This document shows, piece by piece, positions 1 through 64,000 of a stretch of 64,000 bases of DNA. This stretch comes from Eledone cirrhosa (Eukaryota). Numbering within the stretch: position 1 is the stretch's first letter; the number at the start of each line of letters is the position of its first letter. The stretch covers positions 21,700,001 through 21,764,000 of the forward strand of contig OZ024746.1 of assembly GCA_964016885.1 (NCBI GenBank), written 5' to 3'. A program made the translations under genes and the position numbers. Below the pieces are notes generated by a model that saw only the letters and a list, made by a program, of their open reading frames with translations, searched no databases and was not told the origin of the DNA.

Positions 1-520
1 ATATTTACATTTTTATTTTTCTATATTTACTCATACAAATACTATGAATGAGATCTTGTCACAGTTTGATGAATGACATTCAACTTAACTTATTCTAATC
101 CCCAAAATGTTTATCACAATTTCTGCATCATTTATCAAATAGATGTCTGGGGATTTCTAGTAAAAAAAGACAAAAAAACATTAATGTCTTCTAAAACACA
201 AGGGATTTTTTTTTTTAAATGTATAGTGAGGCTTTTCTCGGGCTTTATAAAATTTGCACATGAAATATAAATCTCCCACTAGGCAACCTATCTCAAGGAA
301 TATTTCCAGACAATTTAATGCATATTCCTAACAATTAGATGAAATGAAGCACATAGAAATACGTGTGCTGGCCAAATACAGAACAAACCAAAATTCCTGC
401 AGTGAATTGGAATTGAAGCTCTATGAGCTGGTAGCCAAACATGCTATTTCAGCCATTTTTCTTCTCTATTTGAAAAAGAAAGAGCTTGTTGAAGATAAAA
501 GGGAACTGGAAATAATGAAA

Positions 521-597
<77 letters not shown>

Positions 598-1679
598 GCA
601 AGAAAGGAAAGAATTATAGATAAGTTTAAATAATAGAGAAAATAGAATAAAAAAGTGAATGAAAAGTATTTTTGCAATGCTGAATAGAAAATACAAAATG
701 AGTTAGGAAGAAATAAAAAGCTGCATAGGAATGGAAAAAAATAAGAGATATGGTACAAAGGGTTATTGAATGAAAAGGAATAAAAGAACAGATCAAAGAA
801 AAATGAAAGAATGTGTGAAAGAAAATATAAAGCAGAAGATATAATATACTCGTATATAAGGAAAGGATTGAAAATATAGAAATCTAAATTTCACCCAAAT
901 CCCCATGGACTTTTACAAACTAGAGTTTATCGGTTATTTTTCTGATTATATTTGTTTAAGAGATACATTCCCATCTTCTCTATAAGATGTTAGTATATCA
1001 TTGGCAATATTCTTGGATTATCTGATATCTTTCCCTATAGCTATGTGAATAAAAGACACACAAAATAGCTACTGCCTCGGAATATTCTGAAATTACAAAT
1101 AGGTTTCTATCTAAAGATATAGTAATCCTAAGAAATTTCAACATTATGGATTTAGAAATATAGTTTTTGATCATTGTTGCTGCTATTGCTGTTGGTTTTC
1201 TTGTTTTTTATTTGATCCCAGGTCAGTTCTGGTTGAGCAGAACTAAAATCACAAGTATCCAGCCATTGGCAGTGAATTGACAGAGTCACTAGAACATCAG
1301 ATAGAATGCTTTGTGATATCCATTCCTGCTCTCTCAGGTCAACTTTGCCTTTCACCCATTCAAGGTCAATAAAAAAGTACTGGAGTCAATTCTTCCTTTA
1401 TATCTATTTCTCTCTTCCATTCTCTCACTCTCTATCCTTCTCTGGAAAAAATATTCTGTCTGTGTTCAAACCTGGAGAGAAGAATGGCTCTACCAGGCTT
1501 AAAATGCCCAAGAAATACTAGATGCCACTATGGCACCCTTAGACTCCCTCTGGAGTTACAGGACCAAACAACATCCGTCCATTACGATCACATCTTTTTC
1601 CTAGGTACAATGAACCCAGGACCAAATTAATCTTGTTTTCTAAGATGACAGGGCATGATAAGATGAAAACGTATCTCTT

Positions 1680-1850
1680 CATCATCGTTTTTACATCCTT
1701 TTTCCAATGCTTGCATGAGTTGGACAGGTCCTTTTCAGCACAGCATCACTCCACATATTACAATCCTTCATCATCTCCACTCTGAGTTTCAGAAATTTGA
1801 GATCTGCTCTCACGACCTCTGTCCAGGTCTTCCTTGGTCTTCTACTGTGG
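1680..1850 (-). mobile_element. 3' end fragment of an RTE-clade LINE
   Basis: Similar by eye to the 3' end of the LINE at 44418-44620 (catcatc tail, cagcacagcatc, gagtttcag...tctgctctcac). Confidence 0.7.
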
Positions 1851-2529
1851 CTTCCTTCACTCATAAAATTTAATAGTTTCCTTTAACTATGTTCAGATAA
1901 TATATATATATATTATCAATTCCACACACTTTGGGAAGGGACTAGTTGATTATATGAACTCCCGTTCTTGACTGGTCCTTTTATCAACTCTTGATTGCTG
2001 AAAGATATTTTGTTGGAAGATCTAATAATTTTGCTAATCCATTACCTTTGGGATTTATATTAACTCTACCATTAGTATAATGCAGTTAAATGGATTGAAC
2101 CACAGATAATTAAGTGCATTTTCTCTTTAAAAATGAATTTGGTGCAAAGTCGTTTATGCCCATGGCAATGAAATAAAGTCTTATCCCCTTCATCTTCTAT
2201 GCACTCACTAATATGTTCCCTTTGATTAGCAACGATTGCCACTGATATTTAGTTTTTTGTCTAATAATACACATTATGGAAAAAAAAATAGTGAAATAGA
2301 TAAGTTGTACCAGTTCATAAGTTGGGGGTTACATGTATTTCATTGTCTTTCAGGACAAATCACTTTATTCTACATGTCTTTAGTATTCTAGTTCTTGAGA
2401 ATTGGTATCTTATCACCTGAAGTAGCCTCACCTAGTTACTATGATAAAACTGCTATCACAAAGACTGGCATTATCTTATCCAGGAGGAAATTTACCTTTC
2501 ATCAATTTCCCACAATGAAACAAGCTATC

Positions 2530-2830
2530 ATAAGGTTGTAAGGTCGATTCAAGGACTGGGTGATGAATTGTGTTCTTAAATAAGACATTTATTTCCCATT
2601 GCTCCAGTTAACTCAGCTGTAGAAATGAGTTGTGAAGTCATAACTACCAAGCTGTGTCAGCCATTGCCTTTCCCTTGGACAACATCAGTGGTGTGGAGAT
2701 GGGAGACTGGTATGAATAGGTGACAGCTGGTCTTCCACAAACAACCTTACCTGGGCTTGTGCCTTGGAGTAAAATTTTCCAGGTGCAAATCCCACAGTCA
2801 TTCATGACTGAAGGAGGTCTTTACTCTTTA
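2530..2830 (+). mobile_element. tRNA-derived CORE-type SINE, head eroded
   Basis: B-box-like ggtcgattc, CORE-like tgtgttcttaaataagacatttatttccc...ctcagctgtagaaatgagt, and a short repeat tail ctttactcttta. Confidence 0.6.
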
Positions 2831-3780
2831 TTATAAGGTCCCTGTGTCTCCGAGGTGGAAAAGTGTTGCTTTAATATATACACTTCACACCAGGAATCAA
2901 TTTAAACTTTCTCCATTTACTTAGATCGTTATTAATTTTAAATCAAGTTAACTGATTTTCCTTCACAGTTGACTGATGACCTAAGTGATTTTCAACAGTT
3001 CTATCTACAAATATTAAAATCATTAAAAAAAAGACGTTATAAATAACATTTTACGTTGATTTATATTTTCTAGACAGTTCCACAACTAAGACTATTTTAA
3101 TTGATAGTTACTGCTGCTATTAAATTTTAAAAAATGGTGTTGACAGAGAAATATTTCCTATAAAACACTGACCAATGAAGAATAAATGATGTATAATGAG
3201 ACTCAGAGTAATGAGATCAATTTACATTAACATATGGTAGAGGAGATATTTTCTCTTGTCAGTCACAAACTCCCTGGGGTTGGTGGTAGGATGAAATGCT
3301 CCCAAATGGTTTGTGACAGGAAGATCATCTAACCATGAAAACCATAATAAATGAGACAACGTAAAGTAGAGTGTGCACATTAGTTTTGTCAAAGATAACC
3401 TCACTATCGTTAATGGCATGTTAAAATAAAGTCATTCCACACTGTAATACGATTGGGGATATGTAGGGCATCCAACTGCAAAAAAACATGCCAAAAAATA
3501 TAGAAGGAACAAATAGATGCAATATATGATTAAAAGATATCTCCAATCTTGTCAAAAGATAATCTCTCTAATTAAACAAAAATGCCTAGATTTTGTTAAT
3601 ACTGTGAATGTTATTTACTGAAGGACTGTAGGAAGATGCTGTGAGACCCATCTGATCCATACTAGAAAAAAATAGAATAATGTATGCAAAATGATAACAC
3701 ATTTACAAAACTTCAGACTACTAACTCCTCAGCATAATATATGTGTGTGTGTGTGTGTATATATATTTATATATATATAT

Positions 3781-3925
3781 CATCATCATCATCATCATTG
3801 TTTAACGTCTATCTTCCACGCTAGCATGGGTTTAGACGGGAATTGTCCCACTTGAGGCAAGATTGGTCGGGTGACCATGTCTTGCTCGTATAGGACTGGA
3901 TGCCCTTCCTAACACCAACCACGTT
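3781..3925 (-). mobile_element. SINE 3' part with (CAT)n RTE-like tail
   Basis: Reverse complement matches 18530-18690 (gttaggaagggcatccag...gagcaagac...cctcaagtggg...aaacccatgc). Related tails at 59510-59830 and 60112-60180. Confidence 0.65.
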
Positions 3926-3960
3926 TATATATATATATATATATATATACATACACACAT

Positions 3961-3997
<37 letters not shown>

Positions 3998-5730
3998 GCT
4001 AGAGTAAGAATATAATGCCAAATCAATTGTAAGGCATTAAATGAGATAAGAAACTTATTCTATCTTTTTCTTTGATTATATATATAAATGTGTGTGTGTG
4101 TTATTTTGAAGGATACATAAAGTAGTAAATAATACAAAAAATCAATACGATTTTGATGGGATCGACAAGAAACATATAATCATCTTTTTCCTAACCCAGT
4201 CTCCAAAACACATAAGGAAAAGCATAATGCCGCACTAAAAGACATTTATTTCTCTCTCAAGGACATTGCCAATAAATTGAAAATTGAAGACTATACACCT
4301 TATTTCAATTTAAATAATTACAATAATACTTTTTTTTCCTATATCCTTCTAATCGATTAATTTACTTTTCTAAAACCAATGGAAGTGTTATTATCAATTT
4401 TATATGAGATTGCTTTCAGCTAAAATGTTAACAATTCTAGCCATTACTACTCTGGAATTCTACAAAACACAGTACTAAAGTGATTTAACCATATCCATGA
4501 CCGAAAAATCTGCATTATCTTCTTAGTTTATAAATGGGATTGATCCGTATGTGTTTTTTTTATGATCGACAAAATCACAGAACATAACTGAATACAGGTT
4601 CTTACAAAAATATGATGGAAGATTTTTAGATAAATGTAAAGACTTTAAAATAAACAGTTTTGTATCATAGAGCTAGGGATAGTTTTAGGGAGTTTTATAC
4701 CAAAAAGGTTATACAAACAGGAGTGGTTTCAGGCAGTTTTGTATCAAAAGGGTTAAAGTCACAGTTGAGAATATTTATATACATTCATTGTTATGTGGTT
4801 CTGAGGACCTTATGTTTCTGAGTTCAAGATGCTGGAGACAACTTTATTTTTTACCACTATGAAATCAATACAAATTAATAAAGAAATAAATAGGAATTGA
4901 TCAACAAGATCTCAGGCATCATTCCCTTACTGAGTGGAGGGGAACTCATCAAATCGAACTAAGGAAACAATGTTTCCATCAGTCTTTCCATTGATGATAC
5001 TATCTACTCTTCAGGTTGCTATACTTGGCAGAAAGAGCAACGTGAAATAAAGTGTCTTACTCAAGGACATAACGCATCACGTGGTCCGGGAATGAACTCG
5101 CAACCTCACGATCGCGAATCCAATTCTCGAACACCTAAGTCACACACTATCTGTGCATAACAAATCCTTTTAGATCATATTGTCTATGCTAAATCTATTT
5201 CACAAATGAAACCACTTGAAATTTATATAATTCTAAAAGCTAGAAAACGTGATGTTTTCTATAACAATTCAATTGGACACAAAATGTATTGTTTTGATTC
5301 ATTTGACTGTACCATGAGACCTAAGGGTTCTAAGTAAATAAGTGATTTTAATGGATTATTTATTGCGAATGCTCTACAAAGTATATTTCCTTTCTTTCAG
5401 GACGGTCGTTGCAGAAATGTTCGTCTATTTCATTTAAGACGTAACAATTACTCTCTATTAAAAAACTTTTCGTTAAAGATTTAAATTTTAAAATTCTGTC
5501 GATCACCTATTCAAATCATTAGCTTTTTGAATTTATCTAGTTTTTCAAAACCACAAGAAACCCAATGGAATATCGCTTTACTTAAATAAACACTATAACA
5601 ACTCCAAACATATTCTTAATAATTATGGTCACAATACTTAAAAACCTTTGTTTATTTTCTAAGAACCATTTTTAATGAGACCTAGCATCCTTATAACGAT
5701 GCTCCTAAAACGTTGTTTAACTTGTGAAAT

Positions 5731-5901
5731 GGTGTCCTTGGTCCTAAGACCACCTCCCCACTCACTACCAACGACACGAAGTTGGCTACCCGCATGTGTG
5801 AGCCTCGCGAGCTGAAATGGCTCTTCCAATACGTCTCTCTCACCATCCTCCGGGGAAACAGCTTCTCTATTCTGTCCGCCGAGGACGTGGAACGTCCATG
5901 A
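5731..5901 (+). mobile_element. C-terminal restriction-like endonuclease fragment of a CRE-like non-LTR retrotransposon
   Basis: Manual translation GVLGPKTTSPLTTNDTKLATRMCEPRELKWLFQYVSLTILRGNSFSILSA aligns with 36720-36880 and with the CRE-type ETxGxxG...LFQRxSxxxxRGN motif. Confidence 0.7.
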
Positions 5902-6189
5902 CATCGGCTTCCATTTGCTTATAATAATAAGAGGTGGGGATTGCGAGAGACGGAGGCAGTTACTATACCAGCATTGCTGAAGTATTTTGTAGAGTTCAAG
6001 TGAGATAAAAATATGAGGAAGAGAAAAAGGCAAACTCTGCACCTTTGTTGGTCTACTTAATAAAATTTTAAAGCTGTTACCAAACTCTAGCATCATCTAT
6101 TAAAATAAAAGAAAAAATGCCAAAAGAAAAAATAATTCTTACTACTACTATTACATTCATTCACTTTTTTGAGGTGATATTATAAAACC

Positions 6190-6420
6190 TTTCCATCTCA
6201 TACGATCCAACATTGACTACTTCAGTTCTTCACCGGATAATTCTGTATCTTCTTCAATGACTTTTTAAATGTCTTATGAGGTGTTCCGCATTTACCTCTC
6301 ATAGTAAATGATTTATAGCAGATTCGTTGCCTCTTATGATATGACCTGCAAGTTGAAGACGCCCGATACGGATGGTATGGCTAATGGGCGGAGGGTTGCC
6401 GTTGAGAATTCGGATAGCCC
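6190..6420 (-). mobile_element. RTE-like LINE ORF C-terminal relic
   Basis: Reverse strand reads PPISHTIRIGRLQLAGHIIR and then VIEEDTELSGEELK*SMLDRMRW, typical of the RTE C-terminus. Confidence 0.65.
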
Positions 6421-7159
6421 CCCAATATTCTCTAAATGTTACTTCACTCATAGCCGAATTTTGTTTGAAACTTTTATTCTAACACTTTTCACCGAATCGC
6501 AACTATCATAAAATATTCAATAAAAATATTTTCGAAAATTTCATGCCCTGCTACACATAACTTCTCACATGTTATCGCTATGTCTAATCTTGTTAAATTA
6601 AGCTAAACCTAAAGTAATTTCATTATTCTATCTCTAATTGTAACTGTCCTACGCAGAATACTTGTTCTCTCCATGAAATTGCTTAGCGAAGGAATTAGTG
6701 TATTGTACCACAATTAATACTAATTCTTCTTTATCTTATAAATGTATCTTTATCCAGTAAATTGATTGCCAACCAATCTAAAAACAATTTCATAAACAAT
6801 CAATCTTTCTAAAATTTCAACAAGTCGTCGATCACATTTTATAATTTTTTTCTTTTTTTTTCTTTTCATATATTTGATTTTAAAGGGTTCTCATATTAAT
6901 TTTAACATTACTTCGAAAATGTTATTATTCGCTAAAATCACACAATTTCAACAAAAAATCATATCAACTGATTATTGTGATATGGTTGAGATAACTTCCG
7001 TAAAAGTAAAAACTAACAAAAACAAGAAATTTCTTGCCCTCACAATATCAACGTTTTCCCAGCAATAGCATATAGAAGGAATTTTTTTATTTTTTTTAAA
7101 GTGGAACAGTGATATTTTAATCGCGGAATTAATCTGGGTCTTCTAAACAAAGCAAACAT

Positions 7160-7305
7160 GAAGGAACAGCCGAACTCCCACTGTCATCGCCTCCATTTCT
7201 CTGGCCCTCCCCATCTTTCCGTATGGTGAGCAAATGGGGTCCCACGTGCTGGCCTCCCGGCAGCCCCACAGCGGACAGAATGGAGAAGGCGTTTCCCCGG
7301 AGACG
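7160..7305 (-). mobile_element. CRE-like retrotransposon 3' end fragment
   Basis: 7271-7302 reverse complement (ctccggggaaacgccttctccattctgtccgc, LRGNAFSILSA) matches 5848-5879. Confidence 0.6.
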
Positions 7306-8059
7306 ATGCCTAATGGTCGGTTACACATGCTCTAAAATATGAAAGCACATATCTTCGACAGGGGAGACAATTATAGTGTTCCAAGCTGATCCTGCAGAAA
7401 ATCTCAATCAAGTTTACTAAACCAAATTTACAAAATGTTCCTTTTAACTAATTAATTGATTCCTTCCATTTGTCGCTAATTACTGCCCTTGACAATTAGC
7501 ACGTATTCAGTACAGATATTTAAACAAAACTAAATTTAATAATAATCCCTCTTTTATTTTTGATGATTTTGTGTTAAAGAATAAAAACTAATTATAAAAT
7601 AGAAATCTATTTTTAAAAGATGAGGCCTCTGAGGGTGTGCGGTCCTAAGCTATAGCTTATTTAGGTTCTAAATAAGTCCAACACGACTTCAGAAGATAAC
7701 TAGATCACAGGCTTAAACGCATCTAACATTAATAAATCTTCCCAATTAGATAAGACTCCAGAAATCCTTCCATACACTTCTGTACACATATGCACAACAC
7801 ATGCTAGCATTATAGACACCAACATAACAACAATAACCTCTTAGAATTACTCATCTCAAACAAAATATTTTACATAAATATATATATATGTATGTATATA
7901 TATATATATATATATATGAATAAATTTAGTCCTTCATCGGTGATCTTCCAACCTTCATTGGTATTTCATCGCTTTTATATATATGTAAGTAGTTTCATTT
8001 AAAGATGCATTTGTGGTTAAAATTGGAGACAAAAATATGTTTATACACTTCAAACGCAA

Positions 8060-8295
8060 ATGTAAAAATCTAAAGTATGTCTCAAGCCCGGTGACTCATC
8101 AGACCGGTGCGTGTCCCAGTTTCCGTGGAGTGAAGCGACTGAGAGAAAAAGACCGTCGCAGGTTTAAAGTCTATCTGGAGCTCGGTGGCTCAACAAATCG
8201 GTGCTTATCCCGGTTTCCATGGCGTGAAGTGACAGGCATTATAAGACCCCCACCCCGGACAGGACGCCTGTCCATCGCGGGGCTAAATCCCCAGC
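8060..8295 (-). mobile_element. two tandem 3' fragments of the CORE-type SINE family
   Basis: Reverse complements of the 3' region of the SINEs at 15401-15688 and 27341-27590 (cgcttcacgccacg-aaac-gggataagc). Confidence 0.6.
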
Positions 8296-8296
8296 T

Positions 8297-8885
8297 ACTA
8301 CATACAACACACTCTCTCACATTTCTCGCTCTCTCAGTAGAGCACCAAATTCTCTCCTCCCTCTCTCTATTCCACTACATTACTCACTCTCTTTCACTTT
8401 CTAAACTCCCTCTCTCTCACTTGGCTAATAAACTCTCACCCCTCTCTATAACCCACTACATACCTCACTCTCTCACTAGACCACCAAATTCTCCCCCCCC
8501 CCTCTTTATATTCCACTACATTACTCACTCTCTTTCACTCTCTTAATTCTCCTCTCTCATAAAACCAACAAATACCCCCCCCCCCCCCCCCCCGCTCTCT
8601 ATATCCCACTTCATACCTCACTCTCACTCATAATTTCCCCTCTTTAGATTCCACTATATACCTCACTCTCTCTCACTCTCACAATACCCCCTCTCTCACT
8701 AAGCCAATAAACTCTCCCCCGCTCTCTATATCTCACTACATACAACACACTCTCTCACATTTCTCGCTCTCTTAGTAGAGCACCAAATTCTCTCCCTCCT
8801 CTCTCTATTCCACTACATTACTCACTCTCTTTTACTTTCTAAACTCCCTCTCTCTCACAATTCCTCTCTCTCACTAGACCACCAA
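8297..8885. repeat. degenerate CT-rich tandem repeat
   Basis: Recurring ccactacat(t)actcactctct(c)tcact units. 8297-8418 is nearly duplicated at 8735-8858. Confidence 0.75.
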
Positions 8886-8923
8886 ACGTGTATATATATA
8901 TATATATGTATACACACACACAC

Positions 8924-9035
<112 letters not shown>

Positions 9036-9149
9036 GTGTGTGTGTGTGTGTGTGTAAAAGGTAAACAGAAATAACAACACAATCAGTACAGTATATGGAA
9101 GGAATATATTGGGTTAACGCTTGAAACAGCAGGAATATATGTATATACA

Positions 9150-10285
9150 AAAAACATCATAATAGAAACAACACCTTCTTAAACTACCTTAACTCCACTA
9201 TTAAAGGATTTATAATAAAAATAGAAAAATCATAGTACATGCAGATAAAAGTAATAATATATATAGCTTAGATTACGATACTTATAGAAAATGTATATAT
9301 AAGGAACTGCATAGGAGCTATAAGAAAACTACTACTAAAAGCCTAGAAGATATAAAAATTGAAGGCCGTAATATAGTGAGTAAATTGGGACTTCAGAGAC
9401 ATACACAGCCATACACCCCTAATCCCCCAAGATTCTCTCTGAAGGACCATAAGGAAGACTTCATTAGTAACCCTTCAATTAGACAGATTTGCCCTTCCAA
9501 GTCTGACATTGGTATTATCAGCAAGAAAATATTAGATAAAATCATCCCACAATTTAAGCACAAAATATACCTTAACCAATGGGGAAATACGGGTGAGGTT
9601 ATTGAATGGTTCAAGGATATTAAAGAGTGTAAAAATAAAAAAATTATACAATTTGATATCAATTCTTACTACACCTCTATTTCCCCTATCCTATTAAATA
9701 AGGCTCTAATTATGGCCATGAACAATAGTGACCTGACTAGATCCCAAATTGATGTCATACTTGCGGCCCGAAAAACCATAATTACATTTGAAGAACAATT
9801 ATGGACCCGCAAGGATACGCATAACAACTTCGACATAACCATGGGATCAAGTGACTCGGCGCAGGTCACCGATTTGGTGGACCTATACCTACTTAATGAA
9901 ATCCATAAGAACCTACTCTACCTCAACGGTGGTTTATACCGCGATGATGCACTTCTTCTCATAGACTATAAAAAATTTAATATAGAAAAAACTAGGAAAC
10001 AGTTACACAAAATTTTCAAAAACTACAACTTAAGTATCACCTTAGATAAAAACACTAAAAACGTCAACTTCCTTGACGCTACTCTTAGCCTAGACTCTAG
10101 AATATACACACCCCATCATAAACCTAACGAAAACCTAATTTATGTGAACACCAACTCTAACCACCCTGAATCCATATTAAACTCCATTACCAAAGGAATA
10201 TCTAATAGAATCTCTAATCTATCATATAATGAAACTATATTTAACAATAATTCACAATACTATAATGAGACCTTAGCTAATATAG
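9150..10285 (+). mobile_element. Penelope-like element reverse transcriptase, truncated (ORF 9376-10302)
   Basis: PLE RT motifs QFDINSYYTSI, ITMGSSDSAQVTDLVDLYLL, GGLYRDD, VNFLDATL and YVNTNSNHP. No GIY-YIG domain follows in frame. Confidence 0.9.
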
Positions 10286-11319
10286 GAGAACTTCCAAATT
10301 AGGGACAATCAGGGTACCCCACAAGTGTATGCCCTCTTCCATTTTTCTTATTTGACCTACAGGCTCATGCTGAAAGTAGAACCATTCAATTCTGCTATAT
10401 TCGCCTCGGTCACTCATATTTTATAAAATTCACAAGAGGAGAGCATCTCCCTCTCCACATACACATTTGTTTTTAAATGGAATTTGAAAACAATCGATGA
10501 AAGCTTGACCAAAGAAGGCCTATCAACTCTGGGATCTTGACGAAGTTTTAGGGTTTCACCTGGATCAAAATCTCTTGTCATCGCTGGTGGTTCGCCTTCC
10601 TGGGGTGTCTGGTGATGCCCGTGAGGGTGTTTGGTTGTTTCAGTGCCTTAGCCTCGCCATCACCCATGGTAATGTTGCGAGCGTATTGGCTTGCCTCAAA
10701 ATATTCTGTTGACCCTTGTGATGTGCGGCCGATTGTCGCACTAGGTAGTGAAATGATGGTCGTTTTTGTTTTTGTTTCCTTTTTTTCTTTCTCTTGCGCT
10801 GGCCACGAATTTTGGTGTGTTGTATTTGTGATGGCCCAGCAATGGTTAATTGTATTTATTATATATGTTTAGATTTGTGTTTGTGTTTTCATTCTGAAGG
10901 AATTGTAAGCAATTTGTAATGTTATTTATGTATATATTTAAGACTTAATAAAAGTACGTAGACAAAAAAAAAACAATAACTTCCCTTATTCGAATACATA
11001 TTGTTTAAAATAACAGTACAGCTCTGTTGTTTTTGTTTTTTTCTCTATTTCGTTTGATGGATGACAGGATGTGTCAACCACAATCATTTTATCTTCTGCC
11101 ATTGAAGGAGTGTGGTACTCACGTTAAAATGACCGAGTTAAAAATTTCAGTCATGGAGTGTCATTTCAAATTCTACAACACAGCTGCGACCAACAGGCTA
11201 CTTTATGGTTTTTGACAAGTTTTAAAACTTGAACGAAATGTTAGAGTTGAGGAAAAACTCGAAAGTCCTAAAATTTTATGGAGCCGAGAAGAAGCGTGGC
11301 TTTCACCTCAGTAGTCAAT

Positions 11320-11530
11320 AATAATGATTTCTTATATAGGCACAAGGCCAGCAATTTGGGGGGAGGGGAAAGTCGATTGAATGGTCGATTGACTGGTACT
11401 TTATTTTATCGACCCCGTAAGGATGACAGGCAAAGTCAACCTCGGCGGGATTTGAACTCAGATCGTAAAGGGACGTAACTATGCTGGAAAGCATGGCGTC
11501 CGACCCTCTACTGATACTGCCAATCCACTA
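11320..11530 (-). mobile_element. tRNA-derived SINE with Nin-like central domain (most abundant family in the window)
   Basis: Reverse strand has A-box tggcagtatc, B-box gagttcaaatcc, then gccgaggttgactttgcct-tcatccttacggggtcgataaaataaagtaccag. A partial second copy follows to about 11650. Confidence 0.8.
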
Positions 11531-11810
11531 ATGATTTCTAATTTAGGCACAAGGACACCAAATTTAGGAGCAGGGAAAGTCGATTAAATCGACTCCAGTA
11601 CATTACTGGTACTTTATTTTATAGACCCCGTACTGATACTTTATTTTAGTAACGCACTGGAGTCGATAATCTGAAGAATTTCAAAGGCAGCTCACTGCTG
11701 GCATTTCCCGAAAAGATACATTTTCTCAGTGTATCTGAAAGCCTACACAGATGGTGAAGTTCGCACAGACAGAAGAAACTCATTCCATGGGGATTCCATT
11801 GATATTGTTG

Positions 11811-11855
<45 letters not shown>

Positions 11856-11866
11856 GCAATTCCCCA

Positions 11867-11906
<40 letters not shown>

Positions 11907-11994
11907 TGTACTTATATATATATATTATACTGTACTTATATATATATATTATACTGTACTTATATATATATGTACTTATATATATATGTACTTA

Positions 11995-12075
<81 letters not shown>

Positions 12076-12195
12076 AGGTGAGTTTTATTGTAGTACAATA
12101 AAGCAATGCAGATATCGGATAAGAAGCACTCTACAGTTTGTAGGACTGGAGTATGCATAATATAAGATCAAAAGATGGTTAAAGGAGTTCCATGT

Positions 12196-12264
12196 ATTTT
12201 ATTATGCGCATTTCAAAAACAAACATCATCATGCAACAATATCTGTGTTTTCATCAGATAAAAC
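12196..12264 (-). ncRNA. type I hammerhead ribozyme motif (mirror copy in the palindrome)
   Basis: Reverse complement of 12383-12451. Confidence 0.7.
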
Positions 12265-12382
12265 AGGAGAACATGATATGAAGGCTAAAAAACACTTGTG
12301 GATAGTGCAGTTTTAAATCAACATGTTGATTTAAAACTGCACTATCCACAAGTGTTTTTTAGCCTTCATATCATGTTCTCCT

Positions 12383-12451
12383 GTTTTATCTGATGAAAAC
12401 ACAGATATTGTTGCATGATGATGTTTGTTTTTGAAATGCGCATAATAAAAT
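12383..12451 (+). ncRNA. type I hammerhead ribozyme motif
   Basis: gttttat-CTGATGA-[aaaca...tgttt, weak stem II]-GAAA-TGCGCA-TA-ataaaat. Stem I pairs and stem III is palindromic. Confidence 0.7.
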
Positions 12452-12482
12452 ACATGGAACTCCTTTAACCATCTTTTGATCT

Positions 12483-12544
<62 letters not shown>

Positions 12545-12548
<4 letters not shown>

Positions 12549-13146
12549 AAGAATGAAACGAAATTTCATTTCTCACTCTTAGTACGGCTGTTTACAAACA
12601 AACCGAACATTATAATAAATGTTCGGTAAACCCATACGTACATATATATATGTGTGCATGTATGTATATATATATACATACTACTGTACGTCTGTATACA
12701 TATATGTATGTACGTATACATACTTAGTATCAGCCGTACTAAGAGTGAGAAATGAAATTTCGTTTGATTCTTTTCCATTTATCGTTTTCGGTACGCCCGG
12801 CCGACTAACTCACTCGACATGCAAATTAGCCTGCTCAGCCGTTAATATGCATAAGGAAAGTATATACTTTCAAACGTTCAATCATCTGACAGGAACGTAT
12901 ACGATGCTGACGATAGCTAATAAGCTTGAAACTAGTTCATCGTTCATTTGTCAGTGTTGAACAAAAGGGCAACGATGGTTGCTGAACACTGTACGGCTTA
13001 ATTTGGGCTGTTTGTTTACAAACAAACCGAACATTATAATAAATGTTCGGTAAACACATACGTACATATATATATGTGTGTGCATGTATGTATATATATA
13101 CATACTACTGTACGTCTGTATACATATATGTATGTACGTATACATA

Positions 13147-13147
<1 letters not shown>
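12545..13147 (+). mobile_element. hammerhead-bearing non-coding element (about 1.3 tandem units plus inverted tail) between (TA)n tracts
   Basis: Direct repeat 12589-12723 vs 13013-13147, inverted 12546-12590 vs 12732-12776. Same family as 17451-18090 and 55838-56030. Confidence 0.75.
12901..12943 (+). ncRNA. minimal type I hammerhead ribozyme
   Basis: acgatg-CTGACGA-t-agct(aata)agct-t-GAAA-CTAG-TT-catcgt. Perfect 6-bp stem I and palindromic stem III. Confidence 0.88.
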
Positions 13148-13226
<79 letters not shown>

Positions 13227-13464
13227 GTGGTAGAACACTGCTGGAAGGTAATATCCGTAGTGGTAGAGCACTCAGTCCATGGGACGAGTTAGGTAGAAGT
13301 GGTTACGCAACAGTTAGTTCACCGTGTGTATTTATTCAGCTCTTCTTTCATGTGTTACCAAACACCAGTATATGATTCTGCTGTGTTAATCCGCCGTCGG
13401 CAGATAGTTCCTACCTTGGACGTAAACAAAAAACAAATTGTTCAACTTACATAGAATAAAATAA

Positions 13465-13514
<50 letters not shown>

Positions 13515-13530
13515 ATAGTAGTAGTAGTAA

Positions 13531-13586
<56 letters not shown>
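13465..13586. repeat. (TAG)n microsatellite
   Basis: About 40 TAG units with two TAA interruptions. Confidence 0.95.
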
Positions 13587-15400
13587 ACTATTTTATGGCT
13601 AATCCAAAGAGAACATACTATACTTAATAATAGACATCTATGTCAAATTGTTCGGAATATGTGATGGAAATTAAGTAATACAATTCCAGATACACACTGC
13701 CAGCAGTGTGTATCATATTTACATTTGATTGCGTGTCATGGTTCCACAAGGTTACTCATTCAATAGGAACATATTACCGAAAGCCCTTATGCATAACGAT
13801 ACAACATCATAAATTGTCTTAAAATGGTTTGTATAGATATGGTTTTAACCTTGTACACAGAGCGCATATATTTCTCCAGATCCAGTGACACAATCAAATC
13901 AAGCTCAATCGCCCAATACAGCTGGAAACTAAAATGTAGAAAAATCAAGAATGTTCGAATGATGTGAGGTTTTTTCAGAAAAGCTATACCACCCACACAT
14001 AGCAGACTTCATAAATACAAATCGTGTATTTCAGAAAAATATCATATTTAAAAAAGAACTTAATTTGTAAGAGACAAGACATTCTCTACATAGTCACACA
14101 AAAAATAATTTCTCCTTGCGACATTTAGAATACAACCAATATAATAACAGGTAATTTTACTTCTAAGATATTTACAGTTTTAAAATCAAGAAAATCGTAA
14201 ATAAATCTATTTCAATTAATAACAACACTACAGATATTTTTTAAAAAAACCCGGAAAATGAAGGGAAAGGCAAGGGCCCTGTGGTAACAGAAGAATGGGA
14301 GCGGGGAAAGAGAGAGTGATGGGCTCTAGGCCTAGAGCGCGGCGGTGTTAGGGCTGCACCACATGGACAAGATCGCAAAAGCATTTCCTAATCCATCTAG
14401 AGTAATCTCGACTTAAATCTAAAAATATATAGGTAGGCGGAAACTCGTGACGGGGCGACAGCAGGAGGATCTTCAGAGGAAGAACTCCCATCCTGCAAGT
14501 AATTCAGCCCTTCATTTATCCTAAAACTCACGTGTGTTGTTATCGCGGTTATACAATAACTGTAACATTCGTGGACTGCGGTAGGCAAGGAGAAATGCTA
14601 AAACTACCTCTCTCGTGAGCTGTGTAGCAACTCGACCGATATATTGAAAATCGTTTCGGTTTATACGAATGGCTATATGTCTTCGTAAAGTTTTCAAAAT
14701 GTAATATATTCGTCAACGTATGTGATGTGTTGAGTACATATTTCTGTATACAAATGTCAAAATATGTTATTTATGTATGAGCATTCACTTCCAGAATGAT
14801 TTTGACCACTGAAAAAATGATGAATCTGATATAATCTGAAGAAAAAATATGATTACAGAGTAGCTAGTTGAGTCTAGTAAGTAATATTATTGAATCATGT
14901 ACAACCAGTAAATCACATTAGAAATATTTTAAACATTATCAAGCTTTGCAATCTGTCTATACTTAAGCCAAATATATTATAAGTGTTTTTAAATGTTCTC
15001 TTAATGTTAAATATTAAAAAAAAAAAGAGAAAACGATGAAAAGAAGATAGAATGTAACATACATATAGACTAACTAGTACAAAAGAAAAAAAAAGGAATA
15101 GACAAAAAGAAAGAGAGCAGAAGAGGGGGAGAGGAAGAATGAGATATAGAAAACATGTAAAAAGAAAATTTAATGTATTTTATATCTTGTAACTGTAAAA
15201 AGATGAAAAACGTGGAAATTTGAAAAGATATAAATACACAAAGATAGAGACATAAAAAATAAAGATGCTGTTATTTGAGTTGACAGTGTATCCGTTGATT
15301 GACTGATAGTTCTGATTTCAAAACTAGGTTGCACTGAATTACTTATAAAGCGACTAAACTTGCAATGACCAAATTGTAGATATGCACAAACTGGGAAAGT

Positions 15401-15688
15401 GGAGGCGTAGCCTAGTGGTGATTTGGGGTTATGATCATAATATCGTGGGTTCGATTCCTGGAGTGGGGTGTGTGTTGTGTTCTTCAGCAAAACACTTCAT
15501 TTTACCTTACTCCAGTATACTCAGCTTAAAATGAGTACCAGCAATAGCTGAAGGTTTAATAACCCTTGATGGACTGATGTCCTGTCCAGGAGAGAGTATT
15601 GTACTCTCAGTCGTTTCACGCCACAGAAACCGGGATAAACACTGACCCGGTGAGCTTCTAGGCTCAAGACAGACTTTAGACTTTTAGA
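15401..15688 (+). mobile_element. full-length tRNA-derived CORE-type SINE
   Basis: A-box tagcctagtgg, B-box ggttcgattcc, CORE-like gtgttcttcagcaaaacacttcatttt, tail agactttagacttt. Copies at 27341-27590 and 34778-34965. Confidence 0.8.
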
Positions 15689-17396
15689 CCATGGGAAAGA
15701 GTTCATCTACAATATATGTAGCAGGTGAAACTACTCTAATAACAAATGTTTCAATTGTCTTCAGGTATAACTAGAAGCCATCAGCTTCACTGTTAAAACG
15801 CAAACAAGAGAATAAAATATTTTTCTCTTCAGGCATAGTAAAAATCATAAGCAATTGTCTTTACATGTTTCGCGGCTAGCTGAATTTACATCAGAAAACA
15901 TGTACGCTTCCTTTCCATCTACGAAAAGAGTTATTTATCAAATACTATTTATATCGAACCGAAGTCAGAGCTTAGTTTTCTTAGGAAGACGGTGATATGA
16001 ATCTAGGATATCGAGACTAGAAATAGGTGGTGACAACCACTAGTCAATATATCGATTTACCATGATCAATCAACCTTCTGAAACGATCGTAAGACAATGA
16101 ACTAATTAAGAACCTATTTTCAACTTTTGTTTTATTTTCAGAAGTCAATACACTGTGTGTGTGTGTGAGAGAGAGAGAGAGGGGGGTAGAGAGAGAGAGG
16201 GGGGATATCCGTAGATAAAAGGCCAAGGAAAACAATACTCAATCTACTATAAGAGAGTTTGAAAATTTGACTTTCGTCTGACGAGAGGCCAGTTTTAGAA
16301 CGGCTCTTACACTTAACAGTGGGGTCATAACTGTGTGTGTGTGAAATAGAAAGGGATATAATTGATAAAATTATCGACTATTGTTCTATTTTGGTTCGAC
16401 ACAAAGCCAAGTTTTCGTAGTTATCCTTGTCTGCAAATGTTGAAGTGGATTCAATTGAGACGAGTAATTTACGGAGGAAAGTTCAAATACGATAATAGTG
16501 AAATTTGAACTCAGAATGAGGAAATAAAATTGAATGTCTTAAGGCATTTCGCGAAAATTTAGTGCCCTAAAATATCAGCAAATATTGTTTCCTTTTCTTT
16601 AATACGAAGACATGGTAACATGTGATGTTCAGCTCGTTACTTAAGTGATACGAAGAGTAAACTAAACAGCTTTAACTGAGAATCAAATCTAGGTTTTGGC
16701 CTCTCATTATTACATATTTGCTCCCTAATCAACGATGTCGCCAATACATAATGGTAAGTTAGATCGTTATATTAAGTCAAGTTCGAACACGTTTATCTAT
16801 GAACAAAACACATTACAATGAGAGAGTGAAACGGAGAAGGGAAGTGTGGGGAAGGAGAGGGGACATTGTGATAGAAAAACAGTAGGAGAGATATTCGCAA
16901 ATACTTAGCTATTGTTATTGTTTAGCGCCACGTCCAATCAGTTCTGACTGAGCAAACGTATCAAGGCGTTCCATCCATGACTTTTCAACTTTTTGTTGTG
17001 CCGTTTTTTTTTTTGTGTTTTTTTTTTTTCATAGTAGCAGGTTGTGATTTAACTTATATTTGGTCACTATATCTAGCAAATCAAACCACTAGGTATTCGT
17101 TCCTATTATACTGTCAGTATCTACTTTCTGTGATGTCAATTAATTCAGGTCCATGCTGGGCTGGAAATAGGCCCAGGTCAGTGTAAAATGTAGGCCGCTT
17201 TTCAACTGGTCAGATGTAAAATACACACCCAATTTTAAACTGCTCATGAAGTATTTTAACAAACAGGGCTATAAACATATAATTTATATATGATTTACGA
17301 ATATATAGATGTACATAAGCTAAATAAGCTTTAGCTTAGGGACGTCATTTAAAAAAATATTATCATTAGTTTTTATTCTTTAACACTAAATCATCA

Positions 17397-17450
<54 letters not shown>

Positions 17451-17456
<6 letters not shown>

Positions 17457-18090
17457 GGAAAAAAATGAAACGAAATTTCATTTCTCACTCTTAGTACTTA
17501 AATATAAGTATGTATACGTACATACATATATGTATACAGACGTACAGTAGTATATATATATACATACATGCACACATATATATATATGTACGTATGGATT
17601 CACCGAACATTTATTATAATGCTCGGTGTGTTTGTAAACAAACATCCCGTATTAAGCCGTACAGTGTTTAGCAACCATCGTTGCTCATTTGTTCAACCCT
17701 GACAAAGGAACGCTGTATAGTTTCACGCTTATTAGCTATCGTCAGCAACGTATACCTTCCTGCCAGATGATTGAACGTCTGAAAGTATATACTTTCCTTA
17801 TACATATTAACGGCTGAGCAGCCTAATTTGCATATCGAGTGAGTTAATCGGCCGGGGTACCGAAAACGATAAACGGAAAAAATGAAACGAAATTTCATTT
17901 CTCACTCTTAGTACGGCTGTTATTTAAATATAAGTATGTATATGTACATACATATATGTATACAGATGTACAGTAATATGTATATGTATACAGACGTACA
18001 GTAGTATGTATATATATACATACATGCACACATATATATATATATGTACGTATGGATTCACCGAACATTTATGATAATGCTCGGTGTGTA
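17451..18090 (-). mobile_element. hammerhead-bearing non-coding element, about 1.5 tandem units of about 418 bp
   Basis: ataaacggaaaa..tgaaacgaaatttcatttctc recurs at 17451 and 17869. Reverse-complement homolog of 12545-13147, flanked by (TA)n. Confidence 0.75.
17710..17751 (-). ncRNA. type I hammerhead ribozyme motif (stem III 1 nt shorter)
   Basis: acgttg-CTGACGA-tagct(aata)agcgt-GAAA-cta-TA-cagcgt. Stem I differs from the 12901 copy but still pairs. Confidence 0.7.
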
Positions 18091-18100
18091 CGTATACATA

Positions 18101-18152
<52 letters not shown>

Positions 18153-18369
18153 AATGGAAGTACAGCATATTCGAAGCCATAGCCTTAGCCAAGCCGACAA
18201 ATGCTTTCAGCAGTGCAGCCAAGCACTCGACAAGGTATTGGACCTCAGAGTAATAACATACAGTTTAAAGGACTGTGCAAAAATGAAGACAGCGACCGGT
18301 AATCTGGCCGGGGTCCGTAGCTACGAAAGAACGGACTCGTGAGAAAAAAATTCATACACATATACATAT

Positions 18370-18427
<58 letters not shown>

Positions 18428-18686
18428 AAATGAGATCGTGTAGGTGTCACGACAAAAAAACACACAGTCCACGCTGTAATGTGGCCGTGTAGGCAACACG
18501 GTAAAAACCTCCCAGCCCCACACTGTAAATGTGGTTGGTGTTAGGAAGGGCATCCAGCCGTAGAAAACCCGCCAGACAGTCCTATGCGAGCAAGACAATC
18601 ACTCTTGCCTCAAGTGGGAAAACTCCCGTCCAAACCCATGCAAATGTGGAACGTTAAACGTTAAACGATGATGATGGTGATGATGA

Positions 18687-18780
<94 letters not shown>

Positions 18781-19085
18781 TATTCTTTATCATTAACATT
18801 AATATAAAAAATAATTATATTTTTTAGAGAATAGTCTCAAATTTCATATAGCTTAGGGCCTCAAGAAGTGGAGATCTGTTTCTGAACACGATATACTTAC
18901 AAACAAAACAATAAATGTAGAACAATTTATAGAACAAGGTTAATTCTTTACCACCACCAAACCACCCCTTTTACTTCTAACAAGGTGAGTGGGTTCTTTC
19001 AAAATCTTAGTCCAATGTCAAAAGTCTTCTCTCTGTTCTGGCCTGAGACAGTAGATTTTTAGAGAGAGAGAGAGAGAGAGAGAGC

Positions 19086-19132
<47 letters not shown>

Positions 19133-19664
19133 CAACAGCGTTTGAACTTTGATAAGGTTGAACAACGTATTTGGTTTTGTCTCTCTAGGTTCACATTTCA
19201 GCAACTCTGCCTTTCTTTTCATTCAAGTGGTGGTACTTTACTACATTACACTCCAATGACACACTAGTTCGAGTCAATCGACTACAACCTTAATCCGGCA
19301 ACAATTGGTCTTGTACTTCCTCAAAACAAGTTGAAACAAAACATATTTCGTGTTTATGTTTCGATGGCGATTCTTTACATTTGCAATACTACAAACAATT
19401 TAGGTACGCGTATCAGATAAGTAGTTCAGAAAACACGAATGAAAGACAATAAAATAGACACATACTTCTAATTAGAATTTAGTTAGAAGTTATCTGTAAT
19501 TATGTCCGAAACATAGAAGAGGAAAACAGGGAACAAATTAGTATCAGGGATCAATTGAACGCGACCAAAGCTTCTTCAATAACAAATATTGGTTTTCTCT
19601 CACTAAACGTTGATCTGGGTGGAATTCTAACATAGAATGCGTTCAATTAAATCTGTACATATAT

Positions 19665-20158
19665 TGAAAAATACTTATAACTTTTGGCCTTCTGTGACCA
19701 CTTGGGGCGACATCAATGACATCATATTCATGCAAGATGGGGCTCCTCCTCATTTTGACGCATTGTCCATGAGTGGCTTGATGTTCAATTTCCAGGATGT
19801 CGGGTGGGTCATCAAGGTCCCCATGAATGGCCAGCAAAAAGCTCTGACGTAATGCCATGCGATATTTTATCTGTGGGAGTGGGCGAAGTAAGAAGTTTAT
19901 AGCTCAAAACCCAAAACTCTGACTCAATTGAAGGAACGCAGTCGTCAGGTACCTGAGTTCCTAATGAAGTCAGTCGGAGATATACTCAGATGATTACAAA
20001 CACTGGTGGACAATGCTGGTACCTATGTAGAATGTTAACATTGTACTGTACCCCTGCCATTATACTGATCATAATAAAAGACGTTTTATGAAAATCGATC
20101 TATAATTAATAAAGTTAACACAATTTTAAAATAGGGAGTTGCTTTCAACCTACCCTGT
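19665..20158 (+). mobile_element. Tc1/mariner DD41D-type transposase 3' relic with right end
   Basis: MQDGAPPHF, frameshift, then EWLDVQFPG...EWPAKSSDVMPCD (about 41 residues D to D). Ends ...ctaccctg-TA. Confidence 0.75.
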
Positions 20159-20719
20159 ATACGTAATACGATGAACGTATCTACTCTTACACCCACCCCT
20201 CCTATATGTAAAGGAATCATCATCTTACCTTGAGAGCAGTCATGATTTCGATTTGTTAAAGTACTGACTGATACTGAAAGAAAAGTTGAACGACGAATTG
20301 GAAGCTTGAAGTTGCAATTATACAGGATATGTTGTATACACTGATCTCAGCCTCATTGATACCGTGTTTCTTTTTTATTTATTGATAGTATAACTTCTTT
20401 CTCCCCTTTTTGTTTTTTGTTTTTTTTTCTTTTTGGCGTTATCTTGTGGTGTGTTTCATCTCCCTAAGCCAACATTGTTTACAATCGCTGCGAGGCGACT
20501 CAAGCAGCTGTCCGTTGGGCATGCGCACACGAATAAATAACATAGCAACAGTGTCAGATAAGAATGCAGACGATTTTTGCTGTGTCCGTGATTTCAAACA
20601 CGCGGATTAATTGGACTGTGTTAACACTGATTTATTTAACTCCCAACTCACTCTCTATCTAGCTATATACTCGTTCTATCTCACTCTTTCTCTCTCACAC
20701 ACACACACATACACACACA

Positions 20720-20756
<37 letters not shown>

Positions 20757-20820
20757 AATACTTCAAGTTATACAATCAGTGGACGACAAAAATTTAAGTT
20801 GTATATATACACAAACAAGT

Positions 20821-20883
<63 letters not shown>

Positions 20884-21156
20884 CATACATATATATAACA
20901 CACATATTCACACCTATCATATATGAATTAATTATGTGTTTACCTTAAGCACAGCTACTTTTCATTCTTGTCATGATATACAAAACTACCTAACACACTT
21001 ACATACCTGAAGCCCAATGATTATTTATTAATCGGTCAGTACTGAATATACACACCCTCCATTCCCACCCCACACACATATCTATATGTATGTGTATATA
21101 TATATATGTGTATGAATATATGTATATATATATATATATATATATGTATGAATATA

Positions 21157-21223
<67 letters not shown>

Positions 21224-21267
21224 GAATATATGTATATATATATATGTATGTTAAACGATGATGATGA

Positions 21268-21322
<55 letters not shown>

Positions 21323-21382
21323 GAGAGTGAGAGAGAGATTAAGTAGAATCGAAGTGTTGCAGCATATGTACAAACTTTATTG

Positions 21383-21471
21383 GCATATTACAATTGTTTC
21401 GATATCGATCAGCTTAGGGTACAATCAAAGTGACGGGGCTCGACTCTTCTTCGACATCTCGTCTGATATGC
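21383..21471 (-). ncRNA. type I hammerhead-like motif with variant core CAGACGA
   Basis: gcatat-CAGACGA-gatgtcga...tcgatatc-GAAA-CAATTG-TA-atatgc. 6-bp stem I, 8-bp stem II, palindromic stem III. Confidence 0.75.
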
Positions 21472-22174
21472 GAATTTATATTTGCAAAGGTGCAAAGTCA
21501 TGTCTTTGCAAATATAAAATCGCATATCAGACGAGATGTCAAAGCAGAGTCGAGCCATGTCATCTTGATTGTACCCTAAGCTGTTCGATATCGAAACAAT
21601 TGACTATTGCACACTACAGCCATCTTAACTTTGGAATACAACCCACACGAGACGGACCTCGTAGCATATTGAATGCTTCGAACGAGGCGCTACCTGTAAC
21701 TGTAGTTACACATCTAAATAACATATATACTACATAACACACACACATATGTGGCGTGTATATATATATATTTATATACACCAGAGGCGTGTATATATAT
21801 ATACATTAGAGGCGTGTATACGGAAGCATATATGATGTGTTTATGTATGATAAACATACGAAAGTCTCTCTCACTATGAATATTTTTTAAAGTTGTGAAT
21901 ATGTCACTTGTATTTCAGTAGCGGTAAGAATACCAGGTAGCTATTTCTAGATGTTTACCCGTCTGGCGGACTGGGTCTAAAAATATTGGTTGCCAGGAGA
22001 TGAAAGGGTCCCACCTACATATAGAATGCTATCTTTTAATTTTTATAATGAATAAATAATATTTTCGAAAAATACATAAGTGGAAACAAAACAGTGCAAT
22101 CAAATTTTTGCGGAAAAATATCTTACCTTCTCCAATAAAAAATATGTATTTTGCGAAATCCAGAGATTTTCAAC

Positions 22175-22638
22175 AATGACCAGAAGTCGACGCTAAATAT
22201 TACTAATACCCCTAGGAAAGCCATGAACGACACCACATCTTTTTAACCTTGATTTTGAAAATAGGTTTATAATTATCAATTTTCATTATACTTTTGTAGC
22301 TGTCTCGGTGGCCTAGTTGGTGGAATCATAGACGGTGGTGATCCTGGTCTGAAGTTCGATCCTGGTCGAGAGTAGGGTTCCCGATAAACATTATAGTTTT
22401 TTTCTATGGGTTGTAAAATAAAAACTGAAAAAAGTTGACCCGGATTGAACCCAAGACCAGTATCCCCACCGTCTCTAGTATCTACCGCTAGGCCACAGAG
22501 ACAACTTAGAAAGTCTTATGAAAATTCTTACTTATAAACCTACTTTCAAAATTTTCAAAACAAAATCTTGTGGTGTCGTTCATGTCTTTCTTAATATTAT
22601 TGATCCTACTTAAGGTTAAGGTCGACTTCTAAATCATT
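22175..22638. mobile_element. foldback/MITE-like element with a tRNA-like sequence in each arm
   Basis: Imperfect inverted arms 22175-22370 and 22435-22638. Each arm has A-box tggcctag and B-box gttc(g/a)atcc. Confidence 0.65.
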
Positions 22639-22896
22639 TGGGTGTTCCATAAACTACATCCTAGTTTTGTTTCTCATCTTTCTAGACTATATTTTAAGCT
22701 GCAATCCATGTTTCATTTCTGTTCCACCTCATTTCTCCCCCTCCCCCTCTCTCTCTCTCTATCTATCTATCTATATATATCTCTCTCTGTAATATTTGAA
22801 TCTACTGTGATTTGGGCTTGCCTTATTCCTATATATATGTTTTTGCATGTCAGATTCAATCTTACAATGATTGGCATTATATATATATATATATAT

Positions 22897-23712
22897 CAGT
22901 TTAGGTATGATACATTTTATTACTAATTATATCTAAATGTTTCTTCTCTCTTCATAATGTATTTTTAACTCTGATACTGGTTCAGTCTGGTTCAAACTGA
23001 ATTGGTCTGTCCCAGTCATTCATTGAGCAACATCGGTGAAGTTGGCACCCTTAACTCACAGTTGGGTGCGGATGCATTCATGTATATATGTGTGTGTCCG
23101 CATGTATATGTGTGTTTCTAAATGTATTAATAACTCCCTCTGGTCGAGCAATCTTTGAAGTGTGGGGACAACTGGAAAGCTTCCATTACTCATACTTCTC
23201 GCCTTCTTCACTACCTCTTCTACGGCCTCGATATGAATACCCCCTCCGCCTCCGTGGTATTTTTTTCGTGGTTATAAGAGGCTTAGCTCTGTTTCTCGAC
23301 CGTTATATCGCGTGACTATCTCCCCCTCCGCCTTTTGGGATTCTTTCTCACGTCGTGTAGACGCGTTCTTGAGACTAGTAAAATGAGGTATCCTCTTGAT
23401 AAGTCGGCAGACCTCGCAGGGACTCTATATCTTTGATATATTGTTTTTGTTTATGCCACGAAACTACGTAGTCGAGGAATTTAGGAACAGTTTAGGTATG
23501 ATACATTTTATTACTAATTATATCTAAATGTTTCTTCTCTCTTCATAATGTATTTTTAACTCTGATACTGGTTCAGTCTGGTTCAAACTGAATTGGTCTG
23601 TCCCAGTCATTCATTGAGCAACATCGGTGAAGTTGGCACCCTTAACTCACAGTTGGGTGCGGATGCATTCATGTATATATGTGTGTGTCCGCATGTATAT
23701 GTGTGTTTCTAA

Positions 23713-23718
<6 letters not shown>
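22897..23718 (+). mobile_element. hammerhead-bearing element with 231-bp terminal direct repeats
   Basis: 22897-23127 equals 23488-23718 (offset 591), flanked by (TA)n on both sides. Confidence 0.8.
23391..23478 (+). ncRNA. type I hammerhead ribozyme, U3-A8 core variant
   Basis: tcctc-TTGATAA-gt(c)ggca...tgccac-GAAA-CTACGTAG-TC-gagga. Confidence 0.82.
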
Positions 23719-23750
<32 letters not shown>

Positions 23751-24012
23751 ATATATATATATATATATATACAGTGGCGGACTAGGTCTAAAATTATTGG
23801 TTGTCAGATGAAGGGGGCCCACCTACATATAGAATGTTATCATTTAATTTTTATAATGAATAAATAACATTTTCAAAAAGTACATAAGTGGAAACAAAAC
23901 AGTACAATCAAACTTTTGCGGAAAAATATCTTACCTTCTCCAATAAAATATATTATGTGTTTTGCGAAATCCAGAGACTTTCAATAATGACCTTTGGTCT
24001 TTCACACTCACT

Positions 24013-24165
<153 letters not shown>

Positions 24166-24209
24166 TCTCTCTCTCTCTCTCTCTCTTTATATATATATAC
24201 ATATATATT

Positions 24210-24250
<41 letters not shown>

Positions 24251-24328
24251 CTTACATCAAACTAAAACTATGTTAACAATCTTTTAATAATGTCTTGTGA
24301 AATTTGTGATCTTGTTTTGCTTAACTAA

Positions 24329-24359
<31 letters not shown>

Positions 24360-24419
24360 GCTTGTGTGTGTGTGTGTCTATATATGTATGTTTGCATGAA
24401 TGAATACACTAAGCTTTAG

Positions 24420-25225
24420 ATTTAGTAGCATGTACAACCACTGATTCCAGTTATTTGAAGTGTTTGTCAAACACATGTTGATCAGCAAGAATATCTCATA
24501 GATGGGTTGACTGTATTTAGAATATACTCCGAATATTGAAATGATGTTGGAACAAACACGTGAAACAAGACATGGAGCACAGACAATGGCAGACGACGTG
24601 GAATGTCTGTAAATTGCTCTGATGGCCAAGATCTGGAATTTAATTCGTGTATAATTCAATAGCACAAAGGATTTTCAATGATTTGAAGTTGACCTGAATA
24701 GATTGATCTAATTGATTCTCTAGAAAGGTTTCTAAAATCCCTCGGGATATGTATGAAGTGTTAATACCGAAAAGCAAGAACCTCTGAGCCATCACCAGCC
24801 ACAAAGCATGATAATGCAAATCCAACATCAGTCTCATTTGACCTTTCCTTAGGAGAAAAGCTCAAATGCAGGACTTTTAATGCCTTAATGTCGTTTTAGA
24901 TGAGTTGTCGGTTTCCTTACAAAAATGCAGGTTAGCCTATGAATTAATGCATAAATTCAAAGCTATTGTAAAGTGTAATTTATCTGATGCAGAGATGAGA
25001 ACTGAAGTTGAGAAACTTATTACTGCTTTCCCCTGTGAGTCTAGTTATGTGGTGATGGAATAAATTGTCCATTTTACAGCCTTTCCCAAGCTTAGATCAT
25101 ATATGATGTATGGCTTGCTGATACATTTCTAAGTGTTTATGTGGTTCTTATAATATATTTGAGCTCCATAGTTACTGTGTGTTCAGGTGAGAGATCATTC
25201 TGCAAATTAGCATTAGCAATCATTC
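24420..25225 (+). mobile_element. degenerate hAT transposase (ZMYM1-like type), C-terminal part
   Basis: 25135-25218 reads VYVVLIIYLSSIVTVCSGERSFCKL, the hAT dimerisation motif. Upstream reads IALMAKIWNLI...EVDL. hAT-like ends at 23772 (cagtggcgga) and about 26532. Confidence 0.7.
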
Positions 25226-25237
25226 TGCAAATTAGCA

Positions 25238-26003
25238 TTAGCAAATAGAGAAAAAGTTTTAAAATAAATTTAAAAAAATTCGCTGTACTTACAATATGTG
25301 CCTTTACCGCGGTTTCAAGTCCCAAAATAAACGGATAATCCAAGCGGATTTCCATTGAGAATTTATTTTAAAACGTTTTCTCTATTTGCTAGACCTGGAT
25401 TTTATATGTTCTGGCTTGTTAATTTATTAACCTGCCATAGAACCACATTGGCATACGGTTGGATAATACTTGTATCCCTATATGTATTTTTTACACGTAG
25501 GAACACATACTTTATTATTATTAATCTCCCCTAAGGTTGAGATAACACTTGGTCGTTTGAACTGCTGCTATTTCTAGTGGCAGGACATTGACCTGTCCAC
25601 CCTGCCTTCTGTCTTTGCACATGGCACTAGACAAAATTGTTTCTTTTATCATTCACTCTCATCTGGGAACAGTTTTGTATGGCGTCAGTTTGTGATTTAA
25701 ACTCGGGAATTTTATATTCTCCGAGCGAGAAGAACCTTCTGAAGAGAGTCCCCTTCTCAATGGAAATCCGCTTGGATGATCCGTTTATTTTGGGACTTGA
25801 AACCGCGGTAACGGCACATATAGTAAGTACAGCGAATTTTTAAAAATTTATTTTAAAACTTGTTCTCTATTTGCTAGACCTGGATTTTATATGTTCTGGC
25901 TAGTTAATTTATTAACCCGCCATAGAACCACTTTGGCATGCGGTTGGATAATACTTGTATCCCTATATGTATTTTTTACACGTAGGCACACATACTTTAT
26001 TAT

Positions 26004-26004
<1 letters not shown>
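25238..26004 (+). mobile_element. hammerhead-bearing element with inverted tail and about 160-bp direct repeats
   Basis: 25360-25520 matches 25845-26004 (offset 485). 25238-25361 is the reverse complement of about 25754-25877. Ends in (TA)n. Confidence 0.8.
25735..25814 (+). ncRNA. type I hammerhead ribozyme motif
   Basis: cctt-CTGAAGA-gagtccc...gggactt-GAAA-CCGCGG-TA-acgg. The inverted copy at about 25298 reads TA-aagg, restoring stem I. Confidence 0.8.
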
Positions 26005-26053
<49 letters not shown>

Positions 26054-26539
26054 TATATATAAGTTGGTATAACTTATTGTACTTAATTTAGATCAAGTTT
26101 TGCATTGACAGATGCATTTGACATTATTATGGTGGATTTGGTACGTTTTGGCCAAAGCTTTTAATGTATTTGCTAAAGTTTATGTGGCAGCCAGGACACT
26201 AACATGTCAGTACATTTATATATAACATTTAACATTTACCTATTACGTATATTTTATGTATATTTCCATTTAACATCTATGTTTGTATGTAAATTTCCAC
26301 GTTAAAATTTGCATTTATGTATTACTGGTCAGTTCTTTGTTTCGTTTTTTTTTTTTTTTTTAAATTTATTTTTGTTTTGTCTTTACATTAAATATTTTGA
26401 TGTCGATCCCAATTACATACAATAAGCAGGAGGATATGTAATTTTGTAGGTTTGCTGTGTATTTAAATGTTTGTGGTGGGGGGGTCAGGCCTGAAGTACT
26501 TCAAGCGCCTAATGTCTAAATACGCCGCCCTGATTCATA

Positions 26540-27240
26540 GCATGGTTGGTCTGGTCATTTTGTGGGATGAGGAGAGTAATGGCAGTTGATAACCATTGAG
26601 GTATTTCATTCCTGTTTGATATCTTCTGTAGCGCTGTTTCCAGTATTGCACCATCTATTTTGTATTGCTTTGGTTGAAATACTGGCAGTAGTCCTGCTCC
26701 AGTTCTTTTAGCCATACAGTTTGTTTGTTGAACTCATCATTTGTTTCCCATACATATCTCCAGTAGCACTCAACCTAATCTTCTGCCGGGGTGTTTCCCA
26801 TTGACACTACGATAGATTGGTTTAGGATCTCTGGCAAATAATCTAGTTAACATTTGCCGTTTATATGCTGTAGATTTGTATTTTAGTTTTCCGGCTGTGA
26901 AATGTTGTTTCTGCTGGTGTCTTTTGTGGCTGGGAAGAAGGCCGACACTGAAATATACAGATTGGCGCCTTGTATATCGTCATAAAAGGATGTGATACAT
27001 CTGAGCAGTCTGAGTAGACGTACAAACTTCTCGGGTGCAGTAAAGAGGTTCTTTCTGTTGATTAGATCAAAACCATTTGTAAGGTCAATGAAATCAACAT
27101 ACAGAGCTCATATTTGCCCCGAAAACTCTCATGACGATGACTGATCTTCCAGTTTAGAATCTGTATTGTTATTCAGGATACATGCAAGCAGTAAGAAAGT
27201 GCAGCCTGGTGGAGAGCACATGTATGAAGGTCTTCCCTAG
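26540..27240 (-). mobile_element. degraded non-LTR retrotransposon RT fragments
   Basis: EIPQWLSTAITLLIP (R4/NeSL-like RT region) near 26570-26610, and LYVDFIDLTNGFDLINR (RT motif) near 27055-27105. Confidence 0.55.
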
Positions 27241-27340
27241 AGTGCTTAGGAGAGATACACCGCGATAACAGTTACAGTCGCTGCGGTCATCTTTTGTTTT
27301 CTAGAGGACAATGATATTTCCATCTCGCATATCGCGAGAA

Positions 27341-27590
27341 TGGGGGCGCGTGGCCTAGTAGTAAGGGTGTTGGACTTACGATCATAATATTTTGGGTTGG
27401 ACTCTTGGACGGGGTTGTGTGCAAAACACTTCATTTTACGTTGCTCCAGCAATAGCTGGGGGTTTTATTCTGCGATGAACTGAGATCTTGTCCATGAGGG
27501 GTCTTGTAATTTCAGTCGCTTCACGCCACGAAACTGGGATAAGCGCTGGCCTGATGAGCCTCCAGGCTCGTGAGAGACTTTAGGTTTAGA
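27341..27590 (+). mobile_element. tRNA-derived CORE-type SINE
   Basis: Homologous to 15401-15688, with A-box tggcctagtagt. Confidence 0.75.
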
Positions 27591-27715
27591 CATATCCCGA
27601 AACACTGCTCTCTTTTACCAGCATCAACAGAGATATTTATGAAGATGGGGGAGAATATTATACAAAGTGGAATATTTGTAGTCAGATTTGTCAGAACGTC
27701 AACATTTGAATTGAA

Positions 27716-27870
27716 CGAGGGTCGGCTGAAAAGTTCATAGGCTGACTAAGATACTCTCATTGAGGTTTATTTTTCAACATAGTCTCTGGAAGGAAACAAT
27801 GGAGTTATTGATAAGAAGAGTTGAAATTAATACATGCAAGATTTCATAGTTTTAGCATCATTCCTTCATA
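27716..27870 (+). mobile_element. truncated mariner-type MITE
   Basis: Matches the left TIR and body of 35522-35720, and is cut off where a hAT-like terminus begins. Confidence 0.75.
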
Positions 27871-27872
27871 GC

Positions 27873-28830
27873 CAGTGCCGGATTTACTATTGTGCTTATG
27901 TATGCTTAAGAACAGGCCAGGGGAACCATCTTCCTGCAAAAAGAATGTGTTTACCTCCTTCAGGGCTCAATTAAAGGGCCTTATAACTTAGCTAGCACAG
28001 AGGCTCATCCTACTATATTGTTGATAGAAGCTAAAACGTAAGGGTCCAGAAAATTTCAATGAATCAAAATATTAGCATCTAATACCCCAAGTTAGTCGAA
28101 ACTTGAAAGGAGGGTACATAATGTTAGTTAGCATTTGAATTTAGCTCCTTTGGCTGTCTGAGTACGTCGTAACATAAAGGAAACCAACATTTGATCAGCT
28201 CGATCTATTGTAAGATGTTTTATTTCTTTAGATGGTTGAACTTTTCTCTCATTAAGATCCTGTATTTGAAACCCAAGTCAGAAAGGTCAAAGAAAACCAG
28301 TGAACAGAAGAAAGATTTGAAAGCACATTACCTGTCACCCGAATCTCAAAATATATTAAATTGTCTTTGCAAAATATATTAAATTGTCTTTGCTTTGTCA
28401 CGTTATGAAACATATTCTCTAAAAGATCAAAGACAAAATACTGTCCAATATATGTTAATAAAACAGCCAATTCTTGTCGAACAGACAGCATTTATCATAT
28501 GCTACCTTCAAAGAATAGATCGTGAGTTTTCTATCATTTGAAGTCTGTTAGGAGGAAAATGTGTTTGCCTTGCAAACCTAATTAAAGAACTATTGAGTAA
28601 AAATGATATTTTCCTGAGAGTTTGTAAAGATTAAATATATGGCAAGTTTGGCAATATGGCCGCCAAGTATAAGGGATTGCAAAGGATGTTACTTAATTAA
28701 AATCCCCTCGGTACTTACTCTCCATATAAGCGCTATACACTGAATGTGTAAGACACAGATTCAGTAGACTGTTGTATTTCACCAGAATCGATAATGTGCA
28801 TAAAATCTCGATGGCATCAAATTGGCAAAG
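27873..28830 (+). mobile_element. degenerate hAT element (ZMYM1-like transposase relic)
   Basis: Starts cagtgccggattta (hAT-like end). Remnants KAHYLSPESQN and NPLGTYSP...TLN...DSVDCC resemble the YLSPxxQNE and PCxxHxLNL regions. Confidence 0.6.
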
Positions 28831-29119
28831 CAGAATGTTCTGGAAATTAATCTAAAGTTAAAGAATAGAAATAAAATAACAATAACTATATACATGCATG
28901 TCCTCTATCAAATGTATCACCAGGTCATAACAGCTCCCATTAATATCAGCTCCCATTGGATTCCCAGCCAGGATGTGCCTCTGTTAGAATTGAAGTGGAC
29001 AGCACTGGAATACTCATTGAAAGTTTACAGAGCTCAATTTGATGCTCTCATGACAGTATGAAAGAACGATGAAAATAGTCATGTAAATTAAAATTAAACT
29101 ATATGTAAAGTAATGAAAT

Positions 29120-29510
29120 CCAGAACAGTATCGGTAGAGCGTCGGACAACATGCTTTGCGGCATATAGTTACGTCCATTTACGTTCTGAATTCAAATGCC
29201 GCCGAGGTTAGCTTTGCCTTACGGCGCCGATAAATTAAAGTATCAACACCGCACTGGGATCGATTTAATCAACTATCCCTTCCCCAAAAAGTTTTGGCCT
29301 TGTGCCTAAATCAGAAATTATTATTTTGATTGGCAGTATCGGTAGAGGGTCGGACGCCATGCTTTCCAGCATAGTTACGTCCCTTTACGATCTGAGTTCA
29401 AATCCCGCCGAGGTTGACTTTGCCTTTCATCCTTACGGGGTCGATAAAATAAAGTACCAGTAATGCACTGGGTAATTGCTGGCCTTGTGCCTAAAGTAGA
29501 AACAATTATT
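29120..29510 (+). mobile_element. two tandem Nin-like SINEs
   Basis: Two consecutive copies (about 29120-29325 and 29326-29510) of the family at 11320. Confidence 0.8.
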
Positions 29511-30852
29511 TTGAACATCTCTTTTTTAAAAGAATTTTCACTTTTATTTTTACTGGTCTAATAAGAATGCGATACTTTTCCATTTCAGTGGCTATACCTG
29601 TATATACTAAACAATACTTTAACTATTAAATGCGTTTTGATGAAATTTAAAATGCTGATAACATTGGTAAATAAACTTTAAATGATTTAATGACACACCG
29701 GACAACCTCTAAAAGCCCAAACGGCGAATACCATTAAAAAGGGGCCCCAAAACGGGGAGAAATGAGCAAAATGGGGAGATTTTACATAATGAAAGCTATA
29801 CCCATTTTCACAAGAAAGACATCTCTCACCCACCCCAAAGTGGGTGGTAGATCTCCCTGTCGGACAGGGAGAGTTGACAGGTCTGTAATGGACAGGTCTG
29901 TAATGAACATTAAACATTAAAAATATGAGAGTTAAAGCTTAAAGGCGTGGAATTATTTAAAATTTATAACACAAAATATCATTCCAAGTCTTTATACCTA
30001 ATTCGGCATTTTTATACAACACCAACAGTGGAGCATGGGCTGACAAAACCTCCCACAAAATAAACATGTCACGAGGCTTCCTGTCAGCCTTAGTTCCACA
30101 AACTATTAGTCGAAATATTGATTTCAAACACACACACAGATATATATATATGTGTGTGTGTGTATGTGTGTGTGTGTGAAGAGGCAGGCTATGTGGTTAC
30201 TGGAAACGAAGTGTTAGAAGGTAAACGGGGTGTAAACAAGAGAAGAAAAGTATCTTGTCCTGATCACAACTTCTATCAGTATGTTTACTTCGTTTTTTCG
30301 TCTTTTCCTTTTTTATCTTCTTCCTCTCTCATCACTATCACTTCTTTCCCTCATGGCCTTTTGATGGATAAAAGGCCATGGGCGCGCTACAGATCGATGA
30401 TCTGTTTTAAGCGCCGAAACATCTATTATCTGTAGTAAACAGCTGATGCTTTTCTTCTCTTGTTTACATCCCGTTTACCTTATATATATATAGAGAGAGA
30501 GAGACCCGTGTTTTTTCTTCAAACAATGTTCTTTTGCGTTTCTTACTCTTCTCACACTCTATCTTTCTATTTCTTCTTTTATTTCTCATTCTATATTTTT
30601 CCTACTATATCAAGCGTTAAACTAATATATTTCGTCATTGTAATATTGTAATGTGTTGTTTACTTTACTGTTTCCGTTTACTTTTCCCATACATTTATAC
30701 ATACATAGATACATACATACCTATATATATATAAAGAATGAATAATAACAGGTAGACATCATAAAAAGGTAGTTTATTCCGTGTGCTTACAAGTGTTTCC
30801 ACGGTGGTACTGCAGCCATCACAACCATCACTGCATCTTGGATAATCCTATA

Positions 30853-30909
<57 letters not shown>

Positions 30910-31778
30910 GCAAGTTTGAAGAATTATTAGATAAAATATATCCAGCCTTTCTTCACCCTAGTCCGTAGAAATCAACTAGATAAATAATCATTTAAACGAG
31001 GCTATAAGTTTAAAATGTAACTATGAAGAAATAATAGACAAATGATACAGACTATTCTCTGTGAGGAATAGTCAGATAAAATTTATCTAGTCATTCCTTT
31101 TAGCCCGTAGAAATTAACTAGACAAATAATCAATTAAATGGAGCTAGTGTCTAAAATATAAGTTAGAAGAAAAAATGCATATAAACTTTACCAAATTTTC
31201 TCTAGACCCGACTGTCGATAGTTTCGCTCGTACTTTGTGGATATGTCTAATCTTGGTATTATCCATGAGGCTTAGAGCTTATCGAGAGAACCCTCGGGTT
31301 TGGACTAAAATTTCTACAGTGATCACCGCCAAAAATGAATTCAAAAATGGCTAAGAATCATCACGTGGCTAGTGGTTAAGTTAGAAGGTTGTGAATGGTG
31401 GCCAGATGGCAGGTAGGCTGGCTGCTAGAAAGAGCAGCAAGATACCGCCTAAAGTTTTACTCTGCCGAACGGGAGTATATATTAAATTCATAGGGATATA
31501 TGTATATATTTAGACATATATTTAGACATAGTCACAGATGCATATATGAGTGTGGCTACTTTTCATGGTGTGGCTCAATGAAAAATTTAATTAAGCAAAT
31601 AATTATTAATCAGAGCTATATATAAAATTGCTCCAGATGTTTGTAGGGCCTTGTAATCTATAAAATCTACATAATTTGTTTATATAATAAATTTAACTAA
31701 GGTGGCATTTCATTTCGTTTATTACTTACTTAACTCGTTTTCACACGCACCATCATTATTCGTAAGACTTATATTATA

Positions 31779-32900
31779 CTATTGGCCCGTCCGGTTGGCG
31801 TACGGCTAGGTATACCGGCATTTTATCTTTTCAGGAATCCCCCTACACTCCAGTGCAAAGATACCGCACGCCCTCTCAAGTCAGCGAGGTGGGGGGGGGG
31901 GGGTTAACGAGCTCTGGTGATGGGTTTGAATAGTTTTTAGGATTCCCCAGTTCAGTAGCCAGTACGTTAAATAAAATTGATAGTTACAACAATAAAGACT
32001 GAACAGAGAACAAATTTTTTTAACAAACAATAATTTGTACAACCATAATGGAAATTCCAAGTAACAGATAATATTTAAATTACATTGTTAGAGTCTCAGA
32101 GTATACAATTTTTTTTTTTCGGCCCTCCGGAGCAAAGATGAAGAGATTGTTTCGCGAGCTCACCCTAGAGCATCCTACATGCAATTGACCATGGGAGAAT
32201 CACTGATTTCGTAGCCCGTCTCGCGGAGAAGCTCTGTAGACGTTGACCTCTGGACACTCCTGTCAGGAGCAGGTAAGCTATAGTGACTTAGAGGCCTACC
32301 ACCAATCTCCAGGACACTGTTTTCAAGACAAATGAGCGCCTCATTGAAAACGACATCGTATGTTACGTTTGAATTGTGTCTGCGTGTGCGGTGGAGGATG
32401 TCCTCAGCTAGACTTTCACCGTGGTTGTTCCACAGTACGAGAGGGTCGGCGAGATCGCAGTTGTGCAGCATAATAGCAAAATATTTTCGCAGCTGAGAAG
32501 GGACTTTAGCAGTTGCTGCTTCTTGCAGGGTGAGGTGCCAATGATTGTTATCGTGTGACATACCACGCATATGGTAAGCCAAACGGTAAGTGGAACATTG
32601 ATGGCCATTGATGGTTCTCAGATCTTGGAAAGACTGTGGTCCGCTAACCTCGAACAGTAACAATGACGATAAGCCGTCTGTGCTTTCGTGAAATAAGTAG
32701 GTTTTTGTTTTTGTGTAGGCAAAATTATCTGTACACGAATATATATATTAAAATAACAGATTAAAGTTTAAGCAAAGAATCGCTGCTTTCACCCTTAACG
32801 GGATCTTCTGAAACTAAAAAAATCCGTCTGTGAACGCAGAAGTAAATATTTCGAAAAACGTTATCTAATGCAGACAGCTATGTATCTATCTAAAAAGACA
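31779..32900 (-). mobile_element. internally deleted Helitron with RepHel fragments
   Basis: ORF 32175-32663 (LLFEVSGPQSFQDLRTING...WHLTLQEAA...PSQLR...PLVLW) is the Rep-helicase linker. It abuts FSHGQLHVGCSRVSS...IVYSETL (Pif1 C-terminal motif). Hairpin plus atag|t end near 31779. Confidence 0.85.
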
Positions 32901-33007
32901 GACTCAGAAAAAGAGAGGAATGTTGTGCGACATCATAAGAAAAAGTGAGGAATGACGTATAACTGGAAGTGTTGACATTTGAAATTTTAAAGAAGTGAAT
33001 ATTTAAA

Positions 33008-33192
33008 TAATTGTTTCTACTTTAGGCACAACGCCAGCAATAACCCAGTACATTACTGGTACTTTATTTTATCGACCCCGTAAGGATAAAAGGCAAAGTT
33101 AACCTCGGCGGGATTTGAACTCAGACTGTAAAGGGACGTAACTATGCTAGAAAGCATGGCGTCCGACCCTCTACCGATACTGCCAATCCACC
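33008..33192 (-). mobile_element. Nin-like SINE
   Basis: Same family as 11320. Further copies at about 36065-36225, 38280-38570, 40607-40793, 50755-50942, 56915-57330, 58541-58755 (all -) and 36552-36690, 61718-61760 (+). Confidence 0.8.
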
Positions 33193-33889
33193 ATAATGTT
33201 TTTAATCTTTTAACAAAATTCAGTAGTCAAGAATATCCTCACTTTTTTACTTGGAAAAAGTTACATCTATGGTGCAAATTTGGTACTGTTTGGTCCAGCC
33301 GTTTGGCGAAAAGTTTGTTACTTACATACGGCCGTCAGCTTTATAGTATAGATATTTAAAATAAATCAATCAGAGTAATCAATGCGATTATTCTAAAAAC
33401 GGAATTGGGTTGAAGGCAATATGGCAATAAACTTCGATGTTATCAGCTTGCATTCCCGATGTGGCAAAACAATATTTATATATGTACGAAAACGTATCTT
33501 GAAAATATTTCTACAGACAGGGAGTAACACGGCGATTGACAGACAAGATCAAGTTTAAACACGTATGTAGATGTATTTGCTTTAACGAAAGAAATCAGAT
33601 TTTTCTTAAATGTCCTATCGAAGCTGAACTTCACTACAAAACCATTTTATTTTATTGTTTAGTCATTAATCATAACCCTTTTCAGAGACTCCATGACTGG
33701 TGGGAGAGAGAAAAGTGTTCCCAAATAGGACATTTGTCCTAAATTCTTGCAGTAATACTAAAGAGATTCACAGACCAAATAGCAGTTTTAAGCAGGGTGG
33801 GGTGACGGATTAAGTGTACCACACAAGTAAGCTACAGTAAGCAAAACAAAAGAGAGTTGAAAAAGAAGAAAAAATCTATTGGCAGCAAA

Positions 33890-34600
33890 CCTATCCAGTG
33901 CATGTTAAAGATTACCTTCCGGTGAAATAAGTAGTATCAACTTGTCTGCAGATTCCAACGGACTGATCCTACATCTGCTGGTTTTGACACCATTTCCAAT
34001 CCTGCTGCGCATGTCAATCCAGTTCATACATTTTATGAATAGGAGAGATGACAAAACGCATCCTTGGCGAAATCTGACTCCCATATTGAATGATTTCGTG
34101 TTAGACCATTTATCCGAACACAAATACTAGGGCATTCGTAGTGGAACGCGGTCGTATACCATTTCGAGATCCACGAAACAAGTATACACCTCTTTGCAAT
34201 ACTCCCACGATTTCTTGAAGACCTTCCCCTGGGGGAACATTTGATCAGCTGTGCTACGTCCGGGTCGAAAACCAAACTGTTCGTCAACTAGCTTATACTA
34301 GGTAATATCCCTACATCTCTTTGAAAGACACTTAACGTAGTCTTTACTGAGGAGGCTTAACAAAGAGACTCCTCTATAATTAAACAATCTCGCTTACCTC
34401 TTTGAAAATTGGCAATATCACTCGCGATTGCCATTACTTTAATGCTTTCCAGAGATCCAGGCCACCTGGCACACAAGAGTCAGACAAAGTATACCTTCTA
34501 TAGTTAAGGTGTTTAACATCTCGGGCCGAATTGATCCTCCTCAGAGGCCTTAGCACATTTGAGCACGCTCATTGCTCTGGTGATCTTAGGCTTTAAAGGG
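33890..34600 (-). mobile_element. degraded RTE-like RT fragment
   Basis: SFNMGVRFRQGCVLSSLLF...MNWID...SADKLILL (RT motifs B and C, eroded). The probable 3' continuation is at 35735-36050. Confidence 0.7.
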
Positions 34601-34777
34601 TTAGTTTTCGTCCTTAGATACATTTCATAATTTCATTGATTGAAACGGTTGGCACTTTCCTATTCACAAGGTCTTCACATTTATTGGGATGTGACACAGA
34701 TGAAACTGCAGATAGTTTTTAGCAACGCTGTCAGGACTTCATTGTAATAATTACATGGGTATTCTTAAAGGTCTTGT

Positions 34778-34965
34778 GGAAGCGTGTGGCCTAGTGGTAA
34801 GGGTGTTGGACTTATGACCATAATGTCATGAGTTCGATTCCTGAACTGTACTGTATGTTGTATTTTTGAGCAAAACACTCTCAGTCGCTTAACACTGCGG
34901 AAACCGAGATAATTACCAGCCTGATAAGCCTCAGGGCACGAGACAGACTTTAGACTTTTGACTTA
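34778..34965 (+). mobile_element. CORE-type SINE with internal deletion
   Basis: A-box tggcctagtggt, B-box gagttcgattcc, tail agactttagacttt. Confidence 0.75.
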
Positions 34966-35521
34966 AAGGTTTTCTATAAGTTATGAAACAAAAGATGAAC
35001 ATAAACATCTTCATTAAATATTACGGTAAATAAAATATCATATTTCATAATGGTAAATATGTTGATGCTTTTTTTTTTTTAGAATTTTATTAAAATTAAG
35101 GTAGATATAGCATAGTGTACATTTATAGATATGCGGAGTGGCTGGGACTGTTTTAATTGCAATAAGTGAAGTTAATATGTTACGAAGTTAATATGTTAAT
35201 AAAAATGAATTTTCTATATTTCAATTCGTTGTGACACCACAGATATCATCGCCTAATTGCTACATATAGTGAAATACAGGACATTAGCATATTAAATATG
35301 GACAACTGATTATGATAATAATGGGAAATAGCAATACAGAACAATTTGCAGTTGCTCTAGGATAAGAAATAATCAATTTACAATCTATATTTTAAACTGA
35401 AAATTACCTCGAAAATATTACTAATTCAGCTTCAGACATGTCATTATTAACATAAGCGATGCTGATCCGAGAAAGATTTAAAATTAGAATGTAGATGAAC
35501 TAAACTAGATATAGTAAGGTA

Positions 35522-35720
35522 CGGGGGTCGGCTGAAAAGTTCATAGGCTGACCAAGATACTCTCATGGAATGATCAAATGAGGTTTATTTTTCAACATAG
35601 TCACTGGAAAGAAACAATGCAGTTATTAATAAGAAGAGTTTAAAATTAATGCATGCATGATTTCACAGCTCTAGCATCACCCCTTCAGAGTTAGCCTATG
35701 AACTTTTCAGCCGACCCTCG
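35522..35720. mobile_element. mariner-type MITE, 199 bp
   Basis: 31-bp TIRs (cgggggtcggctgaaaagttcataggctgac / gttagcctatgaacttttcagccgaccctcg, 2 mismatches) with TA on both sides. Confidence 0.9.
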
Positions 35721-36689
35721 TATTTAGTCCGACGCTACTTGCTTTAAAATCAATTCTTGTTCTTCTTCCTGGATGGGTCGTGGGGGCAAAGTCCTCAAAT
35801 ACTTCTAACAGTGGGTCCTATCAGAAGCAACCATCTCCGGTTGATATGACTGGATCCCCAAGCGAGACAATCTAAGCTCATGGCTGTTATCCAACCATCT
35901 TCTTCGGGGTCTACCCCTGGGTCCCTTGCCGGTTGGTTTTGCCCGTAAAATCTGTCCAGAGATTCTTTCCTTAGACATTCTGACATTCGGAGAAATAGAG
36001 GCTCTATCTAGAGCGACTCTCTGATCTCGGTTCGATGATTAATTTGTCGCTTTTTAAAATATTAAATTGTTCCCAGTGCATTACTGGTTCTTTATTTTAT
36101 CGACCCTGTAATGATGAAAGGAAAAGCTTAACCTCGGCGCGATTTGAACTCAGAACGTAAAGGGATGTAACTCTATGCCACAAAGCGTGTTGTCCGAGGC
36201 TCTACCGAAACTGCCAATCCACCACCCTGCACTAGACACATGCTAAGTCCTATAATATCAACAAAGAAAATGTATAAGACAAGCAGTATTGCTCTTAATT
36301 AAATTAAATTACTCTATTACAGAGTAAAATAATTACCAATACAAACTTCAATAGCGTAATTTATATTCACAGTGTCAATTGAATTCTTAATATAATTTCG
36401 AGTAATTATATTAAATTAAATTAAATTTATCGTATTGATGATTTATGTATTTTTGTTTCAGATTCTGTCCACAACATAGCAGACATAATTTCCTGACTGT
36501 CCACTGTTTGGGTTAAGAGTGACTTAGGAGCAGTGTATATCAGTTTCTATAGGGGGCGAATCGGCAGGGTCGTTACAACGTTGGATAGAGCGCTTTATGA
36601 TATTCGTTCCGGCTCTCTACTTTCTGAGTTCAAATCCCACCAAGGCCAATTTTGCCTTTCATCCTTTCGAGGATGATAAAACAATTACC

Positions 36690-36885
36690 GGTCAAATACC
36701 GGTCGCTCTCCGACAGGTTTGCGGTCGTTCCCCTGGCAGTGGAGACTTCTGGTGTCCTCGGCCCCAGGGCTACCTCCTTACTCACCTCCATAGGCGCTGA
36801 GCTGGCCAACCGCAGGAGTGAGCCCCGCGAGTTGGAGTGGCTTTTCCAGCGCGTCTCCCTTGCTGTCCGCTGGGGTTGTGCGTGG
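36690..36885 (+). mobile_element. CRE-like retrotransposon endonuclease fragment
   Basis: KYRSLSDRFAVVPLAVETSGVLGPRATSLLTSIG...EPRELEWLFQRVSLAV matches the CRE-clade RLE C-terminus. Confidence 0.8.
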
Positions 36886-37000
36886 GCCCCATCGCGTACC
36901 AATACATTAGTTAAATACCATTCTTTCATCTGATATATCTCTAAATTATATTTTGTACAATAATACTGAAGTTGATTTTTCCCCTATATCTCTTTCTCAC

Positions 37001-37090
<90 letters not shown>

Positions 37091-37505
37091 TTTCTATCTT
37101 TCTCTGGAAAAAATCTGGTGTACTCAATCTTAGAGAGGGAAGGGCTCCTCCAGGCTTAAAATGCCCCCAAAACACCGTATGTCAATACGGTGCCCTAACA
37201 ACCCCACAAGGAGTTACGCCACTATACCATACGATATGATCTCGATGCCATTCACAAGCTCTCATATTAAAATGGATTTATATATTATTCTATAATTTGA
37301 AAGATTTTCTTCTTCATTACTTCACTGTTATGGTAATTAATATTCAGAGGTCATTTAGAAACTGTTATTAGAATTAATTATCTAAATATTATAGACAAGT
37401 GCCATTAAAGTCTTACTGTGAAAAAATATGTTTATTATATCATTCAGTTTGCTATTTTATCACATACACCTATAAACATACATATTTACACACATGCACG
37501 TTCAA

Positions 37506-37560
<55 letters not shown>

Positions 37561-38134
37561 TGTGGGGGGGGGGGGGGTAGATAAATCTACCAAAATAAAC
37601 GGTAGTGTCCAATCCGTATGAAGAACTCAATGTAGTCCAAATATAGAAGATATCATGAAAAGAAAAGATGCATTCAAAAATTAATTATGAAAATCATAGG
37701 AAAATATATATATATGTAAATGGAAGTACAGCATATTCGTAGCTCGAGCCGCAGCTAAGCCGACGAATCCATTCAGAAGTGCAGCCAACCACTCGACAAG
37801 GTATAAAACCTCAGAGTAATAACATACCGTTTAAAGGGCTTTGAAGAAAGAGACCGGTAATTCAGCCGCGAGGTCCGTAGCAACGAAAGAATGACTCGCG
37901 AGAAAAAATACACACATATATATATATAGGGAGTGTAACTTGGAGTTACTGCAGGTTCACCGGGGTGAGCACTCGATGTTTTCCACTAGCATTTTAAAGG
38001 GTCCGTCGAGCTGCCGATTATAGAGTCGGGTAAGATCGATACAGATCGAACCTTGAGCTGATCAGTGGCGAAACGCGCGTCACCTACCAATAAATGTAAT
38101 GAAGGAGTAACAAATCGTCCTTGTTATCCTTTCA

Positions 38135-38169
<35 letters not shown>

Positions 38170-39802
38170 TCAGAATTATACCAGTTTTAAACTAGTAAGA
38201 CCATTATTCAGCAGTTTACTCGATACTTGGGATAGTAGAGTGTAAATATTTAAGAGGGACGGGATCTGACGGCTGTATGGCAAAGTTAACCTCGGCGGGA
38301 TTTGAACTCAGATCTTAAAGGGACGTAACTATGCTGGAAAGCATGTCCGACCCTCTACCGATACTGCCGTGAGCTAATAATAATAATAATTGTTTCTACT
38401 TTTGACACAATGCCAGTAATTATCGCAGTGCATTACTGGTATTTTATTTTATCGACCGCGTATGGATGAAAGGCAAAGTTAACCACGGCGGGATTAGAAC
38501 TCAGACCTTAAAAGGCCGTAACTCTTTACTGCAAAACATGGCGTCCGATCCTCTAGCGATACTGCCAATCCTAATAATACACGTGTATAATATATATATA
38601 CTTAATCTTCCAACCCCAGAGCTGTAATGGATGCTCTGATTAATATTTTCCCCTTTCTGGACCCTCATTTGGGTCCCAAAATACGCAAACTTCGAACGTC
38701 AATCACATACCTCCTAAGACAGGAGGCTCACAACCATCATCAGTCTTTCCTGCATTACATGGGGACTGTAATTTATTTTTTCGATGGGCCGTTCTAACTG
38801 AGTCCCGAACATGTCTTTTGATACTCCACGCAACGAACGTTGTGGTGTAATTTTTGCAACCTGACCGTACTGCAGTTATTTGAACCATTCTCCAAATTAG
38901 TAGTTTCCTCAGATCTGCGAACACTAGGCATTTTTACTATTGGTTTTCTCTCACCCCGTCGGTGGAACTAGGAGGCATGGGTCTATGCCCCCTCCCAATA
39001 ATCATATTTTTCTCCCCAAACTACCAAAACACACATCTATTTGGATATGCGCTACAATTTATGTACATGTTATGTTTATCACATATCGAAGTTTTCTGAC
39101 CATTTTAGAGTGCAAAGGAATAAACTAATCACTACAACTAAATTGACCAAATTTGCACACCCCACCACCACCACCACCACAACCCCAATTCAGAAATGCT
39201 TCCACCACCCCTGGTTCTTTCTCTCAAGCAGGGTGCGAACGAATACTGGAGAGTGCTTACAACTGGATTATAAAGTTAACACCATTTTATTATATAATCT
39301 CAACTTCACCGAATCTGTTCTGCTCACGTCTATTCTATTTTCTAATTATTGGGGTTATACCTTTACTTATCCATCTGTCTGTCTTTCACTCCGTATGTCT
39401 GTCTTGCTGTCTGCTTGTTTCACTTTCTCTCCTCCCTCTCTTTCCCCTCTTCTTTCTCTCTCTCACTTTCTACCTCTCTCACTCTCACACACTCTCTTTC
39501 GTTCAATATATTTATCTAGCGCTGTCTCTCTCTCACTATTCCCGCTTCTCACTCTCCCTTCGTAAACACTCAAATACATGCACATGCATATACATTTAAA
39601 CACATATAAACACACACACACACACGCACACACACACACGCACACACACACACACACACACACATATACATATATATATGTATGTATGTATAAATATATA
39701 TATATACATGTATAAATACATATATATATATGTATATATATTTATATAAATATATATTAATATATATATATATATACATGTATGCATGTATATATGCATA
39801 TA

Positions 39803-39838
<36 letters not shown>

Positions 39839-41694
39839 TAAACATATATTTGCATATATAAGAATAGGTGTATAGTATGTCTATATGTGTGTATATGTGC
39901 GTATATGCGCGGGTGTGCATTGGTGTGTGTGTATATAAATCTGCAAGCGATTAATTGTAAAATTCATTTATCAAATTTCCGTACACTCGAGAAATATAAC
40001 AAACAGTGTGATAAATGAAAGTGTGATAAATGAAAGCGGGAGAGAGAAATAATTAGTGACAGAGGTGACAATATGAAGGGAATCATCAGCAAACTGTTAT
40101 GGAAATTTCTGGATCGTTGTCCAGTTTGAAAACGGACAAGTTTTGACAGATCTTCAGAGACACACTGACATTTTCTAGTGCCTATATTCCCACTTTGTCA
40201 TTCAACACATAATGAAGCTTTAATCGATCTGAGAATCTTATGCAAATATTATCATTAGACAACATTTGGCAATTGTTCAAAGACATGTTATAGCGTGGCA
40301 AAGATAGTCCATTTTCTTACAGCTATTTACTCACTTCCAGGCTGCTCATACATCACTGTTAGCAACGCTAGTAACATTAATGAAGGATTCATTAGATTGT
40401 TTGTAATGTTGAAGAAGTTATTTCTAGGTGGAAATGTTGCTTCCTTTCCATCTCTTCAACGACAATGATAATTATTTCTAACATTGGCACAGGACAGGGC
40501 CGGGCTTTCACATACAGAGGCCCAAAGTTATATGAACTTTGAGACCCTTTTCTAAAAAAAATATAATTATTATTTTTCATATTAAAGTTAATGATAAAGA
40601 ATAAAAAATTGTTTCTACTTTTGCCACAAGGCCAGAAATTATCCCAGTGTATTACTGGTGCTTTATTTTATCGATCCCGTAAGGATGAAAAGAAAAGTTA
40701 ACCTCAATGGGATTTGAACCCGTGTCGTAAAGGGCCGTAACTCTATGTTGTAAATCATGGCGTCTGACCCTCTACCGATACTGCCAATCCACCAAGAATA
40801 AATAATATATATGTAGCAGTAATTTTATACTTTCCTCAATAGCATCTCTTTCACTTTCAAACGGTCACTCGATATTACTCCCTTTAACTATGTCTACAAT
40901 ATCGAAAACCAGTTTTAATACTATTCGAGATTATTTATAATAAAACAAGACATAACGAGTAGCGTAACTACACAAGACAGAAAGAACATTGATATCAGAA
41001 CGTAGCATAAAGAAAAATATACGGATAATGAAATAGCGATTACTGCGCAGAAGAGTCATTCCAGCCGTTTAAAAACGCACAAATAAATGTCAATTTTATT
41101 TATATATATCATTTATTTTATATTATCAAAGTTGCGTCAAGCTGTCTGTGTCCTAATCACTGACACAGTGGAGCCACACAATTTTAAATGGTTAGAATGA
41201 CTCTTCCACGTAGCAATTAATTGTCTTAGATTCCACACACGGTCTTAGATCAAGTCTCTTGCCAGTCGAGTATAACTACGAAACAAAATATATAAATATA
41301 TGATAATATAATCGTACATTGATATAAGAGAAGTTAGACTGTGTGCAATACAGGACAAATGTACAAAAGAAAATGATGTGGAAGAACAGCACAAACACTA
41401 AAATACCTGGAAAGTGAAAGACGACTGATGACCAGGACGGGAAAGAGAAAGGGTAGCAAAGGAAATTATAAAATAGGGAAACACACTCACATACATACAT
41501 ACACACACGCATGGTTTCCTCCTTTGAACAAATATGTTTCCCTTTCTTTCATTTCATACTCCCATTTAACCATTTATTTCTTCTTTTATCTCTCATTCTA
41601 TCTTCCAATGAAGGACTAGCGTCCGAAATATTAAGATTCTTTTCCTACTGTATCAAACGTTAGCCATTTTTGGAAAGTGCTTATATATATACAT

Positions 41695-41771
<77 letters not shown>

Positions 41772-41796
41772 CATATATATATATACATATATACAT

Positions 41797-41818
41797 ATTA
41801 TACGTCTGTACGAAGCTA

Positions 41819-41860
<42 letters not shown>

Positions 41861-41882
41861 TAGCTTCGTACAGACGTATAAT
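41797..41882. repeat. 86-bp palindrome centred on (AT)19
   Basis: attatacgtctgtacgaagctaag-(AT)19-cttagcttcgtacagacgtataat. Confidence 0.9.
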
Positions 41883-41933
<51 letters not shown>

Positions 41934-42130
41934 ATAAGTATACCTCTTTTCCATTTCAGGTAGACGCGCTCCATCATTCACGTTTCTAAAAAATAAATCA
42001 TACACAAAACGCCGCCACCAATAGTTTTGCAAGAGATGTCAACATGAATGGACCTGTTATTTTTATATAAAGACATTTTTTTCCAATTCCAACCCGCCCG
42101 TCCCCTCAATCTATCTTATTTCTCATTCTT

Positions 42131-42166
42131 TCTTCTGATGAAGGTCTAGCGTTCGAAACGTTAAAA
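42131..42166 (+). ncRNA. degenerate minimal hammerhead in a pLTR-like repeat
   Basis: tctt-CTGATGA-aggtc(tagc)gttc-GAAA-CG-TT-aa. The paralog at 41606-41634 preserves stem II ggac/gtcc but has a mutated core. Confidence 0.55.
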
Positions 42167-42354
42167 CCCTGTTCCTGCTATATCAAGCGTTAACCTAATA
42201 TATCCCTTCCATATACTGTAACGATTGTGTTATTTCTGTTTACCTTTTATATACACACACACATATTTATATATATCCAGGAAGCTCCAACCGTTAAGGT
42301 TGTCTTTTTTTCAGGGTTTGTCAATATTTATTTATAAAACTAATCTGTATTGTA

Positions 42355-42416
42355 TTTTATCTGATGAAAGCGCACCATAATTTGCCTTGGTGGCCCTTGA
42401 AATATGTATAATAAAA
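42355..42416 (+). ncRNA. type I hammerhead ribozyme motif
   Basis: ttttat-CTGATGA-aagcgcacca...tggtggccctt-GAAA-tatgta-TA-ataaaa. Confidence 0.78.
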
Positions 42417-42461
42417 ATAAATATGGTTTTATAAATATAGTTTCCATTTGTTAATATATTG

Positions 42462-42546
<85 letters not shown>

Positions 42547-42814
42547 GGTAAACAGTAATAACAACACAATCGGTACAGTATATGGAAGGTATATATATAT
42601 ATATATTAGAATTGTTGCTCTGAAATAGCTATATATATATGAATGTATATATAGTGTATTTTGCAATACACTGTATGCTTAATAAAAAGCATTTTGAAGA
42701 CCTTATGCTATTGTTTTAGACCGGCAACCGCTCTGTATAATCAGTTCCTAATTATTTACTAGAATTCTATAAGAACCAAAACATCCGGGATTTCAGCAAA
42801 CGGGAGGAGTAGTT

Positions 42815-42860
42815 GGCTTTGATAAGCATCAATAAATGCAGAAACAAGGCCTTGTCAGCT
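42815..42860 (+). ncRNA. hammerhead motif, U3-A8 variant, in the loop of a foldback
   Basis: ggct-TTGATAA-gcat(caataa)atgc-a-GAAA-CAAGGCCTTG-TC-agct, with one extra A before GAAA. Outer stem atttcagcaaac/gtttgctgaaat. Confidence 0.65.
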
Positions 42861-43269
42861 TTATCTCCCCCCTGTTTGCTGAAATTAAAGTAAGTGAGTC
42901 TGTCACTACTCTAAAACAATAGCATAAGGTCTTCAAAATGCTTTTTATTAAGCATACAGTGTATTGCAAAATACACTATATATACATTCATATATATATA
43001 TATATATATATAGGATAACAAGGTATCGTTTAAGGTAATCCAGCTAGAGGTTGTGAGTACTCTGTGTTGAGGATAGTTTTAACGTACGGCGTTGTTTGAC
43101 TCAATAAGAAGTTTCATTAGTCAGGTGGCCAGTTTAATGGAGTTCCTAGGCAGGTGGTTCTTGGAGTAATAATAGTTAAAGAATTAAGAATAACATGGTC
43201 GGCTGTACAAAAAATAGTTTATTTACAGTATTAACAATTGTTTCATTAATCAGGTGATTAATGAAACTA

Positions 43270-44230
<961 letters not shown>

Positions 44231-44417
44231 TATATATTAAAATAACAGATTAAAGTTTGAGCAAAGAATCGTTGCTTTCACCCTTAACGTTAAGGGTGAA
44301 AGCAGCGATTCTTTGCTTAAACTTTAATCTGTTATTTTAATAAATATTTACTCTAGGGTTCTTATATATTTGATATATATTCCTTATCGATCCCTCTTTA
44401 TTATTATTACTATATAT

Positions 44418-46525
44418 ATCATCATCATCATCCTCATCATCATTTTACGTCCAATTTTCCCTGCTTGCAAGGGTTGGACCGGTCCTATTCAGCACAGCAT
44501 CTCTCTACTTGTCACGGTCCTTCGTCATCTCCTCCGTGAGTTTCAGCGATCTCAGGTCTGCTCTCACCACCTCCGCCCATGTTTTACGTGGCTTACCTCT
44601 ACTGCGTCTTCCTTCTACTGAGATTTCTTGGCACTTCTTTACCCAGCGGTCATCCTCCATGCGCATCACATGTCCATGCCATCTCAGCCTTCTCTCCTGC
44701 ACACCACAACTTATCCTTCTTATACCCAGTTTCTTTCTCAACTCGTCTATGCTTGGTCGCACATTGTCATTGCACATCCAACGGAGCATACTTGCTTCAT
44801 TTCTCTCCAGCCGTCGCATATCCTCTGCAGTTGCTGCCCATGTCTCACCACCACAGACATCATATAACCGTCCTTTCGTACGCAGGGAGAAACCCTTCTT
44901 TGTCAACAAAGGAAGTAGCTCCCTAAACTTCTTCCAACCCGTACTTATTCTAGATACTATGGCCTCGGAACACCTCATGCTAATCTGATCACCTAGGTAC
45001 CGGAAGCTATCAACCACTTCTATAGAACCCACCTACATTGGAAAAATGTGTCTATCACTGCGATTACTACTGCCAACTTTCCCTGTTCATCTACTGCATA
45101 CGTAGTTTTCCCTACCTGTTAGTTTGCCTGCTATCTCACTACATCTCTTGTGTACCCAAGATCTGCATTGCGTACATTTTATGGAATTTATGCCAGTTCC
45201 TTTCCTAAATATCGAACATGACCATTTTTTTGATGGAATCGGAGTATTATCCTCTCTTCTACTTATCAACTCTTTTTGTCTTAGCTATGTTCACTCTCAG
45301 TCCTCTTGATTCCAACTGCTGTTTCCATAGCCAGAATTTCTTCTCTAGCTCCTCTACTGATTCTGCTATAAGAACCAGATCATCAGCATAGAGAAGTTCC
45401 CATGGTCATCCAGTCTTAAACTCCTCTGTTGACTTGGAGGACCTTAACGAACAAGAACAGGCTGAGGACCGAACCCTGATGTACCCCTACTTCTATCTGG
45501 ATTCCCCACTAAACTCCATACCTACTCTCACTTTACTGACAGCACCCCTGTACATAGCTTGCACTGTCCTCACAAGCCATTCCTCTACACCTAGTTTCCT
45601 TAGGGACCACCATATAACAGATCGGGGTACCCTATCAAATGCCTTCTCTAGGTCAACTAAAGTTAAGTATAGTGGCTTATTCTTCTCTAAGAACTTCTCA
45701 TGTAGTTGTCTCACCAAGAAGAGGGCATCTGTTGTACTTTTCCGAGGCACAAAACCAAACTGCATCTCATCTAATTTTACCCTTTCTCTAATCAGTTGCG
45801 CTAATATTCTCTCTGCCACTTTCATAATCTGATCCATCAGCTTTATGCTCCTATAATTGCCCCTCTTCAGAGCATCCCCTTTACCTTTGTAGCAATTTAT
45901 GAGAATACTACTGCACCAGTATTTGGGTATGACACCACCATATATAACTTGATTGATGATGCGTGCAACCAGTTTAATGCCTACTTCACCTGATGTCTTC
46001 AACATCTCAGCAACTATCCCCGACGGTCCAGCAGCCTTACCATTCTTCATTTCTTTAATTGCCTCTTGTACCCTATATTCGTCAATCTCAATAGATGGTC
46101 CCTCTGTTGGGTCTACTGGGGGTAATTTCTCTGTCCCATTCATTCTCCACATTCATCAGTCTCTCATAGTAACATTTGCAGGCCTCCTTTTTGTTTATCA
46201 TTGGTGACACTAAGTACACCGGCATCATTCCGGACACACTTATCTCCAACAACATCCTGATTTGCACTGACACACTGCCTTGCAATGCGGAACACCGCAC
46301 GTCTCTGATATTCCCGTCGCAGAACATTGACAAACCTCCTACTCTCAGCCTCCCTGTGTGCTAAGTACATCTGACGTCTAGCTTCTCTCTTAGAGGCTGT
46401 GTATCCCTCCCTACGCCCACCATTTCCCCAAACCTTCCATGCCAGTCTTTTATCTCTAATGGCCTTATCTACCGTGCTGTTCCACCACCAGGTTACTCTC
46501 TGTCTGGTTGAAGCTCTGCCCCAAC
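44418..46525 (-). mobile_element. 5'-truncated RTE-clade LINE with frameshifted RT and PHD-like finger
   Basis: GKAAGPSG, NYRSIKLM, QFGFVP, VDLEKAFDRVP, PWELLYADDL, VVDSFRYLG, RRLRWHGHVMRM, GKPRKTW. (CAT)n tail at 44418-44443. Confidence 0.93.
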
Positions 46526-46548
46526 CACATACATACATACATTTATAT

Positions 46549-46860
46549 ACAGGGAAGATTACTTATAAATTTTGGCCTACTATGACCACTTGGGACAGCA
46601 TCAATGACTTCATATTCATGCATGATGTGGCTGCCCATCATTTTGCACTGTCTGTGAGTGGCTTAACGTCAAATTTCCATGCGAATTTTTCAAGAGGGGG
46701 TCGGCAAAGGCAGAAGTTTATAGTCCGAAACCAAAACCTCTTACTTGAATTGGAGGAACGCATTCGTCATGTACAGACCAGCATACCACCTGAGTTCCTG
46801 ATGAAGTCTGTCAAGGATATTCCCAGACGACTACAAACAGTTTCTTTCCACCCACCCAGT
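46549..46860 (+). mobile_element. internally deleted copy of the DD41D-type mariner
   Basis: Homologous to 19670-20158. Begins TA-caggg and ends cccacccag-tta. Confidence 0.65.
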
Positions 46861-47351
46861 TATATAAGTAGAAAGCCACTCGGATGGTGGTATTCCTGCT
46901 ATTAAGCATATATATATACACACACACACGTGTGCGTCTGTATGTCTATATATGTGTGTGTGTGAGTATGTGTGTGTGTATGGGTGTGAGTGTGTGTGTA
47001 TGTGTGTGCCAATGTATGTGTGTGTGTGTGTGTGCCAGTGCGTGTGAGTGTTTGTATGTGTGTGTGTGTGCGTGCATGTGTGTATGCCAATGTGTGTATG
47101 TGTGAGAGCTGTGCCTCTCTCGCAATGTTCTGAAGTTTTCATCTGTTTTGTACGAATTTTCCTTTGATATCTGATATTTTCTTCACGCGTTCTGGTTTGT
47201 AATACTTTTTTCTTTAGTATGTATCAATGTGTTATCATTTTTTTCATCTAGTACAAATATTTCTCATCTCATAAATATACGATAAAATTATTAGATGATA
47301 ACTAAATACAGGATTCTTAATATGGCAATCTATTTGGAATGTCGAACCTTA

Positions 47352-47395
<44 letters not shown>

Positions 47396-47401
<6 letters not shown>

Positions 47402-48020
47402 GGTGGCTGCCAACTCGTTTTCGAGTACGGCCACTACTTTATATCTATGTAGGAGAACCCCTACCGATGCGCTGAACGAGTGTGACTTTTTAGTCCAGCC
47501 AGCGACTTGAAAACTCTGGTACAAACACTACAATTATTGACACATAGTACCTGGCCCATGGTACCATATGACGACAAGTGCAGAGAGATCTCCAGATATA
47601 AAGCAATGCCTGTGCCATTGCCATGAAGCTTTTATAGTGAGCAAAGGCACTGCACAAAGCCAGTCCCACTCTTAACCAAAATGATATTTACCAAAAAGAA
47701 GAACAAGTCAACATCATTGGATACCATCATGGTTGCAGGTGTTATACATACATGGTGGCTGCCAACTTGTTTTCGAGTACGGCCACTACTTTATATCCAT
47801 GTAGGAGAACCCCTACCGATGCGCTGAACGAGTGTGACTTTTTAGTTCAGCCAGCGACTTGAAAACTCTGGTACAATCACTACACTTGTGACAATTATTG
47901 ACACATAGTGCTGGGCCCATGGTACCGTGTGACGACAAGTGCAGAGAGGTCTCCAGATATAAAGCAATACCTGTGCCGTGAAGCTTTTATAGTGAGCAAA
48001 GGCACTGCACAAAGCCAGAA
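47396..48020 (-). mobile_element. tandem duplicate (offset about 355) of a LINE-like 3' end encoding a terminal C2H2 finger
   Basis: 47461-47532 reads CSVCTRVFKSLAGLKSHTRSAHR* and the second copy reads CSDCTRVFKSLAELKSHTRSAHR*. Each is followed by a short UTR (ctcgaaaac-ag...cagccacca) and a simple-repeat tail. Confidence 0.6.
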
Positions 48021-48122
48021 ACCTTGGTGGGGTTGACAGTTTAGTCGCCAACGACCCGACCATGGGACAGGTTGTACTGGGATACATGTTACCAGTAGCA
48101 CCAACTGTTGACCTGACTTACA

Positions 48123-48218
<96 letters not shown>

Positions 48219-48605
48219 GGAATTCTTGGCTCAAAATGGTAAGCTTCGGTCTGCTCAGAAACCCGTGAGTTGAAACAAATAGCAGAGGCTGTTGTGGAAA
48301 TATTTGCTGCAGGAACCATACTTCTATTTTGTTACAAAATTCGCTTATTTTATTGCCTCTGCATAACTCTCGCTATTTCAAAGAAATTTAACCAGTTTGA
48401 TCTATTTAAAAAGAAGTCAAACAAAATCTTTAGATTTCATTGAAGATCTATATCGTTATATGATGGTGATCAATGACCAAACATTCACCTGCTGAGGCCC
48501 TAAACTATATTTGAGGCCTTTCTCTAAAAAGAATCGGGTTAAAATTTTTAAATAAATATTCATGATTATTATTTTTTATATTAATGTTAATGATAAAGAA
48601 TAAAT

Positions 48606-48740
<135 letters not shown>

Positions 48741-48783
48741 ATGTAATTCTTGATGATATAGTGTTAATGATAAAGAATAAATG

Positions 48784-48817
<34 letters not shown>

Positions 48818-48976
48818 TTGGATTTAATGCTCTGAAATAGCGATATATATGTGAAGATAAACACAGAATATTCGAAATATTCTGTATGTTTATAATAAAC
48901 ATTTTGAAGACCTAATCGCTATAGAATAGAATACGTCACGTATTACAATTTGAGATTCTCGATAAAAGCAAGGGAA

Positions 48977-49019
48977 GTAACCTACGCGTTTCATTCTTAT
49001 TAGAAATCATCAGGATTAC
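48977..49019 (-). ncRNA. minimal type I hammerhead ribozyme
   Basis: gtaatc-CTGATGA-t-ttct(aata)agaa-t-GAAA-CGCG-TA-ggttac, enclosed by cgataaaagca/tgcttttatcg. Confidence 0.85.
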
Positions 49020-49088
49020 ATATCCAGTGCTTTTATCGAAATGTTTATTATAAACATACAGAATATTTTCGAATATTCTGTGTTTATC

Positions 49089-49197
<109 letters not shown>

Positions 49198-50954
49198 AAT
49201 TCTTGATGATAAAAATAACAACTACAAATATAAATATATTTTTCTAAATGAGGAACCCAAGGGTGTGTGGCCCTAAACTATGGATTATTTAGCTTATAAG
49301 TTGGTCCTGCACTGGTTCTCACTGAAGACGTATATCATTATATGATTGTGATTAACCGCTTTTGCAGTTACAACTTCAATCCCTCTCGAAGATATAAACC
49401 AGACTGAAGAATCCTTTATGTAACTTATATATGTATAAAAATAGTCTACGTAGTGTCCATATGATGGGAATGAATTGTGGAATTCAATACAATACATTCA
49501 AGTAGGCCATAGTTTGAAATAAACAGTGAAACTATATATCTTTTCAATTTCCTACTTACATAACTTAATTCTTTAAACCCTCAAGCAGGGCCGGGCTTCG
49601 TCTTTTGATGCCCTAAACTATGTGAAATTTGAGAAATAGCTTCCACAGGATTAGAACTGTTTCATTCGAAGGAAACAGTTCTAGTCCTATAGAAGCCATT
49701 TATATTAAACATGTATACTCTGCTATGTATTGAGTACCTTACTTACTGTAGTTACCTCCGATTAAACCCGTGATACGCACGCACACACACTCACACACTC
49801 ACACACACACACACATTTTGTTAAACGGTTGTAATTCTTAGGATTTTTTATCGTTATCGGCCTGATCGTTTCCACATGTGTACTGTTGCCCTATGAACGA
49901 ATCGATATCATATACTCCAAGGTTAATTTCCACACGTGATCTTAGCTATTGTTTTGGGCATTCCAAAAACCAGGCAGTACTTATTCTTTTCCAGATCTGA
50001 TCAGAGCCAGTTTCTTCCCGAAAGAAAGAGAGAAGAAGAATAGTGTACAGTAGTTAAATTGTACATTATTTCTCAACCCCGAAAAGCAAATTTGAGCTCA
50101 GCGAGGTTTGAACATACTATTTCTATGGCTTTCATCCTTTCAAAATCGATAAAAATTAAAAAATACCAATTTAGTATTGAGGTCGATTCTTCCTCCATAT
50201 CACTTTCTCAGTTTCTCTCTCTCATTTCTATCCTTTTCTGGAAGAAATCTGCTGTACTTCGTCCTAAAGAGGCATGGGCTCTGCCAGGCTTAAAATGGGC
50301 CCAGAAACGCTGTATGTCGCTACGACTTCATCAGAAGTTACGTGACCATACCATACCATGTGATTGTATGAAATAAATTGTATTTTCTATCTCAAAAGTA
50401 TAATTAAATGAGCCCTCTTCAAGATGTAGATCCAGCTTAGATATAAGAAATTCTTAATTATATTCGGAATTTTTCAGTCACACTCACACTTCCGAAAATA
50501 TATATTTCTCAGTTTTAAGCCTTCATGAGTTACTTCCCCTTAATATCGTTTCTGTTTTCTCCTTTCGTTCGCTGTCTTTTAATGCTCTTTTGTTTACTTA
50601 ACTATATAATAATAATAATAATGAAATTATTGTGTACAGTGCTCAGGTGCACTACAACTCATCAAAGGTGCATGTATAGTACATAGAATAATGTAATGTA
50701 CAAATGTCAGGAAAATGAACAGTGTATGAGTCATGATATAATAACAATAACAATAATTGTTTCTACTTTAGGCACAAGGCCAGCAATTATCCAGTGCGTT
50801 ACTGGTACTTTATTTTATCGACCCCGTAAGGATGAAAGGCAAAGTCAACCTCGGCGGGATTTGAACTCAGATCGTAAAGGGACGTAACTATGCTGGAAAG
50901 CATGGCGTCCGACCCTCCACCGATACTGCCAATCCACCGCCCTTATAACAATAA

Positions 50955-51258
50955 CAATAATGAAATATTGTGTACAGTGCCCAGGTGCACCACAACTCAT
51001 CAAAAAAGTGCATGTACAGTACATAGGGCAATGCACAAACATCAGTAAAATGAACAGTGCACGAGTCATGATACACACATGTGTGCATGTGTATGGAAGG
51101 GGTACATCAGGTGTAGTTTTGGCGTATTTCGGGAAGCATGAGTGTCTTAAAGGATGCAGTGTCTCGGCAGCTAACAATTGACGCAGGCAGTTTGTTCCAT
51201 GCTTCAGCAACTCTGAGCGTGAAAAAATGTCTGCGAAAGTCATGGGAGCTGTGCTGTT
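50955..51258 (-). mobile_element. CR1-type LINE 3' end
   Basis: Reverse strand HDFRRHFFTLRVAEAWNKLPASIV...SFK, then 3' UTR and (ATT)n-like tail. Extra tails at 50610-50735, 60427-60470 and 60805-60842. Confidence 0.8.
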
Positions 51259-51524
51259 ATATGCATGTGGATGTGTGTGTTTTTGTATGTATGTATGTGT
51301 GTTTATATATATATATATGTGTGTGTGTATGTGTGTGTATATATGTGTTTAATTATGTGTATATATATGTATATGCATGCACATGTGTGTGTATGTGTAC
51401 GTATATCTATTTTATATATATATATACACATATATATGCGTGTGTGTTTGCATGTGTGTATAGGTATATATGTATGTTTAGATATATATGTGTATATATG
51501 TATGTTTATATATATGTGTGTATG

Positions 51525-51563
<39 letters not shown>

Positions 51564-51678
51564 GAAAAGTATATAAAATATATATAAATATATATATATA
51601 TATACGTTATTCCGGGTTGAATCGGAGATAACCACAGTAAGTAAGGTACTCAATACATAGCAGAGTCTAAAAGTTTTA

Positions 51679-51780
51679 ATATAGATGAGATTCTACAGGA
51701 CTAGAACTGTTTCATTCTTTAGAAATCTGATGATTTCTAAAGAATGAAACAGTTCTAGTCCTGTAGAATCTCATCTATAT
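51679..51780. repeat. 102-bp palindrome containing a hammerhead core
   Basis: 49-bp perfect arms around tgat. The + strand reads CTGATGA-tttct(aa)agaat-GAAA-cagttctag-TC. A related hairpin lies at 49639-49696. Confidence 0.85.
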
Positions 51781-52039
51781 ATATATATATACAATGATAT
51801 TAAATAAAAGGAAACTATATTTATAAAAGCATATTTATTCTATTATATATATTTCAAGGGTACCAAAAACTATATATATATAATAGAATAAATTTGGTTT
51901 TATAAATATAGTTTCCATTTATTTAATATCATTGAATATTTACTCCAGAAACTGTCGAGTGCTCTGAATCAGTTATAAACATTTATATTTGTTGAATTTC
52001 CAACAAATTAAATATCCCTTCTATTTATATATATATATA

Positions 52040-53468
<1,429 letters not shown>

Positions 53469-53510
53469 ATATATTAATAAATGGAAACTATATTTATAAA
53501 ACCATATTTA

Positions 53511-53571
53511 TTTCATTATACATATTTCAAGGACACCAAAGCAAATTATGGTGCGCTTTCATCAGATAAAA
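53511..53571 (-). ncRNA. type I hammerhead ribozyme motif (same family as 42355)
   Basis: ttttat-CTGATGA-aagcgcacca...tggtgtcctt-GAAA-tatgta-TA-atgaaa. Confidence 0.78.
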
Positions 53572-54044
53572 TATAATATAGATCAGTTTTATAAACAAAT
53601 ATTGACATACCCTTAAAAGAATGCGACCATGTCTGTGGGTTACTAATTTTATTATTGGTCTATTATGCAAATTAGTGTCGGAAAGGTTTAAATCCCATAC
53701 ATTTGAATTAAGCCGTTGGAATAGGGGAAAATAAAAGGAGAAAGAAAGAGCAAACCCAAAGAAGGAAAACAAAAGAAAAGAAAAGGAAAAGGAATAGGAA
53801 AAAACAAAAGAAGAAAGAGAAAGAGAGAAAACCCTAAGTGAGAGAGTGTTGTATTAACGTAGTTTTATGAAATGATGAAGCGAAAAGATAAATATATAGT
53901 TGGATGAGTTAGCGTGTATAGATAAATAAATAAATAGTAGTAACCGGAGAAATTTATCTATTGTTTAAATTTGATTAAATTATTGAGATCTATAAAAGTT
54001 AAAATTAAAAATTGAGATCTATATTTTATTAAAAGAATATATAT

Positions 54045-54083
<39 letters not shown>

Positions 54084-54663
54084 ATCAAAAAATATTATTA
54101 AAATATATGTTATTATTACATAACCTTACATAAATTTATTATTAATCATCAACCAACAATTTATTATTAAGTTTTCAATTAACAATAAAACTTATAAGAA
54201 ATGACAAAATATATGTTTAAAATGTAGGAATTACAGCGTGAGGGGAAATTAATTGATTTATTTGTAATTTAGATAGTTCTAATGATTAAATGTTATAAAA
54301 GTTAAGATGATAAAAAAATTAAGATTATAAGAGAACCTTATATTATTTTATAGTAAGTTATAAAATTTATATATTTTATAGATCCACCTGTTATATAGTT
54401 GTGACTGTTAAAATATGAGTTTGTTTACTATAACGTCTTAATATTTAAAGTTTTTCTTAAGAATATATCTAAAGCATAAACCGTAAAAAAACTTTTTTAC
54501 ATGAGTTCATTCATAGAATGCATTCAAAATTATACATTTCGATATATATAGACCCACATATACATAGACATACATACATGTATGTCTATGTATATGTTGA
54601 GTGCTTTATATCAGTTATAAAAATATTTGCTTGTTGTATCCCAACAAATTAAATATAACTTCT

Positions 54664-54754
<91 letters not shown>

Positions 54755-54756
<2 letters not shown>

Positions 54757-54830
54757 ATCGGAGAAAGCTAATAGCGATACTCCGGCCAAATCCCAACTTA
54801 CTCAACAAACATTAGGAAATACCTGAGTAT
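54755..54830 (+). mobile_element. possible Penelope GIY-YIG C-terminal remnant
   Basis: KLIAILRPNPNLLNKH*EI resembles the EKxxIL...LLNKRxE tail of PLE ORFs. Short and eroded. Confidence 0.35.
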
Positions 54831-55634
54831 ATTCCTAATTAAACGTTCGGGGTGCTAACTAATTGTATTGTCTGGAAAATTGGCTGTATCATTTCGTGTG
54901 AGATATATCAAATATATCCCTCCCAGACGGACGTCTCGTTTCATTATAAGATTTCTACAAGTTGGGTCAAATTATACCAATTTATGTAGAAGCTTGTATA
55001 AGATCACCAGATACTTATTCAAGTGGGCTCTTATAATTCTTCAGTGGGTGCCCAATAATATTAATATTGATAACCAAATCAACATCAATATTTAGGAATA
55101 ATTACCATCAGTGCTTGAGGTAGCTGCTAGGTTGTTAGCCCAGCAGTTCTAAAGAAAATCTCACACTGTCTCAATAAAGGAGGAAGGGGATTACCACCAA
55201 AAAACAATACATGCGCAGGTCAATGAATTCTGAAAAGAATTCAAGCCACGTGCTAGAACTCAATTGGATTTGAAAAAAATAACCATGTGTATATCGTTTG
55301 ATGACACACATAGATATTTTCTCGGGCAAAATAACAGAATGAGATACAAGAAACAATCAATATTCATAGAAAAATAAACAATATATATATATATATATAT
55401 AAGGATCGGAATTAAGAGTATTCCGCAGTTCACAGTAATAATAATAATAATATTAGCTCAAAGAAGAATAGAGAATTTTCTTCTGAGCTCAGTGATTTGA
55501 TTCTGACTTAGTTTTTTTCTATTTAATTGCTAACCTGTAGATATTGTTCTCCGTACAGTAACGGTTAAACTCACTTTTAATAATTCTTTACACACATCTC
55601 ACTGTGTAACACACTTCTCTTTGTGTAATATATT

Positions 55635-55691
<57 letters not shown>

Positions 55692-56399
55692 ATGTATATA
55701 CATATCTTGTGTTTATATTTAAGTTGTTTTTATTTTATTTTCTCCCCCCCCCCACACACACACTGCCCCCACACACACACTCACACCTATCGTTGTCTTT
55801 TACTTTATTTTGTTTTTGTTTATATATATATATATATATATAAGTATGTATACGTACATACATATATGTATACAGACGTACAGTAGTATGTATATATATA
55901 CATACATGCACACATATATATATGTACGTATGGATTCACCGAACATTTATTATAATGCTCGGTGTGTTTGTAAACAAACATCCCGTATTAAGCCGTACAG
56001 TGTTTGGCAACCATCGTTGCCCTTTTGTTATATATATTTTGTTATATATATGTTGTTCTTATTTATTTTTTTTTCGTTATTTCTGCTTGCTTACTACTTC
56101 CCAATTTTAGTGTATATATCTGTGTATATGTATGTGTATGTATTTATGTTCCTGTCCATATTTCTTTGTAGACGCTAATACGTTTGTGTGAGTTTACGTC
56201 TATTTACTTTTTAATATATGCGCGTAGTTGATTGTGTGTATGTTTACGTTCTAGATATTTATATTTTTATTCTTATATATATATATTTTATATTTTTTCC
56301 CCTATTTCCTTTTCGCCCGTTTTTTTTTTTAGCCTCACTTTCATATTTCCTAAATTTTATTTTCAAATCCATATTTAATAAAAACACCATGTTTTTTTA

Positions 56400-56447
56400 T
56401 TCATTCTGACGACTGAAGACAGATTCAAGAAACCACTGGTAAATGAA
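56400..56447 (+). ncRNA. type I hammerhead ribozyme motif
   Basis: ttcatt-CTGACGA-c-tgaa(gacaga)ttca-a-GAAA-CCACTGG-TA-aatgaa, with a perfect 6-bp stem I. Confidence 0.8.
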
Positions 56448-56544
56448 ATAATTATCTTATGTTGTTTATTATATAACTAATAAGCTCTGTAGCCTATATA
56501 GAGCACTCTTTTTTCCTGTACCTTTCCGATGGAATTACTTCATT

Positions 56545-56686
<142 letters not shown>

Positions 56687-57588
56687 TGTATATATATATA
56701 TATATATATATATACAGTATATATATATATATATATACTGTATATATATATATATATATATAGACGTGCACCCACATATGCATGCACATCCACAAACACG
56801 CGCGCGTCTACGTGTGCATATAAACTGATGCCTCGCTATGCATTTGCTAACACATGTACTCAGTGAACTTACAGATACAAAGGAATAAAACGTAGCAATT
56901 GTTTATCAAGGAAAATAATTGTTTCTACTTTTTGGCACAAGGCCACCAATTAACCAGTGCATTACTGGTACTTTATTATATCGACCCCGTAAGGATGAAA
57001 GGCAAAGTTAACCTCGGTGGCATTTGAACTCAGACCGTAAAGGGACGTAACAATGCTGGAAAGTATGGCGTCCGACCTTCTACCGATACTGCCAATTCAG
57101 GAAAATAATCGTTTCTGCTTTAGGCACAAGGTCAACAATTGGGGAGAGGAGAGAGGGGAAAGTCGATTAAAGTGACTCCAGTTCGTTACTGGTACCTTAT
57201 TTTATCAATTCTGTAAGGATAAAAGGCAAAACTAACATCGGCGGGATTTGAACTCAGAAGGTAAATAGATGTAACACTATGCCGCAAAGCATATTGCCCG
57301 ACAATCTACTGATATTGTCACCCTACCGCCCTTTTCAAGGGAGATAACGCTCCTTTTTCGATTTTTTCAAGGGAAAGAACTTCCAATGATTTTTTTTATT
57401 TTATTTTAATAGCCTCCGCAACCCGCAATTGCCCAAACGTGTTGAGTACAGCTACAGCCCTGAAGACATGACCAAAATCCAACAGAAAGTAGTAGATGGG
57501 GGATCAACCAGGGAGAGGTTCCTCCAGCAGGTCTGGGAAGACCCTGGATAGGATTCGATTTCTTGCAGGTCGATCGACATATCATTTA

Positions 57589-57627
57589 CGGAAGTAGTGA
57601 CTGTTACTATGGCAACTAACAGGAAGT
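57589..57627 (+). promoter_or_regulatory. RFX X-box flanked by two ETS-like GGAAGT sites
   Basis: GTTACTATGGCAAC at 57603-57616, cggaagt at 57589-57595 and aggaagt at 57621-57627. The X-box ends 75 bp upstream of the ATG. Confidence 0.65.
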
Positions 57628-57691
57628 TATAAAACACGTTTAGTTTGTTGATATTAAGTATCTTACGACAGTAATAAATATAAGCAAGAAG

Positions 57692-57806
57692 ATGGAGATG
57701 ATGGAGGAAGGTCTTATGTTTCTTGATCATTCAGAACTTTACAATTTACTACAGAACTCTAAAGAATATCCTTCTCTTTCTGATCCGAATTATCTTTTAC
57801 TATTGG
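57692..57806 (+). CDS. STYXL1: STYXL1/MK-STYX-like, coding exon 1
   Basis: MEMMEEGLMFLDHSELYNLLQNSKEYPSLSDPNYLLLL resembles the recalled human N-terminus (TELYNILNQ...LTDPNYLCLLD). Donor G|GTGAGT, phase 1. Confidence 0.88.
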
Positions 57807-57847
57807 GTGAGTAAATTACTTATACTCTAATAAATATGAACAGTTTC

Positions 57848-58382
57848 GTGGTGGTGGTGGTGGTGTTCGTTGTGGTAGTGTGGTTGGTGGTGGTAGTGAT
57901 GTTGTTTTTGTTGGTGGTGATAGTGGGGGGGGGGGGGGTGGAGGAAGTTGTGCTTGTCGCGGTGGTGATCGAGGTGGGAAGGGGGTTAGTGGTGATTGTT
58001 GTGGAGGTGGTGGTAGTGGTGGTTGAGGTATGGGCGATGGTGATGGTGGTGGTGGTGGTGGTTGTGGTAGTGATGGTAGTGGTGGTGGTGATACTGGTAG
58101 ATGTGATGGAGGTGGTGGTAGTGATGTTGTTTTTGTTGGTGGAGTAGTGGGGGGGAGTGGTGATGGAGGAAGTTGTGCTTGTCGCGGTGGTGATCGAAGT
58201 GGGAAGGGGGTTAGTGGTGATTGTTGTGGAGGTGGTGGTAGTGGTGGTTGAGGTATGGGTGATGGTCATGGTGGTGGTGGTGGTGGTGGTTGTGGTAGTG
58301 ATGGTAGTGATGGTGGTGATGATGATACTGGTAGATGTGATGGAGGTGGTGGTAGTGATCGTGGTTGTGATTGTAGTGGTGG
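57848..58382. repeat. GGT/GAT-rich low-complexity tract with about 230-bp internal duplication (intron 1)
   Basis: About 57885-58125 matches about 58110-58360. Confidence 0.85.
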
Positions 58383-58455
58383 GGTCGATTTAATTGAATT
58401 CCCCTCTCCAAAAATTGTTGGCCGTGTGCCTAAATCAGAAACCATTATTTTGTAG

Positions 58456-58517
58456 ATACAAGAAATGAAGAGGATTATAATGAGGGCCATATAATCACAG
58501 CTAAAAGAGTGAAACAG
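58456..58517 (+). CDS. STYXL1: STYXL1-like, coding exon 2
   Basis: ttttgtag|(D)TRNEEDYNEGHIITAKRVKQ|gtaaga contains the rhodanese DxR...Y...HI..A motif. 62 bp, phase 1 to 0. Confidence 0.88.
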
Positions 58518-59470
58518 GTAAGACAGATGGATTAATAATGGTTTCTTATATAGGCACAAGGCTAGCAATTTTGGGGGAGGGGAAAGTCGATTAAATTGAC
58601 CCCAGTGTATTACTGGTACTTTATTTTATCAACCCCGTAAGAATGAAAGGCAAAGTTAACCTCGGCAGGATTTGAACTCAGATCATGAGGGGCCGTAACG
58701 CTATGCTGCTAAGCATGGCGTCGGACACTCTATTGATTCTGCCAATCCACCGCCCGTACAGATGGATTAATAATGAAAACTTTCTTTACAATATCATAAT
58801 GAAAAGAAATAGAAAAAGAAAGAAAATGAAAAGAAAAGTGGGGAGAAGACAAGATGGCAAAAATGGAGAACAGCCAGCGACACCCATTGCATCAACCATT
58901 CCACCTCATGAGGCTCCTTCCTCTTGTGTGGCACCCTCATCCCAGTTTGGCAAAGAAAAATGGTATTCCAGACAACAAGGATACTGGAGGAGCTAAAAAA
59001 TGTATCTTAACCCTTTTCATTACCATATTTCTAATGAAAAACACTCCCTATGGTTTTCAAATTATCTTGAAAATAAATAAGATTTTGGGAAGATCTAGCA
59101 ATATTACTAACCTTTTTAATGAAGCTGATATTCAGAATATAAATTAACAAATATTTTTACATAAAATTATGGTAAAAGTTTTTACTGGCAGTAAAAATGG
59201 CCATTCAAATCCCACCAACAGTCACCAGATAATCACCCAGAAATAAATGTGAAACATAGGTGAGCAAGATGCTAGTGGAAAAAGGTCAACCCTGGTTGAG
59301 CAGTCCTATGATCAAAGGTGTGCCAGCCATGGCAATCCCATCTTAAATATGGTAAAGCTGGATTTATAGCAGATTTGTTTGTATTTCTAGCAAGACAAGA
59401 AGCTATATAGAATAGACTCCCCTCTTCTCTGTGTGCATCAGATGGAAGTGGTGGTTAGGATGATGATGTC

Positions 59471-59514
<44 letters not shown>

Positions 59515-59923
59515 GCATCATCATCATCATCATCATCATCATTTAATGTCCATTTCCCTTTCTAGCAAGTGTTACATAGGTTGTCACAAACCAAGTCAAT
59601 GCTTAATTGGAGCTACTGATTTCTCAGATTGTCCAGGGCTCACTTCTTGCTTACATACATTTCTACATACATTTTATCATGGCACCAGTGGTAAAGAGGT
59701 CTTCATGTCTTTGATACAGCTGAAGAGTTTTCTCTCCATCTTTTGTTTGGAAGGTTTTCTATGGGTAGGTGCCCTTCTTATCAGCAGCCACTTTACAGAG
59801 TGTACTAGGTGTATTTTGTCATGTCACCAACACTAGAGAGGTGAGACGTTATGTCCTTCAGAGAAATCAATATAAATTAGTTGTTGTTGTTATTGTTAGT
59901 ATATTTTCTTGTTGCTACTGTAG

Positions 59924-60023
59924 GATGAGAAGGAAACCATGTTGGTACCATATGATGCTGAACTAGAATGTAAACAGCATGTTATACTCTATGACAGCAA
60001 AACAAAGTCTTTCAAGGATGAAG
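59924..60023 (+). CDS. STYXL1: STYXL1-like, coding exon 3
   Basis: ctgtag|DEKETMLVPYDAELECKQHVILYDSKTKSFKDE|gtaagt. 100 bp, phase 0 to 1. Resembles recalled LLPESVDLECVKYCVVYD. Confidence 0.88.
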
Positions 60024-61001
60024 GTAAGTTTCATAAACTATTGATCTCTCTCCATCCTGTCAGCCAGGACCATGAGGTGAACTGACCTTTAAGTTAAATT
60101 TATGGTAGGTGTCATCATCATCATCATCATCATCATCATCTAACGTTCATTTTCCATACTTGCATGGGTTAGACTGGTTGTCATATTATGAGATATGTCC
60201 TGACCAACGCGGTCGTCTCTCTTGCACACCACTTCGGATTCCTCTTAAACCCAGTTTCTCCCTCAGTTCATCCAATCTCTGCCTTTCTCTCATTGCTTAT
60301 CAGGTACAAACAAATTGAAGGATACACAGCTGTAAAAATAAACCAATCTCATCAAAGTTGTCAAAGTAAAACAGGTGTAAAATAAAATGAACTGAGCAAC
60401 AACAAAAATGAAGAAGTGGACTTTTAGTGCACCTGAGCACTGTACTCAATAATTTTATTATTATTATTATTTTTAAAAATTAAAAAAAGTACATAAGCAG
60501 CAAAAAAAAGTGTAAGGGAAGTAACTCTTAGATAACGATGTTTTGTAATTTTGTACATGTTTTTCTGGGTTTAAAAAAACAATTCATAAAGAGATTTAAC
60601 CCAAGATCTTGTGATTGCAAAGTGAACTTCTTAACCACTCATCCACTAGATAATACAACTCTAGATAGATAGATATCGATGCCAGTACATGGCTGGTACT
60701 GCATTTATCAACCTTGCAAGGATGAAAGGCAAAGTTGACCTTAGCAGAGAAGAATTTGAACACATAGTTCAATTAGGCAGAACGTACATATATAATATAA
60801 TGAATATAATGAAAATTAATGTGTACAGTGCTCAGGTGTACTAGAGAATATACCGAGGCATTTAATTCCAATCTCCTTACAATTTCCACCTTAATCCTAT
60901 ATAAGGTAACCCATGTCTGTTCGTACCTGGGCTGACATGGATCTAAACAACAACAATAACAATATAACTAACATAATTAACAACTTCATTAAACATTTCA
61001 G

Positions 61002-61070
61002 GTCCTTTCCTGGACTTTGCTTGGCTGTTATGGAAATTAGGAAGTAAATATAAAGTAAAAATACTGGCAG
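61002..61070 (+). CDS. STYXL1: STYXL1-like, coding exon 4
   Basis: tttcag|(G)PFLDFAWLLWKLGSKYKVKILA|gtaaac. 69 bp, phase 1 to 1. Completes V-x-I-L-x-GGY with the next exon. Confidence 0.82.
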
Positions 61071-61184
61071 GTAAACATGTGTTGCTTATTTTCTGAAGTA
61101 TAAAGTTAACTGGATGAATTGATACACACAATTCTGCTTAGAAGTGAAATATTTGTGTAATTGTTGCATAAAAGGGGAATTAAA

Positions 61185-61582
61185 TTGATTAATTTATGGT
61201 AAGTTTAATTGACTAATGGACGGCGTGTTTAATTAACTGATGATGATGAGTTTAATTGACTGATAGATGGTGTGTTTAATTGAATAATTAATGGCATGCT
61301 TAATTGACTAATTAGTGGTGAGTTTAAATGACTGATAGATGATGTGTTTAATTGATTGATAGTTGATGAGTTTAATTGACTAATAGAAGATGTGTTTAAT
61401 TGATTGATAGTTGATGAGTTTAATTGACTAACAGATTATGTGTTTAATTGATTAATTAATTGAGTGTTTAATGGAATGATTAATGGTGTGTTTAATTGAA
61501 TAATTAATAGTATGTTTAATTGACTAATTAGTGGTGTTTTTAATTGACTAATTAGTAGTATATTTAATTGACTAATTAATGG
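61185..61582. repeat. degenerate 24-bp minisatellite (intron 4)
   Basis: About 16 units with consensus near gtttaattgactaatagatgatgt. Confidence 0.8.
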
Positions 61583-61607
61583 GGAGTAAAACTATGTTAT
61601 ATTCCAG

Positions 61608-61675
61608 GTGGGTATGAAGAGTTCTCAGCTTATTACCCATTCCTTCGTTCACAGAAGATTATGTTCACAATGAGG
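61608..61675 (+). CDS. STYXL1: STYXL1-like, coding exon 5 (gene continues beyond the window)
   Basis: ttccag|(G)GYEEFSAYYPFLRSQKIMFTMR|gtaaat resembles recalled [20 protein letters not shown]. The five exons total 414 nt in frame. Confidence 0.9.
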
Positions 61676-62844
61676 GTAAATGATTATTTTCACAATTTCT
61701 TGCTTATAAGCTAGTACGAGGTGAACATTGCCTTTCATCCTTTCGGGGTCAATAAAACGTACAGGGGTCGATTCTTTTTCTATATCTCTTTCTCGCTTTC
61801 ATTCTCTCTTAATTTCTATCTTTCTCTGGGAGAAATCTGCTGTGTTCAGACGTGGAGAGTGATGGGTTCTGCCAGGCTTAAAATGCCCAAGAAACACTGT
61901 ATGTATTTAAGGCACCTCTACGATTCCATCAGAAATTACGGCACCGTATTATATACCATCCCTTTAGTTTTTAACGTCCTTTTCTGCAGACTAAGCAGAA
62001 ACATGTCCAGATTTCTCTTTCCTGCTTTTTGAAAAAAGGAGAAAAAAATCAATATTACTCACTAATATTCATTGATCTCAAGCATATTTAATCTTCACTT
62101 AAATATTTTAATATTCCATGCATTAAAACTCTTTCCCCATTATAACTATGAAAAGGATTAATTATAAATCAGAGTAATTTACTGTATATTTTGTGTATAA
62201 TATGATAAGTTTTGAATTAAAATTAAGAGATCATTATACATGAGTATATGTTTGCAAATATTTTTACTGAGCTTAAAAATAAACAATTGTTTACAACTGC
62301 TAAACATTTGGTTGTTTTACATTCTTCCACTGGGATTTCTTGGCACTTCTTCACTCAACAATCATCATCCATGTGTAGAAATTGTAAGGCCAGGGAGACT
62401 ATTTTAGTCTTGCCAAATACAAAACCACCTTTTTAATAATGGGACTCTCAGTAAGCTTTGTAACTTGGTTGGTGTTAGGAGTGTCTGTCTTGCCATAGAA
62501 TCCATGACCAAAATCTAATATGTGACATGCAAGATGTGACCATATTTAAAAGATCAGTAACTCTAAATAAAAATTGACCTGAACTGGGACAACACATTCA
62601 ACCTTTAGCAACTTATAAACAGATGTAAAAATTATGATCATGATGCAATCTTAAATGAATTGCGTCGGGGGGCAGGGGCATAAAAAGAAAAAACAAGCTG
62701 TTAGTGGTTGGAACAGGACACAATTGACTCATAGAAGGTCAGCTAAACATACATAGGTATAAGCTGTAACAACATGATAGGATTGAATCTCCTTTCATTA
62801 AAATACTCAAAAAATCTTTTATGAGATACAACCTCATAGGTGGT

Positions 62845-63936
62845 GAGCTGAACCTACATGGATGTGAGCTAAACCTACATGGATGTGAGCTGAACCTACA
62901 TGGATGTGAGCTGAACCTACATGGATGTGAGCTAAACCTACATGGATGTGAGCTGAACCTACATGGATGTGAGCTAAACCTACATGGATGTGAGCTGAAC
63001 CTACATGGATGTGAGCTAAACCTACATGGATGTGAGCTGAACCTACATGGATGTGAGCTAAACCTACATGGATGTGAGCTAAACCTACATGGATGTGAGC
63101 TGAACCTACATGGATGTGAGCTAAACCTACATGGATGTGAGCTAAACCTACATGGATGTGAGCTGAACCTACATGGATGTGAGCTAAACCTACATGGATG
63201 TGAGCTGAACCTACATGGATGTGAGCTAAACCTACATGGATGTGAGCTAAACCTACATGGATGTGAGCTGAACCTACATGGATGTGAGCTAAACCTACAT
63301 GGATGTGAGCTAAACCTACATGGATGTGAGCTGAACCTACATGGATGTGAGCTAAACCTACATGGATGTGAGCTAAACCTACATGGATGTGAGCTGAACC
63401 TACATGGATGTGAGCTAAACCTACATGGATGTGAGCTGAACCTACATGGATGTGAGCTGAACCTACATGGATGTGAGCTGAACCTACATGGATGTGAGCT
63501 AAACCTACATGGATGTGAGCTGAACCTACATGGATGTGAGCTAAACCTACATGGATGTGAGCTAAACCTACATGGATGTGAGCTGAACCTACATGGATGT
63601 GAGCTAAACCTACATGGATGTGAGCTAAACCTACATGGATGTGAGCTAAACCTACATGGATGTGAGCTGAACCTACATGGATGTGAGCTGAACCTACATG
63701 GATGTGAGCTAAACCTACATGGATGTGAGCTGAACCTACATGGATGTGAGCTAAACCTACATGGATGTGAGCTAAACCTACATGGATGTGAGCTGAACCT
63801 ACATGGATGTGAGCTAAACCTACATGGATGTGAGCTAAACCTACATGGATGTGAGCTAAACCTACATGGATGTGAGCTGAACCTACATGGATGTGAGCTG
63901 AACCTACATGGATGTGAGCTGAACCTACATGGATGT
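62845..63936. repeat. 21-bp minisatellite, 52 copies, GAGCT(G/A)AACCTACATGGATGT
   Basis: Directly visible, and only position 6 varies. Confidence 0.97.
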
Positions 63937-64000
63937 GAGTTATAACAACGACTTGATAGAACTGGGGCCTCAATTATCAAAACACCCAAGAAACCTCCTG

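What the first reader, a model, noticed from the sequence alone, without database searches (positions are those of the whole stretch)
12545..18090. About 420-bp tandem-unit family with a textbook minimal hammerhead (retrozyme-sized)
Seen: two opposite-orientation copies (12545-13147, 17451-18090) and a fragment (55838-56030). The two long copies exceed one unit, with circularly permuted ends, and lie between TA tracts. Stem I differs between copies (acgatg/catcgt vs acgttg/cagcgt) yet still pairs. Inference: more-than-unit-length permuted insertions are expected from reverse transcription of a circular or tandem RNA template.
Basis: partly seen in the sequence, partly recalled or inferred. Interest (0 to 1): 0.75.

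Follow-up and report, generated by a model that had tools for sequence, protein, structure and literature searches.

The report
Penelope-mobilised hammerhead retrozyme family
This is one of more than ten thousand copies of a small protein-free repeat carrying a predicted self-cutting RNA motif, and its ends match the two-site insertion pattern of Penelope-type jumping genes in the same genome, so their enzyme likely copies it, possibly from a circular RNA.

Summary
Real, but the anatomy needs correcting. The three copies belong to an ORF-less family with a 420-435 bp unit and a type I hammerhead; the genome holds 10,263 exact intact cores. The ends are not freely permuted. Of 120 sampled 3' ends, 102 sit at one of two sites about 56 nt apart; 5' ends are scattered. 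Both long window copies carry an overlooked inverted arm. In back-to-back insertions with both ends classed, one arm ends at each site in 25 of 26; 13 of 41 had an unclassed end. A young Hydra-type Penelope element of this genome follows the same rule (9 of 9). Copies run through the ribozyme site (50 of 56), up to 7.4 units; no copy was found joined to an ORF. Window copy 2's ribozyme is decayed. Best reading: a non-LTR retrozyme moved in trans by Penelope enzymes. A circular versus an uncut tandem template is unresolved, and expression and cleavage are untested. The scan reported this architecture before for other families of this genome; this family had no sequence match there. New member of a known kind.

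The parts
12488..12545 (.). (TA)n tract at the left end of insertion 1 (shared with the neighbouring palindromic element)
   Evidence: sequence
12546..12590 (-). Inverted short arm of insertion 1; its 3' end is at the long (L) site; 2-nt overlap with the forward arm
   Evidence: reverse complement of 12731-12775
12589..13149 (+). Main arm of insertion 1: 561 bp, 1.3 units of 424 bp, subfamily A1; 3' end at the short (S) site, about 212 nt after the predicted cleavage site
12901..12943 (+). Intact type I hammerhead: stem I ACGATG/CATCGT, core CTGACGA and GAAA, stem II with U.U base and TAATAA loop, palindromic stem III ACTAGT; predicted cleavage after 12937; stem I extension 12887-12895 with 12943-12953
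13150..13196 (.). (TA)n tract at the 3' end of insertion 1
17402..17452 (.). (TA)n tract at the 3' (L) end of insertion 2
17451..18089 (-). Main arm of insertion 2, about 1.5 units, subfamily A2; 3' end at the long (L) site
17710..17751 (-). Decayed hammerhead of copy 2 (stem I ACGTTG/CAGCGT is the subfamily form; one stem III base missing, one stem II pair broken)
18089..18104 (+). 16-bp inverted arm of insertion 2, ending at the short (S) site, followed by (TA)n
   Evidence: sequence
55838..56029 (-). 5'-truncated copy without ribozyme (unit position about 23 to the S site), between TA-rich tracts
9205..10302 (+). Fragment of a Hydra-type Penelope-like RT; not part of the retrozyme; led to the intact family of the candidate mobiliser class

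Best explanation
This is a high-copy, ORF-less tandem repeat with a conserved type I hammerhead whose insertions sit in (TA)n and end at two fixed sites, and it is likely a non-LTR retrozyme copied in trans by a (TA)n-targeting Penelope-like (probably Hydra-clade) RT-endonuclease. Shown: unit, copy number, hammerhead conservation, two 3' end sites about 213 and 269 nt past the predicted cleavage site, scattered 5' ends, back-to-back arms with one end of each kind, read-through of the ribozyme site, and the same end rule in an intact PLE family of this genome. Inferred: tandem copies are transcribed and self-cleave into about 425-nt monomers that may be circularised. The PLE enzyme would cut both strands of a (TA)n tract and start reverse transcription inside the RNA, at site S from one DNA end and at site L from the other. 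Each cDNA would run towards the 5' end, across the ribozyme junction, for a variable length; the two would then be joined 5' to 5', or one lost.
For: 10,263 exact 31-nt cores, reversed-pattern control 0; 21,946 matches to a downstream 20-mer. Position sample from the start of contig C1 (100 loci, 127 segments, 80 insertions): of 120 outer 3' ends 58 are L, 44 S, 18 other; 41 insertions are back-to-back, 28 have both ends classed, and 27 of these are S+L; 25 of 26 after removing two local duplicates, P=2.5e-7 against independent ends. In 66 segments not chosen for the ribozyme, 35 exceed one unit and 7 exceed two; 50 of 56 cross the cleavage site; 6 end near it against 4.0 expected, P=0.21; the longest arm is 3,197 unit-nt, 7.4 units. 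The two arms of one insertion differ by 3.2% (28 pairs) against 8.1% between insertions (709 pairs) and share 25 of 156 rare-variant sites against 25 of 4,904 in the control. An intact 832-aa PLE family carries the Hydra motifs described in PMC8557442 section 11 (RWR, DKT, CxCX5C, GIY-YIG-like, read by eye), inserts in (TA)n and has two 3' ends 164 nt apart, one of each in 9 of 9 back-to-back insertions with both ends visible among 20 loci. PMC11167929 (sections read) shows a PLE cutting and extending both strands and starting RT at two internal sites that define the tail. Stem I keeps pairing through A-U, U.G and G.U, and a second family changes all three stems around the same core. A genomic monomer folds at z=-7.2, and folded as a circle its MFE forms the three hammerhead stems across the junction.
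Against: No sequence link between the unit and the terminal region of the one PLE family examined: the matches were independent insertions in the flanks or TA-rich sequence. The mobilising family is therefore not identified, and (TA)n-preferring Naiad PLEs are also listed for cephalopods. The PLE call rests on motifs read by eye; Pfam and PDB gave nothing significant. In PMC11167929 hammerhead cleavage was not needed and uncut RNA was the main substrate, so read-through does not prove a circle. 13 of 41 back-to-back insertions have at least one end outside S/L, and 18 of 120 ends are unclassed. Only 9 of 28 arm pairs share a rare variant, and arm similarity could also come from two RNAs of one source locus or from later conversion. 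Rfam has no hammerhead hit. The U.U at the base of stem II and the short stem III suggest weak monomer cleavage. Exact-pattern sampling favours young, intact copies.
Confidence: 0.8

Rival explanations
1. Same element and enzyme, but the template is always a linear, uncut multimer transcribed from genomic tandem arrays; no circle takes part in retrotransposition. This rivals the circle step only.
For: PMC11167929: hammerhead mutants did not change insertion, and unprocessed RNA was the dominant substrate. Arrays of up to 7.4 units exist and could serve as templates. There is no pile-up at the cleavage site.
Against: No recurring polarised difference between the last and the previous unit (at most 2 recurrences among 51 neighbour pairs), and neighbours differ by 3.0%, the same as paired arms. 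This fits copying of one monomer, but the test is weak if there are many source loci. Inference: arrays could not lengthen from linear templates without jumps or recombination.
Confidence: 0.4
2. Plain terminal-repeat (pLTR) debris of an autonomous Penelope-like element: the copies are 5'-truncated ends of an ORF-bearing element.
For: Every end feature is PLE-like. PLE fragments lie near some copies (13 of 160 loci by tblastn, several being overlapping windows). The Li et al. 2026 preprint finds retrozymes related to pLTRs. A rare parent could be missed in this sample.
Against: Upstream of the ribozyme the copies continue into another unit, for up to 7.4 turns. Among 127 5' flanks, the 40 that were not unit-like share no common junction sequence. 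The closest candidates are separate insertions (L038 and L068). Of 30 atypical continuations past the L end, 14 were scored unit, 10 TA and 6 other, and none ran into an ORF.
Confidence: 0.1
3. A DNA-level satellite or fold-back/assembly artefact: local tandem duplication and palindrome formation, with no RNA step.
For: Some local duplications exist (two in L189). TA-rich and inverted sequence is error-prone in assemblies.
Against: Thousands of dispersed copies; two fixed 3' ends with scattered 5' ends; the two arms are unequal, end at different fixed sites and differ by about 3%; the ribozyme is conserved with covariation.
Confidence: 0.04
4. A SINE-like element moved by a LINE (RTE- or CR1-type) enzyme, with L1-style twin priming making the inversions.
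For: LINE RT fragments are present in the window (45493-46152).
Against: Twin priming (recalled) inverts upstream, non-overlapping sequence and gives one 3' end. Here both arms cover the same sequence and each has its own fixed 3' end, and the 3' ends lie inside the unit.
Confidence: 0.04

Closest known systems
Metazoan non-LTR retrozymes (Cervera and de la Pena 2020, PMC7229834; parts 2-4 of 6 of the text read)
   Same: ORF-less tandem unit of a few hundred bp with one type I hammerhead, thousands of copies, low GC, highly self-paired predicted RNA, no LTR, co-existing PLEs. The U.U at the base of stem II is described there for axolotl HHR_Amex2, and a palindromic helix III cap for HHR_Amex1.
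   Different: The unit (420-435 bp) is above their 170-400 nt RNA range but within the 150-450 bp repeat range. Circles and cleavage were shown there and are untested here. The parts read do not describe fixed two-site 3' ends, back-to-back arms or (TA)n targeting.
Vertebrate non-LTR retrozymes as PLE derivatives (Li, Clavereau and Pollet 2026, bioRxiv 10.64898/2026.07.22.740005; abstract, part 1 of 2 of Results and Discussion read; supplements closed)
   Same: Proposes that retrozymes are non-autonomous PLE derivatives mobilised by PLE enzymes.
   Different: Their evidence is co-occurrence and pLTR homology, mostly in vertebrates. Here no parent pLTR was found, and the evidence is the shared insertion-end signature.
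Hydra-clade PLEs (Craig et al. 2021, PMC8557442; sections 11 and 15, passages, three supplement rows seen)
   Same: (TA)n insertion, hammerhead, partial tandems, an inverted 5'-truncated copy, and a tail at one end only.
   Different: No RT-endonuclease ORF; the tail is about 56 nt rather than 30-40; the unit closes on itself.
Poseidon PLE of Anolis, PAc (Frangieh et al. 2024, PMC11167929; parts 1-2 of 4 read)
   Same: Two internal RT start sites downstream of the hammerhead define the tail; both DNA strands are cut and extended; AT-rich targets.
   Different: PAc is autonomous and its start sites are not homologous to the target, whereas S and L both carry 2-4 nt of TA ambiguity with the target. 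The parts read report no strand difference in start site, while here the two arms take one site each.

Membership tests
Metazoan non-LTR retrozyme | Type I hammerhead in each unit | tested here: met
   Descriptor scan with control; conserved core and alternative pairs across subfamilies; no Rfam hit
Metazoan non-LTR retrozyme | Tandem unit of 150-450 bp, dispersed, monomer to multimer | tested here: met
   Periods 420-435 bp and arrays to 7.4 units
Metazoan non-LTR retrozyme | No protein-coding capacity and no attached ORF | tested here: met
   Only TA-repeat-derived frames overlap the copies; no ORF joined in register; a rare parent is not excluded
Metazoan non-LTR retrozyme | Highly self-paired predicted monomer or circle | tested here: met
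   z=-7.2 for one genomic monomer (the TA-rich stretch contributes); circular fold forms the hammerhead
Metazoan non-LTR retrozyme | Self-cleavage of the transcript | not testable with these tools
   Needs a transcription assay
Metazoan non-LTR retrozyme | Expressed as unit-length linear and circular RNA | not testable with these tools
Metazoan non-LTR retrozyme | Target-site duplications, when present, longer than 4 bp | tested here: inconclusive
   Insertions lie in (TA)n, where duplications cannot be read
Autonomous PLE (Hydra clade) | RT plus GIY-YIG ORF between pLTRs | tested here: not met
   The unit has no such ORF; the PLE found is a separate family
PLE-type insertion (works like) | Two 3' end sites (tail at one end), inverted 5'-truncated copy, partial tandems, microsatellite target | tested here: met
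   same in the intact PLE
Plant LTR retrozyme | Type III hammerheads in two LTRs with 4-bp TSD | tested here: not met
   Type I topology and no LTR pair

The most novel reading that the evidence does not exclude
Each back-to-back insertion is the footprint of one Penelope RT-endonuclease dimer copying a single circular retrozyme RNA from both ends of a cut (TA)n tract, one subunit starting at site S and the other at site L, each rolling across the ligated ribozyme junction. That would make the retrozyme circle a true retrotransposition template and explain the PLE tail and inverted repeat as a strict one-site-per-strand rule.
Probability: 0.4. Interest if true: 0.72.

Novelty: new member of a known kind. 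Interest (0 to 1): 0.52.

Why it matters
That PLE enzymes mobilise animal retrozymes, and that the circle is the template, are proposals in the papers read (PMC7229834; bioRxiv 10.64898/2026.07.22.740005), supported by co-occurrence and pLTR homology. This family gives a countable footprint: the same two-site, one-per-arm end rule as an intact, young PLE of the same genome. It supplies a 425-nt RNA with two predicted start sites and a candidate enzyme class, so the existing in vitro PLE assay (PMC11167929) can test trans-mobilisation and circle versus linear template directly. As a family it is an ordinary new retrozyme; the interest is in the mechanism test.

Tried and rejected
Rfam: no hammerhead family among the 150 listed of 180 matches in the window (mostly miRNA models on TA repeats) or at E 10 on 12860-12980. 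The first undusted self-BLAST was swamped by microsatellites. Short local folds of the hammerhead were not better than shuffles (z -1.4 to +0.5). Pfam and PDB did not annotate the PLE ORF. The top-identity loci were not used for end statistics because they are selected to span the ribozyme. Rows dropped before counts: hits under 79% identity, hits cut by a locus edge, short hits confined to the TA-rich part, and 8 contained segments; one search also dropped two local duplicates. A cluster of 5' ends at unit 102-132 was set aside as an artefact of aligning into TA flanks. A cluster of about 7 ends at unit 392-399, just before the ribozyme core, is unexplained; the flanks I could see there differ. 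The 312-bp family at 48840-49090 was tested as a link to a parent PLE: it is another ORF-less tandem family with no BLAST similarity to this unit. My notebook says 10 of 10 for the PLE end rule; the correct count is 9 of 9, because one locus has a masked end. Literature searches listed no paper on this family or on a one-site-per-arm rule in retrozymes; most subscription journals, Repbase and the preprint supplements were not searchable. The host was not identified; 'octopus' was used as a search word from recall of the repeat landscape.
Full report
Observation. The three copies exist. Copy 1 repeats with a period of 424 bp. Its first 45 bp (12546-12590) are not a permuted part of the unit but an inverted arm, and copy 2 has a 16-bp inverted arm at 18089-18104. 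Copy 3 (55838-56029) is 5'-truncated and lacks the ribozyme. The hammerhead at 12901-12943 has type I topology and a predicted cleavage after 12937. A descriptor scan found 7 motifs in the window against 0.01 per simulated window. Copy 2's motif is not among them, because it lacks a stem III base and has a broken stem II pair. Rfam does not recognise the motif, and short folds alone are unremarkable.

Family. The host genome (G000, 3.0 Gb) holds 10,263 exact matches to a 31-nt core, control 0, and 21,946 to a downstream 20-mer. Copy 1 and copy 2 each have many relatives at 95-98% identity. Among 173 motif rows the pair is U.G, A-U or G.U in the common variants, and a second family varies all three stems around the same core. 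One genomic monomer folds far better than shuffles (z=-7.2); folded as a circle it forms the hammerhead across the junction.

Ends. For counts I used 100 loci around places listed first on contig C1 (fetched the extra stretches). They gave 127 segments in 80 insertions (dropped rows are listed under Tried and rejected). Of 120 outer 3' ends, 44 lie at site S (about 213 nt after the cleavage site), 58 at site L (about 269 nt) and 18 elsewhere, most followed by (TA)n. The 5' ends cover the whole unit. Forty-one insertions are back-to-back. Of the 28 with both ends classed, 27 have one S and one L; after removing two local duplicates this is 25 of 26, P=2.5e-7. Both long window copies obey the rule. 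In the 66 segments chosen only by the downstream 20-mer, 35 exceed one unit and 7 exceed two; 50 of 56 cross the cleavage site, and 6 end near it against 4.0 expected. So 'circularly permuted ends' is half right: 5' ends are free and 3' ends are fixed.

Template. Over non-repetitive positions, the two arms of an insertion differ by 3.2% and tandem neighbours by 3.0%, against 8.1-8.6% between insertions. Arms share 25 of 156 rare-variant sites against 25 of 4,904 in the control, though only 9 of 28 insertions contribute. Both arms therefore come from the same or a very close template. No recurring polarised difference between successive units was seen, which fits copying of a monomer circle but has low power.

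Candidate enzyme. The window holds an RT fragment at 9205-10302. It led to a young family with an intact 832-aa ORF whose motifs, read by eye, match the Hydra clade as described in PMC8557442 section 11; Pfam and PDB were uninformative. This PLE inserts in (TA)n and has two 3' ends 164 nt apart, 47 and 211 nt after a variant hammerhead. Nine of 9 back-to-back insertions with both ends visible have one of each. Its terminal region shows no similarity to the retrozyme unit, so it represents the enzyme class, not a proven partner. A 312-bp hammerhead family in the window shows the same pattern with ends at unit 141 and about 167.

Is it pLTR debris? No copy examined is joined in register to an ORF. 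Non-unit 5' flanks share no common junction (40 of 127), the nearest candidates are separate insertions, and none of 30 atypical continuations past L enters an ORF. A rare parent is not excluded.

Mechanism and prior work. PMC11167929 showed in vitro that a PLE cuts and extends both strands of AT-rich DNA and starts RT at two internal sites that define the tail. It also showed that ribozyme cleavage was not needed. PMC7229834 showed circles for coral, mussel and axolotl retrozymes and proposed PLEs as mobilisers. The 2026 preprint links retrozymes to pLTRs. Best reading (0.8): a non-LTR retrozyme moved in trans by a (TA)n-targeting PLE, with one start site per DNA end. Whether the template is a circle or an uncut multimer is open (roughly even). 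Cleavage and expression are untested.

Novelty. New member of a known kind. Six searches listed no paper on this family or on the one-site-per-arm rule for retrozymes. Earlier notes of this scan describe the same architecture for other families of this genome, and none matched this family by sequence. I had derived the end rule before reading those notes; they supplied the preprint and the Hydra supplement lead.

Noticed in passing
window 12075-12490: A perfect 334-bp palindrome (12157-12490) with a hammerhead in each arm (12257 minus, 12390 plus) and 82 extra bases at the left end only, between TA tracts; it looks like a very young back-to-back insertion of another family with a tail. Its right end lies about 46 nt after the predicted cleavage site, close to the 47 nt of the intact PLE.
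   Followed up: partly
window 48840-49090 (minus): Copy of a 312-bp tandem hammerhead family with the same ribozyme architecture (U.U base, TAATAA loop, palindromic stem III) but changed stems; two 3' ends at unit 141 and about 167; many genomic copies 99-100% identical to the query.
   Followed up: yes
window 42361 (+), 53565 (-), 56406 (+): Three more hammerhead motifs near TA tracts; the first two are one family and resemble the palindromic element's ribozyme.
   Followed up: no
window 9033-10302; L151:3623-7818: Hydra-type PLE fragment; its young relative has many near-identical intact 832-aa copies, a 4,199-bp unit and a hammerhead with the core variant CCGAAGA; both of its 3' ends are followed in the unit by the motif TAACTGCTC.
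   Followed up: partly
unit positions 392-399 in C1 loci (for example L080, L087, L184, L188): About 7 of 106 5' ends cluster just before the ribozyme core; possibly RT stalling at stem I.
   Followed up: no
window 62770-63973: Long 21-bp tandem array giving open frames on both strands.
   Followed up: no
window 44505-46562 (minus) and 52118-53047 (+): Broken LINE-type RT fragments and a broken Tc1/mariner-like transposase (labels recalled from motifs, not tested).
   Followed up: no
window 42630-43000, 41797-41882, 21391-21602: Further inverted repeats next to TA tracts; possibly more back-to-back PLE-type insertions.
   Followed up: no
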